A stretch of 64,000 bases of DNA from positions 288,001 through 352,000 of the forward strand of contig CAVYSE010000003.1 of assembly GCA_963771075.1 (NCBI GenBank), read 5' to 3'. The notes under the pieces were generated by a model. The model had not been told where the DNA came from, did not search any database, and saw nothing but the letters and a program-made list of their open reading frames with translations. Below, piece by piece: positions 1 through 64,000 of the stretch (its first letter is position 1; the number at the start of each line of letters is the position of its first letter). The translations under genes and the position numbers were made by a program. Source of the stretch: a candidate division FCPU426 bacterium. Lineage in GTDB: Bacteria > Oederibacteriota > Muellerivitia > Muellerivitales > Muellerivitaceae.

Positions 1-2922
1 CAGATCATTTAAATTGATGACGTAATGTTCCAGTTCCTTCTCGTGCTCGGACAGGGGGTGGCCTGAGAGATATAGGCCCAACACATCTTTTTCCCCATTC
101 AGCACCTGGGCGGCCGACCATTCCGGCGTCCCGGATTGGGGTTCCGGTGCCCCCCCCTCCGCCAGCCCCCCGAAAAGGGAGGTTTGGCCGGTCAATAGGT
201 CGCTCTGGGAACCCTGGCCCCGCCGGAAGGCCTGTTCCAGCTGGGCCGTCAACCCGGCGCGGGTGGCTCCGGGAAAAGAAAAGGCCCCCGCCAGGATGAG
301 GCTTTCCATCATCTTGGGGGTGAAGCACTTCAAATCGACACGGTTGCAAAAATCGGCAAGACTCTTGAAAGGGCCGTCCACGGCGCGGGCCTTCAATATG
401 GCGTCCATGGCCGGGCTTCCTACGTTTTTAACCGCCGTCAGCGAGAACCGGATCGCCCCCTCCTGGGTCACCACGAATTCCCTTCCGCTTTGGTTCACGT
501 CTGGCGGCAAAACCACATAACCCATGCGGCGGCTCTCATAAACATATTGGGAGATCTTGTCCTGGTTTCCCGTCTCGCTGGTGAGCAAGGCGGCCATGAA
601 CTCCGCCCCGAAATGGGTCTTCAGATAGGCGGTTTGGAAGGCCACCAGGGCGTAGGCGGCGCTGTGGGATTTGTTGAATCCATAACCCGCGAATTTGGCC
701 ATGTGGTTGAAGATGGCCTCCGCGGTATCGCCCGGGATGTCCCGGTCCTTGGCTCCGGAAATGAATTGGCTTCGCATTCTTTCCATTTTTTCAGGGTTTT
801 TGGACCCCATGGCCCTGCGTAGCAAATCGGCCTGGCCCAGGCTAAAACCGCCCAGGTCCTTGGCGATCCGCATCACCTGTTCCTGGTAGACGATGACGCC
901 ATAGGTGGTTTTCAATACGGGTTCCAGGAGGGGGTGAAGGTATTCCACCTTTACTTGCCCCTTTTTGCGCCGGATAAAGTCGTCCACCATGTCCGAACCC
1001 AGGGGGCCCGGCCGATACAAGGCGTTCATGGCGATGATGTCCTCAATATTGCCGGGGGATAACTTCCGCAGGTAATCCCGCATCCCCCTCGATTCCATTT
1101 GGAATACACCCAGTGTGCGCGCGTCGCGGAATAGCCGGAAGGTGGGGTTATCGTCCAAGGGAAACTGCTCGGGTTTCAGGATGAGGCCCTTTCGTTCCCG
1201 AACCAGCCGGATCGCGTCATCAATGACCGAAAGGGTCCGCAATCCGAGGATATCCAATTTCAAAAGGCCCACGTCTTTCAGGGCGTTCATGTCGTATTGG
1301 GTCAGGATTTCATCGTGAACGCCTTTGCAAAGGGGTATGGTCGAAAGAAGGGGCTCGTCGCTGATGATGATTCCCGCCGCGTGGGTGGAAACGTGGCGGA
1401 CTAGCCCCTCCAGCGCCTTGGAGATGTCCCACCATTGGCGGTGGGGCCCTTCCTCGGACGCGATGGCCTTGAGTTCGGGAACCCTTCCCTCCACATCGCT
1501 GAGGGTCACCTTTAGCTCGTAGGGGATCAGCTTGGCGATCCGGTCCACCTCGGCCAGGGGGATTTCCAAAACCCGGCCCACGTCCCTCACCACTGCCTTG
1601 GCGGCCATAGTCCCAAAGGTCACGATTGAAGCCACCCGGTCCTTGCCGTAGGTTTGGGTTACGTAGTCCAGCACCTCTCCCCGACGGGTGTCGCTCACAT
1701 CCACGTCGATATCCGGCGCGCTCACCCGCTCGGGATTGATAAACCTTTCAAAGAGGAGGTCGTAACGCAGCGGGTCCACGTCCGTAATGCCGGTAAGGAA
1801 TGACACCAGGCTTCCGGCGGCCGATCCCCGGCCCGGCCCCACCGGGATCCCTTTTTCCCTGGCGCGGGCGATGATGTCCCAGACGATGAGGAAATACCCC
1901 GCGAAACCCGTTTCATTTATGACTGAAAGCTCATTCTTCAGCCTTTCCTGAACCAGGACTTCCTGGCTCTTGTCCACGTAACGATTCGGGATCGCGTCTT
2001 GGCAAATCTTTTCCAGGAACGCGTTGGCGTTCGTCCCTTCCGGGAGGAGGGGGAAAGAGGGCATGCGGGTTTTCTCGAATTCCAATTCCACGTTGCACCG
2101 CATGGCGATATCGATGGTATGGCGAAGGGCTTCCGGTATTTCCCCGAAAAGGCTTCCCATTTCCTCCTGGCTCTTAAGGTAATACTGGTCGGAACCCCAG
2201 GTGGAGTGTTGGGGGTCGGAAAACACCTGTCCCTTCCCCAGGCACAATAAAACCTCGTGGCGTGGGGCGTCCCGGCGCAGAAGGTAGCCCACCCCGTTGG
2301 CCGCGACGGTTGAAATGTCGGTTTTCTTTGATAGTTCCAGCAAGCTTTGAAGGACAAGGCGGTCGTCGGGCTTGCCGTGGTCGGTCAACTCCAGGAAAAA
2401 GTGGTCCTTGCCGAAGATTTCAACGTATTGGGCGGCCGCCTTGACCGCCAGAGGCATTTCCCCCTTGAAAAGCAGGCGGTCCAACTCGCCCCTCTCCCCG
2501 CCGGACAAGGCGATTAGTCCCTTGGCATGGCGGGAAAGCAAGCTTTTGTCCACCCTTGGAGGATCACCCGGAGATTGAAGATATCCTGCGGATGACAAAC
2601 CCATGAGGTTTTTATAACCTTCCAGGTCTTCCGCTAAAAGAACCAAACTATGTGCCTTATCCCCACGGCGGGGACCCTCGACGGGGTCAAACCGGCTTCC
2701 CGTGGCAACCAAAACTTCCAAGCCCAAAATGGGCTTGAGTCCGTTCGCCTTGCAAGCCTGGTAAAAGGGGATCGCGCCGAAAAGGTTTCCCTTGTCCGTC
2801 AAGGCAACCCCCGGCATTTTCAATTCCTTTAGGCGGGTGATGAGGGGCTCGAACTTGATGGTGCTTTCAAGGATGCTGAACTGGCTGTGAAGATGAAGGT
2901 GGATGAAGGTGGAGCGGTTCAT
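1..2922 (-). CDS. dnaE: DNA polymerase III alpha subunit (partial; 3' end runs off the window start)
   Basis: Manual translation from ATG at 2922: MNRSTFIHLHLHSQFS...ALTDKGNLFGA (PHP domain), GPGRGSAAGS, FERFINPERVSAPDIDVD, GLLKLDILGL, FNKSHSAAY. No stop seen in the stretches translated up to position 1, which explains its absence from the ORF track. Confidence 0.96.
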   Translation of the reverse strand, partial: MNRSTFIHLHLHSQFSILESTIKFEPLITRLKELKMPGVALTDKGNLFGAIPFYQACKANGLKPILGLEVLVATGSRFDPVEGPRRGDKAHSLVLLAEDLEGYKNLMGLSSAGYLQSPGDPPRVDKSLLSRHAKGLIALSGGERGELDRLLFKGEMPLAVKAAAQYVEIFGKDHFFLELTDHGKPDDRLVLQSLLELSKKTDISTVAANGVGYLLRRDAPRHEVLLCLGKGQVFSDPQHSTWGSDQYYLKSQEEMGSLFGEIPEALRHTIDIAMRCNVELEFEKTRMPSFPLLPEGTNANAFLEKICQDAIPNRYVDKSQEVLVQERLKNELSVINETGFAGYFLIVWDIIARAREKGIPVGPGRGSAAGSLVSFLTGITDVDPLRYDLLFERFINPERVSAPDIDVDVSDTRRGEVLDYVTQTYGKDRVASIVTFGTMAAKAVVRDVGRVLEIPLAEVDRIAKLIPYELKVTLSDVEGRVPELKAIASEEGPHRQWWDISKALEGLVRHVSTHAAGIIISDEPLLSTIPLCKGVHDEILTQYDMNALKDVGLLKLDILGLRTLSVIDDAIRLVRERKGLILKPEQFPLDDNPTFRLFRDARTLGVFQMESRGMRDYLRKLSPGNIEDIIAMNALYRPGPLGSDMVDDFIRRKKGQVKVEYLHPLLEPVLKTTYGVIVYQEQVMRIAKDLGGFSLGQADLLRRAMGSKNPEKMERMRSQFISGAKDRDIPGDTAEAIFNHMAKFAGYGFNKSHSAAYALVAFQTAYLKTHFGAEFMAALLTSETGNQDKISQYVYESRRMGYVVLPPDVNQSGREFVVTQEGAIRFSLTAVKNVGSPAMDAILKARAVDGPFKSLADFCNRVDLKCFTPKMMESLILAGAFSFPGATRAGLTAQLEQAFRRGQGSQSDLLTGQTSLFGGLAEGGAPEPQSGTPEWSAAQVLNGEKDVLGLYLSGHPLSEHEKELEHYVINLNDL

Positions 2923-2929
2923 GGCCCGT

Positions 2930-2935
2930 ATTATA
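2930..2935 (-). promoter_or_regulatory. Putative -10 box (TATAAT) 7 nt upstream of the dnaE ATG; possible leaderless transcript
   Basis: Minus strand reads TATAAT-ACGGGCC-ATG, with no SD sequence. Confidence 0.5.
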
Positions 2936-3006
2936 AGAAAAGGGGCCCCTGCCGAAAGCCCAGAAGGCCTTAAATAAAGGTTCAGGCAAGTCAACCCCAC
3001 AACAGC

Positions 3007-3116
3007 CAACACAAAGATACTAAGACACAAGGAAAGTCGTATTTAAAACGAATTTTCCAAGGTTTTATCGAACCTATTCTTCATGTCGTTCTTTGTGTCT
3101 TCGTGGTTTTGTGTTG
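3007..3116. repeat. REP/REPIN-like intergenic inverted repeat
   Basis: CAACACAAAGATACTAAGACACAAGG ... CTTTGTGTCTTCGTGGTTTTGTGTTGG; related to the copy at ~14960-15145. Confidence 0.6.
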
Positions 3117-3126
3117 GAAGTAAATA

Positions 3127-3369
3127 CTAATCGTGCCGATGCCAGCCCTTATAGTTGAATTTCCATGAATTAATGGACCGCCAAGGAAAGAGAAGGCTCC
3201 TTAAGATAGCGATCAGTACGAAAAGCCCCATGCAGTGCCAGAAAGGAAGATGCTGGTAGACCGCCGGAATCCCATAGGCGTAGGTTGGGGCTAAGGCGTT
3301 CCAGATGAAATAAAAGGGGATGGACCAAAAAGCCGCCGCGAATACCCCGAAAAAATGGCCGTTTTTCAT
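3127..3369 (-). CDS. Small hypothetical membrane protein (~80 aa, 2 TM)
   Basis: MKNGHFFGVFAAAFWSIPFYFIWN..., preceded by AGGAG SD; two hydrophobic segments. Confidence 0.65.
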   Translation of the reverse strand: MKNGHFFGVFAAAFWSIPFYFIWNALAPTYAYGIPAVYQHLPFWHCMGLFVLIAILRSLLFPWRSINSWKFNYKGWHRHD

Positions 3370-3499
3370 GACAAAACTCCTTTGCGGTTTTGGACCTTCA
3401 ATAGATAGATCCATAAAGGGGAGTATTTGTTTATGAAAAACGAATTTATATCTTGGATGTCATTGCGAGCCGCGAACTATGCGGCAATGGCACCTAGGG

Positions 3500-5050
3500 T
3501 TATTCCCACTCAATAGTGCCAGGTGGTTTGCTGGTAATGTCATATACCACCCTATTCACGCCCCGCACCTCATTGATAATGCGGTTGGAGAGGCGGCCCA
3601 GCAGATCATAAGGCAATTTCACCCAGTCGGCAGTCATGCCGTCGGTAGAATGGACCGCGCGGATGACGCAGGTGTTCTCGTAGGTGCGCTCATCGCCCAT
3701 CACTCCCACGCTCTTGACCGGTGTGAGAACCGCGAAGGACTGCCAGATGGATTTCTGCAATCCAGCGGCGGTGATCTCTTCCGTCACGATGGCATCGGCC
3801 TTGCGGAGTATATCCAGCCGTTCTTTGGACACGGGACCGATCAGGCGGACCGCCAGGCCGGGACCGGGAAAGGGCTGGCGCCACAAAAGCGCGTCAGGTA
3901 TCCCTAATCGCTTCCCCAGGACCCTGACCTCATCCTTGAACAATTCCCTCAGTGGCTCCACCAGCTTGAATTTCATTCGCTTCGGCAAACCGCCAACATT
4001 GTGATGGCTTTTGATGGTGGCCGAGGGCCCCTTAACGGAGACGCTCTCGATGACGTCGGGATAGAGGGTGCCCTGGCCCAGGAAATCGAACTTGCCCCGC
4101 TTCTTCTGCAGTTCCAGCGCCTTCTTCTCGAAGATATGGATGAAGGTTCGGCCAATGATTTTTCGTTTTTTCTCAGGGGCCGCCACGCCCTTGAGTTTGC
4201 GGAGGAATTCCTCTTCGGCGTCGGCGAAGTAGAGGGGAATGCCCATCTTTCCCCGGAACATGGCCAGTACCTGCTCGGCCTCGCCCAGGCGCAGGACACC
4301 ATTATTCACGAAAACGCAGGAAAGCTGTTTGCCCAGGGCGCGGTGCAAGAGGGCGGCGGTCACGGTAGAATCCACCCCTCCGGAAACCCCGCAGATCACC
4401 CGGCCCTTCCCCACCTTGGCCCTAATCTCGGCCACGGCGGTCTTTTCGTAGGCGTCCATGTTCCACGTGGCTTTGCAGCCGCAGACTTTCTTGACGAAAT
4501 TCTCCAGGACTCGGGTTCCTTTTTCGGTGTGTACCACCTCCGGATGGAATTGAATGCCGTAGATTTTTTTCGTCAGGTTCGCGGCGGCCGCCAAATGGCA
4601 GTTGGAGGTGGAAGCCAGGACCTGGTATCCCTGGGGCAGTTTCACCACATGATCCCCATGGCTCATCCAGACGTTCAGGCTTTTGGGTAATTGGGCAAAC
4701 AGGCTCTTGGAGTCGCGGATCTTGAGCTTGGCCAGGCCGAACTCCCGTTTGTGGGCCTTTTCCACCTTTCCCCCGAGCGCGAAGGCGATCATTTGAATGC
4801 CGTAGCAGATGCCCAGGATGGGGATTCCGGCCTCGAAAAGGTCCTTGGAGACGTGGGGCGCCCCCTTGGCATAGACGCTCGACGGACCGCCGGAAAGGAT
4901 GATGCCCTTGGGGTGTTTGGAAAGGATCTGGTCCAGGGAGACGTTAAAAGGCAGGATCTCGCAATAAACCCCGCATTCCCGAACCCTACGCGCGATCAGC
5001 TGGCTGTACTGGGCCCCAAAATCAAGGACGATGACCGTGTCGTGCTTCAA
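3500..5050 (-). CDS. guaA: GMP synthase (glutamine-hydrolysing)
   Basis: LDFGAQY, PILGICYG, QFHPEV, SGGVDS, IKSHHNVGG, C-terminal SKPPGTIEWE. Confidence 0.99.
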   Translation of the reverse strand: MKHDTVIVLDFGAQYSQLIARRVRECGVYCEILPFNVSLDQILSKHPKGIILSGGPSSVYAKGAPHVSKDLFEAGIPILGICYGIQMIAFALGGKVEKAHKREFGLAKLKIRDSKSLFAQLPKSLNVWMSHGDHVVKLPQGYQVLASTSNCHLAAAANLTKKIYGIQFHPEVVHTEKGTRVLENFVKKVCGCKATWNMDAYEKTAVAEIRAKVGKGRVICGVSGGVDSTVTAALLHRALGKQLSCVFVNNGVLRLGEAEQVLAMFRGKMGIPLYFADAEEEFLRKLKGVAAPEKKRKIIGRTFIHIFEKKALELQKKRGKFDFLGQGTLYPDVIESVSVKGPSATIKSHHNVGGLPKRMKFKLVEPLRELFKDEVRVLGKRLGIPDALLWRQPFPGPGLAVRLIGPVSKERLDILRKADAIVTEEITAAGLQKSIWQSFAVLTPVKSVGVMGDERTYENTCVIRAVHSTDGMTADWVKLPYDLLGRLSNRIINEVRGVNRVVYDITSKPPGTIEWE

Positions 5051-5071
5051 GATATCCCCCTGAAAGAAGTT

Positions 5072-5194
5072 AACAGTCGGCGGTCGACAGTCGACAGCAA
5101 AACAGTTGAAGTTGAGATTTTGTCTAAGCTGCGGACTGTCGATTGTTAACTGTCGTTGCTGCTATCTGTCGACCGTGGACTGTCGGCTGTCGAC
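5072..5194. repeat. Degenerate heptamer (GTCGACA/CTGTCGA) inverted repeat tract between guaB and guaA
   Basis: ACAGTCGGCGGTCGACAGTCGACAG ... CTGTCGACCGTGGACTGTCGGCTGTCGAC. Confidence 0.6.
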
Positions 5195-6672
5195 TAGTCT
5201 ATGTAGTAGTTGGGAGCTTCCTTGGTAATCACCACATCGTGGGGATGGCTTTCCTGATAGCCCGCATGGGTGATCTGAACGAACCGGCCGTTCGCCTGCA
5301 GGTCGAGGATCGACGGTGTCCCGCTATAACCCATGCCGGCCCTCAAGCCCCCCACCAGCTGGAACACCAGGTCGGTCAATTGGCCCCGGTAAGGCACCCG
5401 GGCCTCGATGCCTTCGGGCACCAGCTTCTTGGCGTCCGCGCTGTTGTCCTGGAAGTAACGGTCGGCGCTGCGTCCCTTTTGCATGGCGGCCAAGCGAGCC
5501 CATGCCGTTGTAGACCTTAAACATGCGCCCCTGAAGGTTGATGACCTCGCCCGGCGATTCCTCGCAACCCGGCAAAAAGCCCTCCCAGCATGACCGCGTC
5601 CGCACCGGCCGCGATGGCCTTGGTGATATCGCCCGGAGTACTTGATCCCGCCGTCCGCGATGATGCCGATCTTGTTTTTCTTCGCGACCTTCGCGCACTC
5701 CGCGATGGCCCAGACCTGGGGCACCCCGACGCCGGTCACCACGCGGGTGGTGCAGATGGAACCGGGCCCCACGCCCACCTTTACGCAGTCCGCCCCCGCG
5801 TCCACCAGCGCCTTAACCGCTTCCGCCGTCACGACGTTGCCCGCGATCAGGACCAGCTTGGGAAATTTCTTGCGGATCGTTTTCACCGTATTCAGCACGC
5901 CCTGGGAATGGCCGTGGGCGGTGTCCACCACCACCACATCCACTCCCGCCGCAGCCAAGGCCTCGGCCCTCTCCTCGGTTTCTTTGGAGACGGAAACCGC
6001 CGCGCCCACCCGGAGGCGGCCTCCCGGGTCCTTGCAGGCGTTGGGGAACTTGATGCGTTTGTTGATGTCCTTGATGGTGATGAGCCCCTGCAGATTGCCC
6101 TTCTTGTCCACCACCAGCAGTTTCTCGATGCGGTGCTTGTGCAGGGTTTCCTCGGCCTTGTCCAGGTTGGTGCCGACCGGCACGGTGACCAGGTTTTCCT
6201 TGGTCATGACCTGACTTAAGGGGCAAGTCCATTTTTTTCACGAACCGCAGGTCCCGGTTGGTGACGATGCCCGACCAATTGGCGGTCATCCTTTACGATG
6301 GGGATCCCCGAGATGTGGTAGTGCTTCATGATTTCCAGAGCGTCCGCGACGGTCTTGTCGGGGGCGAGGGTGATCGGGATCCTTGATCATCCCGGCCTCG
6401 GACCGCTTGACCTTGTCCACTTCCCCCGCCTGCTGGGCGATGGTGCAGTTCTTGTGGATGATCCCCAGTCCGCCTTCCTGGGCCAGGGCGATCGCGAGGC
6501 GGGCTTCGGTAACCGTGTCCATGGCGGCGCTCAGGATGGGAATGTTGAGTTTCAGCGAAGGGGTGAGGTGGGTGGAGACGTCGGTTTCTTTGGGCAGCAC
6601 TTCGGATTTTTGGGGCACCAGCATCACATCATCGTAGGTTAAGGCCGTCGCCAGCTTGTCCGGCTCGATCAT
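5194..6672 (-). CDS. guaB: IMP dehydrogenase (several apparent frameshifts, probably sequencing indels)
   Basis: [32 protein letters not shown] region, [40 protein letters not shown], spread over different frames. Confidence 0.95.
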
Positions 6673-6839
6673 GGAAACACCCCGGGAAAGGTGGAAGTGG
6701 CGGTTAATATAAGCCCACTCGGCGGGGGTGTCAATGAAACCCCCTACAGTCGGTGGGGTTTTGCGATTAGATTCCAAGACAAAACAATAACAACACTAAG
6801 CCGCAAAGAAACCTATCTCTTTGGAAGGGGGCGAATCCT

Positions 6840-6953
6840 ACAGAGTAAACCCGGACAATGGGTTTAAGATTCCTTGAATTTAGAAAGGTTTTTCTCTGTG
6901 CCTCTGTGGCCGCCAAGGGCGGCCTGTGGTGAAATTAGGTTTTGTTATAGTCT
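6840..6953 (+). repeat. ~115-bp dispersed REP-like repeat, copy 1
   Basis: Near-identical to 8776-8888 (direct) and 48168-48290 (inverted); contains hairpin CTGTGGCCGCCAAGGGCGGCCTGTGG. Confidence 0.85.
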
Positions 6954-6987
6954 CTTAGAGTCTTCGTGTGGAAGGCTGGTTTATTTT

Positions 6988-8655
6988 TCAATGCCAGAAT
7001 TCGAAATTCGCCTTATAAGCAGGGACTTTTTTGGACTCCAAATAGGTTCGGATCTGATCCGATAGCGCGGCCATGTACCTGGCTTCACTCATGGATTGGG
7101 CCTGCCAGTCGTTATCCGCCACCATTTGCTGGACCCTTTGGACATGCTTCACATAGAGCTGGTCGACCGGAATGTCGGGAAAAAACTCGCTCACCTGCCA
7201 ATTGTTCTGCTGGTTGGTTCCCGGCCAGCCGTTCGTTGAAAACCAGATGCCATTGGTGAAGACCGTCACGAAGGAAACCTTGGGCGCGATCGAACCCGGA
7301 AACTTGATGATCTCGCTGTAGGTGCTTACATCCGGCTTCATGCCCACCTCCATGAAATTGGAACTGGGCAGGTCGGGCAAGGTGAATTGAACCGTTTCCG
7401 TAAAACCCATGGTCTGGAGTTGGTTTTGGAATTCCGAATAAGCCGTGATATCCATTTCCCCGATCTGGTTGGCGGTCACCTCCACGATATGCAGGGAAGG
7501 AATGCTGTCCACCACCTTGACCGCTGAAGCGGGCATGAGTGCCCCCAAGGCGACTATCGCCCCCCCCATCAGCAAAAGAACTAACACCGCCAAGATCCAT
7601 ATTGATATATGAAGTTTCTTAGCTGCCGGTTCCAATACCCCCACCCATTTCTCAAAATAAAAACGGACCCATTGTTTACCGATGATCCATAAGCTGGGCC
7701 GGGAACGCCGTTTCCCCCCCGCAGGGTCGGTTTGGGGCAGGGGTTCATTGGCAAGGGCTTCCCCAAACCCAGTCGGGACGGAAAGGGATGGGGCCGGTGG
7801 TTCCCCATGGGCGGGGATCATCGTTTTGGAGGTGGGTTCTCCCGTGGGACCCAAGGTCAATTTCGGGGGCCCGGCGGGAGCCGGAGTCACGCTGGGCCGG
7901 GTGGGCAAGTTGATCTTGGGCGGTTCCGTCTTAGGTGGTTCCATTTTGGGAGGGTCCATCTTTTGAACCGGAGGCGCGGGGGAAGCTTCCATCTTGAATG
8001 GCGGAGTGGGGTAGGCGGACGCCGGAAAGGGGGATGCGGTATGCCCAAGGGAAGATCCCACGGACTCCTGTGAGGAAGCAAGCGCCGCGTCGTCCATGAC
8101 CTGATCGGTGGAAGCTTGGCCCTGGGTGGCGGGTGCGGATGGACTGGGTTTGGCAGGAGCGCCGAACAAACCGAAGGGATCGTCTTCCAAGCCCTTGCCT
8201 TTAAAATTCAAAGGGGAGATGCCGAGCCCGGCGGGTTTGGGGGTGGAGGCGGCCGGGGTGGGCGTTGAGGCAGCCGGTTTGGGCATCGATGGGGCGGGAG
8301 CGGGCCCCGCCGTATCAGGCTTGGAGGGCATGGCCGCTGGCGCGGTCCGGGGTGGAACGGGGTTCATTTCTTCCCGCTTCGGTTGGGCGGAACCGGTATG
8401 GGAACCGGCCCAGGCCTCAAAGGGGTCCTTCGAAGCCGCCTTGTTGACTGGAGGAGGCGGGGTCGGAATGGGTGCGGTTTGGGGTTTCGAGTCGGAGACA
8501 AGGCTTTCCCCGCCTTTTTTCTTCAGGCAATCCGGACAGATCGGCTGGCCCAGAAAATCCATATCAAGACAGGCGGGGCAGAAATGGCGTCCGCACTTGT
8601 TGCAAGTGCCTACGGCCTTCCGGTCACTATGATTGGCGCAAAAGTTATCGGGCAT
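6988..8655 (-). CDS. Hypothetical protein: N-terminal B-box-like Zn finger, long Pro-rich linker, one TM, C-terminal globular domain
   Basis: CANH...CNKC...CPAC...CPDC; ~280 aa rich in P/A/S; hydrophobic helix ISIWILAVLVLLLMGGAIVAL. Confidence 0.85.
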   Translation of the reverse strand: MPDNFCANHSDRKAVGTCNKCGRHFCPACLDMDFLGQPICPDCLKKKGGESLVSDSKPQTAPIPTPPPPVNKAASKDPFEAWAGSHTGSAQPKREEMNPVPPRTAPAAMPSKPDTAGPAPAPSMPKPAASTPTPAASTPKPAGLGISPLNFKGKGLEDDPFGLFGAPAKPSPSAPATQGQASTDQVMDDAALASSQESVGSSLGHTASPFPASAYPTPPFKMEASPAPPVQKMDPPKMEPPKTEPPKINLPTRPSVTPAPAGPPKLTLGPTGEPTSKTMIPAHGEPPAPSLSVPTGFGEALANEPLPQTDPAGGKRRSRPSLWIIGKQWVRFYFEKWVGVLEPAAKKLHISIWILAVLVLLLMGGAIVALGALMPASAVKVVDSIPSLHIVEVTANQIGEMDITAYSEFQNQLQTMGFTETVQFTLPDLPSSNFMEVGMKPDVSTYSEIIKFPGSIAPKVSFVTVFTNGIWFSTNGWPGTNQQNNWQVSEFFPDIPVDQLYVKHVQRVQQMVADNDWQAQSMSEARYMAALSDQIRTYLESKKVPAYKANFEFWH

Positions 8656-8739
8656 CCCTCAGCCTTTCAATCGCGAACAACCGGTTCACGGTAACAAACA
8701 CATCCAACGCCACAAAACCAAGAAAGACATTTAGATTCT

Positions 8740-8888
8740 AACAAAACCCAATATTTACCACAGAGACACGGAGACACAGAGTAACCCCGGACAATTGGTT
8801 TAAGATTCCTTGAATTAAGAAAGGTTTTTTCTGTGCCTCTGTGGCTGCCAAAGGCCGCCTGTGGTGAAATTAGGTTTTGTTATAGTCT
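8740..8888 (+). repeat. Dispersed REP-like repeat, copy 2 (ACCACAGAGACACGGAGACACAGAG family)
   Basis: Matches 6840-6953 and 48168-48318. Confidence 0.85.
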
Positions 8889-9039
8889 TTTAGGGTAAAA
8901 GTGACAAACCCTTAAGAATCAAAAGGCCTTCAAAATCCTTTTATTTCCTTCGCGTTTTCGCGGTAAATTCCAATCAGTCGCGTTTCATTTATTATCGGCC
9001 TGTAATCCAATTCATCAACGCTAATTTCAGTTGTAAAGG

Positions 9040-9426
9040 TCAACTTTTTAAGGCAATCAGGTCCATTTCCAGGCGGGCCCCCTTCGGCAGTGCCGACACC
9101 TGCACCACCGCCCGCGCGGGCGGATTTTCCGTAAATCGAGCGGCCATTACCCGGTTCAGGGCCTCAAAGTCCCCGAGATCGATGACATAGACCGTGATTT
9201 TCAAGGCCTTTTCCAGGGTGGTGCCCGCCGCCTTCAACACCGCCTCCAGATTGTCCAAAACCCTCTTCGCTTGAACCTCAACCGTTCCCTCAACCAGGTT
9301 TCCCGTGATGGGATCAAGGGGAATCTGGCCCGAACAAAAGATGAAACCCTCCGCCGCGACGGCCTGGGAATAGGGACCAACGGGGGCCGGGGCTTCTTTC
9401 GAGAGGATGCTTTTTTTCTCCGACAT
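9040..9426 (-). CDS. ridA: RidA/YjgF/UK114 family enamine deaminase
   Basis: APAPVGPYSQAV, SGQIPLDP, PPARAVVQVSALPKGARLEMD. Confidence 0.95.
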   Translation of the reverse strand: MSEKKSILSKEAPAPVGPYSQAVAAEGFIFCSGQIPLDPITGNLVEGTVEVQAKRVLDNLEAVLKAAGTTLEKALKITVYVIDLGDFEALNRVMAARFTENPPARAVVQVSALPKGARLEMDLIALKS

Positions 9427-9543
9427 TTTATGGGCCTTCTTTCCGGTGAAATATCACCGGGATGTTAATTTGTTCCGAAACCCGCTATGAACAGGAACCG
9501 TTTGAAAAAAATCTCTACTGGGACGGTCGAGGGTATCCCCATA

Positions 9544-11748
9544 TTATCGCGGCTCGATTCGGCGGGCGCTGACCACCCCCCGGACCCTTTGCAATTTTTT
9601 AAGCACTTTTTCCAAATGATCGAGGGAGGGGATGGCGATGAGGAAGTATCCTTGCGCCCATCCGCCTTCCAGCGCCCTGGCGTTCGCCTCGTTGATGATC
9701 ATGCCCTCCTCGGAGATGGCCAAAAGAATGTCCGCCAGCAGTTTTTCCCGGTTCTTCGCCTTCACTTCCAGCGCCACCTCGTAAACCTGGTTGGCGTCCC
9801 CTTCCCAGTTCACGGGAATCATGCGGTTCTCCCCCTCGGGCAGCTGGAGGGTATTGGGGCAGTCGGTGCGGTGGATGGAAATGCCGCGGCCCCGGGTGAT
9901 GTAACCCACGATCGCGTCGCCCGGAACAGGGGTACAGCAACGGGCGAAGCGGATGAGGTAATCCTGGTGCCCGCCCACGGTGATGCCCTTCAGGCCCGAG
10001 ATGGGAGCCTCGGTCGGCGTCAGCAGGGGCTTGAAGGGCTTGGCTTCCGGGGCCTTGGGCTCTATCTTTTCGGGCTTCGCGGTAGGCGATTCCGCCTCAT
10101 TCTTGGCGACCAGGCGGTTCAATAGCGTCTTGGGGGAAGTTTCCCCATGGCCGATATTGGCCAAAAGCTCGTTCAGGGAATGGCAGTTCAAGGATTCAAA
10201 AAACGGGTCCAGGGTGCCCGTCTTGAACACATCGACCGGGTCCAGACCCATACGCACCGCTTCCCGCTCCACCATGTGCCGGCCCTTGTCGATTTCCTCG
10301 GCCGAAAGGTGGTTTCGGAACCAGTGGCGTATCTTATTCTTCGCGCGGCTGGTGGTGACGATCTTGAGCCAGTCCCGGCTGGGGGTGCGGGAGGACTGGG
10401 TGAGCACCTCCACGATGTCGCCGTTCTTTAATACGGAACGGAGGGGCACCATCTGCCCGTTCACCTTCACGCCCATGCAATGGGTCCCCAAGTCGGTGTG
10501 GACGCAATAGGCGAAATCCAGGGCGGTTGCGCCCTTGGGCAGTTCCTTCACCTCGCCCGTGGGGGTGAAGACGAAGACCTCGTCGTCGAACAGGTCCACC
10601 TTCATGGCCTCGGCGAAATCGGTGGTGTCCTTGATGTCCTGCTGGAGGTCCAGGAGCTGGCGCATCCAGGCGAATTTCTCGTCCTCCTTCTCGACGGACC
10701 GCCCTTCCTTGTAGATCCAGTGGGCGGCGATGCCCTCCTCCGCGGTTCGGTGCATCTCGAAGGTGCGGATCTGGATTTCCAGGGGCTGGCCCGCGGGCCC
10801 CATCACGGTGGTGTGAAGGCTCTGGTACATGTTGTTCTTCGGCATGGCCACGTAGTCCTTGAAGCGGCCGGGCAGGGGCTTCCAGATGGTGTGGACCATC
10901 CCCAGGATCTCGTAGCATTCCTTCACCGTGTTGGTGAGAACCCGCATGGCCATCAGGTCGTAGATCTCGTCGAAGTCCTTTTTCTGCTGGACCATCTTCT
11001 GGTAGATGCTGGAGAAATGCTTGGACCTTCCCTGGACCTGGGCGATGATGCCGGCTTCCTTCATCCTTTGTTCCAGCTGGGTCTTGATGCCCGCCAGCAT
11101 TTCATCCCGCTCGGCCTTTTTCATGGCCACTTTTTTCACCAGCTCACGGTAATCTTCCGGCTGGAGGGTGCGCATGCAAAGGTCCTCCAACTCACTCTTG
11201 ATCTTGGAGATGCCCAGCCGGTGGGCCAGCGGGGCGTAAAGCTCCAGGGTTTCCCGGGCCATCTTTTCCTGCCGTTCGACGGGCAGGTACTCCAGGGTGC
11301 GCATGTTGTGGGTCCGGTCGGCCAGCTTGATGAGGATGACCCGCACGTCCTTGGCCATGGCCACCATCATCTTGCGGGTGGATTCGGCGTGGCGGAGGGT
11401 GGAATCCTGGAATTTGCGCTTGGTGATCTTGGTGACCCCGTCCACCAGGTTGGCGATCTCCTCGCCAAACTCGGTTTTCAATTGATCCAGGGTGACGGGG
11501 GTATCTTCCAGGATGTCGTGCAAAAGGCCTGCGGCGATGGTCACCGAATCCATGTGAAGGTCGGCCAGGATATCGGCCACCCCGACCAGGTGGGTCAAGT
11601 AGGCGTCCCCGGAAAGGCGTTGCTGTCCCTCATGGGCCTTCTGGGCGAATTCATAAGCCTTTTGAATGAGGGGGCGGTTGAGGGTGGTTTCGAGCACAGG
11701 GGTTCCCGGACCGGAAGATGACTTGTCGAGCAGCGCCTGAATCCCCAT
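9544..11748 (-). CDS. rel: Bifunctional (p)ppGpp synthetase/hydrolase (long RSH, Rel/SpoT)
   Basis: Intact HD motif (LLHDILED), IKLADRTHN, RFKDY, YQSLHT, EIQIRT, TGS (DFAY..HT), ZFD (RCC.PVPGD) and ACT domains. Confidence 0.97.
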   Translation of the reverse strand: MGIQALLDKSSSGPGTPVLETTLNRPLIQKAYEFAQKAHEGQQRLSGDAYLTHLVGVADILADLHMDSVTIAAGLLHDILEDTPVTLDQLKTEFGEEIANLVDGVTKITKRKFQDSTLRHAESTRKMMVAMAKDVRVILIKLADRTHNMRTLEYLPVERQEKMARETLELYAPLAHRLGISKIKSELEDLCMRTLQPEDYRELVKKVAMKKAERDEMLAGIKTQLEQRMKEAGIIAQVQGRSKHFSSIYQKMVQQKKDFDEIYDLMAMRVLTNTVKECYEILGMVHTIWKPLPGRFKDYVAMPKNNMYQSLHTTVMGPAGQPLEIQIRTFEMHRTAEEGIAAHWIYKEGRSVEKEDEKFAWMRQLLDLQQDIKDTTDFAEAMKVDLFDDEVFVFTPTGEVKELPKGATALDFAYCVHTDLGTHCMGVKVNGQMVPLRSVLKNGDIVEVLTQSSRTPSRDWLKIVTTSRAKNKIRHWFRNHLSAEEIDKGRHMVEREAVRMGLDPVDVFKTGTLDPFFESLNCHSLNELLANIGHGETSPKTLLNRLVAKNEAESPTAKPEKIEPKAPEAKPFKPLLTPTEAPISGLKGITVGGHQDYLIRFARCCTPVPGDAIVGYITRGRGISIHRTDCPNTLQLPEGENRMIPVNWEGDANQVYEVALEVKAKNREKLLADILLAISEEGMIINEANARALEGGWAQGYFLIAIPSLDHLEKVLKKLQRVRGVVSARRIEPR

Positions 11749-12184
11749 TGAGAACCTCGTTTGAACAATACCAATGCCAATGATTTAACGTTACCTTAAC
11801 ACCGGGGCACCCTGAAGAAAAGGGGGGCTATTTAGAAGTTAGAGAGGAGTTCAAAGACTTTTAAGGGAATTAGGAAAAAAGGGATTAGCGTCGACGTGGT
11901 CACAATCAGGTTTTTATTCGAGGTGAAGCTAGGCGAAGTGGACAAACCATTTCCAAACAAAAAATGAGTGTCTGGCTTAAAGATTGTTCTTTAGGAGCCT
12001 TTTGGTAAACCTCTTGTCTTCCTTCAACCAATGAAGCCTGAACAACCATCTAGGGCCAGACTCCTCGGCTCCTCTGAATTGGATTATGTGATTCGTCTGG
12101 ATGGTTCTGCTGCTCGTCCATGTTATGCCTCCTGTCGGGCCTTACAGCCCGCTCTGGGAGGCGGTAAACTATCTCAGCTTGGTG

Positions 12185-12322
12185 CTAAAATACGGAAAGA
12201 CTTTTGTTACACCTTACAAACATAGGCCAGTCATCGGTGGCATGAAGATTTCCAATATCGGTTAAAACAAAAAATATCATCAAAAATAGAAATTTTTTAG
12301 GTAAGGTTTTTAAGAGTCGCAT
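12185..12322 (-). pseudogene. Truncated 5' end of a secreted PQQ-type beta-propeller gene (signal peptide + ATDDWPMF)
   Basis: MRLLKTLPKKFLFLMIFFVLTDIGNLHATDDWPMF then unrelated sequence to a stop; compare ATADEWPMF in the 53269 gene. Confidence 0.55.
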
Positions 12323-12363
12323 ACCCAAATTCAAACCCTTTCAACATAATCAGTGATAATCCG

Positions 12364-12645
12364 TTAATTTCTTTTTTTCTCTTCGATTAAACCTAGTGTG
12401 AATTTAGTTACAAAATAAATAAAACCCATACACAAAACCATAAAACTCATTCCAAACAAAATAACTACAAGATCAAAAACAACACCCCCCAGAATAGAAA
12501 CGTTCGTTAAATGATGCACATATACATAATGAATTGGTATTAAAGCGCCAACAAAACCAACCGCAATACTTGATAAAAGGAAAAAAACCAAATAGATCTT
12601 ATTAGTTCTTATGTCGGTTAAAGTTTTGTCAGTCAACTCTTGCAT
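12364..12645 (-). CDS. AT-rich small membrane protein (93 aa, 2 TM); immunity-protein-like orphan
   Basis: GGAG SD, two long hydrophobic helices, GC content far below the flanking genes. Confidence 0.7.
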   Translation of the reverse strand: MQELTDKTLTDIRTNKIYLVFFLLSSIAVGFVGALIPIHYVYVHHLTNVSILGGVVFDLVVILFGMSFMVLCMGFIYFVTKFTLGLIEEKKRN

Positions 12646-12688
12646 TTAATCTCCAAGTCGAGAAATTTAAAATTTATCCGTTGAGTTT

Positions 12689-12838
12689 TCAGTTTCCACA
12701 ACTACTCTTATTACTCGAAACGTCGTTTAAAAGATTACCCGCTAATCCAAGCCCTCCAAAACTGCCCGAACTACTTGTGTAGTGTTCACAAAATATCTTC
12801 CCGAATTTTTGGTACCAGCTTGAAGAAAAACTTAGGGG
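12689..12838 (-). pseudogene. Start-less C-terminal gene remnant (49 aa), possible toxin tip
   Basis: PLSFSSSWYQKFGKIFCEHYTSSSGSFGGLGLAGNLLNDVSSNKSSCGN*; the frame opens exactly at a GGGGTCAG motif (12835-12842). Confidence 0.35.
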
Positions 12839-13014
12839 TCAGAGCCCATAGATTCCAGCTTAGGCTTTAAGACGCCCGCTCCACTAGCAACGCCTTCCAA
12901 TCCGTATTATTTCATCGGGATTTGAACTCGAATTTCGTCGATCGATCCTTGTTATACCCCACCCGCTCACAGAGAAAACTCTGGGGGCTGGCCGGAGAGG
13001 GCCAACCCTGCTTC

Positions 13015-14904
13015 TTATATCTTCACGCCCACCGATTTCAAATAACCCGCCACCTGGGCGTCATTGGGGTTGAGGCTATAGGCCTTCTTCCAGGCCGTAA
13101 TGGCGTCGGCCTTATGACCTGATTTCACATAGCAAACCCCCAGGTTCACATAGACCGATTCCACATTGGGGGCGTAGGGCAGATACCGCTCAAAATTGGC
13201 CGCCGCCTGCTCGTAACGGTTCAGGGTGAAATAGCAAATCCCTTCCAGCCAAAGGCTGGCGGAATAATTCGGCGCCATGGCCAAATTCTTTTGGCAAGTG
13301 CACAAAGCCTCTTCCGTCCGGCCCAACATCAATTGATCCTGGGCCATGGCATAGTAGGCTTCCACGGCGTTGGGATTGATGGCTATTTCCTTGTCATAGG
13401 CCGATAAAGCTTCCTCCAATTGCTTGTTCAGTTCCCTGGCCTTCGCGACCGCATCCCAGGCTTTGGGATCGGTGGCCGCTAACGCGGCCAAACGATTGGC
13501 GTATTGAAGGGCATTGCCGGGCTTATTAAGATTGGTTTCCCCAAGGGTGTCTCTCAAGGCGATGGAAGCGGCCATGGTTTTCGCCCCAAAGACGCCCAAC
13601 AGCAACAACCCAACGCTTAGAAGCGCGAGATGGGCCGCACCCACCCGGTTCGATTTCACCAAATGGGGCTGGCGGAAACCCAAAACAAGGGGCGACGCCA
13701 AGAAAAAGCCCAACAAAACTCCGGTCGGGATAACTTGAAAGGGGAAATTCGTGACCGCTTGGCCCAACAAACCGGCCAAGGAGGCAAGGACACCCAAAAG
13801 GAGTTCTTTGGAAGCGATCGGGATATCAGGATGCTTCAATAGTTTCAAAACCAGCCATAAATAAACCAGTAAAACCAAAAGAAAAAGGGCTAGACCCACC
13901 CATCCCCCCTCCACGGCAATCTGCAAAAACTCATTATGCATATGCTCGGTCAAAACGAAGGGATGGTTGGGCAAATCCGCGGGAGCATAGGCCTTCCACT
14001 GATAGAGGGCGAAATCCCGCCCCAATTGGCCGAGACCGATTCCGTTGATGGGATGTTCCTTGATCATTTCCATCCCAACCCGGTAAGTTTGAAGACGTTG
14101 TTGAATGGAGGCTTGACCCCATTCAAAGGCGTTCCACCCGCCGTACCGAAGCCAAAAGGCCACTGCCCCCGCTACTAAAACCGCAAGGACAATCCAAAGA
14201 GTCTTTTTGTTTTTTTTGACCAATTCCCTTCCCCAGGGCATGAATAGACCCAGCGATAAAACGAGAAGAGCGATGATTAAGGCAAGGAGGGCCCCGCGAA
14301 CCCGGGTCATGAGTAATCCGGCGAATAAAAGGAAGGTGATGGCCCTGAAACCGACCCAAGCCCTTTGGCCGGAGGACCGCATGGTCAAAACCAAAGACAG
14401 GGGAAGCAAAGCCACCAGGTAACCAGCCAGATAATCGGGATTGCCCAGGGTACCGAAGGCCCGGCGTTCAAAATGGGTATCCCAATGGGTGGCGTCCGCC
14501 CCCACCGTTTGGGAAATGCCGTATGCCGCCGCGATCACCCCCGCCGCCAGGACCCCATGAAGCATTTTTTCGTAGGAGACGCCTTTCTCGGCAGCCATGA
14601 TCACTCCGAGAAAGGTTAAAAAGATAACCCATAGGTAGGCGGATCCGCCAATGACGGACCAAGGATCGCTCGCGATGAGGAAACCATCCCCGATCATCCA
14701 AAGGCAAAAGAAGGCCAATAGGTAAACGAGGGTTTTTTTAGCCAGCGCGTGGGTGTGAAGGGTTAACCCTAATAATAAAAAACCCGCTCCAATCGCGACT
14801 ATTTCCTTGGGAAGGACAAAGCCATCGGCGCTTCGGTTGAAAAAGGCCAGCGGCACCCAAAATAGAAGAAGGCCGATGGATACCCGGCCCAAACGATCAA
14901 TCAT
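13015..14904 (-). CDS. O-antigen ligase family (Wzy_C/WaaL-like) membrane protein with C-terminal TPRs
   Basis: RAFGTLGNPDYLAG, TRVRGA, GIGLG, HMHNEFLQ motifs; TPR-like C-terminus. Confidence 0.9.
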   Translation of the reverse strand: MIDRLGRVSIGLLLFWVPLAFFNRSADGFVLPKEIVAIGAGFLLLGLTLHTHALAKKTLVYLLAFFCLWMIGDGFLIASDPWSVIGGSAYLWVIFLTFLGVIMAAEKGVSYEKMLHGVLAAGVIAAAYGISQTVGADATHWDTHFERRAFGTLGNPDYLAGYLVALLPLSLVLTMRSSGQRAWVGFRAITFLLFAGLLMTRVRGALLALIIALLVLSLGLFMPWGRELVKKNKKTLWIVLAVLVAGAVAFWLRYGGWNAFEWGQASIQQRLQTYRVGMEMIKEHPINGIGLGQLGRDFALYQWKAYAPADLPNHPFVLTEHMHNEFLQIAVEGGWVGLALFLLVLLVYLWLVLKLLKHPDIPIASKELLLGVLASLAGLLGQAVTNFPFQVIPTGVLLGFFLASPLVLGFRQPHLVKSNRVGAAHLALLSVGLLLLGVFGAKTMAASIALRDTLGETNLNKPGNALQYANRLAALAATDPKAWDAVAKARELNKQLEEALSAYDKEIAINPNAVEAYYAMAQDQLMLGRTEEALCTCQKNLAMAPNYSASLWLEGICYFTLNRYEQAAANFERYLPYAPNVESVYVNLGVCYVKSGHKADAITAWKKAYSLNPNDAQVAGYLKSVGVKI

Positions 14905-14957
14905 TGACTTGTTCTCCCTTAAAAAAATCGTAACTGCTCAGCGCAGCTTAAAAAACA

Positions 14958-15145
14958 TCCAACACAAAGATACGAAGACACCCCCATATGATTCACCGTG
15001 AATCATATGGGGTAGTACCGCCATCATTAAACCAATCAAATGGAGGGGCGGCACACAAAGGGCAGCAAAAGAAGAATAAATACCTAAAAAATCTAAAACC
15101 AGGGCCCTTTTTGCCTTTCTTCGTGGCTTTGTGGCTTCGTGTTGG
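14958..15145. repeat. REP/REPIN-like inverted repeat
   Basis: CCAACACAAAGATACGAAGACAC ... CTTCGTGGCTTTGTGGCTTCGTGTTGG, with internal hairpin CCCCATATGATTCAC-C-GTGAATCATATGGGG. Confidence 0.6.
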
Positions 15146-15187
15146 CTGTGGGTTTGCCGGGCCTGAACTATTACAAATTTTATTTTA

Positions 15188-15412
15188 TTACTTTCGGTGT
15201 CGGGATTTCTTGCCCGGATGATCCGGGATGCCGCTTTTTTTCTTCGCCCAAAATCTTCGTGGAAAATCCGCGGCAATGATTAAAAAAGCCCCGACGCAAA
15301 AGATAAACACCCTCCAGAAGGGGCTGGCCTGCCCCCCAAAAACAAGGGACCCCATTACCACCAGGACTCCTGAAACCGAAATCGCGGTTCCCACTATTTT
15401 CGTATTTTCCAC
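15188..15412 (-). CDS. Small hypothetical membrane protein
   Basis: 74 aa, GAGGGG SD, 2 hydrophobic segments, basic tail. Confidence 0.5.
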   Translation of the reverse strand: MENTKIVGTAISVSGVLVVMGSLVFGGQASPFWRVFIFCVGAFLIIAADFPRRFWAKKKSGIPDHPGKKSRHRK

Positions 15413-15592
15413 GATACCCCTCTTGGAACATGGATGAGCTTACCGATTCAACGATGTCTTTTTAAACCCTATTCTACTTCCCCGGCTTTTGTTCCATCTC
15501 CCTTAATTGGGCCTGCCAAAGTGGATGCCATCCTGACGTTGTGCATCGCGCATAAAGGCCGTGGCGCCCAAAAAAACAGAGAGTCCCGTTTA

Positions 15593-17797
15593 TCAGAGCT
15601 TGGAAAGCGGCTTGAAACAAAGAAAAAGATCCACCACGCGGCCCTTTTCAGTAAGTGGTTCGAACGAAATCCGGTAAATTCCTCCCAAGGGGGTCAACTC
15701 CATCAGGCGGGTATGGCGCTGGATATAATCATCCAGCCGTTTCCACTCTCCCCCGCTCAAGGGGTACTGGGAATATTCTTCCGAAAGACGAATCCCCTCC
15801 TCTCTCAAGACCACCAGTCCTTCCACCCCCATTTCCTTGAGAGCCAACGCGATTCCATCCCCATCCCGTCTTTTCCGGGCTAAACCTGCCATCACTTGGA
15901 CGTCAAAAACACTGTTGGTAATGACGGGCGGGGAGTAATAGAGTCCCCGAGCGTCTCCCGCCACCAGACATTTCTCATCCGGATTAAACCAACCGGCGCA
16001 ATCCTGGGCCAGGGGGTAATAGGTGGCGGTCTGCCCGCACTGGCTTAAATAGTCCTCGCGGTTTTCGGCGCCTCCCCAAACCCTTCCATCACCGTAATAG
16101 AGGACGCCCACCCGCATCATCTGGAGGAAATTCAAAATAAAGAAGACCAGCACAGCCACCTTCCAAGCCCGGCGGAAATTTTTATCCAGGAACCGCCCGG
16201 CGAAAAGACTCATGCCCACGAAACAAGGCATCAGCGCCGCCAACCCAAGCCGGACCAGGTGCGTCACGCAAAGCCCACCAATCAGGGATATCCCCCCTGC
16301 CGCCAATAACTTCAAGGTTTGCCCCTTGGTCCCCTTTCCCAGGAAAAGCAGGGGGAAAAACGAGAAAAGAACCGGAGCAATAGTCCCACCCAGGTCCCGG
16401 GTGAATATTCTTTGGACCCAAAGGGTCCAAGTCTCCCCCGGAGCGAAGGCTTCGACATGGTCGCGCATGAGCTGGGCCATCCGCTCCGGCGGCAGGCCGT
16501 GGCCCCCAAACCAGGACCCTAAATAGGGATAAAGGGGGTTGGCGGTATAGGCCCAGTTCTTGATAAGCCAAGGCAGGAATAAAATAAGAGGCGGAACCAG
16601 CAAGCCCAGGACAACGGATAGTTTTTTTTCACGTTGCCCAAGAAGCCCCGGCCCCCAAACCAGAAGACCGGTCCCAATCCCCAACAGGGCCGTGTATTTC
16701 ACCGCGAGAGCCGCGCCCGCCATGATCCCCGCCCGCCAAAACCAGGATTTTCCCCCCGTTTTCACCGAGGAACACGCGCGACCCAGGCAGTAATAAAAGA
16801 GCAGGATGAAAAGCGCCTGCAAGAGATCCACCCGTGTAGTCCAAGCCCCCGTCACGGCCAAGGGGAAACCCAAGACCAATCCGGCCGCGAGGAACGCGGA
16901 ATTTTTCCCGCTTTCCTCCCAAGCCCATCCGCCTGACGCCAGGGCCAGGAGAACCAGGATGAACGCGTTCAACCCCTTCACGGCTTCCCCCGATCCCCAA
17001 AGGAAAGCCCCCAGAAAATCCATCTCTCCCCCGAATGGGAAAGCGGCGTAAAGGTTGGTGGAAAGGTTGGAGATGCCATGGGTCTGGGTCCAATCATTTA
17101 AAGTGGAAAGGTGGTAAACCAGGCTGTCGTAATAAACATCCGGCAGGGCGGCTTGGCCCAGGGATAGAAAGACCGCCAGAAGGCAGAGCCCCCCAAGTAT
17201 CAGGTTGTAAACGAGGGATAGGTCGAGGTGAGTAAAGGCATTTCGTTTGACCCTTTTCCCAAGAATCAGGGTTTTCTCTTTGTCTCTTACACTGCCCATA
17301 AGGTTCGGTCCCAATGGGCTCAGTGTTGAATGATGCGTTAGTTCACTTCGTAAAATTTGCGCGGCATCCCAAAGGGCCAACCCCAGGGCCGACAGAGCGA
17401 TGGGAAAAATCATTTCCTCCCGCCAAAGCCTGTTCAAACCCCAACCCATCCAGAAAAGCTGGACCCCCGCCAAACCCAAGGCGGTTTCCAGGATTGGAAC
17501 CATGGGCCCGGTTCCGGGCAGCCCCAGGATCCTGCCCAACCTGCGGCCCCAGGCCCAAAAAACCACGATGAAAGCCAAATCCAACAGAAGGGTTTTCAGG
17601 AGGGAAAGAAAAACCGAAAGCGCCACAACCAAACGGGCATCGCACAAATCCTTCCGGATCGTTTCCCAAAAACCTTGTCCCAGCAAGGACTCGTGCCCGA
17701 AATAATGGTAGGTCAGCCAAACCGCCCAGACGACCCATAGGGTCTGGAAAAGCCATTGGGTCTTGCGCGTTAAGCGGGGGGGTGAGGTTGCAATCAT
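15593..17797 (-). CDS. Polytopic GT-C-fold glycosyltransferase-like membrane protein
   Basis: PDVYYDSLVYHL, AVKYTA, PWLIKNWAYTANPLYP; paralog of the upstream gene. Confidence 0.8.
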   Translation of the reverse strand: MIATSPPRLTRKTQWLFQTLWVVWAVWLTYHYFGHESLLGQGFWETIRKDLCDARLVVALSVFLSLLKTLLLDLAFIVVFWAWGRRLGRILGLPGTGPMVPILETALGLAGVQLFWMGWGLNRLWREEMIFPIALSALGLALWDAAQILRSELTHHSTLSPLGPNLMGSVRDKEKTLILGKRVKRNAFTHLDLSLVYNLILGGLCLLAVFLSLGQAALPDVYYDSLVYHLSTLNDWTQTHGISNLSTNLYAAFPFGGEMDFLGAFLWGSGEAVKGLNAFILVLLALASGGWAWEESGKNSAFLAAGLVLGFPLAVTGAWTTRVDLLQALFILLFYYCLGRACSSVKTGGKSWFWRAGIMAGAALAVKYTALLGIGTGLLVWGPGLLGQREKKLSVVLGLLVPPLILFLPWLIKNWAYTANPLYPYLGSWFGGHGLPPERMAQLMRDHVEAFAPGETWTLWVQRIFTRDLGGTIAPVLFSFFPLLFLGKGTKGQTLKLLAAGGISLIGGLCVTHLVRLGLAALMPCFVGMSLFAGRFLDKNFRRAWKVAVLVFFILNFLQMMRVGVLYYGDGRVWGGAENREDYLSQCGQTATYYPLAQDCAGWFNPDEKCLVAGDARGLYYSPPVITNSVFDVQVMAGLARKRRDGDGIALALKEMGVEGLVVLREEGIRLSEEYSQYPLSGGEWKRLDDYIQRHTRLMELTPLGGIYRISFEPLTEKGRVVDLFLCFKPLSKL

Positions 17798-17939
17798 GAA
17801 CTTATTGTAAGAGAGGAAGAAATCAATGGCTTCGGGAATAATCGCTTGAGCCTGTGTTTGAATAGAAGGCCAGGCATCCCAAGGACTGCCATTCAGGACA
17901 AGATGGGGAAAGGTTCCCGGCGGTTGGAAGGGGAAACAC

Positions 17940-20104
17940 TCAAGGTTTCGCCTCCACGGTCTTGATCAACCCCGACTTAGGGTCCAAAAAGAGAAAGGGA
18001 TCGACCGGGGCCCTTACCGGTTCGGGCTTTAATTCATCCTTCACCCAATAGGCCTGAAGGGAAGGGCGGATATATAACGGCTTCAACCCCTCCCTGAAAA
18101 GAAGGTCCACTTTGGCCCATTCATCGGGTTTTAATGAATAGAGGCCATATTGCCGGCTCAATCGAATCCCCTCCGGCAGGTTCATGACCACCGCTTTCAC
18201 CCCGGCTTCCTTCAATCTCCTGAGGATGCCCTGGGCGTCCTTTTCCTCCCTCGCGGCGGCCTCCAAAAAGGGCGTGTCAAAGGCCGAATTGGCCAGGAAA
18301 GGCCGGGAATAAGCGAGCCCCCTCGCGTCGCCCACCACTAACACCCCGGCGTCCGCAGGAAGATTCCCGCACCATCGGGCCAGCGGCTCGTAGGAATTTT
18401 CCATCACCCGGTCCAGGTAGGTTTCCCGGTTTTCCCTTCCCGACCAAACCCCCGCCCCGTCGAAAAAGCGCGCGCTCATGAGGATATGCGGTCCAAGGTT
18501 CAGGAAGGCCGAAAGTCCCAGCGCGGCCCAGGCCGTTTTTTTCACCCCCGCGCCGGATTGGGCCACGGCCTTTCCCACCAGCATGAACAACAGCAGGAAA
18601 CCCGGCATCAGGAACCTCAGCATGTGGGTGGTACAAAGTCCAAGGACCAGGTAAACCGCGGTCAACCTGGCCAGGCCCCTCCAACGGTCATCCAGCCTTT
18701 TCATAAAAAATATCAGCGGAAGAAAACCGAGAACCAAGGGGCCCACAAATTGGGTGTCCCCAGTCATCGGCATCGTCAAGCGCCAGGGGAGGGTCAACAG
18801 GGAAAGAAGCCCCTGGTCCATCGGAAGGAATTGGCGGTTCTCTCCCAGGAGCCGCGCGTAATGCTCAGGCGTCAAGGACCTACCGCCGAATAGCTCCGAG
18901 GCGTAGGGAAAGATCGGGTTCCCCGCGAAGGCCCAATTCTTGAGGAGCCAGGGGCCGGCGAAGATCGAGAACCCCAACGTCGCGTAAACCCAATGGCGCG
19001 GTCGGAAAAACCAACGGGCCCCCCGGGCGTAGAGAAGGATGGGCGAGACCGCCGCCATGGCCAGGAGGGCCGTAGGCTTCACCCCGACCGCCGCCCCGGC
19101 AAGACAACAGGCGAGTAAAACCCAAGCCTCCTCCCCTTGGCTTCTTTCAAAAGGCCGCTTGAACGGGAGAACATGGGAGAGCGAATAAAAGAACAAGAGG
19201 GTAAGAAGGGACACTAACCCGTCCACCCGAGCCGCCCAGGAATTAACGAAGAGCAGGGGAAAGGTGAGGGTCCAAAAGGCCGCGAAGAGCGCGCCTTCAC
19301 CCTCGCCCCATTCCTTCATCCAGGCCCAGACCACTCCCACGCAAAGTACGAGAAGAAGCGCGTTGAGCATTTTCGCGCCCTCCGACCCTCCGGCGACCAG
19401 GCCATTCATGAAAAGAGGGAACCTCCATGAAAATAACCCGACAGCATCTGCGTGGGGAGGTCGCAGATGCCGTGGCGGTTCAACCAGGCCTGGGGCATTC
19501 CGAGAAAATAGTTGAGTGAATCATAAAAAGTCTCAGGCAGTAGGTCTTGCCCGACCAAGAAGGCCAGGTAAAGGAAAGTCAAAATACCAAACAAAAGGTG
19601 CGGGATACTCCATCGGTGCCGTGGAACCTCCAGGCGGACCCTTCGCGGGTCCGCTCGGAGGTCCCAGATCACCCAGATACCGGCCAAAAGGGTCCAGAGA
19701 CCCCACAAACTTGGAAACCATAAACCCGTCAGCCCCAAGCCCATCCAAAGGGTGTTGAGCGCCAGGAGCCCAAGGGAAAAATCCAGGAACAATTCCATGA
19801 AGCCGGCCCTTACGGACCTTTTAAAAAATAAACGTATTTTCTTCCCCGTCCGCCAAGCGAGAAGGAAGGTCCAAAGACATACAAAAAGAGCCTTCCCAAA
19901 AACCAGCCAATTGTGAATCTTTTCCGGGAATGGATTGTCAGGAAATCGCCCTAAAGAAAGCCAAGTTTTGAACAAGGGAATCGGATTTTCCAGGACCGAA
20001 TAAAAACAATACAACAAGAACAGATTCCAAAAACCAAACAAAAACAAAGCCGCCAAAGCGGGACTTTTGTTAAAACGGTCGGTGGAATTAACTTTTGGTT
20101 CCAT
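17940..20104 (-). CDS. Polytopic GT-C-fold glycosyltransferase-like membrane protein (frameshift near 19406)
   Basis: ORFs 19406-20104 (PETFYDSLNYFL) and 17940-19409 (GVKPTA, PWLLKNWAFAGNPIFP) are colinear with the 15593 paralog. Confidence 0.8.
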
Positions 20105-20219
20105 AGATTGATAACATGGAGGTTATTCCATTTCCTTGAGGTATGCCAGGCAATGGTTTCCCAAAAAAACCACTGAATCCTTGGGTTTTTTGAGCGTGAA
20201 AAAACAAAAAAGGGGGGGC

Positions 20220-20253
20220 AAAAAAAAAGCACCCCGCTTACACAGGGTGCTTC
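20220..20253 (-). terminator. Intrinsic terminator after the HU gene
   Basis: Minus strand AAGCACCC-TGTGTAAGCG-GGGTGCTTTTTTTTT. Confidence 0.8.
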
Positions 20254-20267
20254 AAGAAAGGTTCAAA

Positions 20268-20543
20268 TCAGGACAAAACGGCTTCTTTTAAATCTTTCAA
20301 AACCCTGAACTTTACGACTTTTTTCGCGGGTACTTGAACCATTTCGCCGGTCCGTGGATTACGAGCGGTCCGGGCCTTACGGTCCTTCAATTGAAACACT
20401 CCCAATCCATCCAATTTGATTTTGTATTCGGTTTTCAGTGTTTTATAGATGGTGTTCCGAAGGGCTTGCATCACATTATCAACGTCTTTTTTCTTTAAAC
20501 CAGTATCAGTCGCCAAGGTTCCCAACAATTCGCTTTTGGTCAA
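20268..20543 (-). CDS. hup: HU family DNA-binding protein
   Basis: MTKSELL, GLGVF, ARTARNPRTGE..VPAKKVVKF; AGGAGG SD with TTG start. Confidence 0.95.
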   Translation of the reverse strand: MTKSELLGTLATDTGLKKKDVDNVMQALRNTIYKTLKTEYKIKLDGLGVFQLKDRKARTARNPRTGEMVQVPAKKVVKFRVLKDLKEAVLS

Positions 20544-20622
20544 CTTCCACCTCCTGGAATAGCGATTCCAATGTCATTTATATCAAGGAATTCGAGGTCT
20601 AGGCAAGGATTTTCTATGTTTT

Positions 20623-21246
20623 TCAACGGTTTTTTGATTTCCCGCTATCTTTAGGCCCCATTGAAAAGGAAATGTACCTTTGGAGGGTCCTAGGGCTCAC
20701 ATTCAGCAGGGCGGCCAACTGATGGCGAGTCATTCGTGTTTGGTCGAGAAGCATCTTGATAAATACCCGGTAAAAGGACTTCCGGGCCTTGGATAAGGTG
20801 TCTTTTTTGTCAAAGCTTTGTTTCGCGATAGTTTCCACCATGGGGGACAGATGGGTATAACCCCGCCCTTTCCTACGGTTTCCTGATAGGGAGGCTTTGA
20901 TTTTCCGGGTCAGGGCGGAATGTTCCATTTGGGTCCAAATAACGTCATCGAAGCCCATCTTCATGGCGGAAATCACGGAGGATAGGTCGGAGGTTTGAAA
21001 AAGTACGACTTTGACGCCATGGGGTTGAAGTAGGCATAACTTCTGAAAGTCCAATGGGCCAGAAGGCGCTATCGAATCCCACTGGATTAGAAGGAGGTCG
21101 TACCTGTTGGAGGCTAGCGACAGCCAGGCATCCTCAGCGTCCGATGAGGAGCGCAGGGTCCCGAGGGAATGGCAAACCATCTCGAGGGACTTTCTAAAAA
21201 GAGGTTCTGTCAGGAGTATAAAAATTTGTTTATTTTGATCTCCCAC
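20623..21246 (-). CDS. Degenerate receiver domain + Fis-like HTH regulator
   Basis: REC-like YDLLLIQW / VISAMKMGFDD; C-terminal AALLNVSPRTLQR HTH. Confidence 0.7.
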   Translation of the reverse strand: MGDQNKQIFILLTEPLFRKSLEMVCHSLGTLRSSSDAEDAWLSLASNRYDLLLIQWDSIAPSGPLDFQKLCLLQPHGVKVVLFQTSDLSSVISAMKMGFDDVIWTQMEHSALTRKIKASLSGNRRKGRGYTHLSPMVETIAKQSFDKKDTLSKARKSFYRVFIKMLLDQTRMTRHQLAALLNVSPRTLQRYISFSMGPKDSGKSKNR

Positions 21247-21383
21247 ACCATTCTCCCTGAGTTTTGGAACAAGTTATTTTATCGATTTGTGGGCTAGGGG
21301 TAACCAAAAATAGGGCAAGACGCCACCCTGTGCGGAAGGAACCTTGGATGGATGCTCAACCCAACAAAACGAACCAACTATCT

Positions 21384-22340
21384 TCAATTCGACGTTTCCC
21401 TTCCCAACTCCCGGCGCAGGGACGGATCCTCCAAGAGGCGGAAATAAAGGAAAAGATATTCACTGACCAAACCGCACCAGGAGCCGAAGGCCTTCCTCGC
21501 CCGCTTCACGAGGACCGGGTACTGGGCGGGGGTGGGGTTGACGCCCACCGGGCCCAGGAAACGCACCGAGGAGAAATACTTTTTTAGGGCCCTGAGGACC
21601 CACCGGTCCACCGGAAAGGCGGTGCCGTGGTCCAGGGAGAATAAAAGGACGCAGTCGGCGATCTTGGGACCGATTCCCTCCAGGGCCGTCAGGGCCATCC
21701 GGGCCTCATCGCAGGGGACGGTCCGCAGGTAGGGTAATGAGATCACCCCTGCCTCCAGGGAACGGGCCAATTTAATGATGCGTTCCGCCCGGGCCCGGTT
21801 ATTGTTTGCGAACGGCCTTAAATCCGCAGGAATGAGTTGGCTGACCAGTCCGGGCTCCGGAAAAGCGTGGAACCCGGGAACTTCTTCCATCTCCGATCCA
21901 AATCTCGCGCAAAACCGATCGAGCGCCTTTTGGATGACCTTAACGGAAAGGCTTTGGGCGAAAAGGTAGGATACCGCGCATTCCCAGGGTTCCTGGCGGA
22001 TAAGCCTTAAGCCCCTTAAAAGCCGGAGGGGTTTGGAAAGCACGGGATGATCCTGAAAGGCTTCCTCAAACCCGGCCAAGTCCTGTCGCAGGTTCAGATA
22101 ATCGGCGATCCAATCTCCCGCTTCGGTTTCCCGGACCCTGGGGGAGGAACATTCCCAATGGACCTTCGAACCCTCCTGTCGGACCCTCCAAAACGCGCCT
22201 CCCGCCACGCCCTCGAACCATCCGGGAAGTTCGGATTTTTTCCACCGGAAACATTGCCCGCATAAAAGCGTTAGGCCCAGGTCAAAGGATCCGTTCGGCT
22301 GGAGAACTCCCCGGGCGGGGAGGGAAAAAACCAAGGTCAT
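21384..22340 (-). CDS. 8-oxoguanine DNA glycosylase (OGG/HhH-GPD family)
   Basis: TLLCGQCFRW, GLRLIRQEPWE, GIGPKIADCVLLF, FPVD. Confidence 0.9.
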   Translation of the reverse strand: MTLVFSLPARGVLQPNGSFDLGLTLLCGQCFRWKKSELPGWFEGVAGGAFWRVRQEGSKVHWECSSPRVRETEAGDWIADYLNLRQDLAGFEEAFQDHPVLSKPLRLLRGLRLIRQEPWECAVSYLFAQSLSVKVIQKALDRFCARFGSEMEEVPGFHAFPEPGLVSQLIPADLRPFANNNRARAERIIKLARSLEAGVISLPYLRTVPCDEARMALTALEGIGPKIADCVLLFSLDHGTAFPVDRWVLRALKKYFSSVRFLGPVGVNPTPAQYPVLVKRARKAFGSWCGLVSEYLFLYFRLLEDPSLRRELGRETSN

Positions 22341-22344
22341 CGCC

Positions 22345-22668
22345 TCACTTGAAGATTTTTCGGTAAAGCCAGGCCGTCAAAACGATCGGCAGGGGCAGGA
22401 TAATGGCCTTGGCGTTCCATTGGTTTAAGCCAAGGAAAACAACCTGGTTCAGGAGAAATAAAACCGAGTAACCCCAAAGCGCCCAGCGCTTGAGGAACCA
22501 AAGCCCGCCCAGGAAAAAGGCCGAGGCGGCGGTGGCCAGGGAAAGATAACCGGGAAACCAATAGGCGTATGATCTCATGACGGGAGAGATCACCAGCATC
22601 ATGTTCAGGAACACGCCCACCAGGCCTAGAAGAATAAGAAGGGATAGAAAGGCGGGGCGGGAACTCAC
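22345..22668 (-). CDS. Small membrane protein (~4 TM)
   Basis: 107 aa, hydrophobic; GGLWFLKRWALWGY; AAGGA SD. Confidence 0.7.
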   Translation of the reverse strand: MSSRPAFLSLLILLGLVGVFLNMMLVISPVMRSYAYWFPGYLSLATAASAFFLGGLWFLKRWALWGYSVLFLLNQVVFLGLNQWNAKAIILPLPIVLTAWLYRKIFK

Positions 22669-22755
22669 AGTTTTTTTCCTTTAACGGATTGGGGATGACT
22701 GACCAGCGAAACGAAGCTTTTCCCAACAACCCCCGGACCGGCCAAGAAAAACGAT

Positions 22756-22953
22756 CTATTTCGGGGCGGGTTTCCGGCGGGGTTTCCGGCGCCTTTCCTT
22801 CTTGCGGCGGGGGTCTTTCAAGGAACGGGGTTTCTCCCCGGCGGACCCCATCCACCTGCGGTCCTCATTTCGCCGGTCGCTCGTCTTTCGCTTGTCCGCT
22901 GGGGGAGCTCCCTTTCCGGCCAAACGATCCAAAAAGTTTTTCCACCAACCCAT
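22756..22953 (-). CDS. Small basic protein with repeated (D/E)RR motifs
   Basis: GGGAGG SD; MGWWKNFLDRL...DKRKTSDRRNEDRRW...RRKKERRRK. Confidence 0.55.
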   Translation of the reverse strand: MGWWKNFLDRLAGKGAPPADKRKTSDRRNEDRRWMGSAGEKPRSLKDPRRKKERRRKPRRKPAPK

Positions 22954-22984
22954 GTGAGCCTCCCTTGTGAATTCCGCCTTCGAT

Positions 22985-23734
22985 TTACCTAAATGTCCCA
23001 TCCAGGGGAAGTACATTTTTCGTCATTCCGTTACCTTCCAGAAGGATGCGCAGTCGCTTGACCTCCTGCCGGGCACGGACCGCGGTCCCTAAGGCACCCA
23101 AGGCCACCATCAGGATCAGGATGAGAAACCCGATCAACCAGTCCGTTTGGCTGTCATTTCCGCTTTCGGTCCGATTCACCTCGTTTTGAAGGGCCTGGAT
23201 CTTGGCCAGGGTTTCATCCACTTTTTTTTCGGTATTCACCTGGGAAGCCGTTAGTTCGTGGTATTGATCCGAGGCATTGCGGCCCATCAGGGACAAGATG
23301 GTCTCCACGCGGCTTTCCAACCCGTTGTCCACCGGCGGAGGGACCTTCACCGGCGCGGGGGCAGGCCGAGTTCTCTTCTTTACGACGCGGGGCGCAGGCT
23401 TCGCGGCGGGAGGGGGAACGGAAAGGCTGATGACCGGCGCCGCTTCGGGTTGGGGTTGGGCCGTTCTTCCGGTACCGATCCAAATCTCGGTTTTGCGGTT
23501 TTGTTCTTTTTCCTTTATTAAAACCACCAATAAATCCGATGCTTTCTTGTTTTTCGAGTCGATTTGCAGGGCTTGGCTGTCGAGGAGGATGGCCTGGTCA
23601 AAGTCTCCTTGCAGATAGGCTTGGAGAGCCCCCTGATAGGCCTCGTTGGACATATCGCCATAGGGCGCATCGGCCCCCCAGTTCAGGACGGGTCCCAACC
23701 AAACCACCGCGCATAAGATAATCAATGAACGCAT
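22985..23734 (-). CDS. Exported hypothetical protein (TPR-like N-terminus, Pro linker, coiled coil, C-terminal TM)
   Basis: Signal peptide MRSLIILCAVVWL; AYQGALQAYLQGDFDQAI; C-terminal hydrophobic helix. Confidence 0.7.
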   Translation of the reverse strand: MRSLIILCAVVWLGPVLNWGADAPYGDMSNEAYQGALQAYLQGDFDQAILLDSQALQIDSKNKKASDLLVVLIKEKEQNRKTEIWIGTGRTAQPQPEAAPVISLSVPPPAAKPAPRVVKKRTRPAPAPVKVPPPVDNGLESRVETILSLMGRNASDQYHELTASQVNTEKKVDETLAKIQALQNEVNRTESGNDSQTDWLIGFLILILMVALGALGTAVRARQEVKRLRILLEGNGMTKNVLPLDGTFR

Positions 23735-23769
23735 AGGACGCCTACCCCTCTTCCTTCTAAAATTCAGGT

Positions 23770-24612
23770 TCAATTCTCATTCAACATAATGAGGGCCCCA
23801 AAACGCCCGGTGGCCCGATCGGGGGAAGCCTCGGCCCGGTGGGAGTAAAAAAGGTCCATCCGCTTGATGGTGCACAGGCCCGCCCGGAGTATCTGTCCGG
23901 GGGTGACGCCCAATTCGAGGATTTGCCGGGCGTTCGCTTCCTCCAGGTCGAGTTTGTATTTTTCCTTGACCCCGGGAGCCAGGACCTCGCCCGCCCAGGG
24001 AAAGACCGATTGGAATGACTCCGCCACTTCCTTCCCCACCTCGTAACAACAGCCGCCGATGGCCGGGCCGAGCGCCACCTTCACATCCGAGGCGCGGGTC
24101 CCGAACTCCTCCCCCATCCGCAGGAGGGTCTTGGCCCCCACATGGTTGACAGTTCCCCGCCAGCCGGCGTGGGACAGGCCTACCGCCCGGTGCACCGGAT
24201 CATAAAAAAGGATCGGCATGCAGTCGGCCACCAGGATCATCAGGGGGACCCCGGGGACATCGGTGATCAGTCCGTCTCCCTCTCCCAATACACCGTCCAG
24301 GGGTATGCGCTCATCCCTCATGATACGCCGGATAATGTCCCCATGGACTTGATCCAAGGCGGCCGGGTGGGTACCCCGGATCCCCACGGCTTTCATCAAT
24401 AAATGGCGGTTTTCCTCCACCCGGATGGATTCATCCCCGACCTTAAAACTGAGGTTCAGCTCCTTCAACCTCCCCCGGCTCACTCCGCCCCGCCGGGTGG
24501 AAATGGCATGGGTCAATTGGGAAGGATCTCCCAAACCCGGAAAGGTCAGGAGAGAGACCCCGCCCTGGGTCGTTAAAAGGGTGTCAGCGCTTGGCTTGTC
24601 GGTTGTCGTCAC
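23770..24612 (-). CDS. pgeF: PgeF/YfiH family protein
   Basis: STRRGGVS, QVHG, DGLITD, VADCMP, HAGWRG, GPAIGGCCYEVG, FYSHR. Confidence 0.93.
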   Translation of the reverse strand: MTTTDKPSADTLLTTQGGVSLLTFPGLGDPSQLTHAISTRRGGVSRGRLKELNLSFKVGDESIRVEENRHLLMKAVGIRGTHPAALDQVHGDIIRRIMRDERIPLDGVLGEGDGLITDVPGVPLMILVADCMPILFYDPVHRAVGLSHAGWRGTVNHVGAKTLLRMGEEFGTRASDVKVALGPAIGGCCYEVGKEVAESFQSVFPWAGEVLAPGVKEKYKLDLEEANARQILELGVTPGQILRAGLCTIKRMDLFYSHRAEASPDRATGRFGALIMLNEN

Positions 24613-25975
24613 TTTTTTCCACCTTGTCCCGATAGGCTAAAATCCCGTCCGCGATGGACCGGGCGATCTTGTCTTGCCATTCCCCATTCCTCAATTTCTG
24701 TTCTTCCTTGGGATTACTGATAAAAGCGGTTTCCACGAGAATGGACGGCATATTCACATGGCAAAGCACATAGAACGGAGCGGTTTGGATACGCCGAATT
24801 TGCTGGCCCAGGTTCTTACGGATGTTTTTATCCACAAATTCCGCCAGGGTCCCGCTGTTCTCCCCGAACTTGTTATGCAGCATGTCGCTTTTGATGAAAT
24901 CCAAATAATCCCCTTTCCCGTTTTCCCGGGAGGCCTGGTAAGCGGCCCTTTGGTTGGAGGCCCGGGCGCCGTACTTGTAGGTTTCCGTACCGGTGGCCTT
25001 GGACCGGGGGTTGGAATTGCAATGGATGGATACGAAAAGGTCCGCATTGCGGCTGTTGGCGTACTCGGTGCGGTAATTGAGGGAAATGTAATAATCCCCG
25101 GTTCGGGTCAGGAACACGTCCAGGTCGGGATCCTTTTGAAGCAAGGCGACGACCTTTTTCGCGATCTCGAGGGTGGCTTGTTTTTCATAGTAGCGCCTGT
25201 CGAATCCGCTGGCGCCGTAATCCTTGCCGCCATGCCCCGGGTCGATGATGATCCGCCGGACATGGTACTGCTTGTTATCGGACACCCGCTGCGCTTCCAA
25301 TACGGAAGGAAGGGGGGCCCGCGCGATGGGCGCTTCGGCCTCCGGCGTTTCCTCCGCGACCGGCGTCGCTTCCGCCACCGCCAAAGGCGTCGAGGGGGAA
25401 ACGGGCGTCGCCTTGGCATTCATGATTTCCTGGCGTAGTTCCTGGGCATTCACTTCCCCGGCCACCAGGGTTTGCCGGTCCCAATCCCAACGGACATCCT
25501 GGTCCAGGAGGACGCTCAAGAGATCCTCCGCGGAAGCGGGTGGAAGTCCCACTTCCCCATTCACCGTCTCCGCGGGGTCCATGGGATAGGAATCCTCGTT
25601 TTGCATCACGAGAAAAAAGGGCTGGGAAAGAGCCAAGCGGACCCGGACGTCGCCTTTGGTCAGGGTGATCTTCCCGTCCAAATCATCCTTTTCGATCTCC
25701 ACTCCGTAATACCGGGCCGTTTCCCGCAAGGGAAGGTAGAGCTTGCCGTCGGCGGTTCTTAAGATCGAGACAATCCCCTGGCCCGGGCCCTGGGCGAAAC
25801 GCAGGGTCGCGGATTCCACGACCGGGGTTTGACCCCGGCCCAGGGACATCCCCCCCAAAAGGAAAACCAGGCCCAGCGAACCGGTTAGCCCTTTCCCGCC
25901 GCCAAAATGAAGCGGGCTCCCATGCGGCCGGTTCCTGTTCTTATTCGTGAAAAATATTGAAAACAATGGCTTCAT
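24584..25975 (-). CDS. N-acetylmuramoyl-L-alanine amidase (Amidase_3)
   Basis: IIDPGHGG, YEK, LFVSIHCN, PSILVETAFISN. Confidence 0.92.
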   Translation of the reverse strand: MKPLFSIFFTNKNRNRPHGSPLHFGGGKGLTGSLGLVFLLGGMSLGRGQTPVVESATLRFAQGPGQGIVSILRTADGKLYLPLRETARYYGVEIEKDDLDGKITLTKGDVRVRLALSQPFFLVMQNEDSYPMDPAETVNGEVGLPPASAEDLLSVLLDQDVRWDWDRQTLVAGEVNAQELRQEIMNAKATPVSPSTPLAVAEATPVAEETPEAEAPIARAPLPSVLEAQRVSDNKQYHVRRIIIDPGHGGKDYGASGFDRRYYEKQATLEIAKKVVALLQKDPDLDVFLTRTGDYYISLNYRTEYANSRNADLFVSIHCNSNPRSKATGTETYKYGARASNQRAAYQASRENGKGDYLDFIKSDMLHNKFGENSGTLAEFVDKNIRKNLGQQIRRIQTAPFYVLCHVNMPSILVETAFISNPKEEQKLRNGEWQDKIARSIADGILAYRDKVEKSDDNRQAKR

Positions 25976-26056
25976 CCTCGTCTTTTCTCGCCACCGTTCC
26001 CTGGTTTTGGGGCCGGGGTTCCAAACGACCTGGCGGTAAAAAATCCAAATCTCATT

Positions 26057-27312
26057 TTATTCGACATCCGGCGGCACTTCCTTGGCGGCCTTGTGCTTCG
26101 GGTAATGTTTGATCCGGAAAAACCAGCTATAGGCGTAGAGGTGACCTTCGGCGTCCTCCCCCCGGACCGACAGGATGTGCCCCCCGGATGTAAGTTTGTC
26201 CTTGGGTCGGTGCGTCAAAAGCCGGGTGGATGGATCATAGGTATAAAGAACGGGGTGGTTGTCGATCCCCATGTCCACGCTGGAAGGAACGACCGGGTCC
26301 AGGATCCTCACGCTCACGGATGGCTTGTGATCATCGATCAGTTGGCCGTCTCCGGGAAAGACATCCGCCAAGTGCAGGACATGGACGTTAAAAATTTCTT
26401 TAAAGGAAGGATGTTTGACGGGGTAAAGGATCAGGTTGCGGTGCAATTTCATCGGGTGAACCGTGCGGTCGTTGGGGCCGGGACAGACCCCGAAAGCCAG
26501 CTGGTAGCCCAGCTCCCGGGTTTTGGCGGCGATGGTCTCATTGTAATCGCCGTAAGGGTAGGCCAGCACGGTCGAGGCGTAATGGAAATGGTCCTGGATG
26601 AAGGTCAGCGGCGCGCTTAATTCCTCCGCGAGGAATTTCCCGTAATCTTCGGGCGAATAATTTTCCTGCTGTTTGCCCATGTGGGGATGGCTCTTGGTAT
26701 GGCTTTCCACCGTCCAGCCGTTCCTCACCATCTCCTGCAATTGGTCATAACGGAGGGCTCCCTTGGAATCCCCCCCTTCTGCCAGCCGACGAAGTCGGTA
26801 TAGGCGAACAACACCGCGGGGTAGTGGTACCTCTTCACCACGGGATAGGCTATTTCGTAAATGCTTTTGAAGCCGTCATCGAAGGTTAAAAGCACCGCCT
26901 TGGCGGGGAGGGGTTTCCCGTCAAACCAGTAGGCTTTCAACTGCTCGACCGAAATGGGCGTGATCCCGTGGTCCTTGAGGTACTTCATTTCCCAGGCGAA
27001 CTCCGTCACCGGCATGCAATAGCGGGAAAGGATTCCGCTGCCCGCGATGGGCGTCGGCACAAAACGGTGGTAGCAGAGGACCGTGAAACCGTTGTCGGGG
27101 GCGGGTGTGACCATCCCGGGCGGTTTCGCCGGGGCGGCGGGTGAGGCCGTGGCCCGGGCGGCAGCCCTCATCGGGGGAAGCGTAGGGGTCGGCGAGGGCC
27201 GCTCGGCCGTTTTTGCCTCCTGCGCGGCCCAAAGGGGGACGCACCCAAGGGCAAAAACCAGGCCGATCCCGGTCCTCCGCCAACCGACTCCGCGACTCCT
27301 CGCGCTATCCAT
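26057..27312 (-). CDS. Polysaccharide deacetylase (CE4), frameshift near 26740-26780
   Basis: VLCYHRF, LLTFDDG in the first frame; ESHTKSH, AYPYG in the second. Confidence 0.85.
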
Positions 27313-27342
27313 GTTCGCTTTCCTGTCCCCGATCCTTGCGGA

Positions 27343-28509
27343 TCAGTTATTGCTCAAGGTCTTATTTGCGTTCAACAGCCTTTTCCGCATGTAAGCCGGT
27401 ATCTCGTACTTGCTGTCGCCCGTCGCCGCGTAGGGCGCCTCCGAGTCCTCCGGCGTATGGGCCGAGGGCTTGTCCCCCTTGGGCTTGAATTCGGGGTTCA
27501 GGAACTCCTCGTAATTCAAGACCGTTTCCAGGGCCGCGTCCTGCTTCGAGGCCTCGAATCCGGTGGCGATGATGGTGACCCGCAGGCCGTCCTTCAGGTT
27601 CTCATCGCGCACGATCCCGGGGATGATCTCCGCGCCGGGCCGGGCGGATTTCTGGAGGTACCCGTTGATCTCGTTGAATTCCTTCAGGGTGAAGTTGACG
27701 CCCGCCGTGACCAGGACCAGCACCGCGTTGGCGCCGGCGATATCCACGTCCTCCAGGAGGGGGCTGTTGACGGCTTTTTGGACCGCCTTCATGGCCCGAT
27801 CCTCGCCCGTGGCGGCGCCCATGCCCATCAGGACCTTGCCCTTGGCGGTCAGGATCCGCTTCACGTCGGCGAAATCGCGGTTGATGATGCCTTCCGAGTG
27901 GATGATGCCCGAGATGCTCTGGATGGCCTGCACCAGGACCTCGTCCACCTTGGCGAAGGCCGAGACCAGGTCGATGTCCAGGTCGCAAACCGAATTGATG
28001 CGTTCGTTGGGGATGACCACGATGGCGTCCACGTGGGGCAGCATGGCCCGCAGGCCGTCTTCGGCCTGGGTCTTGCGCACCGGCCCCTCGTGCTCGAAGG
28101 GACGGCTGACGACCGCCACGGTGAGGATGCCCAATTTCTTGGCGATCTCCGCCACCACCGGCGCCGCGCCCGTTCCCGTTCCCCCGCCCATGCCGGCGGC
28201 CACGACGACCATGTCGGCCCCTTCCAGGGCCTTCTGGATCTCGTCGGTGGATTCCACGGCGGCTTCCTTGCCGATCGTGGGGTTTCCGCCCGAGCCCAGG
28301 CCCTTGGTCAGCGTCTTGCCCAGTTGGATTTTCTTGCCCGCCTTGCTACGGCGCAGGGACTTGTAGTCGGTGTTGGCCGCGATGCATTCCACACCCTCCA
28401 CCCCGCCTCCATCATCTTGTTGACGGCGTTGCATCCGCCGCCCCCGACCCCGATCACCTTTAATTGGGCCAGGTACTGCGTCACATCGTCTTCCGCGAAC
28501 TCATATCAT
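27343..28509 (-). CDS. ftsZ: Cell division protein FtsZ (indels near the 5' end)
   Basis: LKVIGVGGGGCNAVN, NTD, GMGGGTGTGAAP, INRDFAD, C-terminal EIPAYMRK. Confidence 0.97.
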
Positions 28510-28531
28510 CTTTTTCCCCCTCAATTAAAAT

Positions 28532-28686
28532 CAGCTATTAGCTGTTAGTTCTTAGCTGTTTGCTGCTAGCTTTTGCCAAAAGCCAATCGCTAATGGCCAA
28601 TAGCTTCTTTCTTTACAACTTCCAACTTCATCGCCTTTTGCTGTCGACTGTTGACTGCCGGCTGTCGCCTATTACTGTCGACCGTC
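28532..28686. repeat. Degenerate heptamer repeat tracts (TTAGCT../GCTAA and CTGTCGA) between ftsA and ftsZ
   Basis: AGCTATTAGCTGTTAGTTCTTAGC...GCTAATGGCCAATAGC; CTGTCGACTGTTGACTG. Confidence 0.5.
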
Positions 28687-29942
28687 AAATGGAGTCCCCG
28701 AACCACTTTTTCATCCGGCCCAGGAGCCCCTTCACGTCCTGCCCTCCCGTGAAACCCTTGCCCTTCGCTTGGGTCCCGCTCTTTTGGTACGTTTGGAATC
28801 CCATCAACACCAGACCCACCGCCGTGGAATAAGCTGGGGTTGGAAACCACGTCGGTCAGGCCTCCCACCCGTTTGGGGGACCCGATCCGCACCGGGAGCT
28901 GGAGGATTTTTTCCGCCAGTTCCGCCGTTCCTTCCATCAGGGAGGACCCTCCGGTGATGACGGCCCCGGCGGGGATGCGGTCCTCGAACCCGTGTTTCTT
29001 CAGCTCCGAGGACACCAGTTCGAAGATCTCCTCCATGCGCGCCTCGATGATCTCGGAAAGCACCCGGCGGGGCATGCGCCGGTCCGCCCGCCCGCCCACG
29101 CCCGGCACGGTGATCTCCTCCTCTTCCTTGACCATGGAGGTGTAGGCGCATCCGTACTGGAGCTTGATGGCTTCCGCCTCGGTGTTGGGCGTCCGCAAGC
29201 CGACCGCCACGTCGCTCGTGACCAGCTGGCCGCCCAGGGTGATGATGCCGGTATGCCAGAGGGCCCCGTTGATGAAGACCGCGATGTCGGTGGTGCCCCC
29301 GCCGATATCCACCAGCACCACGCCCAGCTCCTTCTCGTCCTGCGAGAGGATGGCCTCGGCCGAGGCCAGGGGCTGGAGGATGATGTCCGACACCTGGAGG
29401 CCGGCCCGCTCCACGCTTCGCACGATGTTCTGCACGCTGGTGACCGCCCCGGTCACCACATGCACTTCCGCCTCCAGCCGGACTCCCGACATTCCCACGG
29501 GGTTCTTGATCCCGTCCTGGTCGTCCACCACGTACTCCTGGGGGATGACGTGGATGATCTCCCGGTCCATGGGGATGGCGATGGCCTGGGCGGCCTCGAT
29601 GACCCGCTCCCGATCCTCCTCGCTGATCTCCTTGTCCTTGCGGGCCACCGCGATGACCCCCCGGCTGTTCAGCCCCTTGATGTGCCCCCCGGCCACCCCC
29701 GCGAAGGCGGCGCTGACCTCGACGCCCGCCATGCGCTCGGCGTCCGTCACGGATTTCTTGATCGAGGCGATGGTCTGTTCGATATTCACCACCGAACCCT
29801 TCCGCAGGCCCGTGGAGGGGGTGGTGCCCACGCCGATGATGTGGACCTGCCCTTCCTCATCCTGTTCGCCGATGATGGTGCAAACCTTGGTCGTGCCCAG
29901 ATCCAAGCCCACCACGATGTCCTGCTTGATTTCCTTCGCCAT
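28685..29942 (-). CDS. ftsA: Cell division protein FtsA (frameshift near 28830)
   Basis: GLDLGTTK, VDIGGGTT, TGGSS; the corrected frame ends with the amphipathic MTS LLGRMKKWFGDSI*. Confidence 0.96.
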
Positions 29943-30024
29943 CTCCGCCTCCTTGAGTTGAGCCATTAGCTTTTAGCCTCAGGCCTCAAGCCGCGCCTAA
30001 AAGGCCGCGGCTAAACGCTAATTG

Positions 30025-31113
30025 TTACGCGCCCTTTCCCGCCAGTTTCACCAGAACCGTGCCCTCGTAGCGGAAATCCATCGATCCCGCCCGGAGGCCC
30101 TTGTGGGACAGGTCGGAGCGGACCAGGTCCAAACGCCTCAGTTCCACCCCCGTGACCTGCGTATCGAAAGTCGCCGTCACCCCGTCAATGAAAGTCACCT
30201 TCAAGGCCTGGGGATCGGACAGGTTGACTTCCGAGACCTCCTGGGCCAGTCCGTCTTCCCGTTTGGACAGGAAGGCCAGGAAATCCAATCCCGGCTTGAG
30301 GGCCGCGGCCAGGCCCGTGGTCCCTATGGCCTCGGGTGTCACCCGGACCCCCGAGAGAAGGGGCAGGTCCACCTGGGATAATTCCTCGCTGGCGGAGAGG
30401 ACCCGGCCCTCTTCCGTGACGCCGTAGAGGGCCCCGCTGTCCAAAAGCGCCGCGGGTTTACGTTCCTTCACCGAGATCAAGACCGTTTGGGGAAGGCGCC
30501 GTTCCAAGTAGACCTTCTCCACCCAATCCATTTTCTCCAGCCTGGCCGCGGCCTCGACCAGGTCCAGTTTGAACATGTTCTCTCCCATGGGCAGTCCGGC
30601 GGTTTTCATCACGTCCTCGGCCCGCAGGAACCGGCATCCCTGCAGGGTCACCTTCGCCAGCTTGAACCCCGAGGCCTCCTGGAGCCGGCCCAGGACCTCG
30701 TTCTTACCCCACCAGGCCAAGCCGATCATCGCGATGAGGGCGGCCGCCTTTGCGACCCCCTTCACCCCGCCCCAGGCTTCCCGGATGGGGAAGGCGGTTT
30801 GAACGGTCCCCGGCTGGGAGGAAGGCCGGTAAAAGGGCGAGGCCGACCCCTCCTCCACCCGCTCTTCCCGGGGGGGCTTGGGGTCCTTCCCTTTTTTCAA
30901 GAAAAAGAGGAACCCCTTTTTGGACTCGGACGCGACCCTCTTATCCTGCGGCAGGTTCAATCCATAAGCCCGGCCGTTCCACCGGCTCTCCCGGAAACGG
31001 GAGACCGCTGAAAACCGGCTCTCCAGGGAACGACGAACCGGACTTCCTGCCGCCGCTGGACGGGAAGCCGAACCCTGGCCTTTCAGGAGAACCTTGGTGC
31101 CCCGGTAGTGCAT
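30025..31113 (-). CDS. ftsQ: Cell division protein FtsQ/DivIB with a long N-terminal extension
   Basis: TM, POTRA (WVEKVYLERRLPQTVLISVKERKP), LPLLSG, DFRY; located between ddl and ftsA. Confidence 0.88.
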   Translation of the reverse strand: MHYRGTKVLLKGQGSASRPAAAGSPVRRSLESRFSAVSRFRESRWNGRAYGLNLPQDKRVASESKKGFLFFLKKGKDPKPPREERVEEGSASPFYRPSSQPGTVQTAFPIREAWGGVKGVAKAAALIAMIGLAWWGKNEVLGRLQEASGFKLAKVTLQGCRFLRAEDVMKTAGLPMGENMFKLDLVEAAARLEKMDWVEKVYLERRLPQTVLISVKERKPAALLDSGALYGVTEEGRVLSASEELSQVDLPLLSGVRVTPEAIGTTGLAAALKPGLDFLAFLSKREDGLAQEVSEVNLSDPQALKVTFIDGVTATFDTQVTGVELRRLDLVRSDLSHKGLRAGSMDFRYEGTVLVKLAGKGA

Positions 31114-32066
31114 TACCCCACCTTCGCCATGGCCCGGACGGGCGCTTTTTTCAATGCCATCTCGCAAAGCCTCTTCAATAGTTTCGGGAAAGGGATGCCC
31201 GCGGCCCGCGCCGCGTCCGGGACCAGGCTGACGGCGGTCATGCCGGGGGCGGTATTCACCTCCAGGATCTGGGGTTCCCCCTTCGGCGGGCAGATGAAGT
31301 CCACCCGGTAGTAATCCTGGCATCCCATGGCCTCGCCCGCCTTCAGGGCGTAGGCCTGCACCTTGCGGGTCTGGGCGGGCGTCAATCGGGCCGGGACCAC
31401 GTGGGTGGAATGGCCGGGGGTATATTTGGCGTCGTAATCGTAGAACTCATTCACCGGAAGGATCTCCACGACCGGCAGGGCCTTGCGGCCTAGGATGGTC
31501 GCGGTGACTTCCACGCCGCCGATGAACTTTTCCACCAGAACCCAGGAGCTGTACTGGAAAGCGTTCCGGAGGGCCCGGGAGAGCTCGGATTTCCTGCGCA
31601 CGATCGTGATCCCAATGGCCGATCCCACATCGGCGGGCTTCACCACCACGGGGAGCGGCAACCGGACGGTTTTCAAGCGCTCAGAGGGTTTCGCGCTTTT
31701 ATGAATCGCCGTCCAGGGCGCGGTCGGAATTCCCTGGGCCTCGAAAACCAGTTTGGAACATCCCTTGTGCATGGCCAGGCCGCAGGCCAAGGCACCCGAG
31801 CCCGTATAGGGGATCCTCCATTGGTCGAGAAGGGCTTGGAGCGTCCCATCCTCCCCAAAACCGCCGTGCAAGGCGATGAATAGGGCATCCGCCCGGGAAG
31901 CCAGGATGCGCCTGCGCAAAACCGTGGGCTTCCTGTCTTGGGCGGTCAAGGGCAGGCCCACCGCCTCCACCCCGGCCTGGGTCAGGCCCTCCAGCACGTT
32001 CTTTCCCGAAAGGAGCGATATTTTCTTCTCGGGGCTCCAGCCCCCGTATAAGACTCCAACTTTCAT
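31113..32066 (-). CDS. ddl: D-alanine--D-alanine ligase
   Basis: GGWSPEKKISLLSG, LHGGFGEDG, YDYDAKY, EVNTAPG. Confidence 0.97.
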   Translation of the reverse strand: MKVGVLYGGWSPEKKISLLSGKNVLEGLTQAGVEAVGLPLTAQDRKPTVLRRRILASRADALFIALHGGFGEDGTLQALLDQWRIPYTGSGALACGLAMHKGCSKLVFEAQGIPTAPWTAIHKSAKPSERLKTVRLPLPVVVKPADVGSAIGITIVRRKSELSRALRNAFQYSSWVLVEKFIGGVEVTATILGRKALPVVEILPVNEFYDYDAKYTPGHSTHVVPARLTPAQTRKVQAYALKAGEAMGCQDYYRVDFICPPKGEPQILEVNTAPGMTAVSLVPDAARAAGIPFPKLLKRLCEMALKKAPVRAMAKVG

Positions 32067-32128
32067 CTTGGTTCTCCGTTCCAACAGGTTCCCCGCCCCT
32101 GGGGGCGGGAGTTGGTGTTGTACGACCC

Positions 32129-33106
32129 TCAACTTCCCTTCAAGTTCCACCATACGTCCTTGATCTCTTCCCAGTTCCAGTTGCCCATGGGCAAAATCTC
32201 CGGTTCCAGGCGGATGCCGGTGGCTTCCCGCACCCTTTTTTGCACTTCCCGCATCACCCCCACCACATCGTGGGCGGTGGCCTTGCCGTTGTTGACGATG
32301 AAATTGGCGTGGATCGGGCTTACCTGCGCGTCCCCCACCCGGAAACCCTTGAGACCCACCGACTCGGTCAGCCTCCCGGCGAAATCCCCCGGCGGGTTCT
32401 TGAAGACGCTCCCCGCGTTTTTTTCCGTGCGGGGCTGGCGGCCCCGGCGGGCCTTGAAATATTCCTTCACCTTTTTTTCCACCATGGCCTTGGGCTCTTT
32501 CCGGAGCTTGAGGACCACCTCCACCAGCACGTCCCCCGTCATCTTCAGGGAGGAACTGCGGTATCCGAACACCAGCCCGGAACTGGGGATCTTTTTCATT
32601 TCCCCCCGGGGCGACACGATCGTCACTTCCTGCACCAGGGGCCCGATCCAGGCCCGTTTGGCGCCCGCGTTCCCCACCACCGCCCCGCCGATCGTCCCCG
32701 GGATCCCGGCGAAAAATTCCACTCCGCCCAGGTTGGCTTCCCGGGTCTTGGCCAAAACCGAAACCAGCTTGGTGCCCGCCTTGGCCCGGACCCGGGTCCC
32801 TTCGATCTCCACCCCCTGGAAATTCCGGCCCAGCCGGATCACCACGCCCTGGTAGCCTTCGTCGGCGAAGAGCACGTTGGAACCCCCGCCTAAAATCAGG
32901 TAGGACACCCCCGCGTGGGACAGGCAACGCAGGAGTTCGCTCAGGTCTTCCGCGCCCTGCGGCTCCACCAACGCCGAACAACGCCCCCCGATGTGGTAAG
33001 TGGTCTGGGGGCCCAAGGGCGCGTCGAGGATCACCTTGCCCTCGATGAGCCGGGTCAGTTCCCGCAAATCCACCTGTTTGAGATCCATCCGTTCCACCGC
33101 GATCAT
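32129..33106 (-). CDS. murB: UDP-N-acetylenolpyruvoylglucosamine reductase
   Basis: GGGSNVL, GIPGTIGG..GNAGA, GSVFKNP, HANFIVN. Confidence 0.96.
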   Translation of the reverse strand: MIAVERMDLKQVDLRELTRLIEGKVILDAPLGPQTTYHIGGRCSALVEPQGAEDLSELLRCLSHAGVSYLILGGGSNVLFADEGYQGVVIRLGRNFQGVEIEGTRVRAKAGTKLVSVLAKTREANLGGVEFFAGIPGTIGGAVVGNAGAKRAWIGPLVQEVTIVSPRGEMKKIPSSGLVFGYRSSSLKMTGDVLVEVVLKLRKEPKAMVEKKVKEYFKARRGRQPRTEKNAGSVFKNPPGDFAGRLTESVGLKGFRVGDAQVSPIHANFIVNNGKATAHDVVGVMREVQKRVREATGIRLEPEILPMGNWNWEEIKDVWWNLKGS

Positions 33107-33133
33107 GTTTTCGTTTTCTCCTTCAGACTTTTT

Positions 33134-33246
33134 CACCACCAAGGCGCCAAGGCGCCAAGAAAGGCAAAACAAGCAACCGCCGACTTAAGGTTTTTAATCC
33201 AAAGATTCATTTTTGGGTTTTCTTGGTGTCTTTGTGTCTTGGTGGT
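33134..33246. repeat. REP-like inverted repeat
   Basis: CACCACCAAGGCGCCAAGGCGCCAAGAA ... TTCTTGGTGTCTTTGTGTCTTGGTGG. Confidence 0.65.
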
Positions 33247-33263
33247 CATTTTTGCCTTTCTCC

Positions 33264-34669
33264 TCATCCCTTGTGTTTCTGGACCAGGTCGCTGCCGACC
33301 TTCCAGATGTCGCCCGCGCCCATGGTCAGGAGTACGGTGTTGGCGTTGAGGCGGTTTTTCAGGTATTCCAGGAGCGCGCCCTTGTCCTCGATGGATTGCA
33401 CGTTCTTGTGGCCGTTTTCCCGGATGGCCTCCACCAGCGTCTTTCCCGAGACCCCGGGGATGGGCTTCTCCCGCGAGGGATAGATGGCGGAAATGACCAC
33501 CTCGTCCGCGTCAAAGAAGGCCTTGCCGAACTTGTCCCGAAGCAGCTGGGTGCGGGAGAAGAGATGGGGCTGGAACACGACCAGGAGCTTTTTCTTCCCC
33601 GCGTAAGTTCTTGGCCGCCCTCAGGGTCTCCTGCACGGCCGTGGGATGATGGGCGTAATCGTCGATGACCGTGGCTCCCTTGTAGGTACCCTTGATCTCG
33701 AAACGGCGCTGGGCGCCATGGAAACGGGACAAGTCCCGCCGCGATGGCCTTGAAGGGGACCTTGAGTTCCAGGCCCACCGCCACCGCCGCCAGGGCGTTC
33801 TGCACGTTGAATCGCCCGGGGACGTTGAGTTTCACGGCCCCCAACCGCTTGCCCTCCCATTCGACCTCGAAGGTGGACCCGATTTTTTCCAGCTTCACCT
33901 TTCGGGCCCGCAAAGCCGCGCCCGGCCCCATGCCGTAGGCCACCGCCCGCCTCTTGAGCTGGGGCAGGATGGCCTGGACCTGCTTGTCGTCGACCCCCAG
34001 GATCACGCAGCCGTAGAAGGGCACCTTGTTGCCGAAAGCCACGAAGGCTTCCCGCACCTTCTCGATGGAACCGTAGTAGTCCAGGTGGTCGTCGTCGATG
34101 TTGGTGACGATGGAGATCATGGGGGAGAGGAGGAAGAATTCACCGAAGGCCTCGCAAGCCTCGGCGACCAGGTATGGGCTTTTCCCCAGCTTGGCGTTGG
34201 ACTTGAACACGTCCACCTGCCCTCCGATGACCAGGGTGGGGTCCAGCCCGCCCTCGGTGAGCACCAGGCCCACCATGGAGGTGGTGGTGGTCTTGCCGTG
34301 GGTGCCGGAGACCGCGATGCCGTACTTGAGGCGCATCAATTCCCCAAGCATCTCGGTGCGGGGGATGACCGGGATGCCCCGGCGCGCGGCCTCGGTGATC
34401 TCCGGGTTGTCCATGGGCACGGCGGCCGAATACACCACCACGTCGGATGCGGAGACGTTGCCGGCCTTGTGCCCGAAGGAGATCTTGGCCCCCATCTTCT
34501 GCAGCCGGTCGGTCACCTCGCTGGCCTTCAGGTCCGAGCCCGTCACCTGGTAGTGCAGGCTCAGGAGGACCGCCGCGATGCCGCTCATGCCCGCCCCGCC
34601 GATGCCGATGAAATGCACGCGTTGGACCTGCCCCAGGGCCTGGTTGATCTGGAAAGAGGCTGTTTTCAT
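33264..34669 (-). CDS. murC: UDP-N-acetylmuramate--L-alanine ligase (two frameshifts)
   Basis: [47 protein letters not shown]. Confidence 0.95.
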
Positions 34670-35767
34670 GCGGTTTTCCTTTGCCGGGCCATTGCCAAAA
34701 GCCCCTCGGCGATTTGGGCTGCCGCCCCCGGGCGCGCGAGGTTTCCCGCGGCCCGGCCCATCGTTTGAAGCTTTTCCCTATCCGAAAGCAGTGAGATCAC
34801 CGCCCGGCAGAGGGTTTCCTCGTCCGCCTCGTCCTCCCGCAGAACCTGCGCCATCCCGGCCGCCTGGAGCATCCGTGCGTTCTTCTCCTGGTGCCCGGAA
34901 GCGTGGGGATATGGAATAAAGAGGGCTGGTAGGCTCCGGCTTATGAGTTTCGGCGCAGGTCATGGCGCCCGACCGGCTCACCACCAGGTCGCTGGCCGCG
35001 TAAGCTTCGTGAATATTCGCGATAAAGGGCCTCAAAACCACCTTCAAGGGGCATTTTTCCAGCTCGTCCACCGTCGCTTGATAATCCGCCGGGCCCGTCA
35101 TGAAGATCGCCTGCACCGGCTGGTCTCCCTGGCCCAGGAATTTCAACACTCCCGCCATGAGGCGGTTCAGGCTTCGGGCCCCCTGCGATCCCCCCAGCAT
35201 CAACAGCGTGGGGGTATCCGGTTGTAACCCGAAGGCTTCCCTCGATTTTTTCCTTTCGGCCGACACGATCTCTTCCCTGACCGGAATTCCAGACCATTCC
35301 GACCTCCTCCTCGAAAAGTGTTTGAGGGTTTCCTCGAAACCGACGAAAACCCTCCGGGCGAAGGCGCCCAAAAACCGGGCCGCCAATCCCGGCTCCACGT
35401 TGGGTTCGAACAATCCCACCGGCACACCCCGACAACAAGCCGCGAGGGACAAAGGCACGGATACGTAACCGCCCGTGGAAAAGACCGCCGCCGGGCGGAT
35501 GGCTCCGACCAGCCGCCAGGACCGCCCGAAACCCCGGGCCAGGTCCCAGGCGAAGCCGAAGAGCCTCCACGAGAGGGAGCGGGGCATGCCGCTGGCGGAG
35601 ATGCCCTCGAAAGGGATTCCCGCCTCGCGCACCCACTTGGCCTCCGGCCCGTTGACCTTGCCCACGTATACCAACTTGTTCTCCTTGTCCTTCATCAATT
35701 CTTTCGCGACCGCCAACGCGGGAAACACATGCCCCCCCGTTCCGCCGCCCGTTAACAAAATCTTCAC
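34666..35767 (-). CDS. murG: Lipid II N-acetylglucosaminyltransferase (frameshifts near the 3' end)
   Basis: GGGTGGHVFP, GGYVSVP, GGSQGA, SRSGA. Confidence 0.95.
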
Positions 35768-35987
35768 ATTCCTAACCTTAACGACAACGGCAAACCACTT
35801 CTTAACCACAGAGACACATGCCACCCATCCACAAACCCATAAAGAAGGTGGTATAGCCCCGCATTTTCTAAATGATCTTTCCAAAAGATATGCGGGGCAG
35901 AGGCACAGAGAAAAAATTTTTGATCTAATTTTGAAATCCTTCTCCGTGTCTCCGTGTCTCCGTGGTGAAATCCTTTGTCTTTATTAT

Positions 35988-37141
35988 TCATGCCGCCACC
36001 GGCTTGGCCCCGAAGGGCGAGGACAACTTGGTCTCCCGGGATATGTTGAAAAGGATGCCGATGGAGAACAGCGTGAAGACCATGGAGGAGCCTCCGTAGG
36101 AAATCAGGGGAAGGGGGATACCCTTGGTGGGCAGCAGGCCCGTGACCACACCCAGGTTCATGACCGCTTGGAACCCGATAAGGCCCGTGACGCCGGAGGC
36201 CAGGAGCGCCTTGAAAAGTCCGTTCTCCCGCATCCCCGCCTGGGCCGCCACCTTGAAACCCCGCAGGATGAAGACCGCGAAAAGGAACACCAGGCTGCCG
36301 GCTCCCCACAATCCCAATTCCTCGGCGATGACGGCGAAGATGAAATCGGTGTGGGGCGCGGGAAGGTAAAAGAGCTTTTGCGTGCTGTTGGAGAGTCCGA
36401 CCCCCAGGGGCCCGCCATTCCCCACCGCGATGAGGGATTGGATCAGCTGGAAACCCGGCCCCCTGCGGATCCTCCCAGGGGTTCAGGAAGGCCGTAATGC
36501 GCCTCATGCGGTAACTGGCCGACTCCACGAGAAAAATGAAGGTAGGCACCAGGACCGCCAGGGGCATCATGAAAAATTTCCATTGCATCCCCGAGAACAG
36601 CATCAATTGGAGGGTCACCAGGGCCAGGAGCACCGCCGTTCCCAAGTCGTGCTGTTTTTCCAGAAGGACCATCCCCAGCCCCAAAATGATGAAATAGGGC
36701 ACCAGGCCGGAGAGCTGGCGTATCTGGGCCTGGCGGCGGTCCAGGGAATCGGCCAGGTAGAAGACCAGGGCGATCTTGAAAACCTCGGAGGGCTGGAAGG
36801 AAAGGGGACCCAGCCGGAACCACCTCTGGGCGCCGCCCACCGTGCGGCCGATGCCCGGAATACAGACCGCGACCATGAGCAGGAGGGACAGGAACAGGGC
36901 CGGAATGGCCAGGGCCCGGAGCCTTTCCAGGTCCATCCGGGAGGCGAACCACAAACCCGCCCACCCCACCCCCACCCAGGTCAGTTGGCGCAGAATGAAG
37001 TAATAACTGCTGTTGTAGCGGTCATGGGCCAGGATGGCCGAGGCGCTATAAACCATGATCAGCCCGACCGTCACCAGGACGACGGTCGAGCAGGAACAGC
37101 AGGAAGTCGGGCGACGGCTGGGACTTGTTTTTAAGGTTCAC
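35988..37141 (-). CDS. ftsW: Peptidoglycan polymerase FtsW (two frameshifts)
   Basis: GLIMVYSAS, FQPSEVFK, FLNPWEDP, HTDFIF, PLISYGGSS. Confidence 0.95.
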
Positions 37142-37151
37142 TTTTTCCTCT

Positions 37152-37343
37152 TCATTCTTGAAAGACCCGGAGATAGGGGATTTCATCCTTCCGTTCGGAT
37201 TCCGACCAAGGCGTTGAAGGTGTGGTAAAGGTGTGGGTGGTGTGGCTGTCAGAATCCGAGCGCAAAAATGAAACCTCCCTTCCCGATTGGACGGCGGCGT
37301 GGATGCGCCGCGACTCTTTCTCGCCCAATTGGATGATGAACAT
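37152..37343 (-). CDS. Small hypothetical protein (63 aa) between murD and ftsW
   Basis: MFIIQLGEKESRRIHAAVQSGREVSF...EIPYLRVFQE; ends 11 nt before the ftsW start. Confidence 0.5.
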   Translation of the reverse strand: MFIIQLGEKESRRIHAAVQSGREVSFLRSDSDSHTTHTFTTPSTPWSESERKDEIPYLRVFQE

Positions 37344-37379
37344 CAGCGTTTTTCTTCTTCCAAACAAAACGACCCCAAA

Positions 37380-37473
37380 TCACCGCGAAGTCGCGAAGAA
37401 AATCGAAAGCCCATGGATGAAAAAAACATAAATCTAAATTGTCGTTTTGTCGTTCTTCGCGTCTTCGCGGTGA
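37380..37473. repeat. REP-like inverted repeat (CGCGAAG family)
   Basis: CACCGCGAAGTCGCGAAG ... CTTCGCGTCTTCGCGGTG; same family as 60834-61007. Confidence 0.65.
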
Positions 37474-37485
37474 AAATTCCTCGCT

Positions 37486-38868
37486 TCATCCTTTTGTGGC
37501 CCCCGTTCGGGATTCCCGTAAGTGCTTCACCAGGGCCTTGAACTGGCGGCCCCGGTCCTCGTAATTCTGGAACATGTCAAAGCTGGCGCATCCGGGGGAA
37601 AACAAAACCGTCCCCCCCTTCTCGCTCTCGGCCAAGGCTCCCTTGACCGTCTCCTCCAGGGTGCCGGCTTCCACCACCGTGACCGCCGGGGAGAGTTGGG
37701 CGGCCACCTTGGCCTTGCACTCCCCGAACGCCACCACGCGGGTGACCCTTTCCTGGATGAGGGGGATCAAACGGGTGAAATCCCCCGCCTTGTCCCGCCC
37801 GCCCAGGATCAGCACGATGGGCCGCCGGAAGCTTTCCAGGGCCTTGACCACCGAATCCACGTTGGTGCCCTTGGAGTCGTTCACGAAACGCACCCCGTCG
37901 ATCTCGCCCGCGTCCTCCAGCCGGTGTTCCACTCCCTCGAAATCCTCCAAAGCCTTCGCGATGGCGGCATCCGGCGTGCCCATCAGGGAGGCGGCCAGGG
38001 CCGCCGCGCAGGCGTTTTCCACGTTGTGAGGGCCGGGTATCCTCAAGGCGGCCAGTGGAAGCAGTTCGCGCCCTAAAAGCTCGATCTTCCCCTCCACGGC
38101 GTAGCAGCCCGGTTTTCCCCCGCCCCGGTTTTCCTTCGGGAACCCGAAAAGGAAAACCCGTCCCTTGGCCATGGAGGAGAAAAGAGGGGTGTACTTGTCG
38201 GAAACGTTCAAGAGAACCGAGTCTTCCGGACCCTGGTTCTTGAAAACCCTCCCCTTCATTTCCACGTAGGTCTGCATGGAGCCGTGCCGGTCCAGGTGGT
38301 CGGGCGTCACGTTCAGGATCGCCGCCACTTTGGGATGGAAATCCCTTATGGTTTCCAGCTGGAAGCTGGAAACTTCCAGGACCGCCGCGTCCTCGGCGGA
38401 CAGGTCGAACACCGCCTCGGCGAAGGCCGTGCCGATGTTGCCGCAGGCCAGGGCTTTCCGGCCGCCCCGGAGGATCATCTCGGTCAAAAGGGTGGTGGTG
38501 GTGGTTTTACCGTTGGTGCCGGTCACCGCCGCCACGGGGGCCGCGCAATAGCCGAAAGCCAGCTCCATTTCACCGATGACGGGCAGGCCCTTGTCGGCGG
38601 CCGCTTCCAGGACCGGGTGATTCAGGGGTACTCCCGGGGAAACCACCAAAAGGTCGCAAGCGGTCAGCTCCCGCAGGTTGCCCCCGCCCAGGGCCAGGCG
38701 GACCCCGGAAAGGCCCTTGGCCTTTTCGATCCAGGAAGTGAGTTTCTCCGGGCTCTTGTCGTCCAGGATCACCACCCGGGCCCCGTGGAGGGTCAGGAGC
38801 CTGGCGGCCGCGAACCCCGACCTTCCCAGACCCATGACCGCCGCTTGTTTTCCGTTCACGTTTAGCAT
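37486..38868 (-). CDS. murD: UDP-MurNAc-L-Ala--D-Glu ligase
   Basis: GLGRSG, VSPGVP, TGTNGKTTT, EVSSFQLE, NDSKGTN, SPGCASFD. Confidence 0.98.
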   Translation of the reverse strand: MLNVNGKQAAVMGLGRSGFAAARLLTLHGARVVILDDKSPEKLTSWIEKAKGLSGVRLALGGGNLRELTACDLLVVSPGVPLNHPVLEAAADKGLPVIGEMELAFGYCAAPVAAVTGTNGKTTTTTLLTEMILRGGRKALACGNIGTAFAEAVFDLSAEDAAVLEVSSFQLETIRDFHPKVAAILNVTPDHLDRHGSMQTYVEMKGRVFKNQGPEDSVLLNVSDKYTPLFSSMAKGRVFLFGFPKENRGGGKPGCYAVEGKIELLGRELLPLAALRIPGPHNVENACAAALAASLMGTPDAAIAKALEDFEGVEHRLEDAGEIDGVRFVNDSKGTNVDSVVKALESFRRPIVLILGGRDKAGDFTRLIPLIQERVTRVVAFGECKAKVAAQLSPAVTVVEAGTLEETVKGALAESEKGGTVLFSPGCASFDMFQNYEDRGRQFKALVKHLRESRTGATKG

Positions 38869-38878
38869 GGTTTCCCCG

Positions 38879-39967
38879 TTACCTCAGTTTCAGCGTGGAT
38901 AAAGTCAAAAGCGTCAAAATGATGGCCACGATCCAAAAGCGCACGATGAGCTTGGATTCGGGCACGCCGGAGAGCTCGAAATGGTGGTGGAGGGGAGCCA
39001 TCTTGAAAACCCGCTTGCCGCTGACCTTGAAGGACGTCACTTGGATGATGACCGAGAGGGCCTCCGCCACGAAGATGCCGCCCACGATGATGAGCAGGAT
39101 CTCCTGCTTGACCATCATGGCGATGGTGCCCAGCAACCCTCCCAGGGCCAGGGAGCCGGTATCGCCCATGAAGACCTGGGCCGGATGGGCGTTGAACCAG
39201 AGGAACCCCAGCCCCGCCCCCACCAGCCCGGCGCAGACCACCGTCAACTCGGAGGCGCCCGGCACGGTGATGATCTTCAGGTACTCGCTGAATTTCACGT
39301 TGCCCGACACGTAGGTGACGACCACGAAGGCCATGGCCGCGAAGGTGGTGCAGCCGACCGCCAGGCCGTCCAGGCCGTCGGTCAGGTTCACCGCGTTGGA
39401 GGCCGAGACGATCACCAGGACCCCGAAGAAAGGATAGAGGGCGTCCAGGTTCACGGGATGCTTGAAGAAAGGCAGGGTGATGTAGGTCTTCATGTAAAAA
39501 TCGTCGGGGAGCACCATCAGGTAGAGGTACACGATGAGGATGGCCCCCATGACCTGGAAGATCAGCTTTTGGGCGCCCGAAATCCCCCGCTTTTTGCCCT
39601 CGCCCACGAGCTTCCAGTAATCGTCCGCGAAGCCGATGGCCCCGAACCAGAGGATGGACAGGAGGGCGATCCAATACAATTTGGAGTCCCATCGGACCCA
39701 CAGCAGAGTGCTGGCGACGAGGGAAGCCACGATCAGGAGCCCCCCCATGGTGGGCGTCCCCGCCTTGGCCGAGTGGCTGGCCGGCCCGTCGGTACGGATC
39801 TTCTCGCCCATCTGGGAGGACCTCATCCAGCGGATCAGGGCGCCCCCGAAAAGGAGGCATATGGCGAAGGTGGTGACGGCCGCGTAAACGGAGCGGAAAG
39901 TCACGTACCGGAAAACATTGAATCCGATGAACTTTCCGGCCAGCGGGTAGAGGAGGTGGTAAAGCAT
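38879..39967 (-). CDS. mraY: Phospho-N-acetylmuramoyl-pentapeptide transferase
   Basis: KAGTPTMGG, GFADDY, NAVNLTDGLDG, FMGDTGS, MAPLHHHFE. Confidence 0.99.
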   Translation of the reverse strand: MLYHLLYPLAGKFIGFNVFRYVTFRSVYAAVTTFAICLLFGGALIRWMRSSQMGEKIRTDGPASHSAKAGTPTMGGLLIVASLVASTLLWVRWDSKLYWIALLSILWFGAIGFADDYWKLVGEGKKRGISGAQKLIFQVMGAILIVYLYLMVLPDDFYMKTYITLPFFKHPVNLDALYPFFGVLVIVSASNAVNLTDGLDGLAVGCTTFAAMAFVVVTYVSGNVKFSEYLKIITVPGASELTVVCAGLVGAGLGFLWFNAHPAQVFMGDTGSLALGGLLGTIAMMVKQEILLIIVGGIFVAEALSVIIQVTSFKVSGKRVFKMAPLHHHFELSGVPESKLIVRFWIVAIILTLLTLSTLKLR

Positions 39968-39972
39968 GGGTC

Positions 39973-41328
39973 CTAACCTTTCCTTTTGGGCAGCGCCTCA
40001 AGCGCCGCCTCCATTTTCATTCCCCGCGAACCCTTCAACAGCACCGCGTCCCCGGACCGGATCCGGCGGGCTAATTCGGTCCCGGCCTGTCTCGAGGACT
40101 CCAGGAGCATCACTTCCTCCCTTTGGTCCGCGCTCAGGTACCGGGCGGCCTTGCGGAACTCCCCTCCCACCAGGAGCACCAGGCCCGGGGCCAGGCGCAG
40201 GGCCTGGCGGAGCGCCTGGCGGTGGGCCAGGGGGCCGAAGTCGCCCAGTTCGAGCATGTCCCCCAGCACCAGGACCTTGCGCTGGGGCCCCTTCAATCCC
40301 TCAAAGGTGGAAAGCGCCGCTTCCATGGAGGCGGGGGAGGCGTTATAGGCGTCGTTGAGGATCAAGGCCCCCATTCGGTTCTCGATTTCCATGCGCATCT
40401 TGGCCTTGGGCCGGAAGCTGCCCAGCCGTTCGGCAAGCGCCTGGAAGGGCACGCCCAGGGCCAGACCGGCGGAGGCCGCCGCCAGGGCGTTCAGGACGTT
40501 GTGGGCGCCGGGCATTTGAAGGAGGACCGATGACTTTTGGCCGCTCGCCTGAAGGATAAACCGGGTGAAGAGACCCCGGGGTTTGAGCTCCAGCGCCCGG
40601 ACCTGCCCGGTCTTGAATCCGAATGTGATCACTTGTTCTCCTTTTTGGCTCAACAGGGGTTCTTCCCCGTTGAGGACGATCCACCCGCCCGGCCGGAGGG
40701 CCGTTTGGATCTTTTGTTTCTCTTGCGCCAACTGCCGCCGCCCGCCGAAATGCCCCAGATGCGCGTCCCCGATGGCGGTCACCACGGTCACATCGGGCCG
40801 CGCGGTCTCCGACAACCCCGCCATCTCGCCCGGGTGGTTGATGCCGATCTCCACCACCGCCGACCGGTCCTCCGGGGAGAGCCTCAACAACGTCAAGGGG
40901 AGTCCCCATTGGTTGTTCAGGTTGCCCTCGGTTTTTAAGACCCTTCCCTTCGCCCCCAGTAAATGGGCCGTCATGTCCTTGACCGTGGTCTTTCCCATGC
41001 TTCCCGTCACGGCCACCACCGGCCCGTTCCACTGAAGCCTTTGGCTTCTTCCCAAGTCCCCCAAGGCCCGGGTGGTATCCGAAACCAGAACCTCAGGAAG
41101 CTTCCCGGCCCCTTCCTGATCGACGAGGGCCCCGGCCGCCCCCTTGGCCGCCGCTTCCCTTAAAAACTTGTGCCCATCCAGGCGGTTTCCCCGGATAGCC
41201 ACGTAAAGGTTCCCCTTTTTCAGGGCCCGCGTATCGTGGGAAACCCCCGCGATCCGGACCTTCCGCCCCCCCTTGAGAAGCTTTCCGTTCGTCAAGGCGG
41301 CCACTTCTTCCAGCGACCATGGCAGCAT
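39973..41328 (-). CDS. murF: UDP-MurNAc-tripeptide--D-Ala-D-Ala ligase
   Basis: [40 protein letters not shown]. Confidence 0.97.
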
Positions 41329-41406
41329 CAGGAATTCAACCCAGCAAAATCTTTTTCACCACAGAGGCACAGAGACACAGAGAAGTAATTTGATTTATCT
41401 TTTCCT

Positions 41407-42948
41407 TTAACCATTTTTGCCTTCTTGAAGGTGTCTCTGTGTCTCCGTGTCTCCGTGGTAAATGTTTGAATTGTTTTTCTTCAAATCCGTTAGGACTTTC
41501 CGGGCCTCTTCCCGGTCGTCAAAATGGGTTTTCCGGTCCCCGATGATCTGGTAGGTTTCGTGTCCCTTGCCGGCGATGAGCACCAAATCGCCCCTGCCGG
41601 CTCGGGTCAGCGCCAGGCGGATCGCCTTCCGCCGGTCCTCTTGCACGAGAACGGTCCGGTTCTTGCCTTGCGTCCTTCCCTTCGGAATTCCCGCCAGGAT
41701 GTCATTCAGGATGGTCTTGGGCTTCTCAGTGCGGGGATTGTCGGAAGTCACCACCGTGAGATCCGCCAAAGCGGAGGAAATCCTTCCCATGAGCGGCCGC
41801 TTCGTCTTGTCCCGGTCACCGCCGCAGCCGAAAACCGAAATGAGCTTCCGTCCAGAGGTCTGGTCAAGGATTTGCCGGGAGGCGATCAGCGCTTGTTCCA
41901 AGGCATCGGAGGTATGGGCGTAATCCACCAATACGGTGAAATCCTGCCCGGCTTTTACGGCCTCGAACCGGCCCGGCACGGCCGGGGCTTGCGCCAGGCC
42001 CTTGCGCAAGACTTCCCAGGAGAAACCCAATTCCCGAAGGACCGCCAGGGCGGCCAGGGAGTTGTAAATATTAAAGAGCCCCGTCAGGGGCACCTCAAAG
42101 GAATGGCCCTGAAGGGTGAAGGAACTATGGCCGGGGTGGAGCTGAATATTCTGGGCCTGGTAAAGGCAGGAAGTTTTGATGCCATAGCCGACGGCCCGGG
42201 GACCCAGTAACCGGATGAGTTTTTTGCCATAGGCGTCATCGGCGTTAACGACCCGGGTTCGGACCGAGCCGAACCCCGTGAAAAGGATTTGCTTCGCTTT
42301 GAAATAATTGGAAAAGGTCTTGTGGAAATCCAGGTGGTCCCGCCCCAGGTTGGTGAATACCGCTCCTTGGAATTCCACGCCCGCGACCCTCTTTTGGACC
42401 AGCGAGTGGGAGGATACTTCCATCACCGCGTGGGAACACTTCGCCCTTTCCATCTCGGAGAGCAGGCGGTTGACGATCAGGGAGGAAGGGGTCGTGTTGG
42501 GGGCCTCATACCGCTTCTTCCCGACTTGATAGGAAATGGTCCCGAGAAGGCCGGTCTTTTTCCCCGCCTTTTCTAGCAGGTGGCGAATAAGGAAGGTCGT
42601 GGTGGTCTTTCCCTTGGTGCCGGTCACGCCGATGACCTTCACCCTTCGGGATGGGTTTCGATAGAAGGCTTTGCAGGCCATCGCCAGGGCTTCCCGGCCG
42701 TCGGACACCACCACCTGGGGGGCGTTCAAGCCCTGGATGGGCTTTTTCTCGACGACCACGCAGGCGGCGCCCTTCCCCACGGCTTCCATGGCGAAGTTCC
42801 GCCCGTCGGTTTTGAACCCGGGCAGGCAGAAAAAGAGGTCGCCCCTTCGCGCGTTTTTGGAGTTCTCGCTCAAACCCGAGATGGGAGTTTCGACGGACCC
42901 CATCCCATAGGAAGCCTTCATGGCTTTTAATAAGAGGGAGAGTTTCAT
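41407..42948 (-). CDS. murE: UDP-MurNAc-dipeptide--diaminopimelate ligase
   Basis: TGTKGKTT, MEVSSH, DYAHT, FGCGGDRD, DNPR (mDAP-type), AGKGHE; the C-terminus reads through a REP repeat (HGDTETQR). Confidence 0.97.
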   Translation of the reverse strand: MKLSLLLKAMKASYGMGSVETPISGLSENSKNARRGDLFFCLPGFKTDGRNFAMEAVGKGAACVVVEKKPIQGLNAPQVVVSDGREALAMACKAFYRNPSRRVKVIGVTGTKGKTTTTFLIRHLLEKAGKKTGLLGTISYQVGKKRYEAPNTTPSSLIVNRLLSEMERAKCSHAVMEVSSHSLVQKRVAGVEFQGAVFTNLGRDHLDFHKTFSNYFKAKQILFTGFGSVRTRVVNADDAYGKKLIRLLGPRAVGYGIKTSCLYQAQNIQLHPGHSSFTLQGHSFEVPLTGLFNIYNSLAALAVLRELGFSWEVLRKGLAQAPAVPGRFEAVKAGQDFTVLVDYAHTSDALEQALIASRQILDQTSGRKLISVFGCGGDRDKTKRPLMGRISSALADLTVVTSDNPRTEKPKTILNDILAGIPKGRTQGKNRTVLVQEDRRKAIRLALTRAGRGDLVLIAGKGHETYQIIGDRKTHFDDREEARKVLTDLKKNNSNIYHGDTETQRHLQEGKNG

Positions 42949-45149
42949 GAGTGCCCACCCTGGGGAAGGTCCGCCCTGACCGAGGGAAGGTCACAGCTCA
43001 AGTCGCAGGCGTTGACCGCCTTGAGGGACCGGCCGACGGGGGGGAACTGGACCCGGACGATCCCCTCACCCGTGAAATTCACCCTTAATCCCAGGGGAGC
43101 CAGCAGGGCGAGGGCTTGGCGTTTGGTCTTGCCCCGCAGGTCGGGCATCACGCCCGGGGGAGGGACATTCGCCCCGTTCATCGAAACACCCTTTCCGTCG
43201 ACGGTGTTCGGCGGGGCGTTCGAACGGGCGGTGCCCGCGGGGGCGGATCCCAGGATGAGGGTCACGCCGATGGAGTTTTTGGGGTCCTCCAGGGTATAGG
43301 TTCCGGCCAAGGGGGTCTGGGCTACGATCCGGCTTCCCTTGCCCGTGAACTTGTACTTCACCTGCTTATCCTTCGCCAGTTGGAGCCCCTGGACGCGGGT
43401 AAGCCCCAGGAATGAGGGAAGTTCCCGGTGGATGACGGCGATTTCATCCGCGTCCGTTTTTACGGCGGGCACCAGGGCATAGGCCAGGGCCCGCTTGGCG
43501 ACTTCCTTAAATACGGGCCCCGCGGTGTAACCGCCCCAATAGATTCCCCTCGGGTCATCCAGCGAGCAGTAGATCACGTATTTGGGGTTGTCGGCGGGAA
43601 CAAACCCCACGAAGGAGGAAACGTAATTGTTCGTGGCGTAATGGCCGTTCATGAATTTATAGGCCGTCCCCGTCTTGCCCGCGATGGGGTAGGCGGGCAG
43701 GTCCACCGCGGTGCCGGTACCGTATTGGACCACCCAGCGCAACATGGCGGTGAGACGCTGGGCGGTTTTCTCCGAGCAGATCCGCTTCCCCTTCTCGGGC
43801 GCAAAGCTTTTCACCACCGCTCCCGTCTTGCTCACCAGGGCCTTAACCAGGGTAGGCTTCATCATGACGCCCCCGTTGGCGATGGCCGCGTAAGCCCGAA
43901 GGATCTGGATGGGCGTGGCCGAGACCTCGTAACCGTAGGGGATGGTGGTCATGGAGGTTCCGCTCCATTGCGCCACGGGCCGGAGCTTCCCCGAAGCCTC
44001 GCCGGGCAGGTCGATGCCGGTCGGCTCCCCAAAGCCCAGGCGCTGGCAATAGCGGTACAGGTTGTCCTTGCCCAGTTTGGCCCCCACCTTCACCATGCCG
44101 ATGTTGGAGGAATAGCCGAAAACCTCCCGGAAGGTCAGCCAACCGTGTTTTTCATGGTCGGTGACCACCCGCCCGTAATCGGTGCGGAAGGCGCCGTTCT
44201 CGCAGAAAAACTTGTCGTCCTCATTAACTACGCCCTCCTCCAGGGCGCCCAGGGCCGTCACCAGTTTGAAGGTAGAGCCCGGCTCGAACTCGTCATTGAC
44301 CATGCGGTCGCGGTAAAGCTCAGGGGAATAGGAAGTGAAATGGTTCGGGTCGAAGGTGGGGAAATTGGCCAGGGCCAGGATTTCCCCGGTCTTGGGGTTC
44401 ATGACCGCGATGGAGGCGGCCTTACAGCGGTATTTCTCGAAGGCCTTCTGCAACTCCACTTGGGCCACGTGCTGGAGGGTGGCGTCCAGGGTGGTGACCA
44501 CGTTCAGGCCGTCCCGGCTCTGCTTTTTCTGGATATTGTCGGAGGACACCAGCCGGCCCCGGGCGTCCCTTTCCGCCATGACCAGGCCTTTCTGGCCCGC
44601 CAGGTCCTTTTCGTAGTAGCGCTCCAGGCCGTTCAAACCCTGGTGGTCCAGGCCGGTGAAGCCCAGCGCCTGGGCCGCCATATCTCGGTCGGGGTAAAAG
44701 CGCCGTTCTTCCCGCGAGGCTTCGACGCCCTGGAGCTTCAAGCTTTCCACGGCCTGGGAGCGCTCGAAGGGAACCTCCCGGGCCAGCCAGATGAAGGACT
44801 TTTCCCCGGAGAGCTTGGAAAGGATAAAACCGTAGGACAACCCGAGCGCGTTGGAAAGCACCGCCGCGGTGCGGGGCTTGTCCTGGATCTGGTCGGGATG
44901 GGCGCAAACGTTGTAGAGGTCGATGTTCATGGCCAAGAGCACGCCGTCCCGGTCCTCGATGAATCCCCGGGAGGGCTCGGTTTCCTTGGAGGTGTACTGC
45001 TGGTGGAAGGCGTATTGGCTGTACTCGCCGTGCTTGAGGACCTGAAGGTACACCAGGCGTCCCTCCACGCCCAACAGGGCGAGGAAGATCACCGTTTCCA
45101 ATAACCACAACCGCTGGTGGAATGGGGAGAGGGACGCGCGCGGGCTCAC
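42945..45149 (-). CDS. ftsI: Class B penicillin-binding protein FtsI/PBP3 with C-terminal PASTA domains
   Basis: RG.I.DRDG, EPGSTFK, SSN, AGKTGTA; two PASTA-like repeats (LPSFLG, MPDLRG); GTG start overlaps the ftsL stop. Confidence 0.93.
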   Translation of the reverse strand: MSPRASLSPFHQRLWLLETVIFLALLGVEGRLVYLQVLKHGEYSQYAFHQQYTSKETEPSRGFIEDRDGVLLAMNIDLYNVCAHPDQIQDKPRTAAVLSNALGLSYGFILSKLSGEKSFIWLAREVPFERSQAVESLKLQGVEASREERRFYPDRDMAAQALGFTGLDHQGLNGLERYYEKDLAGQKGLVMAERDARGRLVSSDNIQKKQSRDGLNVVTTLDATLQHVAQVELQKAFEKYRCKAASIAVMNPKTGEILALANFPTFDPNHFTSYSPELYRDRMVNDEFEPGSTFKLVTALGALEEGVVNEDDKFFCENGAFRTDYGRVVTDHEKHGWLTFREVFGYSSNIGMVKVGAKLGKDNLYRYCQRLGFGEPTGIDLPGEASGKLRPVAQWSGTSMTTIPYGYEVSATPIQILRAYAAIANGGVMMKPTLVKALVSKTGAVVKSFAPEKGKRICSEKTAQRLTAMLRWVVQYGTGTAVDLPAYPIAGKTGTAYKFMNGHYATNNYVSSFVGFVPADNPKYVIYCSLDDPRGIYWGGYTAGPVFKEVAKRALAYALVPAVKTDADEIAVIHRELPSFLGLTRVQGLQLAKDKQVKYKFTGKGSRIVAQTPLAGTYTLEDPKNSIGVTLILGSAPAGTARSNAPPNTVDGKGVSMNGANVPPPGVMPDLRGKTKRQALALLAPLGLRVNFTGEGIVRVQFPPVGRSLKAVNACDLSCDLPSVRADLPQGGHS

Positions 45150-45583
45150 AGCTTGCCTCCCCGGCCCATGAATCGGGTCCACCAGCCGAGCCACTGGGGC
45201 ATGACCGAACCGCCGTCCGGGAGGATGACCACCTGCGAGGTGCTCGGCGTCACCATCCCCAGTTGGTTGCGGGCGATGGATTCCACCTTGGCCATGCTGT
45301 CCACGTCGTACATGCGGTACTTGAGGTAATAGTACTCGTTGGTCAGGGATTGCTTTTGGGCCTTCAGGACCTGGACCTCATAGGCCAGCTTCACGACCTG
45401 CATGCGCTGCCACACGATGGCGAAGAGGACCAGGCTCAGGGCCAGGATGCCCCAAAAAGTTCCCTTGTATTCCCTGCGCTTCAGGGCGCTTGCCAGGTTG
45501 CTGCGCCAGAAGAGCCCGTTTTGGAGGGCCTCTCCGGCCGTGCCCAGGACCCGGTCCTTCATTTGGGTGGCGGCGCCGTTCAA
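45146..45583 (-). CDS. ftsL: Cell division protein FtsL
   Basis: Single TM, coiled coil, VESIARNQLGMVTP; located between rsmH and ftsI. Confidence 0.85.
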   Translation of the reverse strand: MNGAATQMKDRVLGTAGEALQNGLFWRSNLASALKRREYKGTFWGILALSLVLFAIVWQRMQVVKLAYEVQVLKAQKQSLTNEYYYLKYRMYDVDSMAKVESIARNQLGMVTPSTSQVVILPDGGSVMPQWLGWWTRFMGRGGKL

Positions 45584-46524
45584 GAAGCGCCTCCCGGAGC
45601 GAGTTTTTCCGCCGCCCGCAGCTTGGCGCTTCGGGAACGGGGATTCTCGGAAATTTCCGCCTCGGACGGGGAAATGGGTTTGCCCGTCAGGATCTTCAGG
45701 GAGGCCTTATGCCCGCAAACGCACATCGGGATGTCGGGGGGACAGATACAGTCGATGGACTCGCGCTTGAAAGTCTGCTTCACGATGCGGTCCTCAAGGG
45801 AATGGAAGGTGATGACCGCCAGGCGGCCCCCCGGCTTGAGGACGGAGAAAACGGAACGCAGTCCCTTTTGGAGGACTTCCAGCTCCCGGTTCACTTCGAT
45901 CCGGAGGGCCTGGAACAGGCGGGTAGCGGGGTGTTTGGAATCACGGCCCTGGGGACGGCCCAAAACCTTTTTGGCCAGGTCGGCCAGCTGGGAAGTGGTG
46001 CGCAGGGGTTCTTCCGCCCGGGCTCTCACGATGGCTCGGGCCAGGGCGCGGGCCTTGGGCTCCTCGCCGAACTCGAAAAAGATTTTGGAAAGCTTTTCTT
46101 CGGGATAGTTGTTGAGGACTTCGGAGGCGGTGAACCCCGCGGCTTGGTCCATGCGCATATCGAGGGGACCCTCGTTCATGAAGGAAAAGCCCCGTGCGGG
46201 TGTGTCCAATTGATAGGAGGATACGCCAATATCCATCAACACGCTGTCAACCTCGTTTACGGAAAGGTCTTTCAGCACCCACAGGAGGTCGGCGAAGTTA
46301 GCCTTGTACAGGGAGACCCGCGGGTCGCCCTGGAGTGCCAGGCCAGCGTGTTGTAGGGCATCGACATCCTGATCCAAACCGATCAACCGGCCCCGCGGAA
46401 GCCGTTTCAACAGCTCCGAGGCGTGGCCGCCCATCCCGACCGTTAAATCCAAAACCACCCCGTCGGGCGGGGGTGAAAGGGCTTCGACCGCTTCCATCAT
46501 CAGTACGGGCCGGTGAACGCTCAT
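45580..46524 (-). CDS. rsmH: 16S rRNA m4C1402 methyltransferase
   Basis: HRPVL, GMGGH, GVSSYQLD..RGFSF, LDMRM, FQALRIEVN, FHSLEDR, NPRSRSAKLR. Confidence 0.98.
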   Translation of the reverse strand: MSVHRPVLMMEAVEALSPPPDGVVLDLTVGMGGHASELLKRLPRGRLIGLDQDVDALQHAGLALQGDPRVSLYKANFADLLWVLKDLSVNEVDSVLMDIGVSSYQLDTPARGFSFMNEGPLDMRMDQAAGFTASEVLNNYPEEKLSKIFFEFGEEPKARALARAIVRARAEEPLRTTSQLADLAKKVLGRPQGRDSKHPATRLFQALRIEVNRELEVLQKGLRSVFSVLKPGGRLAVITFHSLEDRIVKQTFKRESIDCICPPDIPMCVCGHKASLKILTGKPISPSEAEISENPRSRSAKLRAAEKLAPGGAS

Positions 46525-46634
46525 CGCTCGGCGGCCTTCACCCGCGTTACGCGCGAACCGCGCGCGCTGGAAACGGGGAGACCCGGGGAATTCAAGGTTC
46601 CCCTCGTCACGGCGCTTCCACGGATGGGTTTCAT
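46521..46634 (-). CDS. Putative 37-aa leader ORF overlapping the rsmH start (ATGA)
   Basis: AAGGAAA SD, MKPIRGSAVTRGTLNSPGLPVSSARGSRVTRVKAAER*; its stop overlaps the rsmH ATG. Confidence 0.35.
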   Translation of the reverse strand: MKPIRGSAVTRGTLNSPGLPVSSARGSRVTRVKAAER

Positions 46635-46751
46635 TTTTTCCTTGGGCACTTCCCTTTAATCGCGTTGGAGTGGGTGTCGATCAGCTCGGCGTCATCTCTC
46701 GACTGCTTGCGGCGAACCAAAATCCCCGTCTGGGTGTTGGACGGACCTTGT

Positions 46752-47090
46752 TTAGTTCTCGAACCGGGCGACCGCCAGGTCCTCGTTGGACACCATGTCG
46801 AAATAGCCGAAGGCCCCGACCAGCTTAAAAAGGTTGGCGACGTAGGGCGCCACGGCGACAAGCTTGATCTCCCCGCCCAAGCCGCGCAGGCGGAAATGTT
46901 TCTCGGTCAGTTTCGAGATCCCGTCCAGGGCCACATGGTTGACCTGGCGGAAATTCAGGATGACCTTGGTTTTCCCCTTGATGGAAAGGTCCGACAGGAC
47001 GCGAATCAAGCCATCCATGTCCTGGAGGGACAGGTCCCCCGCCAGGCGCAGTACGGTCACGGTCTCTTCCGGCTCTAAAGCGACGGCCAC
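46752..47090 (-). CDS. STAS-domain protein (atypical anti-sigma-antagonist fold)
   Basis: VLRLAGDL, KVILNFRQVNHV, GGEIKLV; GAGGGG SD. Confidence 0.85.
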   Translation of the reverse strand: MAVALEPEETVTVLRLAGDLSLQDMDGLIRVLSDLSIKGKTKVILNFRQVNHVALDGISKLTEKHFRLRGLGGEIKLVAVAPYVANLFKLVGAFGYFDMVSNEDLAVARFEN

Positions 47091-47118
47091 GGTTCACCCC
47101 CCTCGTTTTTCCAGCGTT

Positions 47119-47469
47119 TCAAGCGATGGCCGGCATCCGGCCGGTCTTTTCCATCATGACCTCGACGGTGGGATAAACATCGAACACGGTTTCGACCCCC
47201 ATGGTCCGAAACAGGTGCGCCAACCGGCTGTTCAACCCCACGATCTTCAGGTCCCCCCTCTTGAAGCGAACCTGCCCCCAGTGATTCACCAGGATCCCCA
47301 AGCCACTGGCGTTCATGAAACCCACGTCCTTCAAATTGAGCACCAAGTGGCGGTAACCCTTGATCATCAGGGTATCGATGGCCTGCCCCAGGGCGGCCAG
47401 GTCTTCCTCGCTCAAATCCCCGCTCACATGGATAAGGGAGAATTTTTCCTTGATCTCGATGCCGATCAT
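47119..47469 (-). CDS. STAS-domain protein (anti-sigma factor antagonist-like)
   Basis: HVSGDL, LVLNLKDVGFMNASGLG, GDLKIVGL; AAGGAGG SD overlapping the mraZ stop. Confidence 0.88.
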   Translation of the reverse strand: MIGIEIKEKFSLIHVSGDLSEEDLAALGQAIDTLMIKGYRHLVLNLKDVGFMNASGLGILVNHWGQVRFKRGDLKIVGLNSRLAHLFRTMGVETVFDVYPTVEVMMEKTGRMPAIA

Positions 47470-47483
47470 CCGGTTCGCCCTCC

Positions 47484-47951
47484 TTATAGGCTGATGGATT
47501 GGATACCCTTGTCGGACAATTTCTGCGCCAGGTTTTCCAGCGATTGCGCGGACTGGGACGTTTGGGCGTGATAGTTCTCGTATTGCTCTTTGTCCCAGAT
47601 CTCGATGTGCTGTAACATACCCATGATCACCACGCTCTTGCTGATGCCCGCTTCCTTGCGCAAGACCGGGGAGATCATGATGCGGCCCTGCGTATCGATC
47701 TGAATTTCGTCCGTGGCCCGAAGGAGGGTTCTTTGTAAAAGCCGGACCTCGGAGCTCAGGCTGTCGAGGGAGGACAACTTCTCCTCGATTTTTTTCCATA
47801 CATCCTGGGGATAGAGATAAAGGCACTTGTCGAGGCCCAAGGTCAAAACGAGGGGTGTTTCATGTTGATCGCGGATCTGGTCGCGCAAACGCACCGGAAG
47901 AACCGTTCTTCCCTTGTCGTCCACCGAGTTGTAATAGGTTCCGCGAAACAT
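47484..47951 (-). CDS. mraZ: Division/cell wall cluster transcriptional repressor
   Basis: MFRGTYYNSVDDKGR, GLDKCLYLYP, DTQGRI, HIEIWD. Confidence 0.97.
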   Translation of the reverse strand: MFRGTYYNSVDDKGRTVLPVRLRDQIRDQHETPLVLTLGLDKCLYLYPQDVWKKIEEKLSSLDSLSSEVRLLQRTLLRATDEIQIDTQGRIMISPVLRKEAGISKSVVIMGMLQHIEIWDKEQYENYHAQTSQSAQSLENLAQKLSDKGIQSISL

Positions 47952-48003
47952 GGAAGGCCTTAAAAAGCATTGTTTTATATGGGTTTTGGATAGGTTATAG
48001 GTT

Positions 48004-48040
48004 CTACCACTTCCTACCATAAGTACCCACTTGGCGCCAT
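48004..48040 (-). promoter_or_regulatory. MraZ-binding direct repeats
   Basis: Minus strand ATGG/GTGG/ATGG/GTGG at exact 10-nt spacing upstream of mraZ. Confidence 0.75.
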
Positions 48041-48167
48041 TATTCAAGCTTTTATGGGTATCGTCAAGATTATTTTGTTAAAAACGCATTATTTTACATG
48101 GGTTCTGCGGTGGTAGGTTCAGGCAAGGTTGGCTAGAAAAGGGTAAAAAGTCAGTGCGGAAGGTTAA

Positions 48168-48318
48168 AAGACTATAAAAACAATACCTAATTTCACCACA
48201 GGCCGCCTTTGGCGGCCACAGAGGCACAGAGAAAAACCCTTCTAAATTTAGGGATTTTAACCTATTTGGCCGGGTTTACTCTGTGTCTCCGTGTCTCTGT
48301 GGTAAATATTGGGTGTTT
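48168..48318 (-). repeat. Dispersed REP-like repeat, copy 3 (inverted)
   Basis: Reverse complement matches 8740-8888. Confidence 0.85.
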
Positions 48319-48345
48319 TTAGGGATTCTAATCTACGCGGCGAAT

Positions 48346-49440
48346 CTAAAAAGGTTCGCCGATGTCGAACCAAAGCTCGTTGTCGTCGCTTCCGAATCCC
48401 CAATCCAATCGAACGATCGCCCCGAAATAAGGCAGGGGCGTTGAGCGCAAACCTACCTGGACCGACCCGAGCAGGTTGTTGAATGCGCTGTCGGTGATAT
48501 CGCCCATATCCACGGAGAGGGCTCCCCCCACGTAGGGAAAAAGGGGAAAGCGGGCCTCTTCCTGGACCAGCCAAAAATTATTTCCGCGGAATCGGTTGGA
48601 GTTATAACCGCGTAGTTGCCATTCCCCGCCCAGGCTGTAGCGAAAAGAGTAGGAGGGATCTCCGCTGGTGAAACCCACGCGGACTTTCGACACGAGACAA
48701 ATCGGGTCCAGGACCATTTCATAAAGACGGCCTTCCCCTTCCCACTGGAAAACATCCGTTCCGATTCCATCATCCCCATCGGCGGGCAGGGTAAATAGGC
48801 CGATCCTTAAATAACGCCCCATCACCGGCTGGACCGATGGGACCCGGTCGTCGAAACTGGCCTGCACACCCGCTTTCCATTCGGATTCATTTGGAAATAA
48901 AGAGCTGCTCGTCCAACCCCGGTATAAATATTGAAAAGAGGGCCCTAAATAAAAGCCTTTTTCCAATTGAACTTGGAAAAGGCAAGTGCCTTGGTCCAGG
49001 GTACTTTTCAATGTCTGGTATAGATTTGGGGTTTGGTCCCCTTCCCCGTAATAATCCTGGATGTTATCCCCGAAGGTTCCGTTAATTCGAAAAAACCATT
49101 CCCCCGGCCTGTTCCACTTGAGGCCAAAACTAAAATCCGTATAGTCCGTGAAACTGGTCAAAAAGGAAAAGGAAAGATAGCTTTCAGTTTTATTTTCGAT
49201 CAGCTTAAGGCCCGCGCCCAAAACCAGGCCATAAGGACTCATGATGGAAGCGTCCGGAAAAGGCTCCAACCGGAAACTTTCCAATCGGGTTTGGGAGACC
49301 GGTTCTTGGTTGCCAAATGGTGCGGGGGACGAAGCCGAAGGGACCGTAGCATCCCCGGCAAAGGCATGGGGATTCATGAGAAATAGGAAAACCCCTATTG
49401 TGAATGCGGCTCCGGCAAATTTCCGTTTTATGATTCGCAT
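48346..49440 (-). CDS. Omp85/BamA-TamA-like beta-barrel outer membrane protein (no POTRA evident)
   Basis: Signal peptide, LGG..QLRGY (VRGY-like), alternating beta strands, C-terminal IGEPF. Confidence 0.8.
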   Translation of the reverse strand: MRIIKRKFAGAAFTIGVFLFLMNPHAFAGDATVPSASSPAPFGNQEPVSQTRLESFRLEPFPDASIMSPYGLVLGAGLKLIENKTESYLSFSFLTSFTDYTDFSFGLKWNRPGEWFFRINGTFGDNIQDYYGEGDQTPNLYQTLKSTLDQGTCLFQVQLEKGFYLGPSFQYLYRGWTSSSLFPNESEWKAGVQASFDDRVPSVQPVMGRYLRIGLFTLPADGDDGIGTDVFQWEGEGRLYEMVLDPICLVSKVRVGFTSGDPSYSFRYSLGGEWQLRGYNSNRFRGNNFWLVQEEARFPLFPYVGGALSVDMGDITDSAFNNLLGSVQVGLRSTPLPYFGAIVRLDWGFGSDDNELWFDIGEPF

Positions 49441-49725
49441 GGTTCCTTAAATCAGATCACTCTTACTTTGAATTTTCCAAACGGGCACTTCCTTTTGAAT
49501 TCCTACAAGATGGAATCCTCGGGGCATGAAACTTTAATGAGGAAACAACCCAAACGCCAAGGGAAAACGAACCCCCTCGTTTTATTTTCAAAAAAACCAC
49601 AGGCTTGAAAGGCTATCGTTTGCCCAATAATAGGCGCCTTTTTATTGATTTGAATAGTGTCCTCATGGCATATAGAGCCAACTTTTACCTCCATCGCCTG
49701 AAAGCGATCAAGGAAGGCACAATTT

Positions 49726-50091
49726 ATGAATCAGACTTTATTTGGCGAAAAAAGGGCCCATGAAAGGGTCCCCCTCAAGATGCGCGTGCGTTACCGGGTT
49801 TTAGACGAGTTTGTGACCGCCCGAAACGTGAGTGATTTCACGAAAAGCGAGAACCAATCCCAAACCCTGGATACCAGCCTGGGCGGGATTTGCGTTTCCC
49901 AGAGCGGAAATTTAAAACCGGGCAACATCCTGAATTTGAAGCTCATCCTGCCCAATTGCGATGATGTGATCACGGCCTTCGCGGATGTGGTCTGGGCCAA
50001 CGAAATCTTGGCGGGATTGAAATTCCTGGCCGTCAAAGATAAAGACATCGCGCTGTTGAACCAACAGATCCATAAGGTTCAAGTCGCTTAA
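49726..50091 (+). CDS. PilZ domain protein
   Basis: EKRAHERVP (RxxxR) and DTSLGG (DxSxxG). Confidence 0.88.
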   Translation: MNQTLFGEKRAHERVPLKMRVRYRVLDEFVTARNVSDFTKSENQSQTLDTSLGGICVSQSGNLKPGNILNLKLILPNCDDVITAFADVVWANEILAGLKFLAVKDKDIALLNQQIHKVQVA

Positions 50092-50154
50092 TTTCTTTCC
50101 GATCACAAATTCTTAGTTTGTGCCCTTCTTCCCACATGCCTAAATTTTAAATTT

Positions 50155-50420
50155 GGCTCTTTCACGAATTTGCAGATAACCCTTATCGCCAAGGAAGATA
50201 ACCCCCCCCCTTTGAAAAAGGGGGGGCCAGGGGGGTATTAGCCTTTTTGAAATTGGCCTGCAGGGGAATTTTTTTCCAAAAAATCAGGATAAAAACTAAC
50301 TTCCCCCTCCCCCCCTCTTTCAGAGGGGGGAGAAAGCGGTTTTGCCTTACTAGCCTTATTGGCCACGCTTAGCCGCCCAAGGTAATTCTGGGCCACTATC
50401 TACAAATTTAGGAAAGAGCC
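50155..50420. mobile_element. Non-autonomous MITE, ISL3-like ends, 8-bp TSD TTAAATTT
   Basis: TIRs GGCTCTTTCACGAATTTGCAGATA and (reverse complement) GGCTCTTTCCTAAATTTGTAGATA; identical 8-mers at 50147-50154 and 50421-50428; no ORF. Confidence 0.8.
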
Positions 50421-50479
50421 TTAAATTTTATAAGGGATGAGGGACTGTATCTTGGCGTGAGGGTTGTTGCCAGGGCTTC

Positions 50480-51296
50480 TTAAAAACCTTCAGCGACGAT
50501 CTTGATGCTCATGGTGGGTTCGGACTTTCTCCGCTTGTAAACCACGTCTTCCATGTCTTCCAGTACCGGAATCACCGCCTCGCCCGTTCCAATCAGGCTC
50601 AAGTGAGCGGATTTCAGGGTGCCGGGATAGCTGTGCAAACCCGCGAAATGCTTGGGCGACTGGTGGATGTAGGTATAACCCTTGCGGATCGTACCGGCAG
50701 GCGGACTCGATTACGGGTTTCTGGTCGTCCTTGTTCAGGGCCTTGGTGAGCATGGTTTCCAGGCTGTCCTCATCCAGCTTCCTATCCGAGATATCAAAAA
50801 ACACGGTGGAAACGCAGTAGTTCTTTTTGGGGGCCATCCGGAACTTTTTGGAAGCGTCCTGCACGGAATGAAAAAGCTTGTCCGGTTCCTCCTGGTGGGC
50901 CATTTCCTTGCTGACGATCTCGCTCAAATGGGTGGACTTCACCGGCTTTCCGATGCGCTGGTTGGCAGCCTCAAACATCAGCCGGCCGTCCTTTTCGGGG
51001 CTGCAGGTATAGAGCTCGTCAATGAGGGTCTTGGTCTTGGGGTCATACATGAGTACCCGGTGGGATTCGGAAAGAATCCACGAGTATTTCAGCACATCCT
51101 CCGGGCCCACCCGGCCCAGGCCGGGGTAGGGGACGAAATCGAGGATGATGAAGTCGTTTTTCAGGAGGGTTTCGGTGCCGAAATCCAGCAAAGCCATGCA
51201 GCGTTTTTTGACATCTTCCGGGAAGGAGACGTTTTCATAAACCGAGAAGAGCCCCGTGCCCTTGGCGTATTTGGAATCGTCGATAATTTCGGGCAT
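50480..51296 (-). CDS. Hypothetical protein (probable frameshift near 50700)
   Basis: MPEIIDDSKYAKG...; an alternative frame GTIRKGYTYIH...IKIVAEGF* continues with typical codon usage. Confidence 0.65.
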
Positions 51297-51411
51297 GGGA
51301 TGTTCGCGTAACCTTGGATGAAGAGTGGACGTGTTTAAGCTTTTCAAAGTGAGTTCATTTTATGTAAATTTTTTTGAAATGCCTAAAAAATTCTTGGACA
51401 AAATGAATTTT

Positions 51412-52020
51412 TTACTTCCGGTTCATCTTCGATTCAAAATATTTTTTTACTCTCGAATGGCAAAAACAATTTACCGTGTGGTCATTCACCATGCCCACCG
51501 CCTGCATATGGGCATAGATCACCGTGGAGCCCAAGAATTTAAAACCCCGTTTTTTCAGGTCTTTAGCCCATAAATCAGCCAAAGGAATCATTGTTGGAAT
51601 GTCTTTGAGGGTCCTGACCTTGTGATCGATCGGCCGGCCCTTGACCCAACCCCACATATAGTTGGAAAAAGAGCCGAATTCCTTTTGTATTTCCATGAAT
51701 CGAACCGCGTTGTTGATGGCCGCCAAGATTTTAGCTTTATTCCTGACGATTCCAGCGTCTTTCACCAACCGGGATACTTCTTTTGATTTGAATCGGGCGA
51801 CTTTTCGGTAATCAAACCGGGCGAAACATTTGCGAAAGTTCTCCCTTTTGTGAAGAACGATACGCCAGGAAAGCCCAGCCTGGAAGGATTCCAGCACGAG
51901 GAACTCGAAAATCTTCCGGTCGTCATGGACGGGCCAGCCCCATTCTTCGTCGTGATAAGTGATCATCAATGGGTCTTCCGTACCAGGCCAAGGGCATCTT
52001 TGAATGGTTTGAGTGTTCAT
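51412..52020 (-). CDS. tag: DNA-3-methyladenine glycosylase I
   Basis: RCPW, YHDEEWG, LESFQAGLSW, GIVRN..KI, QAVGMVNDH..NC. Confidence 0.96.
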   Translation of the reverse strand: MNTQTIQRCPWPGTEDPLMITYHDEEWGWPVHDDRKIFEFLVLESFQAGLSWRIVLHKRENFRKCFARFDYRKVARFKSKEVSRLVKDAGIVRNKAKILAAINNAVRFMEIQKEFGSFSNYMWGWVKGRPIDHKVRTLKDIPTMIPLADLWAKDLKKRGFKFLGSTVIYAHMQAVGMVNDHTVNCFCHSRVKKYFESKMNRK

Positions 52021-52154
52021 TAGTTGTCCTTCAAGGGTGCTTTAAGTGAAAGCAGAATAACGGGGGTTGGATCAATTACCAATGGGCGAAGTTTAAATGG
52101 CTCCCCATTCCGTATTTTCGAACAATCAAATTCGAGGAAATTAGGGCTTAAAGC

Positions 52155-52550
52155 TTACCGCCCACCAATACACAAATTGTACTTCAATGGCTCAAGCAAT
52201 AGAAAATAGGCAAAAATTAAAGAGCTAATTGCCATAATTAAAAAATAAACCAACGACCTTGTTAAGGTTAAATTACGGGTTATGTAAAGGTAGCCAATAA
52301 TTAAAATGGACCAATGTATTAATGAGGTTTTCCAGCCAGAAATTCCAAAAGGATTTGGAATTCCAAATTTTTGGAAGTTTAATTCACTGTAAACTTGGCC
52401 GTAAGGGTTTGCTATAAATCCCGCAACTAAACCCAGTATTAAAATCCATTGATCCCACTTATCCGACGGATTAAAAGGTATTCCCTGAATGATAAGGAAG
52501 TACCAAATTCCGAATAAAAAAATTAAAGAAAGTAACGGAAAATAAATTAG
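52155..52550 (-). CDS. AT-rich 4-TM membrane protein missed by the ORF track (start codon lost or frameshifted)
   Basis: 131 open codons: LIYFPLLSLIFLFGIWYFLII...WILILGLVAGF...LIHWSILIIGYLYI...LVYFLIMAISSLIFAYFLLL...CIGGR*. Confidence 0.55.
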   Translation of the reverse strand, partial: LIYFPLLSLIFLFGIWYFLIIQGIPFNPSDKWDQWILILGLVAGFIANPYGQVYSELNFQKFGIPNPFGISGWKTSLIHWSILIIGYLYITRNLTLTRSLVYFLIMAISSLIFAYFLLLEPLKYNLCIGGR

Positions 52551-52740
52551 TCAGTTTTTTTACCCGAATTACTGTAACTTCCTTTTTGCTTGTGTAATTT
52601 TCCCTGAAGTGTTTACCATGTTTTGGTTGCACACCATCCTTTTTGCGACAGCCATGTACAGGCTTTTTATCTATGGATTTAATAAAAATCAATTTGTTCC
52701 AAATTCTTCAGCTCTTCAGAGATGAGAATGGAAAAGTAAC

Positions 52741-53202
52741 TTGGAAAAAAAGATTTATTATCGAACGGGATGGTTTCTCCTATCCGGGGCGGGTTTCTTT
52801 GTGTTTTTGTACCGCATATTTTTTTCAAGTGAAAAACTTATTTTTATGGATTATTTAGTTACTTTATTTGGTGGATTTATTTTTTCTTTTTCCCTATTTC
52901 ACGCTTTCTATCCAATATTGACCTATGACGAAAACGGGTGTGAAACAAATGTCTTTTTGCGAAGAAGAAAACACTACAAATGGATAGATGTTAAGGTGAT
53001 TTTCCGTGTCTCCTCGGACATAACCTGGATGAATGACAAGAGTGATAAAGGACCGATGTTAGGCGGAAAAATGTTTACGAGACATTACCAAGAACACATT
53101 ACAAGCATTGTTGAATTTGTCCAACGATGTAATCCAAATGCCAAAATCGATCCCTATATTCTTAAAACTATTGAGGAACGAAAGCACAAAAGCAAAGATT
53201 GA
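52741..53202 (+). CDS. AT-rich hypothetical protein, 2 N-terminal TM + soluble domain; immunity-like orphan
   Basis: 153 aa, TTG start, ILTYDENG...YKWIDV. Confidence 0.65.
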   Translation: MEKKIYYRTGWFLLSGAGFFVFLYRIFFSSEKLIFMDYLVTLFGGFIFSFSLFHAFYPILTYDENGCETNVFLRRRKHYKWIDVKVIFRVSSDITWMNDKSDKGPMLGGKMFTRHYQEHITSIVEFVQRCNPNAKIDPYILKTIEERKHKSKD

Positions 53203-53268
53203 TTAATTTATGGGGATGAAATTCATTTTTTGACAGTTTAAGAAAGAAAGGGGTTCGGAAAAAACGAA

Positions 53269-53970
53269 ATGATTTTTAAAAGTTTTAAAACATATTTTAA
53301 ACCCCTTGTACTAGTTATGGCTCTTCAGCCATTTCCCTCGATGGTCCTTTTGGCCGCCACCGCCGATGAATGGCCCATGTTCAAAAATGACTTGGGGCAT
53401 ACGTCCGTTAATGCTTCCGACAGCCTCCAAGCCCCCTTCTCCCTTCTGTGGAGCAGTTCCTCCGTCATCGGCGCCACCAATTCCGTGGCTTATTCCTCGC
53501 CCGTCATGTGGAACGGCAAAACCTATATCGGCGGTGTGGATGGTACTCTTTACGCTTTCGCTGGGGCGGTCACTACCTCGGCCAACCCGCCTCTTTGGAG
53601 CTTTAAAACCACGGGCCTGATTTACGGGTCGGCGGCGGTCACCAGCCTGGTTTCAGGGGGGGTAACAAATGATTATGTCTATGTGGGCGCTACCGACGGA
53701 AATTTGTACTGTTTGGATTCTATGACATCGCCAGGGAATACCTTCGTATGGACTGCCCCGCTAGGGGGGGCTATCTTTACTTCTCCCCTCATCGTTCCCG
53801 AAGCCTCGGGCACTTTGGTGATCTGCGCTTCCCATTCAGGCATTTTGAATGCCTATAACGCCCTGACCGGTGCTGCGGCCTGGACCGCCCCGGCCACGAT
53901 AACCACCAACTTCCTTTTTTCATCCCCGGCTTATGACGCCACTAATGACCAGGTTCTTGAGCCTTCCTAG
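53269..53970 (+). pseudogene. Secreted PQQ-like beta-propeller protein, truncated at the transposase inverted repeat
   Basis: Signal peptide, DEWPMF, SSPV..GKTYIGG.DG.LYA, VYVGATDGNLYCLD repeats; stop lies inside the IR. Confidence 0.75.
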
Positions 53971-54989
53971 AAACATTGGGTCAGGTCTTCATTTTATATT
54001 ACCTATCCGGACCTTGAACCGCGTCTCTCCCTCCATCCGCTTCTTTACCATCGCTATCCGGTTCCCCACTGCCGAATATTTTACACCAAATTTTTCCGCG
54101 ATCTCTTTCAGGCCCAGGTGCGCTCTTTTTCGAAGTAGGTACATACCAACGTCCCTCGCCTCGTTGGCCTTGTGGAACTTAGTCGTGATTTCCTTTTCCT
54201 CAACCTTATATGCTTTCGAGACCTTTTGGATAACATCTTCCGCCGTACGTTTCTCGATCCGATGGTGTTTCATCGGTATTTCCGGGTCTTTCTTATCCAA
54301 CAACCCCTTTAATTTCTCCTTTAGACCCTCACCCCCGTAATAAACCCCACCCTCCATCTTTTCCCATGGCGATTCCTTTTTTCGCAACCCTTCCAATACG
54401 AACTTCCGATAGGCTCTTTGGGCTTGCTTGGATTGCCTGCCAAATTGCCCCAATACCCAATCCACCTCAAACCAAGGTTCTTTCTTCTCGATCCCGGCCG
54501 TCGCCCGATAGCTGCTCCACTTCCATTTCCGGGGATGTTTCACCAACCGCGCTCTTACCGGGTTCAAGACCACATATCGGCACAACTCCAACAAATGGGT
54601 TCCCTTTTCCACGTGGATCGCCTTATAACGGCCTTGAAAGAGATGCCCTACCCGGTTATTCCGTCGATTGAATTTCTGGGTATAAACACCATTCAGGTGC
54701 CGTATGGCCCGTGACAAGTTGGCTTCCGGCGTCTCCACCAACAAGTGGTAATGATTATCCATCAATACCCAGGCATGGCACATCACATGATGATCCTCCA
54801 CGACTTGGGCCAATACCCACAAAAACAATTCCCGGTCCTTATCCGACCGGACAATGTTTTTCCGCTCGTTCCCCCGCGAGGTAACGTGATAAACAGCGCC
54901 TTCATAATGCACTCTAAACGGTCTAGCCATTTGCGGATCTTATCATAAAGATAATATAAAATGAAGACCTGACCCCATTGTTCTTGGAA
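53964..54989. mobile_element. RAYT-like element bounded by inverted repeats
   Basis: Perfect 24-bp IR GGGTCAGGTCTTCATTTTATATTA at 53978-54001 and 54952-54975, imperfectly extending about 14 bp outward. Confidence 0.75.
53989..54930 (-). CDS. REP-associated tyrosine (Y1/HUH) transposase with C-terminal HTH
   Basis: MARP.R...GAVYHVTSRGN, MDNHYHLL (HUH), GHLFQGRY, YVVLNPVRA, WSSY; DnaA-C-like HTH tail. Confidence 0.93.
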   Translation of the reverse strand: MARPFRVHYEGAVYHVTSRGNERKNIVRSDKDRELFLWVLAQVVEDHHVMCHAWVLMDNHYHLLVETPEANLSRAIRHLNGVYTQKFNRRNNRVGHLFQGRYKAIHVEKGTHLLELCRYVVLNPVRARLVKHPRKWKWSSYRATAGIEKKEPWFEVDWVLGQFGRQSKQAQRAYRKFVLEGLRKKESPWEKMEGGVYYGGEGLKEKLKGLLDKKDPEIPMKHHRIEKRTAEDVIQKVSKAYKVEEKEITTKFHKANEARDVGMYLLRKRAHLGLKEIAEKFGVKYSAVGNRIAMVKKRMEGETRFKVRIGNIK

Positions 54990-55806
54990 TGGTCTTGTTC
55001 TTTAGTAAAGCCTTAATAAGTGAAAATGTTTTAGTGTTAGTGAATGTCTTCGCACGGCTCATTTCACGGATGTAGGCGAGGGCTACAGCCCCATATTGCT
55101 GACTAGACCCTCCGTGTTCCGTGTATCTCTTTGTGCCGTATTTTTCCAACACTTCTTTGAGGATTTGTATTTTTTCTTCTAATGAGAGAGGACAGGCCTT
55201 GAATTTCACAAGCAAGGCCTCCGGATGGGACAAGCCATATTCTCCAAACTTGGTCACTTGATATTCCGAATTTAGAAATTCTTTCAAGATTTCATCCGAA
55301 ACTTCACACAACTTTTCCTTTTGTTGTGTATCGCGGTAAAGTTCTAACAAATATAGGTAAGCTTCTTCCTTGACCGGAACCGGTTTGGAACCAACAATCA
55401 AGCCTTTCACGCAATCATCCGGAAGTAGAATGATTTTATTCAGGTAGCGTTCCTTCTTTTTCAGTTCGCTTCCTTCTGCTATCTCGAAATAGATCGAGGG
55501 TTTCATTGCCTGGCCTGGGATCATAAAGGGTTCCAGCCAGGGGCGCCTTTTGTATGTCTCTGAAACAGATTCCATAAATTTGTTACTCGGGAATTTTGGA
55601 TTCTTGAATTTATTTAATATTTCGAGAAAGTTCTTTTCGGAACCTGCTTTCACATATTCGACAAAAGCCCGTTCATCGGAATTCAAAGTCGTGTTCTGTG
55701 GTTGGATCAGGACAGTCGGGCTTGGAAGAGGCTGGGTTTGGGAATGAGTCAATGCCATCCCGGAAAATAATAAGATGGCCATAGAAAACAAAATATTTCT
55801 TTTCAT
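54943..55806 (-). CDS. Secreted hypothetical protein (C-terminus reads into the transposase IR)
   Basis: GAGG SD, signal peptide MKRNILFSMAILLFSGMA; ends ...TMGSGLHFILSL, which is encoded by the IR. Confidence 0.7.
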   Translation of the reverse strand: MKRNILFSMAILLFSGMALTHSQTQPLPSPTVLIQPQNTTLNSDERAFVEYVKAGSEKNFLEILNKFKNPKFPSNKFMESVSETYKRRPWLEPFMIPGQAMKPSIYFEIAEGSELKKKERYLNKIILLPDDCVKGLIVGSKPVPVKEEAYLYLLELYRDTQQKEKLCEVSDEILKEFLNSEYQVTKFGEYGLSHPEALLVKFKACPLSLEEKIQILKEVLEKYGTKRYTEHGGSSQQYGAVALAYIREMSRAKTFTNTKTFSLIKALLKNKTIPRTMGSGLHFILSL

Positions 55807-55904
55807 AAATTTACAACCTCGCAATATCTCTTCAATAAATTGTTTCGACCGAGCAATTGTTGACTTACAAGGCCGTTATTTCACCTCTTTGAAGTTAAAG
55901 GGGT

Positions 55905-55932
55905 CTTACACGACGAGTCCCCGTCGTGGACA
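55905..55932 (-). repeat. Cassette-boundary site A (11-6-11)
   Basis: TGTCCACGACG GGGACT CGTCGTGTAAG, 35 nt after the hepT stop. Confidence 0.8.
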
Positions 55933-55967
55933 GGTTGTTTTGACCAATTAAATCTGAATCCTCGTGC

Positions 55968-56306
55968 TTAAACCTCAGCTAGGTATTTTTCTAAGACTGG
56001 GATTAGTGGGGGAAATTCACGGAAGACAACGCCCAAAACAACACCGTAATCCACGCTCAAATAATCGTGAACAATTTTATGGCGCGTTCCGATGATTTTT
56101 TCCCATGGAATATTGGGGTGGGCAGATTGATAGGCGGGGCTGACATGTCGGGCGGCCTCCCCGAAAGTTTGAACGTAATGAGCCAGAACGATACAAAAGT
56201 CCTCGTCCGATTCGCAGTTTTCTTGTTTTTTACCTTGGATTTTCAGAACGGCTTTTTTGGCCGTATCCAACATGTGACCGATGTAAACCCGGTCATCCCT
56301 CTGCAT
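55968..56306 (-). CDS. hepT: HepT-like (DUF86/HEPN) toxin
   Basis: IPW..I.G.RHKIVHDY (RX4HXY motif). Confidence 0.9.
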   Translation of the reverse strand: MQRDDRVYIGHMLDTAKKAVLKIQGKKQENCESDEDFCIVLAHYVQTFGEAARHVSPAYQSAHPNIPWEKIIGTRHKIVHDYLSVDYGVVLGVVFREFPPLIPVLEKYLAEV

Positions 56307-56592
56307 ATTGGACTTCCGCCGAATTCAGGACTCGTTCCCGCAAGCGTGGATTTAGGTACTTTTCCGTTATCAAATCCACTTCACGCCCAAACAAGCCCGA
56401 CAATTCCTTTTCGATATCGATAACCTCGAAACCAACAATCTGACCCGGTTGGTATTGAACCAGAACGTCCACATCGCTGTCGGGGCTGAAGTCATCCCGC
56501 AAGACCGATCCAAAAAGGGATAGCTTTTGGATGTGGTGTCTTCGGCATATTTCAGCGATTTTTTCTTTATCTATTCGAATTGTAGTTTTCAT
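56293..56592 (-). CDS. mntA: Minimal nucleotidyltransferase antitoxin
   Basis: LFGSVLRDDFSPDSDVD (GSX10DXD); overlaps hepT. Confidence 0.92.
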   Translation of the reverse strand: MKTTIRIDKEKIAEICRRHHIQKLSLFGSVLRDDFSPDSDVDVLVQYQPGQIVGFEVIDIEKELSGLFGREVDLITEKYLNPRLRERVLNSAEVQYAEG

Positions 56593-56725
56593 TTCAATGG
56601 CCTCTTGGGCTGCTCCTCAATGATTAAAGGCATTTTATGCCTGATCCATTAGGGCAACAAGTGCCTGGCAGTTAGTAGCCCTTTGCGATATAACCAGCCC
56701 AGAAGGGGTTGGTTTCCCTTTCAAT

Positions 56726-56896
56726 TTAGGTGTCCACTTTCACATATTCGGCAAATGCCAGTTCATCGGGATTTAATGTTGTGTTCTTTGGTTGAACCAT
56801 GACAGTCGGGCTTGGTAGTGGCTGGGTTTGGGGATGAGTCAATACCATCCCGGAAAATAATAAGATGGCCATAGAAAACATAATGTTTCTTTTCAT
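56726..56896 (-). pseudogene. Truncated diverged allele of the 54943-55806 gene
   Basis: MKRNIMFSMAILLFSGMVLTHPQTQPLPSPT...EYVK|VDT*; SD changed from GAGG to GATG. Confidence 0.8.
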
Positions 56897-56995
56897 AAAT
56901 TTACAACATCGCAATATCTCTTCAATAAATTGCTTCGACCCTAGCAATTGTTGACTCACAAGGCCGTTATTTCACCTCTTTGAAGTTAAAAAGGT

Positions 56996-57023
56996 CGTCT
57001 ACGACGGGTCCCCATCGTGGACA
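56996..57023 (-). repeat. Cassette-boundary site B (11-6-11)
   Basis: TGTCCACGATG GGGACC CGTCGTAGACG, 50 nt after the hflX stop. Confidence 0.85.
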
Positions 57024-57073
57024 ATTTCTTATCGACCGAGCTTGCGAACTCGTCCGGCACACACCGTGGGGCA

Positions 57074-58390
57074 CTACTTCATCATTTTACTCAAGCGTTG
57101 AAGGTCAATCGGACGCGAGCGAACAAGAAGCAGGACGCCTTCTTCGGTAAAGCTTTCCTTCAAAATTTTCATATTCAAACGCAATTCTTTGAAGGCGCCT
57201 TGGGCTTTATAGGGAACGAGAATCTCCTTTTCCATCATGTCTTTCTCGAAAAAATGAATAATACGTTCACTCACGATCTGCATGTCCTCAGGGCTGCGGG
57301 TCGAGGTTAAAACCGCGTCCGGATACTCCGCCCCGAGAACCTTCTTCTGCCATTCGCTCAAGCAGTCGGCTTTATTGAGGAGAAGAAGATAGGGCGTTTT
57401 GTCGGCGCCAATCTCACCTAAGACTTCCCGAACCACCGCGAGCTGGGAACGAAAGTTGCGGTCAGCGGCATCCACCACGTAAAGAAGCAGGGCCGCGCCG
57501 CGGGCCTCCTCCAGCGTGGCGCGGAAGGACGCCACCAGATCGTGTGGAAGCTTGTGGATAAAACCCACTGTATCGGTGATCAGGATTCTCGGCTGGGTCT
57601 CGGGTTGCAGGGCGTGGATCGTCGTATCCAGGGTCGCGAAGAGCTTGTCCTCCACCAGGACGTCGCTGCCGGTCAGCGCCCGCATGAGGGATGATTTTCC
57701 GGCATTCGTGTAGCCCACGAGCGCGGCGCCGAGCAGTTCCGCGCGTTTCATCCGGCGTTGCTCCTCTTCCCTTTGAACCGCTTCTAACTCGCGCCTCAAC
57801 TCCGCCAGGCGGTCGCGGACTTTGCGCTTTTCCGTCTCGATGATGGTTTCCCCGGATCCTCGTCCAGACTGGCGTTCCTTCCCTACCCCCGTATCCCTGA
57901 GACGGGGAGCCTGATAGGTTTGGCGCGCGATATCGACCTGGAGCCGCGCGGCCCGGGTCTTCGCGTGTCGGTTGAAAATATCGATAATCACCCCGGTCCG
58001 ATCGAACACCGGAACCCCCAAAGCCTCTTCGACGTTGCGAATCTGGGACGGGCTCAAATCGCAGTCAAAAGCCACCATCTCCGGTCCTTCGGGAGCCGGG
58101 GCTGTAGCTGGCGGCTGTTGTGGCGCGACCGAGTTCCCCTGGACCCTGTCCCGGTAGCCCTTTCCGCCGGTGAGGTGGGCGAGCTCCCTCAGTTTTCCCT
58201 CACCGATCACAGTGACCCCCGATGTGGTGGGTTTCCGCTGGGACATCGTGCCGACCACCTCGTATCCCAGGGTCGTCACCAGCCGCTCGAGCTCGATCAA
58301 CGATTCCGTCGCTTCGTTATCAGTCACCTTGGGCGTTCTGACCGAAAACAGGAGTGCTTTCGGATGCGTGTTTGTCAGCGGGGATTCCAT
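57074..58390 (-). CDS. hflX: Ribosome-splitting GTPase HflX
   Basis: DRTGVIIDIF..HA.T..ARLQV, G1 VGYTNAGKS, LFATLD, DTVG, NKAD. Confidence 0.96.
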   Translation of the reverse strand: MESPLTNTHPKALLFSVRTPKVTDNEATESLIELERLVTTLGYEVVGTMSQRKPTTSGVTVIGEGKLRELAHLTGGKGYRDRVQGNSVAPQQPPATAPAPEGPEMVAFDCDLSPSQIRNVEEALGVPVFDRTGVIIDIFNRHAKTRAARLQVDIARQTYQAPRLRDTGVGKERQSGRGSGETIIETEKRKVRDRLAELRRELEAVQREEEQRRMKRAELLGAALVGYTNAGKSSLMRALTGSDVLVEDKLFATLDTTIHALQPETQPRILITDTVGFIHKLPHDLVASFRATLEEARGAALLLYVVDAADRNFRSQLAVVREVLGEIGADKTPYLLLLNKADCLSEWQKKVLGAEYPDAVLTSTRSPEDMQIVSERIIHFFEKDMMEKEILVPYKAQGAFKELRLNMKILKESFTEEGVLLLVRSRPIDLQRLSKMMK

Positions 58391-58501
58391 TTACAGCCTC
58401 GATTGAATTCTATTAACTTTTTTATCTATTCGGTTTACATCCGCAAAGGGGTTAGGTTACCCGCACCGCAGCGGGTAACCGTGACCCGAATCCATTTTCC
58501 T

Positions 58502-58529
58502 TGTCCAATCCAGGTCCCCATCGTGGACA
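58502..58529 (-). repeat. Cassette-boundary site C (11-6-11)
   Basis: TGTCCACGATG GGGACC TGGATTGGACA, 8 nt after the vapC stop. Confidence 0.85.
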
Positions 58530-58537
58530 AAAACCAA

Positions 58538-58927
58538 TCAAAAGAATTGGTGCTGAAGGCCCTTTATCTTTTTGAAATGTTGGTCCTTGGTCCAAAGGGT
58601 TTGATGGTTGGAAGTGGCCAAAGTGGCAATAAGAATGTCGCTCAGTGGAAGCGTAATACCGTGTTTGCGCAAATCGTAGGAAATTCTGCCGGATTCAAAA
58701 TGAACTTCCGCGCTCGCCTCCAGGAAATACAAACCTTTTAGGTTCTCTTCCAGGAATGAAAACTCCTCCAGATCAGCGGCTCCCTGCAAGACCTCGAAAA
58801 CGACGATTCCGCAAGTAGATATGGAACCCCGTTTTAAATGTTTGACGATTTTTTCCCCGGTTTCACTGCCTGGTTTCCGGAAATAATCGATCCAAACGGA
58901 CGTATCGATAAGGATCTCAGCGGGCAT
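58538..58927 (-). CDS. vapC: PIN-domain toxin
   Basis: ILIDTSVWID, E.LQG, SDILIA, TKDQHF acidic PIN residues. Confidence 0.92.
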   Translation of the reverse strand: MPAEILIDTSVWIDYFRKPGSETGEKIVKHLKRGSISTCGIVVFEVLQGAADLEEFSFLEENLKGLYFLEASAEVHFESGRISYDLRKHGITLPLSDILIATLATSNHQTLWTKDQHFKKIKGLQHQFF

Positions 58928-59123
58928 GGAGTTCTAGCTTCCGCAATTCGGTTGAAACGTCTTTCACCCTCAAACGTCCCCTCGCGGAAATAAGGTTATC
59001 CAATCTTCTCCGCCGAACGAAATCTTCGATAGCTGTCTCGATGGCCTGGGTTTTTGAGGCCCATTTTTCCATGGACATGAGTTCTTTGATCAGGTGGTTT
59101 GAAAGTTCGAGGGTCGTTCGCAT
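58917..59123 (-). CDS. vapB: VapB-type (RHH) antitoxin
   Basis: MRTTLEL..L..E.M...SKT.AI..A; overlaps vapC; AAGGAG SD. Confidence 0.88.
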   Translation of the reverse strand: MRTTLELSNHLIKELMSMEKWASKTQAIETAIEDFVRRRRLDNLISARGRLRVKDVSTELRKLELHAR

Positions 59124-59133
59124 GGCAGGCTCC

Positions 59134-59188
59134 TTAATGCATAATATTTGTATGCATTAATCATATGCATCTGGTAGACAGGGGTCAA
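59134..59188 (-). promoter_or_regulatory. vapBC sigma70 promoter with palindromic operator
   Basis: TTGACC-17 nt-TATGAT; perfect IR TTAATGCATA-N7-TATGCATTAA at 59134-59160. Confidence 0.75.
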
Positions 59189-59197
59189 GGTTCACTT

Positions 59198-59262
59198 TGT
59201 TTACGAAGGGTCCCTGTCATGTAGCATGCGCTTGCGCTTAGCTACATGGCCCATCGTGGACA
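59198..59262 (-). repeat. Cassette-boundary site D, interrupted by a 37-nt hairpin insertion
   Basis: TGTCCACGATG [37 nt] GGGACC CTTCGTAAACA, 5 nt after the stop of the 59268 gene. Confidence 0.8.
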
Positions 59263-59267
59263 AACCC

Positions 59268-59702
59268 CTACCCGTTTACCGTTGGAAATGCCTTCCCATT
59301 GCCTGCCAGGGTCTTCACTTTGAGGGTATCTTTTTTGGGCATTCGCAGAAAAACGCCAGGACATTTTTTGAAGCTGATCAAGACCCTCGGATAAAACAAA
59401 CTTTGGTATTCTTCGACGATCAGGTCTTCCCAGGGTATGAAAAGGGGCTCATGGCCCAGCCTCAACCAAGGTGTCACTTTCATGGAAAAGCCTGAGTAAT
59501 TCCCTCCCAGAAGAAGGCTAAAGCCATAATTGGCGATTCCCATACCACCCGAGCAAACAATCTCCTCACCCACATAGTGCGTCACATCGGGATAAACCTT
59601 CGCCAGTTTCGACCATCCCCCAGCACGAGAAGCGATGACGCCCGCGCTGGGCAGAGTGATGAGAAAAACGAGAAGGAGGATGGGGATAAAAAATGGGGGC
59701 AT
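59268..59702 (-). CDS. Hypothetical protein with N-terminal TM
   Basis: 144 aa; GGWSKLAKVYP, GHEPLFIPWEDL. Confidence 0.75.
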   Translation of the reverse strand: MPPFFIPILLLVFLITLPSAGVIASRAGGWSKLAKVYPDVTHYVGEEIVCSGGMGIANYGFSLLLGGNYSGFSMKVTPWLRLGHEPLFIPWEDLIVEEYQSLFYPRVLISFKKCPGVFLRMPKKDTLKVKTLAGNGKAFPTVNG

Positions 59703-59721
59703 GTATAAATTCCGCGATTCT

Positions 59722-59958
59722 TTATACTTTTTTGAGTAGCTCTAGATAATGCTCCGGGGTCATTTCTGTTTCTCTTAGAATTTCACGAATCAAAGGGCGG
59801 GCAATATCCTGGTTCCCATGATTCGGCAGGGTGGTTGTCTTTCCATCGGAAGCCCTGCGATAAAAAACGTGGCTTCCCTTCTGTCGAACCGGTTCAAACC
59901 CCGCCAATTTCAACAACTTATCCATTGTCCGGAAAGGAACAACGGGCAATCGGCTCAA
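59722..59958 (-). CDS. hicA: HicA family mRNA interferase toxin
   Basis: GFEPVRQKGSHVFY, TTLPNHG..DI. Confidence 0.92.
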   Translation of the reverse strand: MSRLPVVPFRTMDKLLKLAGFEPVRQKGSHVFYRRASDGKTTTLPNHGNQDIARPLIREILRETEMTPEHYLELLKKV

Positions 59959-60173
59959 ACGCCGACCTCAATTTGTTGAAGTCCAACAAAGTGTGGCAAA
60001 TCGGCGTCGCTACCCTCGTTTTCTTCCAGGCACAATTCCAAGACTTCCTTCAAATTCTTTTGAAGCTCATCAAGGGATTTTCCCTGGCTGTGGGCCCCTG
60101 ACATACCCGGCACTATTCCCACGTATTGTTTTGTTTCCTGGTCGAATTCCACATAAGCCGTAAATGTTTTCAT
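59955..60173 (-). CDS. hicB: HicB family antitoxin (short form)
   Basis: YVGIVPGMSGAHSQGKSLDEL..NLKEVLEL; GAGGTG SD; overlaps hicA. Confidence 0.9.
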   Translation of the reverse strand: MKTFTAYVEFDQETKQYVGIVPGMSGAHSQGKSLDELQKNLKEVLELCLEENEGSDADLPHFVGLQQIEVGV

Positions 60174-60275
60174 CTCGTCACCTCAAGAACAGGATACCAT
60201 CCCATCTGTTTTACATAAACCCATGTTGAATCTCGACTTTGGCAAATCTTGAAAGACGCTCCGTGAACATCAATT

Positions 60276-60455
60276 TCCCCCTTCCCCCATGCCCCATTGG
60301 AAAGAATGACATGGGGCATGGGGAGGTCCCCATTTTCATTTTTTAATATTTAACGGTGAAATGGGGGTGAAAAAGGGGGGTAGGGGGTATTAGTCTTTGG
60401 CAAAGCGATAAGAAAAGGCTATCTCCCCCTTATTCCCCCTCTTTCAGAGGGGGAG
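60276..60455. repeat. C-rich/G-rich REP-like palindromes
   Basis: CCCCATGCCCCAT...ATGGGGCATGGGG; CCCCCTCTTTCAGAGGGGG, also present at ~50311-50330. Confidence 0.6.
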
Positions 60456-60515
60456 ACTTAGTGTGTCTAGACTGAATTTGCCAAAGTTGAGCTGGATAAT
60501 GGTTTTTCCTAATTT

Positions 60516-60809
60516 TCATTTAAACAAATCGTTCCATTTGCTTTCCATGTCGTTTTTGGGGCCCGCAGGACCGGATTTGCCCTTGCCCCGTTCCGAAAAC
60601 TGGAACTCGTCGCAGAAGTTACGTTTTTCCTTCTGCTTGACCGGCTCGCTGGTTCGGCTCAGGCATTGGTTATAGGACCCGGCGTCGTAGTGGCGGCAGT
60701 TAAGGCAACAGTGGAGATCGGCCCCGCAAGAGGTGCAAGTTTCATCCCTCCCCGGCTGGGTGCCCGGAAGGGCCTCATATTCGGCTTGGCATGAATGGCA
60801 GTTTTTCAT
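60516..60809 (-). CDS. Cys-rich (Zn-binding) hypothetical protein
   Basis: CxxC, CTSCGADLHCCLNCRHY, C...NFCDEF; GGAGG SD. Confidence 0.8.
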   Translation of the reverse strand: MKNCHSCQAEYEALPGTQPGRDETCTSCGADLHCCLNCRHYDAGSYNQCLSRTSEPVKQKEKRNFCDEFQFSERGKGKSGPAGPKNDMESKWNDLFK

Positions 60810-60833
60810 GGGCTACCTCCAAAAGACATTCAA

Positions 60834-61007
60834 ACCGCGAAGACGCGAAGGAAATCATAAAATCCCAATTTTGTTGAACAAGATTCCAAATACGAAAATA
60901 AAATTCACGTAATAAAGCACCCCTCACCCTGTCCCTCTCCCTCAAGGGGCGAGGGTATTGGGTGCCCCAAGACTAAACTATGTTTTCCTTCGCGTCTTCG
61001 CGGTTAA
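60834..61007. repeat. Nested REP-like repeats
   Basis: ACCGCGAAGACGCGAAGGAA ... TTCCTTCGCGTCTTCGCGGT enclosing CCCCTCACCCTGTCCCTCTCCCTCAAGGGGCGAGGG. Confidence 0.7.
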
Positions 61008-61020
61008 ATCGAAATTAAGT

Positions 61021-62508
61021 TTACCTGCTGAGAACCTTCCCGATGGCCCATTTCCAGCCGGTCCAAAGCTTTTTTCGCTCTTCTTCCCTCATCTTTGGCG
61101 CGAATATCCTATCCACTTTACGTAGGCGTTGGATTTGCGAGGCGTTTTTCCAAAACCCCGTTTGTAACCCCGCCAGGAAGGCGGCTCCCAGCGCGGTGGT
61201 CTCTACCACCTGGGGTCGGTTGATCTTGATATTAAGGAGATCAGCCTGGAACTGCATGAGCAGGTTGTTCTTGCATGCCCCGCCATCCACCCGCAGTTCC
61301 CTCAACCTCACGTGGGAATCCTTGAGCATGGCCTCGACCAGATCCCGGCTTTGGAACGCCAGGGATTCCAGCGTGGCCCGGACTACATGCGCCCTGTTCG
61401 TTCCCCGGGTAATCCCAAGAAGGGCGCCCCTGGCTTTGGAATCCCAATAGGGGGCTCCCAGCCCCACAAAGGCCGGTACCAGGTAAACCCCTCCCGTATC
61501 CTTGACCGAAGCCGCGACTTTTTCCGACTCAGGTGAAGTTTTAATGAGTTGTAATCCGTCCCTGATCCACTGGATGGCGGCCCCACCGATGAAGACCGAG
61601 CCTTCCAGGGCATAGACCGGCAACCCCTTGGCGTCGCAGGCCAGGGTGGTTAAAAGCTTGTTCTTGGAGATCAATCTTTTCTTGCCAACGTTAAGGAGGA
61701 GAAAACAGCCGGTGCCATAGGTGTTCTTCAGGGTTCCAGGGTCGTGGCAGCCTTGGCCGAATAATGCGGCCTGCTGGTCCCCCGCAATGCCTGTGATGGG
61801 AACCCCCGCGCCCAGGTAACTTTTGCGGGAAGACTCCCCGAAATGGCTGGCGGAAGGCTGGGCCTGGGGGAGCAGGCTTTGGGGAACGTTCAGGATCTTC
61901 AGCAGGTCCTTGTCCCACTTCTTCGTGAAGATATTGAACAAAAGCGTGCGGGAGGCGTTGGAATAATCGGTGGCGTGGGATTTTCCCCCGGTTAGGTTCC
62001 AAAGAAGCCAAGTATCGATGGTGCCGAAAGCTAGGCGGCCCTGTTTGGCCTTTTGGAGGGCTCCCGGTACGTTCTTCAAGAGCCATTCCACCTTGGTGCC
62101 CGAGAAATAGGCGTCCAGGACCAGGCCCGTTTTGGAACGGAAAACTTTTTCCAATCCCCTCTTTTTAAGTTCCTCACAACGGGAGGCGGTGCGGCGGCAT
62201 TGCCAGACGATGGCGCGGTGGATGGGTTTGCCGGACTTGCGGTCCCAAACCACGGTGGTTTCCCGCTGGTTGGTGATGCCGATGGCGGCTATGTCTTTCG
62301 GTTTCACCCCGGCGCTTTTGAGCGCCTTCTTGCCCGTCGTTTCCACCGAATCCCAGATTTCCAGGGCGTCATGCTCCACCCAGCCGGGTTTGGGAAAATG
62401 CTGGGTGAATTCCTGGTAGGCGCTCCCCACCACCTTTCCCGTTTGGTCGAAAAGATAGGTGCGGCTCCCGGTGGTGCCTTGGTCGATGGCGAGGATCAAT
62501 TTGCCCAT
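61021..62508 (-). CDS. glpK: Glycerol kinase
   Basis: [56 protein letters not shown]. Confidence 0.98.
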
Positions 62509-63965
62509 GGGGGCCCCCATTGTTCTGCGCCGCGGGTATCCACGGCCTGGTTGGCGATGAGGATGAGGTCGTCCGCGTATTTTACCGGAAACCAGGGGAA
62601 CCCTTGGGACTGTAATTCCGGCAAATCCCCCTTGTGGGCCACGCAAAGAACCGGCGCTTTACCCTGAAAAAACGGCTTTAATTCGGCCGGGTTCTGGAAG
62701 ATGGGCTCGGCGGTATGGTCCGAAAAGAAAATCAACGCGTTATTGAGCGCCCAATAGTTTTCCCTCAGGGCCAGGACCTTGTCCCCCTGCTCGGCAAAAT
62801 GTTTCACATAAGGGGCGAGGACCCGCGGATCCTTTTCGCGGTTCGCGTCCATTTGGATCGGGAATATCGTGACCGCCAAAACCACTCCCAGGCAAAAACC
62901 GGTTGCCCCATTCAACAATCGAGCCCTCCCCAGTTGACCTTGGAACAGTTTTCCCAAACCGACCGACCCGGCCAGGGCCCAGGCAGGAAAAGCCGGCATC
63001 ATATAAAAGGGGAATTGGGTGCTCATGAGCGTGACCCCAATCGGAAGGGTCAGGCCCCACGCTAAAAGCAGTTGGCAGGTTTGCCGGTCCTTTAATTCCC
63101 CTCGAACGAGAAGAAAGAACCCGTAAAGGGAGAGGGGCAGCCAGGGCCAAAGATAAATGAACATGTCTTTCAACAAGGTCACCCGGCCCCAGGGAGTTTG
63201 GCCGCCCCCGATCTTGCCCAGGATGACGAACTTGAGGTGCTCATTCACGAATTCCTGGCCCCCCACCCTCCATTGGCTATAGACCCATGCCCCCGCCATG
63301 AGGACAAAAAGCGATATTCCCCCCAAAAAGCGGGGGTCCAATAGGGTCTTTTTGTCCTTGGAAATAATCACGGTCAATCCCGCCACCAGCGCCGGGTACA
63401 GGCCAAAGGCGCTTTTGGTCAATATCGCCAGCCCCACCCCCAGGCCCCAAAGCCAGTAATAGCCCCTTTGCCCCTTGAACGCTTTCAGGAAAGCGTAGAG
63501 GGACAGGGTGGTAAAAAAAGCCAGGGTTACATCCAGCATGCAATGCCGTGAATATTTGATGAAGAGGTAATTGGTCTCCAAAAACATTCCCGCGAAAAAA
63601 CCGCACCAAGGCCCGGAAACTTCCCGGCCCAAGCGGTAAACCAGGAGCACCGTCAGCAAACCCATTAGGGCCGAGGGAAACTTTGAGGCGAAAACACTGA
63701 TTCCGAAAATCTTGTCGGAGAGGGCGACCAGCCACATGAACAGCGGCGCGTTATGGAAAACGGGAAGGTGGTTATAGGTGAGGAACGACCAATGGCCCGA
63801 TTGGAGGATTTCCTTGCCTTCCTCGGCGTAAAAACAATCATCATAGGCCGCCATTCCGTTCTGGCCCAAACGGGTGAAGGATAGGCCCATCGCGAAGATG
63901 GCCAGGACCCAAACTTGGAAGTCTTCCTTGACCGCCGACTTGCGGGAGGTTTCCCCCTGGATCAC
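62496..63965 (-). CDS. ArnT/GT39-like membrane glycosyltransferase
   Basis: [35 protein letters not shown]. Confidence 0.85.
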
Positions 63966-64000
63966 GGCTTCAAACCGGCGAAGGGTCCGGTGGGAAAACC

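What the first reader, a model, noticed from the sequence alone, without database searches (positions are those of the whole stretch)
54943..60173. Integron-like cassette array delimited by unrecognised 28-bp 11-6-11 sites
SEEN: four same-orientation copies of an imperfect palindrome separate co-oriented modules. On the minus strand they are A (55905-55932) TGTCCACGACG-GGGACT-CGTCGTGTAAG, B (56996-57023) TGTCCACGATG-GGGACC-CGTCGTAGACG, C (58502-58529) TGTCCACGATG-GGGACC-TGGATTGGACA, and D (59198-59262) TGTCCACGATG-[insert]-GGGACC-CTTCGTAAACA. Each lies 5-50 nt after a stop codon. One arm and the spacer are nearly invariant; the other arm is module-specific. The modules are unrelated cargo (hicBA+hypothetical | vapBC with its own promoter | hflX | truncated secreted gene + mntA-hepT | secreted gene). 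Homology between two alleles of the same cargo begins exactly at the site. KNOWN: two 11-bp arms around a 6-bp spacer, with one arm more conserved, is the geometry of Xer/dif-type tyrosine-recombinase sites, and TA-rich cargo is typical of integron and pdif cassette arrays. These sites have no attC core (RYYYAAC/GTTRRRY) and do not resemble enterobacterial dif. INFERENCE: a gene-capture and shuffling system using a lineage-specific recombinase encoded elsewhere, or hairpins processed by the adjacent HUH transposase.
Basis: partly seen in the sequence, partly recalled or inferred. Interest (0 to 1): 0.88.

Follow-up and report, generated by a model that had tools for sequence, protein, structure and literature searches.

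The report
Serine-recombinase gene-cassette arrays
An uncultured soil bacterium and its relatives keep small swappable gene packets in rows separated by one 28-base palindrome, which behaves like an integron but is most likely run by a shortened serine recombinase, an enzyme class unrelated to the integron's.

Summary
The four sites are real and belong to a 107-copy genome-wide family, with 0 hits in 2 shuffles. The motif occurs in 28 of 30 same-family genomes and 0 of 67 genomes outside the order. Homologous cassettes begin and end at the sites, and 82 of 84 neighbour comparisons differ. Left arms follow the upstream cassette and right arms the downstream one, so exchange is near the centre. 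The site reads better as 13-GA-13 than 11-6-11. The genome's only intact serine recombinase (277 aa, no zinc ribbon or coiled coil) ends 14 bp from a site. All 5 intact genes and 9 remnants of this conserved short clade abut a site; 12 full-length relatives do not. Activity is untested, and only 5 of 31 family genomes hold an intact copy. This scan noted the system before on other DNA; one such note prompted my serine-recombinase search.

The parts
59198..59262 (-). Site D, first site of the array: 13-bp left arm (59250-59262), 37-bp hairpin insert (59213-59249), GA, 13-bp right arm (59198-59210)
   Evidence: the same insert sits at the same place and orientation in 13 sites of this genome, each with different flanks
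58530..59197 (-). vapBC cassette (vapB 58917-59123, vapC 58538-58927) with a sigma-70-like consensus promoter at 59188-59160
   Evidence: Pfam VapB and PIN; homologous cassettes in G003, G008 and G020; promoter match 10 of 12, but promoter-like hits in the region are no more frequent than in shuffles
58502..58529 (-). Site C (13-GA-13)
   Evidence: 39.0 bits
57024..58501 (-). hflX cassette (gene 57074-58390)
   Evidence: Pfam HflX domains; site-bounded homologues at 89-94% identity in G002, G004, G024 and G027, with different neighbours where tested
56996..57023 (-). Site B (13-GA-13)
   Evidence: 41.0 bits
56738..56995 (-). 5' stub of a second allele of the secreted-protein cassette, cut short by a deletion
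   Evidence: 91% identical to 55647-55850; junction shown
56731..56737 (-). Site E remnant: last 7 bases of a right arm, followed by a typical cassette start
   Evidence: The sequence after it matches cassette starts at G000:C3:175159 and in L073; it lies 826 bp from site A, against 823 bp between the sites of the homologous G020 cassette
55933..56730 (-). mntA-hepT toxin-antitoxin cassette (56293-56592, 55968-56306)
   Evidence: Pfam; 85% identical site-bounded cassette in G020, L111
55905..55932 (-). Site A (13-GA-13)
   Evidence: 31.7 bits
54943..55904 (-). Secreted-protein cassette (ORF 54943-55824, 293 aa), 3' end cut by the HUH element; closing site lost
   Evidence: The homologue in G002 (L073) is a longer intact ORF between two sites; no Pfam match
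53959..54994 (-). Y1 (HUH) transposase element with 46-bp inverted ends: an intruder, not part of the cassette machinery
   Evidence: (I1); 98-99% identical copies elsewhere, some 26-197 kb from any site
59268..60173 (-). hicBA and 144-aa gene: flank, not a cassette (the 144-aa gene is chromosomal backbone)
   Evidence: synteny with glpK in G002 and G003

Best explanation
The sites are crossover sites of a gene-cassette system run by a minimal serine recombinase. Shown by comparison: units between co-oriented sites move as wholes, between arrays and between genera, and exchange happens between positions 11 and about 16-18 of the 28-bp site. Inferred: a dimer of the 275-283-aa enzyme (catalytic plus recombinase domain) binds the two 13-bp arms and cuts around the central GA. 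The asymmetric GA keeps all cassettes in one orientation. Because the zinc ribbon and coiled coil are gone, the sites have no attP/attB/attL/attR identity, so any two co-oriented sites can excise a circle and any site can receive one. The enzyme gene lies tail-to-tail at the downstream end of an array, often on a conjugative-element-like region. Arrays without it, such as this window's, are orphan arrays served in trans or only when an element carrying the enzyme arrives.
For: Clustering: 70 adjacent pairs within 6 kb among 98 sites against 12 expected (max 24 in 1000 random draws), 66 of 70 co-oriented. In 13 genomes, 410 of 431 adjacent pairs are co-oriented, median unit 850 bp, longest ORF in site orientation in 381 of 410. 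72 whole-cassette homologous pairs; 82 of 84 neighbour comparisons differ; some cassettes are 99-100% identical between genera with ends exactly at the sites. Arm linkage: in 26 clusters sharing the downstream flank, left-arm positions 1-11 vary 23 times, positions 12-17 never, 18-28 13 times; in 31 clusters sharing the upstream flank, 1-13 vary 13 times, 14-15 twice, 16-28 76 times. One 100%-identical cassette joins a right arm that differs at 16-17, and 16 of 703 sites have GG there, which a 6-bp overlap should disfavour. The only Resolvase-domain gene of the genome ends 14 bp from a site, and all 4 Recombinase-domain hits abut sites. 5 of 5 intact short genes (8-36 bp; one of these sites has a degenerate left arm) and 9 of 9 remnants abut a site; 12 of 12 full-length loci do not. 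The short form is one clade (20 rows, 100/99), ends just before the zinc ribbon, keeps the catalytic motifs and has dN/dS 0.08-0.16 in the 7 of 10 pairs with finite dS. PMC3783163 gives the recombinase domain a 13-bp contact area and places the zinc-domain motif further out; PMC5499577 shows that coiled-coil deletion makes LI integrase promiscuous.
Against: No activity was shown. Only 5 of 31 family genomes have an intact short gene, whereas 29 of 31 have the motif; site-rich G002, G003, G008, G021 and G025 have only remnants or nothing found, though they are incomplete assemblies. The lone Xer has the same taxonomic range as the motif. The crossover cannot be pinned to 2 bp: one 100%-identical upstream pair differs at position 14 and one pair at 15; 46 of 703 sites lack GA (10 of these read TC, the inverted centre); the lone-arm test was inconclusive. 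Coiled-coil-less LI integrase is inefficient at intermolecular integration, so how circles integrate efficiently is unexplained. No excision or circle joint was seen in contigs of four runs. Kin genomes are not independent samples.
Confidence: 0.76

Rival explanations
1. The short serine recombinase is mainly the integrase of a conjugative or mobilisable element that enters any resident site. Cassette shuffling is a side effect, and the arrays are stacks of island remnants, as with SCC.
For: The intact gene lies beside ArdC and RadC/JAB genes in G000, G027 and G020 and shares neighbours with G024; a TraG/VirB4-like ATPase lies 13.5 kb away in G000. In G027 a 7-kb unit holding the gene is bounded by two co-oriented sites. 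Its nearest relatives in the tree are tRNA-inserted full-length integrases of the same order (93/76, not starred).
Against: Units are mostly single genes or TA pairs (median 850 bp) with ORFs in site orientation and stops a median 18 bp before the next site, which fits purpose-built cassettes rather than island debris. In G004 the gene has no such neighbours. The enzyme and chemistry are the same as in the best explanation; only the purpose differs.
Confidence: 0.11
2. The sites are pdif-like 11-6-11 sites recombined by the host's single Xer.
For: 11-6-11 is a possible parse. The Xer clade occurs in 29 of 30 family genomes, 1 of 1 in the sister family and 0 of 67 others at E<=1e-40, like the motif. 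Being a core gene, it would explain arrays in genomes without the serine enzyme.
Against: The Xer has its own A+T-rich palindrome directly before its start codon, conserved in relatives and single-copy in G000, with no likeness to the motif. 0 of 17 Xer loci hold the motif. Positions 16-17 differ from CC in 79 of 703 sites. The sites are direct repeats, whereas a title cited in PMC12907356 describes pdif modules as flanked by inversely oriented sites. It does not explain the serine gene's fixed link to a site.
Confidence: 0.05
3. An unidentified enzyme recombines the sites as single-stranded hairpins, as IntI does with attC, or the HUH transposase spreads them as REP-like repeats.
For: The sites can fold; 13 sites carry an extra hairpin in the centre; group II introns insert right beside them; 4 of 20 Y1 genes lie within 3 kb of a site.
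Against: No IntI over cut-off (best 41.8 against 265 bits); 0 of 107 sites have both attC cores. Exchange is central, not at one end. Many right arms pair poorly (site C folds at -2.7 kcal/mol), and a cassette's own two arms are barely more complementary than shuffled pairs (10.71 vs 10.67; 72 of 2000 shuffles reach it). REP spread would not give whole cassettes with swapped neighbours. The window's Y1 element breaks a cassette.
Confidence: 0.06

Closest known systems
Integrons and CALINs (IntI, attI, attC; PMC4889954, passages read)
   Same: Rows of co-oriented, mostly single-gene cassettes; recombinase gene at one end of some arrays; many arrays without it; cargo rich in toxin-antitoxin, GNAT and unknown genes (19, 4 and 45 of 100 sampled ORFs); introns target the sites.
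   Different: No IntI and no attC cores. One short symmetric site with central exchange. The linked enzyme is a serine recombinase, placed tail-to-tail at the downstream end. No distinct conserved attI: the arm next to the enzyme gene varies.
SCC/SCCmec tandem cassettes moved by CcrAB (PMC11470126, passages read)
   Same: Serine recombinases excise tandem att-flanked cassettes, including ones that lack the enzyme; defence-type cargo.
   Different: SCC elements are large (24 kb in the passage read) and sit downstream of rlmH; Ccr enzymes are full-length with a zinc ribbon (recalled). Here units are about 0.85 kb, in 28 clusters genome-wide, and the enzyme lacks the zinc ribbon and coiled coil.
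Large serine integrases (LI/A118; PMC3783163 passages, PMC5499577 abstract and one section)
   Same: Catalytic plus recombinase domain; 2-bp asymmetric centre; 13-bp inner contact area.
   Different: Natural loss of the zinc ribbon and coiled coil; one site type in about 100 copies instead of an attP/attB pair.
pdif / dif modules of Acinetobacter (PMC12907356, passages read)
   Same: 28-bp sites flanking accessory modules, also on chromosomes.
   Different: Here the sequence is unrelated to this organism's own dif-like site, is G+C-rich and lies in direct repeats.

Membership tests
Integron / CALIN | IntI tyrosine integrase in the genome | tested here: not met
   TIGR02249 best 41.8 bits vs cut-off 265; genome 96.7% complete
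Integron / CALIN | attC sites with RYYYAAC/GTTRRRY cores (motif from the finding text) | tested here: not met
   0 of 107 sites have both; IntegronFinder's covariance model was not available
Integron / CALIN | Co-oriented single-ORF cassettes that change order | tested here: met
Xer/pdif modules | Site resembles the host dif bound by host Xer | tested here: not met
   A different single-copy palindrome lies at the xer start codon; that it is dif is inferred from the XerS/difSL precedent (PMC2731167 abstract)
Xer/pdif modules | Modules flanked by inversely oriented sites | tested here: not met
   410 of 431 adjacent pairs co-oriented
Xer/pdif modules | 6-bp central region identical between partners | tested here: inconclusive
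   79 of 703 sites differ at 16-17 and one recent junction does, but one junction also differs at 14
Large serine integrase | Catalytic serine domain plus recombinase domain | tested here: met
Large serine integrase | Zinc ribbon and coiled coil | tested here: not met
   All 20 short-clade proteins end before the zinc ribbon
Large serine integrase | 2-bp crossover at the central dinucleotide | tested here: inconclusive
   Exchange mapped between positions 11 and 16-18; symmetry points to 14-15
Large serine integrase | Enzyme recombines these sites | not testable with these tools
   needs an in vivo or in vitro assay
SCC / Ccr | Cassettes stacked at one housekeeping locus (rlmH) | tested here: not met
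   28 clusters across the genome; the array is absent from the orthologous glpK locus of G003
REP / RAYT | Repeats tied to an HUH transposase gene | tested here: not met
   16 of 20 Y1 genes lie over 3 kb from any site or on contigs without one

The most novel reading that the evidence does not exclude
An independent invention of the integron: a tRNA-targeting large serine integrase lost its zinc ribbon and coiled coil and became a direction-free cassette shuffler acting on one 28-bp site. It feeds an order-wide pool of single-gene cassettes exchanged between genera. Unchecked notes of this scan suggest other lineages have parallel serine-based arrays, which would make this a general class.
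Probability: 0.7. Interest if true: 0.9.

Novelty: categorically new. Interest (0 to 1): 0.8.

Why it matters
Single-gene cassette arrays are known mainly from tyrosine-recombinase systems (integrons, pdif). A serine-based version with a plain 28-bp duplex site would be missed by attC and dif scanners, so such arrays may be under-counted. It gives a simpler model for how cassettes are made, which PMC4889954 calls unknown. It is also a natural test of the structural model that the zinc ribbon and coiled coil give serine integrases their directionality, and a candidate compact, reversible recombinase. As in integrons, the many unknown cassette genes may include new defence functions.

Tried and rejected
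Xer as the enzyme: rejected on its own dif-like site and 0 of 17 loci with the motif. The other seven tyrosine recombinases lie 30 kb or more from a site or on contigs without one. IntI: none. Rfam: 0 matches in 53000-61500. Viral contigs: no exact motif match and no recombinase relative; plasmids: no match at E<=1e-40. Reads: four runs, contigs only, showed no joint between sites, and none spans the stretch, so this says nothing either way; one contig joins site A to letters of the other allele of the secreted gene, which I could not interpret. Lone-arm test of the crossover (26 left, 10 right arms): too noisy. Origin of the site from the tRNA att of full-length relatives: no likeness near their 3' ends (best scores negative). 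A search for the Y1 element's ends returned nothing because my pattern was mistyped; Y1 distances come. The loose flank comparison (238 downstream, 120 upstream, 2 both) is inflated by intron and recombinase clusters; I rely. The end of contig C26 beyond 141 kb is an inverted duplicate and was dropped onward. Literature searches that found no description of such a system: (search listings only). The library lacks most subscription papers, and I read no supplements.
Full report
Observation. The four sites are present as described on the minus strand, 5-50 nt after stop codons, and the cargo is as named. The window is G000:C3:288001-352000 of a 4.39-Mb, 96.7% complete genome. A PWM finds 107 sites above 14 bits and none in two shuffled genomes. 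Among the 98 above 18 bits (after dropping a duplicated contig end), 70 adjacent pairs lie within 6 kb against a random mean of 12, and 66 of 70 share orientation. The 18-base core occurs in 28 of 30 same-family genomes, 1 of 1 in the sister family and 0 of 67 others of the phylum. One record title among the Xer relatives names Candidatus Firestonebacteria; I did not fix the taxonomy further.

Anatomy of this array. Reading along the minus strand: backbone genes (glpK, 97-aa gene, hicBA, 144-aa gene), site D, vapBC, site C, hflX, site B, a stub of a secreted-protein gene, a 7-bp remnant of a fifth site, mntA-hepT, site A, a second allele of the secreted gene, then a Y1 element. The 144-aa gene is syntenic with glpK in G002 and G003, where no site follows it; G003 has no site in 19.5 kb, and G002 has a different array about 7.5 kb further on. 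Each true module has a site-bounded homologue in other genomes. The secreted gene is longer and closed by a site in G002, so the Y1 element here cut the last cassette.

The units move. I fetched 80 array regions chosen from site coordinates in 12 relatives. With G000 they give 545 sites and 410 units, median 850 bp, with the longest ORF in site orientation in 381. There are 72 whole-unit homologous pairs; 82 of 84 neighbour comparisons differ, and the 2 that agree are one duplicated block in G027. Several cassettes are 99-100% identical between genera with ends exactly at the sites.

Where exchange happens. Sites sharing a downstream flank (26 clusters) vary at positions 1-11 (23 events), not at 12-17, and less at 18-28 (13). 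Sites sharing an upstream flank (31 clusters, intron-flanked ones left out) vary mostly at 16-28 (76) and little at 1-13 (13), with one event each at 14 and 15. So the left arm belongs to the cassette end, the right arm to the next cassette start, and exchange lies between 11 and 16-18. Positions 11-13 complement 18-16 in 0.89-0.95 of sites, while 14 and 15 do so in 0.007: the site is 13-GA-13. A finer location is inferred, not shown; one recent junction tolerates a 16-17 difference, one differs at 14.

Which enzyme. After my first reading, an earlier AI note on this genome (e1-6961481) pointed to a short serine recombinase, which I then tested. The genome has one Resolvase-domain gene, 277 aa, whose stop lies 14 bp from a site on the opposite strand; three 5'-truncated copies each abut a site at other loci. 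A protein search gives 19 clusters of 275-283 aa at 68-96% identity, then a gap to 61% or less (best 120 of 3232 listed, lengths 152-485 only). The short proteins end just before the zinc ribbon, keep the catalytic motifs, form one clade (100/99) next to tRNA-inserted full-length integrases of the same order (93/76) and show dN/dS of 0.08-0.16 where dS is finite. A model (pLDDT 75.8) matches serine integrase structures best. All 5 intact genes and 9 remnants in relatives and G000 abut a site, while 12 full-length loci do not. Against this, only 5 of 31 family genomes hold an intact gene.

The lone Xer has the motif's taxonomic range, as any core gene of the order would. But a different 11-6-11 palindrome precedes its start codon in relatives and is single-copy in G000, as with XerS and its linked difSL (PMC2731167 abstract). 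No IntI passes cut-off, no site has attC cores, and Y1 genes are mostly far from sites.

Mechanism. In LI integrase the recombinase domain has a 13-bp contact area and the zinc domain binds positions 16-24 (PMC3783163 passages). Removing the coiled coil makes the attachment sites functionally alike and the enzyme promiscuous, though poor at intermolecular integration. An enzyme that naturally lacks both parts should need only 13+2+13 bases and treat all sites alike, which is the pattern seen. The asymmetric GA would fix orientation (established serine-recombinase chemistry, recalled). Shown: cassette mobility, central exchange, gene-site linkage. Inferred: binding, cutting at GA, circular intermediates, action in trans on orphan arrays. 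The enzyme gene often sits with ArdC and RadC/JAB genes and, in G000, a TraG-like ATPase, so it probably travels on conjugative elements.

Cargo. Of 100 cassette ORFs scanned (the first 100 of a random 145 from 370 in relatives), 19 match toxin-antitoxin families, 4 GNAT, 3 immunity-type families, 1 Shedu and 45 nothing at E<=1e-5.

Unexplained. The left arm is far more constant than the right (12.4 vs 10.9 of 13). A 37-bp hairpin sits just before the GA in 13 G000 sites with unrelated flanks and is not a simple target duplication. Remnants of the enzyme gene always keep the 3' end and the site, with varied 5' breaks.

Comparison and novelty. It works like an integron but fails the integron, pdif and SCC membership tests. 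Six searches of the paper library found no description. The scan's own notes report this same system in this genome and kin, and similar serine-linked arrays in other lineages; these are unchecked AI notes, not support. Verdict: a real, family-wide cassette system, probably serine-recombinase-driven (0.76, or 0.87 counting the rival in which the same enzyme acts mainly as an element integrase); interest 0.8.

Noticed in passing
G000:C6:114166-114195 (L003, just before 1099): Single-copy 11-6-11 dif-like palindrome directly before the start codon of the order's lone Xer-like gene, conserved in relatives; an XerS/difSL-like arrangement in a new lineage.
   Followed up: partly
L003, L009-L023, about 150-200 bp either side of the xer gene: A conserved A+T-rich motif of about 30 bp lies in inverted orientation on both sides of the xer gene; role unknown.
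   Followed up: no
G000 C2, C3, C4, C5, C6, C9, C21, C26 (e.g. C5:82591-84570): A 1.98-kb group II intron-like element with an RT ORF starts right after the outer end of a site at 13 places, beside either arm; related introns do so in relatives, and a second type enters the site centre in L109.
   Followed up: partly
window 59213-59249 and 12 other G000 sites; a diverged reversed form in L073: 37-bp hairpin insert at the centre of the site, origin unexplained.
   Followed up: partly
L045, L046, L058: Full-length serine integrases of this order end inside or antisense to tRNA-Gln or tRNA-Ser 3' ends.
   Followed up: partly
window 60232-60500: A multi-copy non-coding repeat (over 20 copies in the genome) lies upstream of hicBA, which is absent from this locus in G002 and G003.
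   Followed up: no
G000:C26:141000-144686: Contig end is an inverted, error-rich duplicate of the preceding array; probably an assembly artefact.
   Followed up: no
L080:1113-1442; L136:2826-3347: Cassettes matching an aminoglycoside adenylyltransferase family and a stand-alone Shedu nuclease domain.
   Followed up: no
L069:8284-8450 (G002): A 3' remnant of the short recombinase gene, about 110 bp, is itself enclosed between two sites like a cassette.
   Followed up: no
G000:C5:132.2-135.0 kb; C3:383 kb, C7:97 and 108 kb, C27:55 kb: Three adjacent tyrosine recombinase genes (RIT-like, name recalled) and four phage-type integrases of about 370 aa, none near a site.
   Followed up: no
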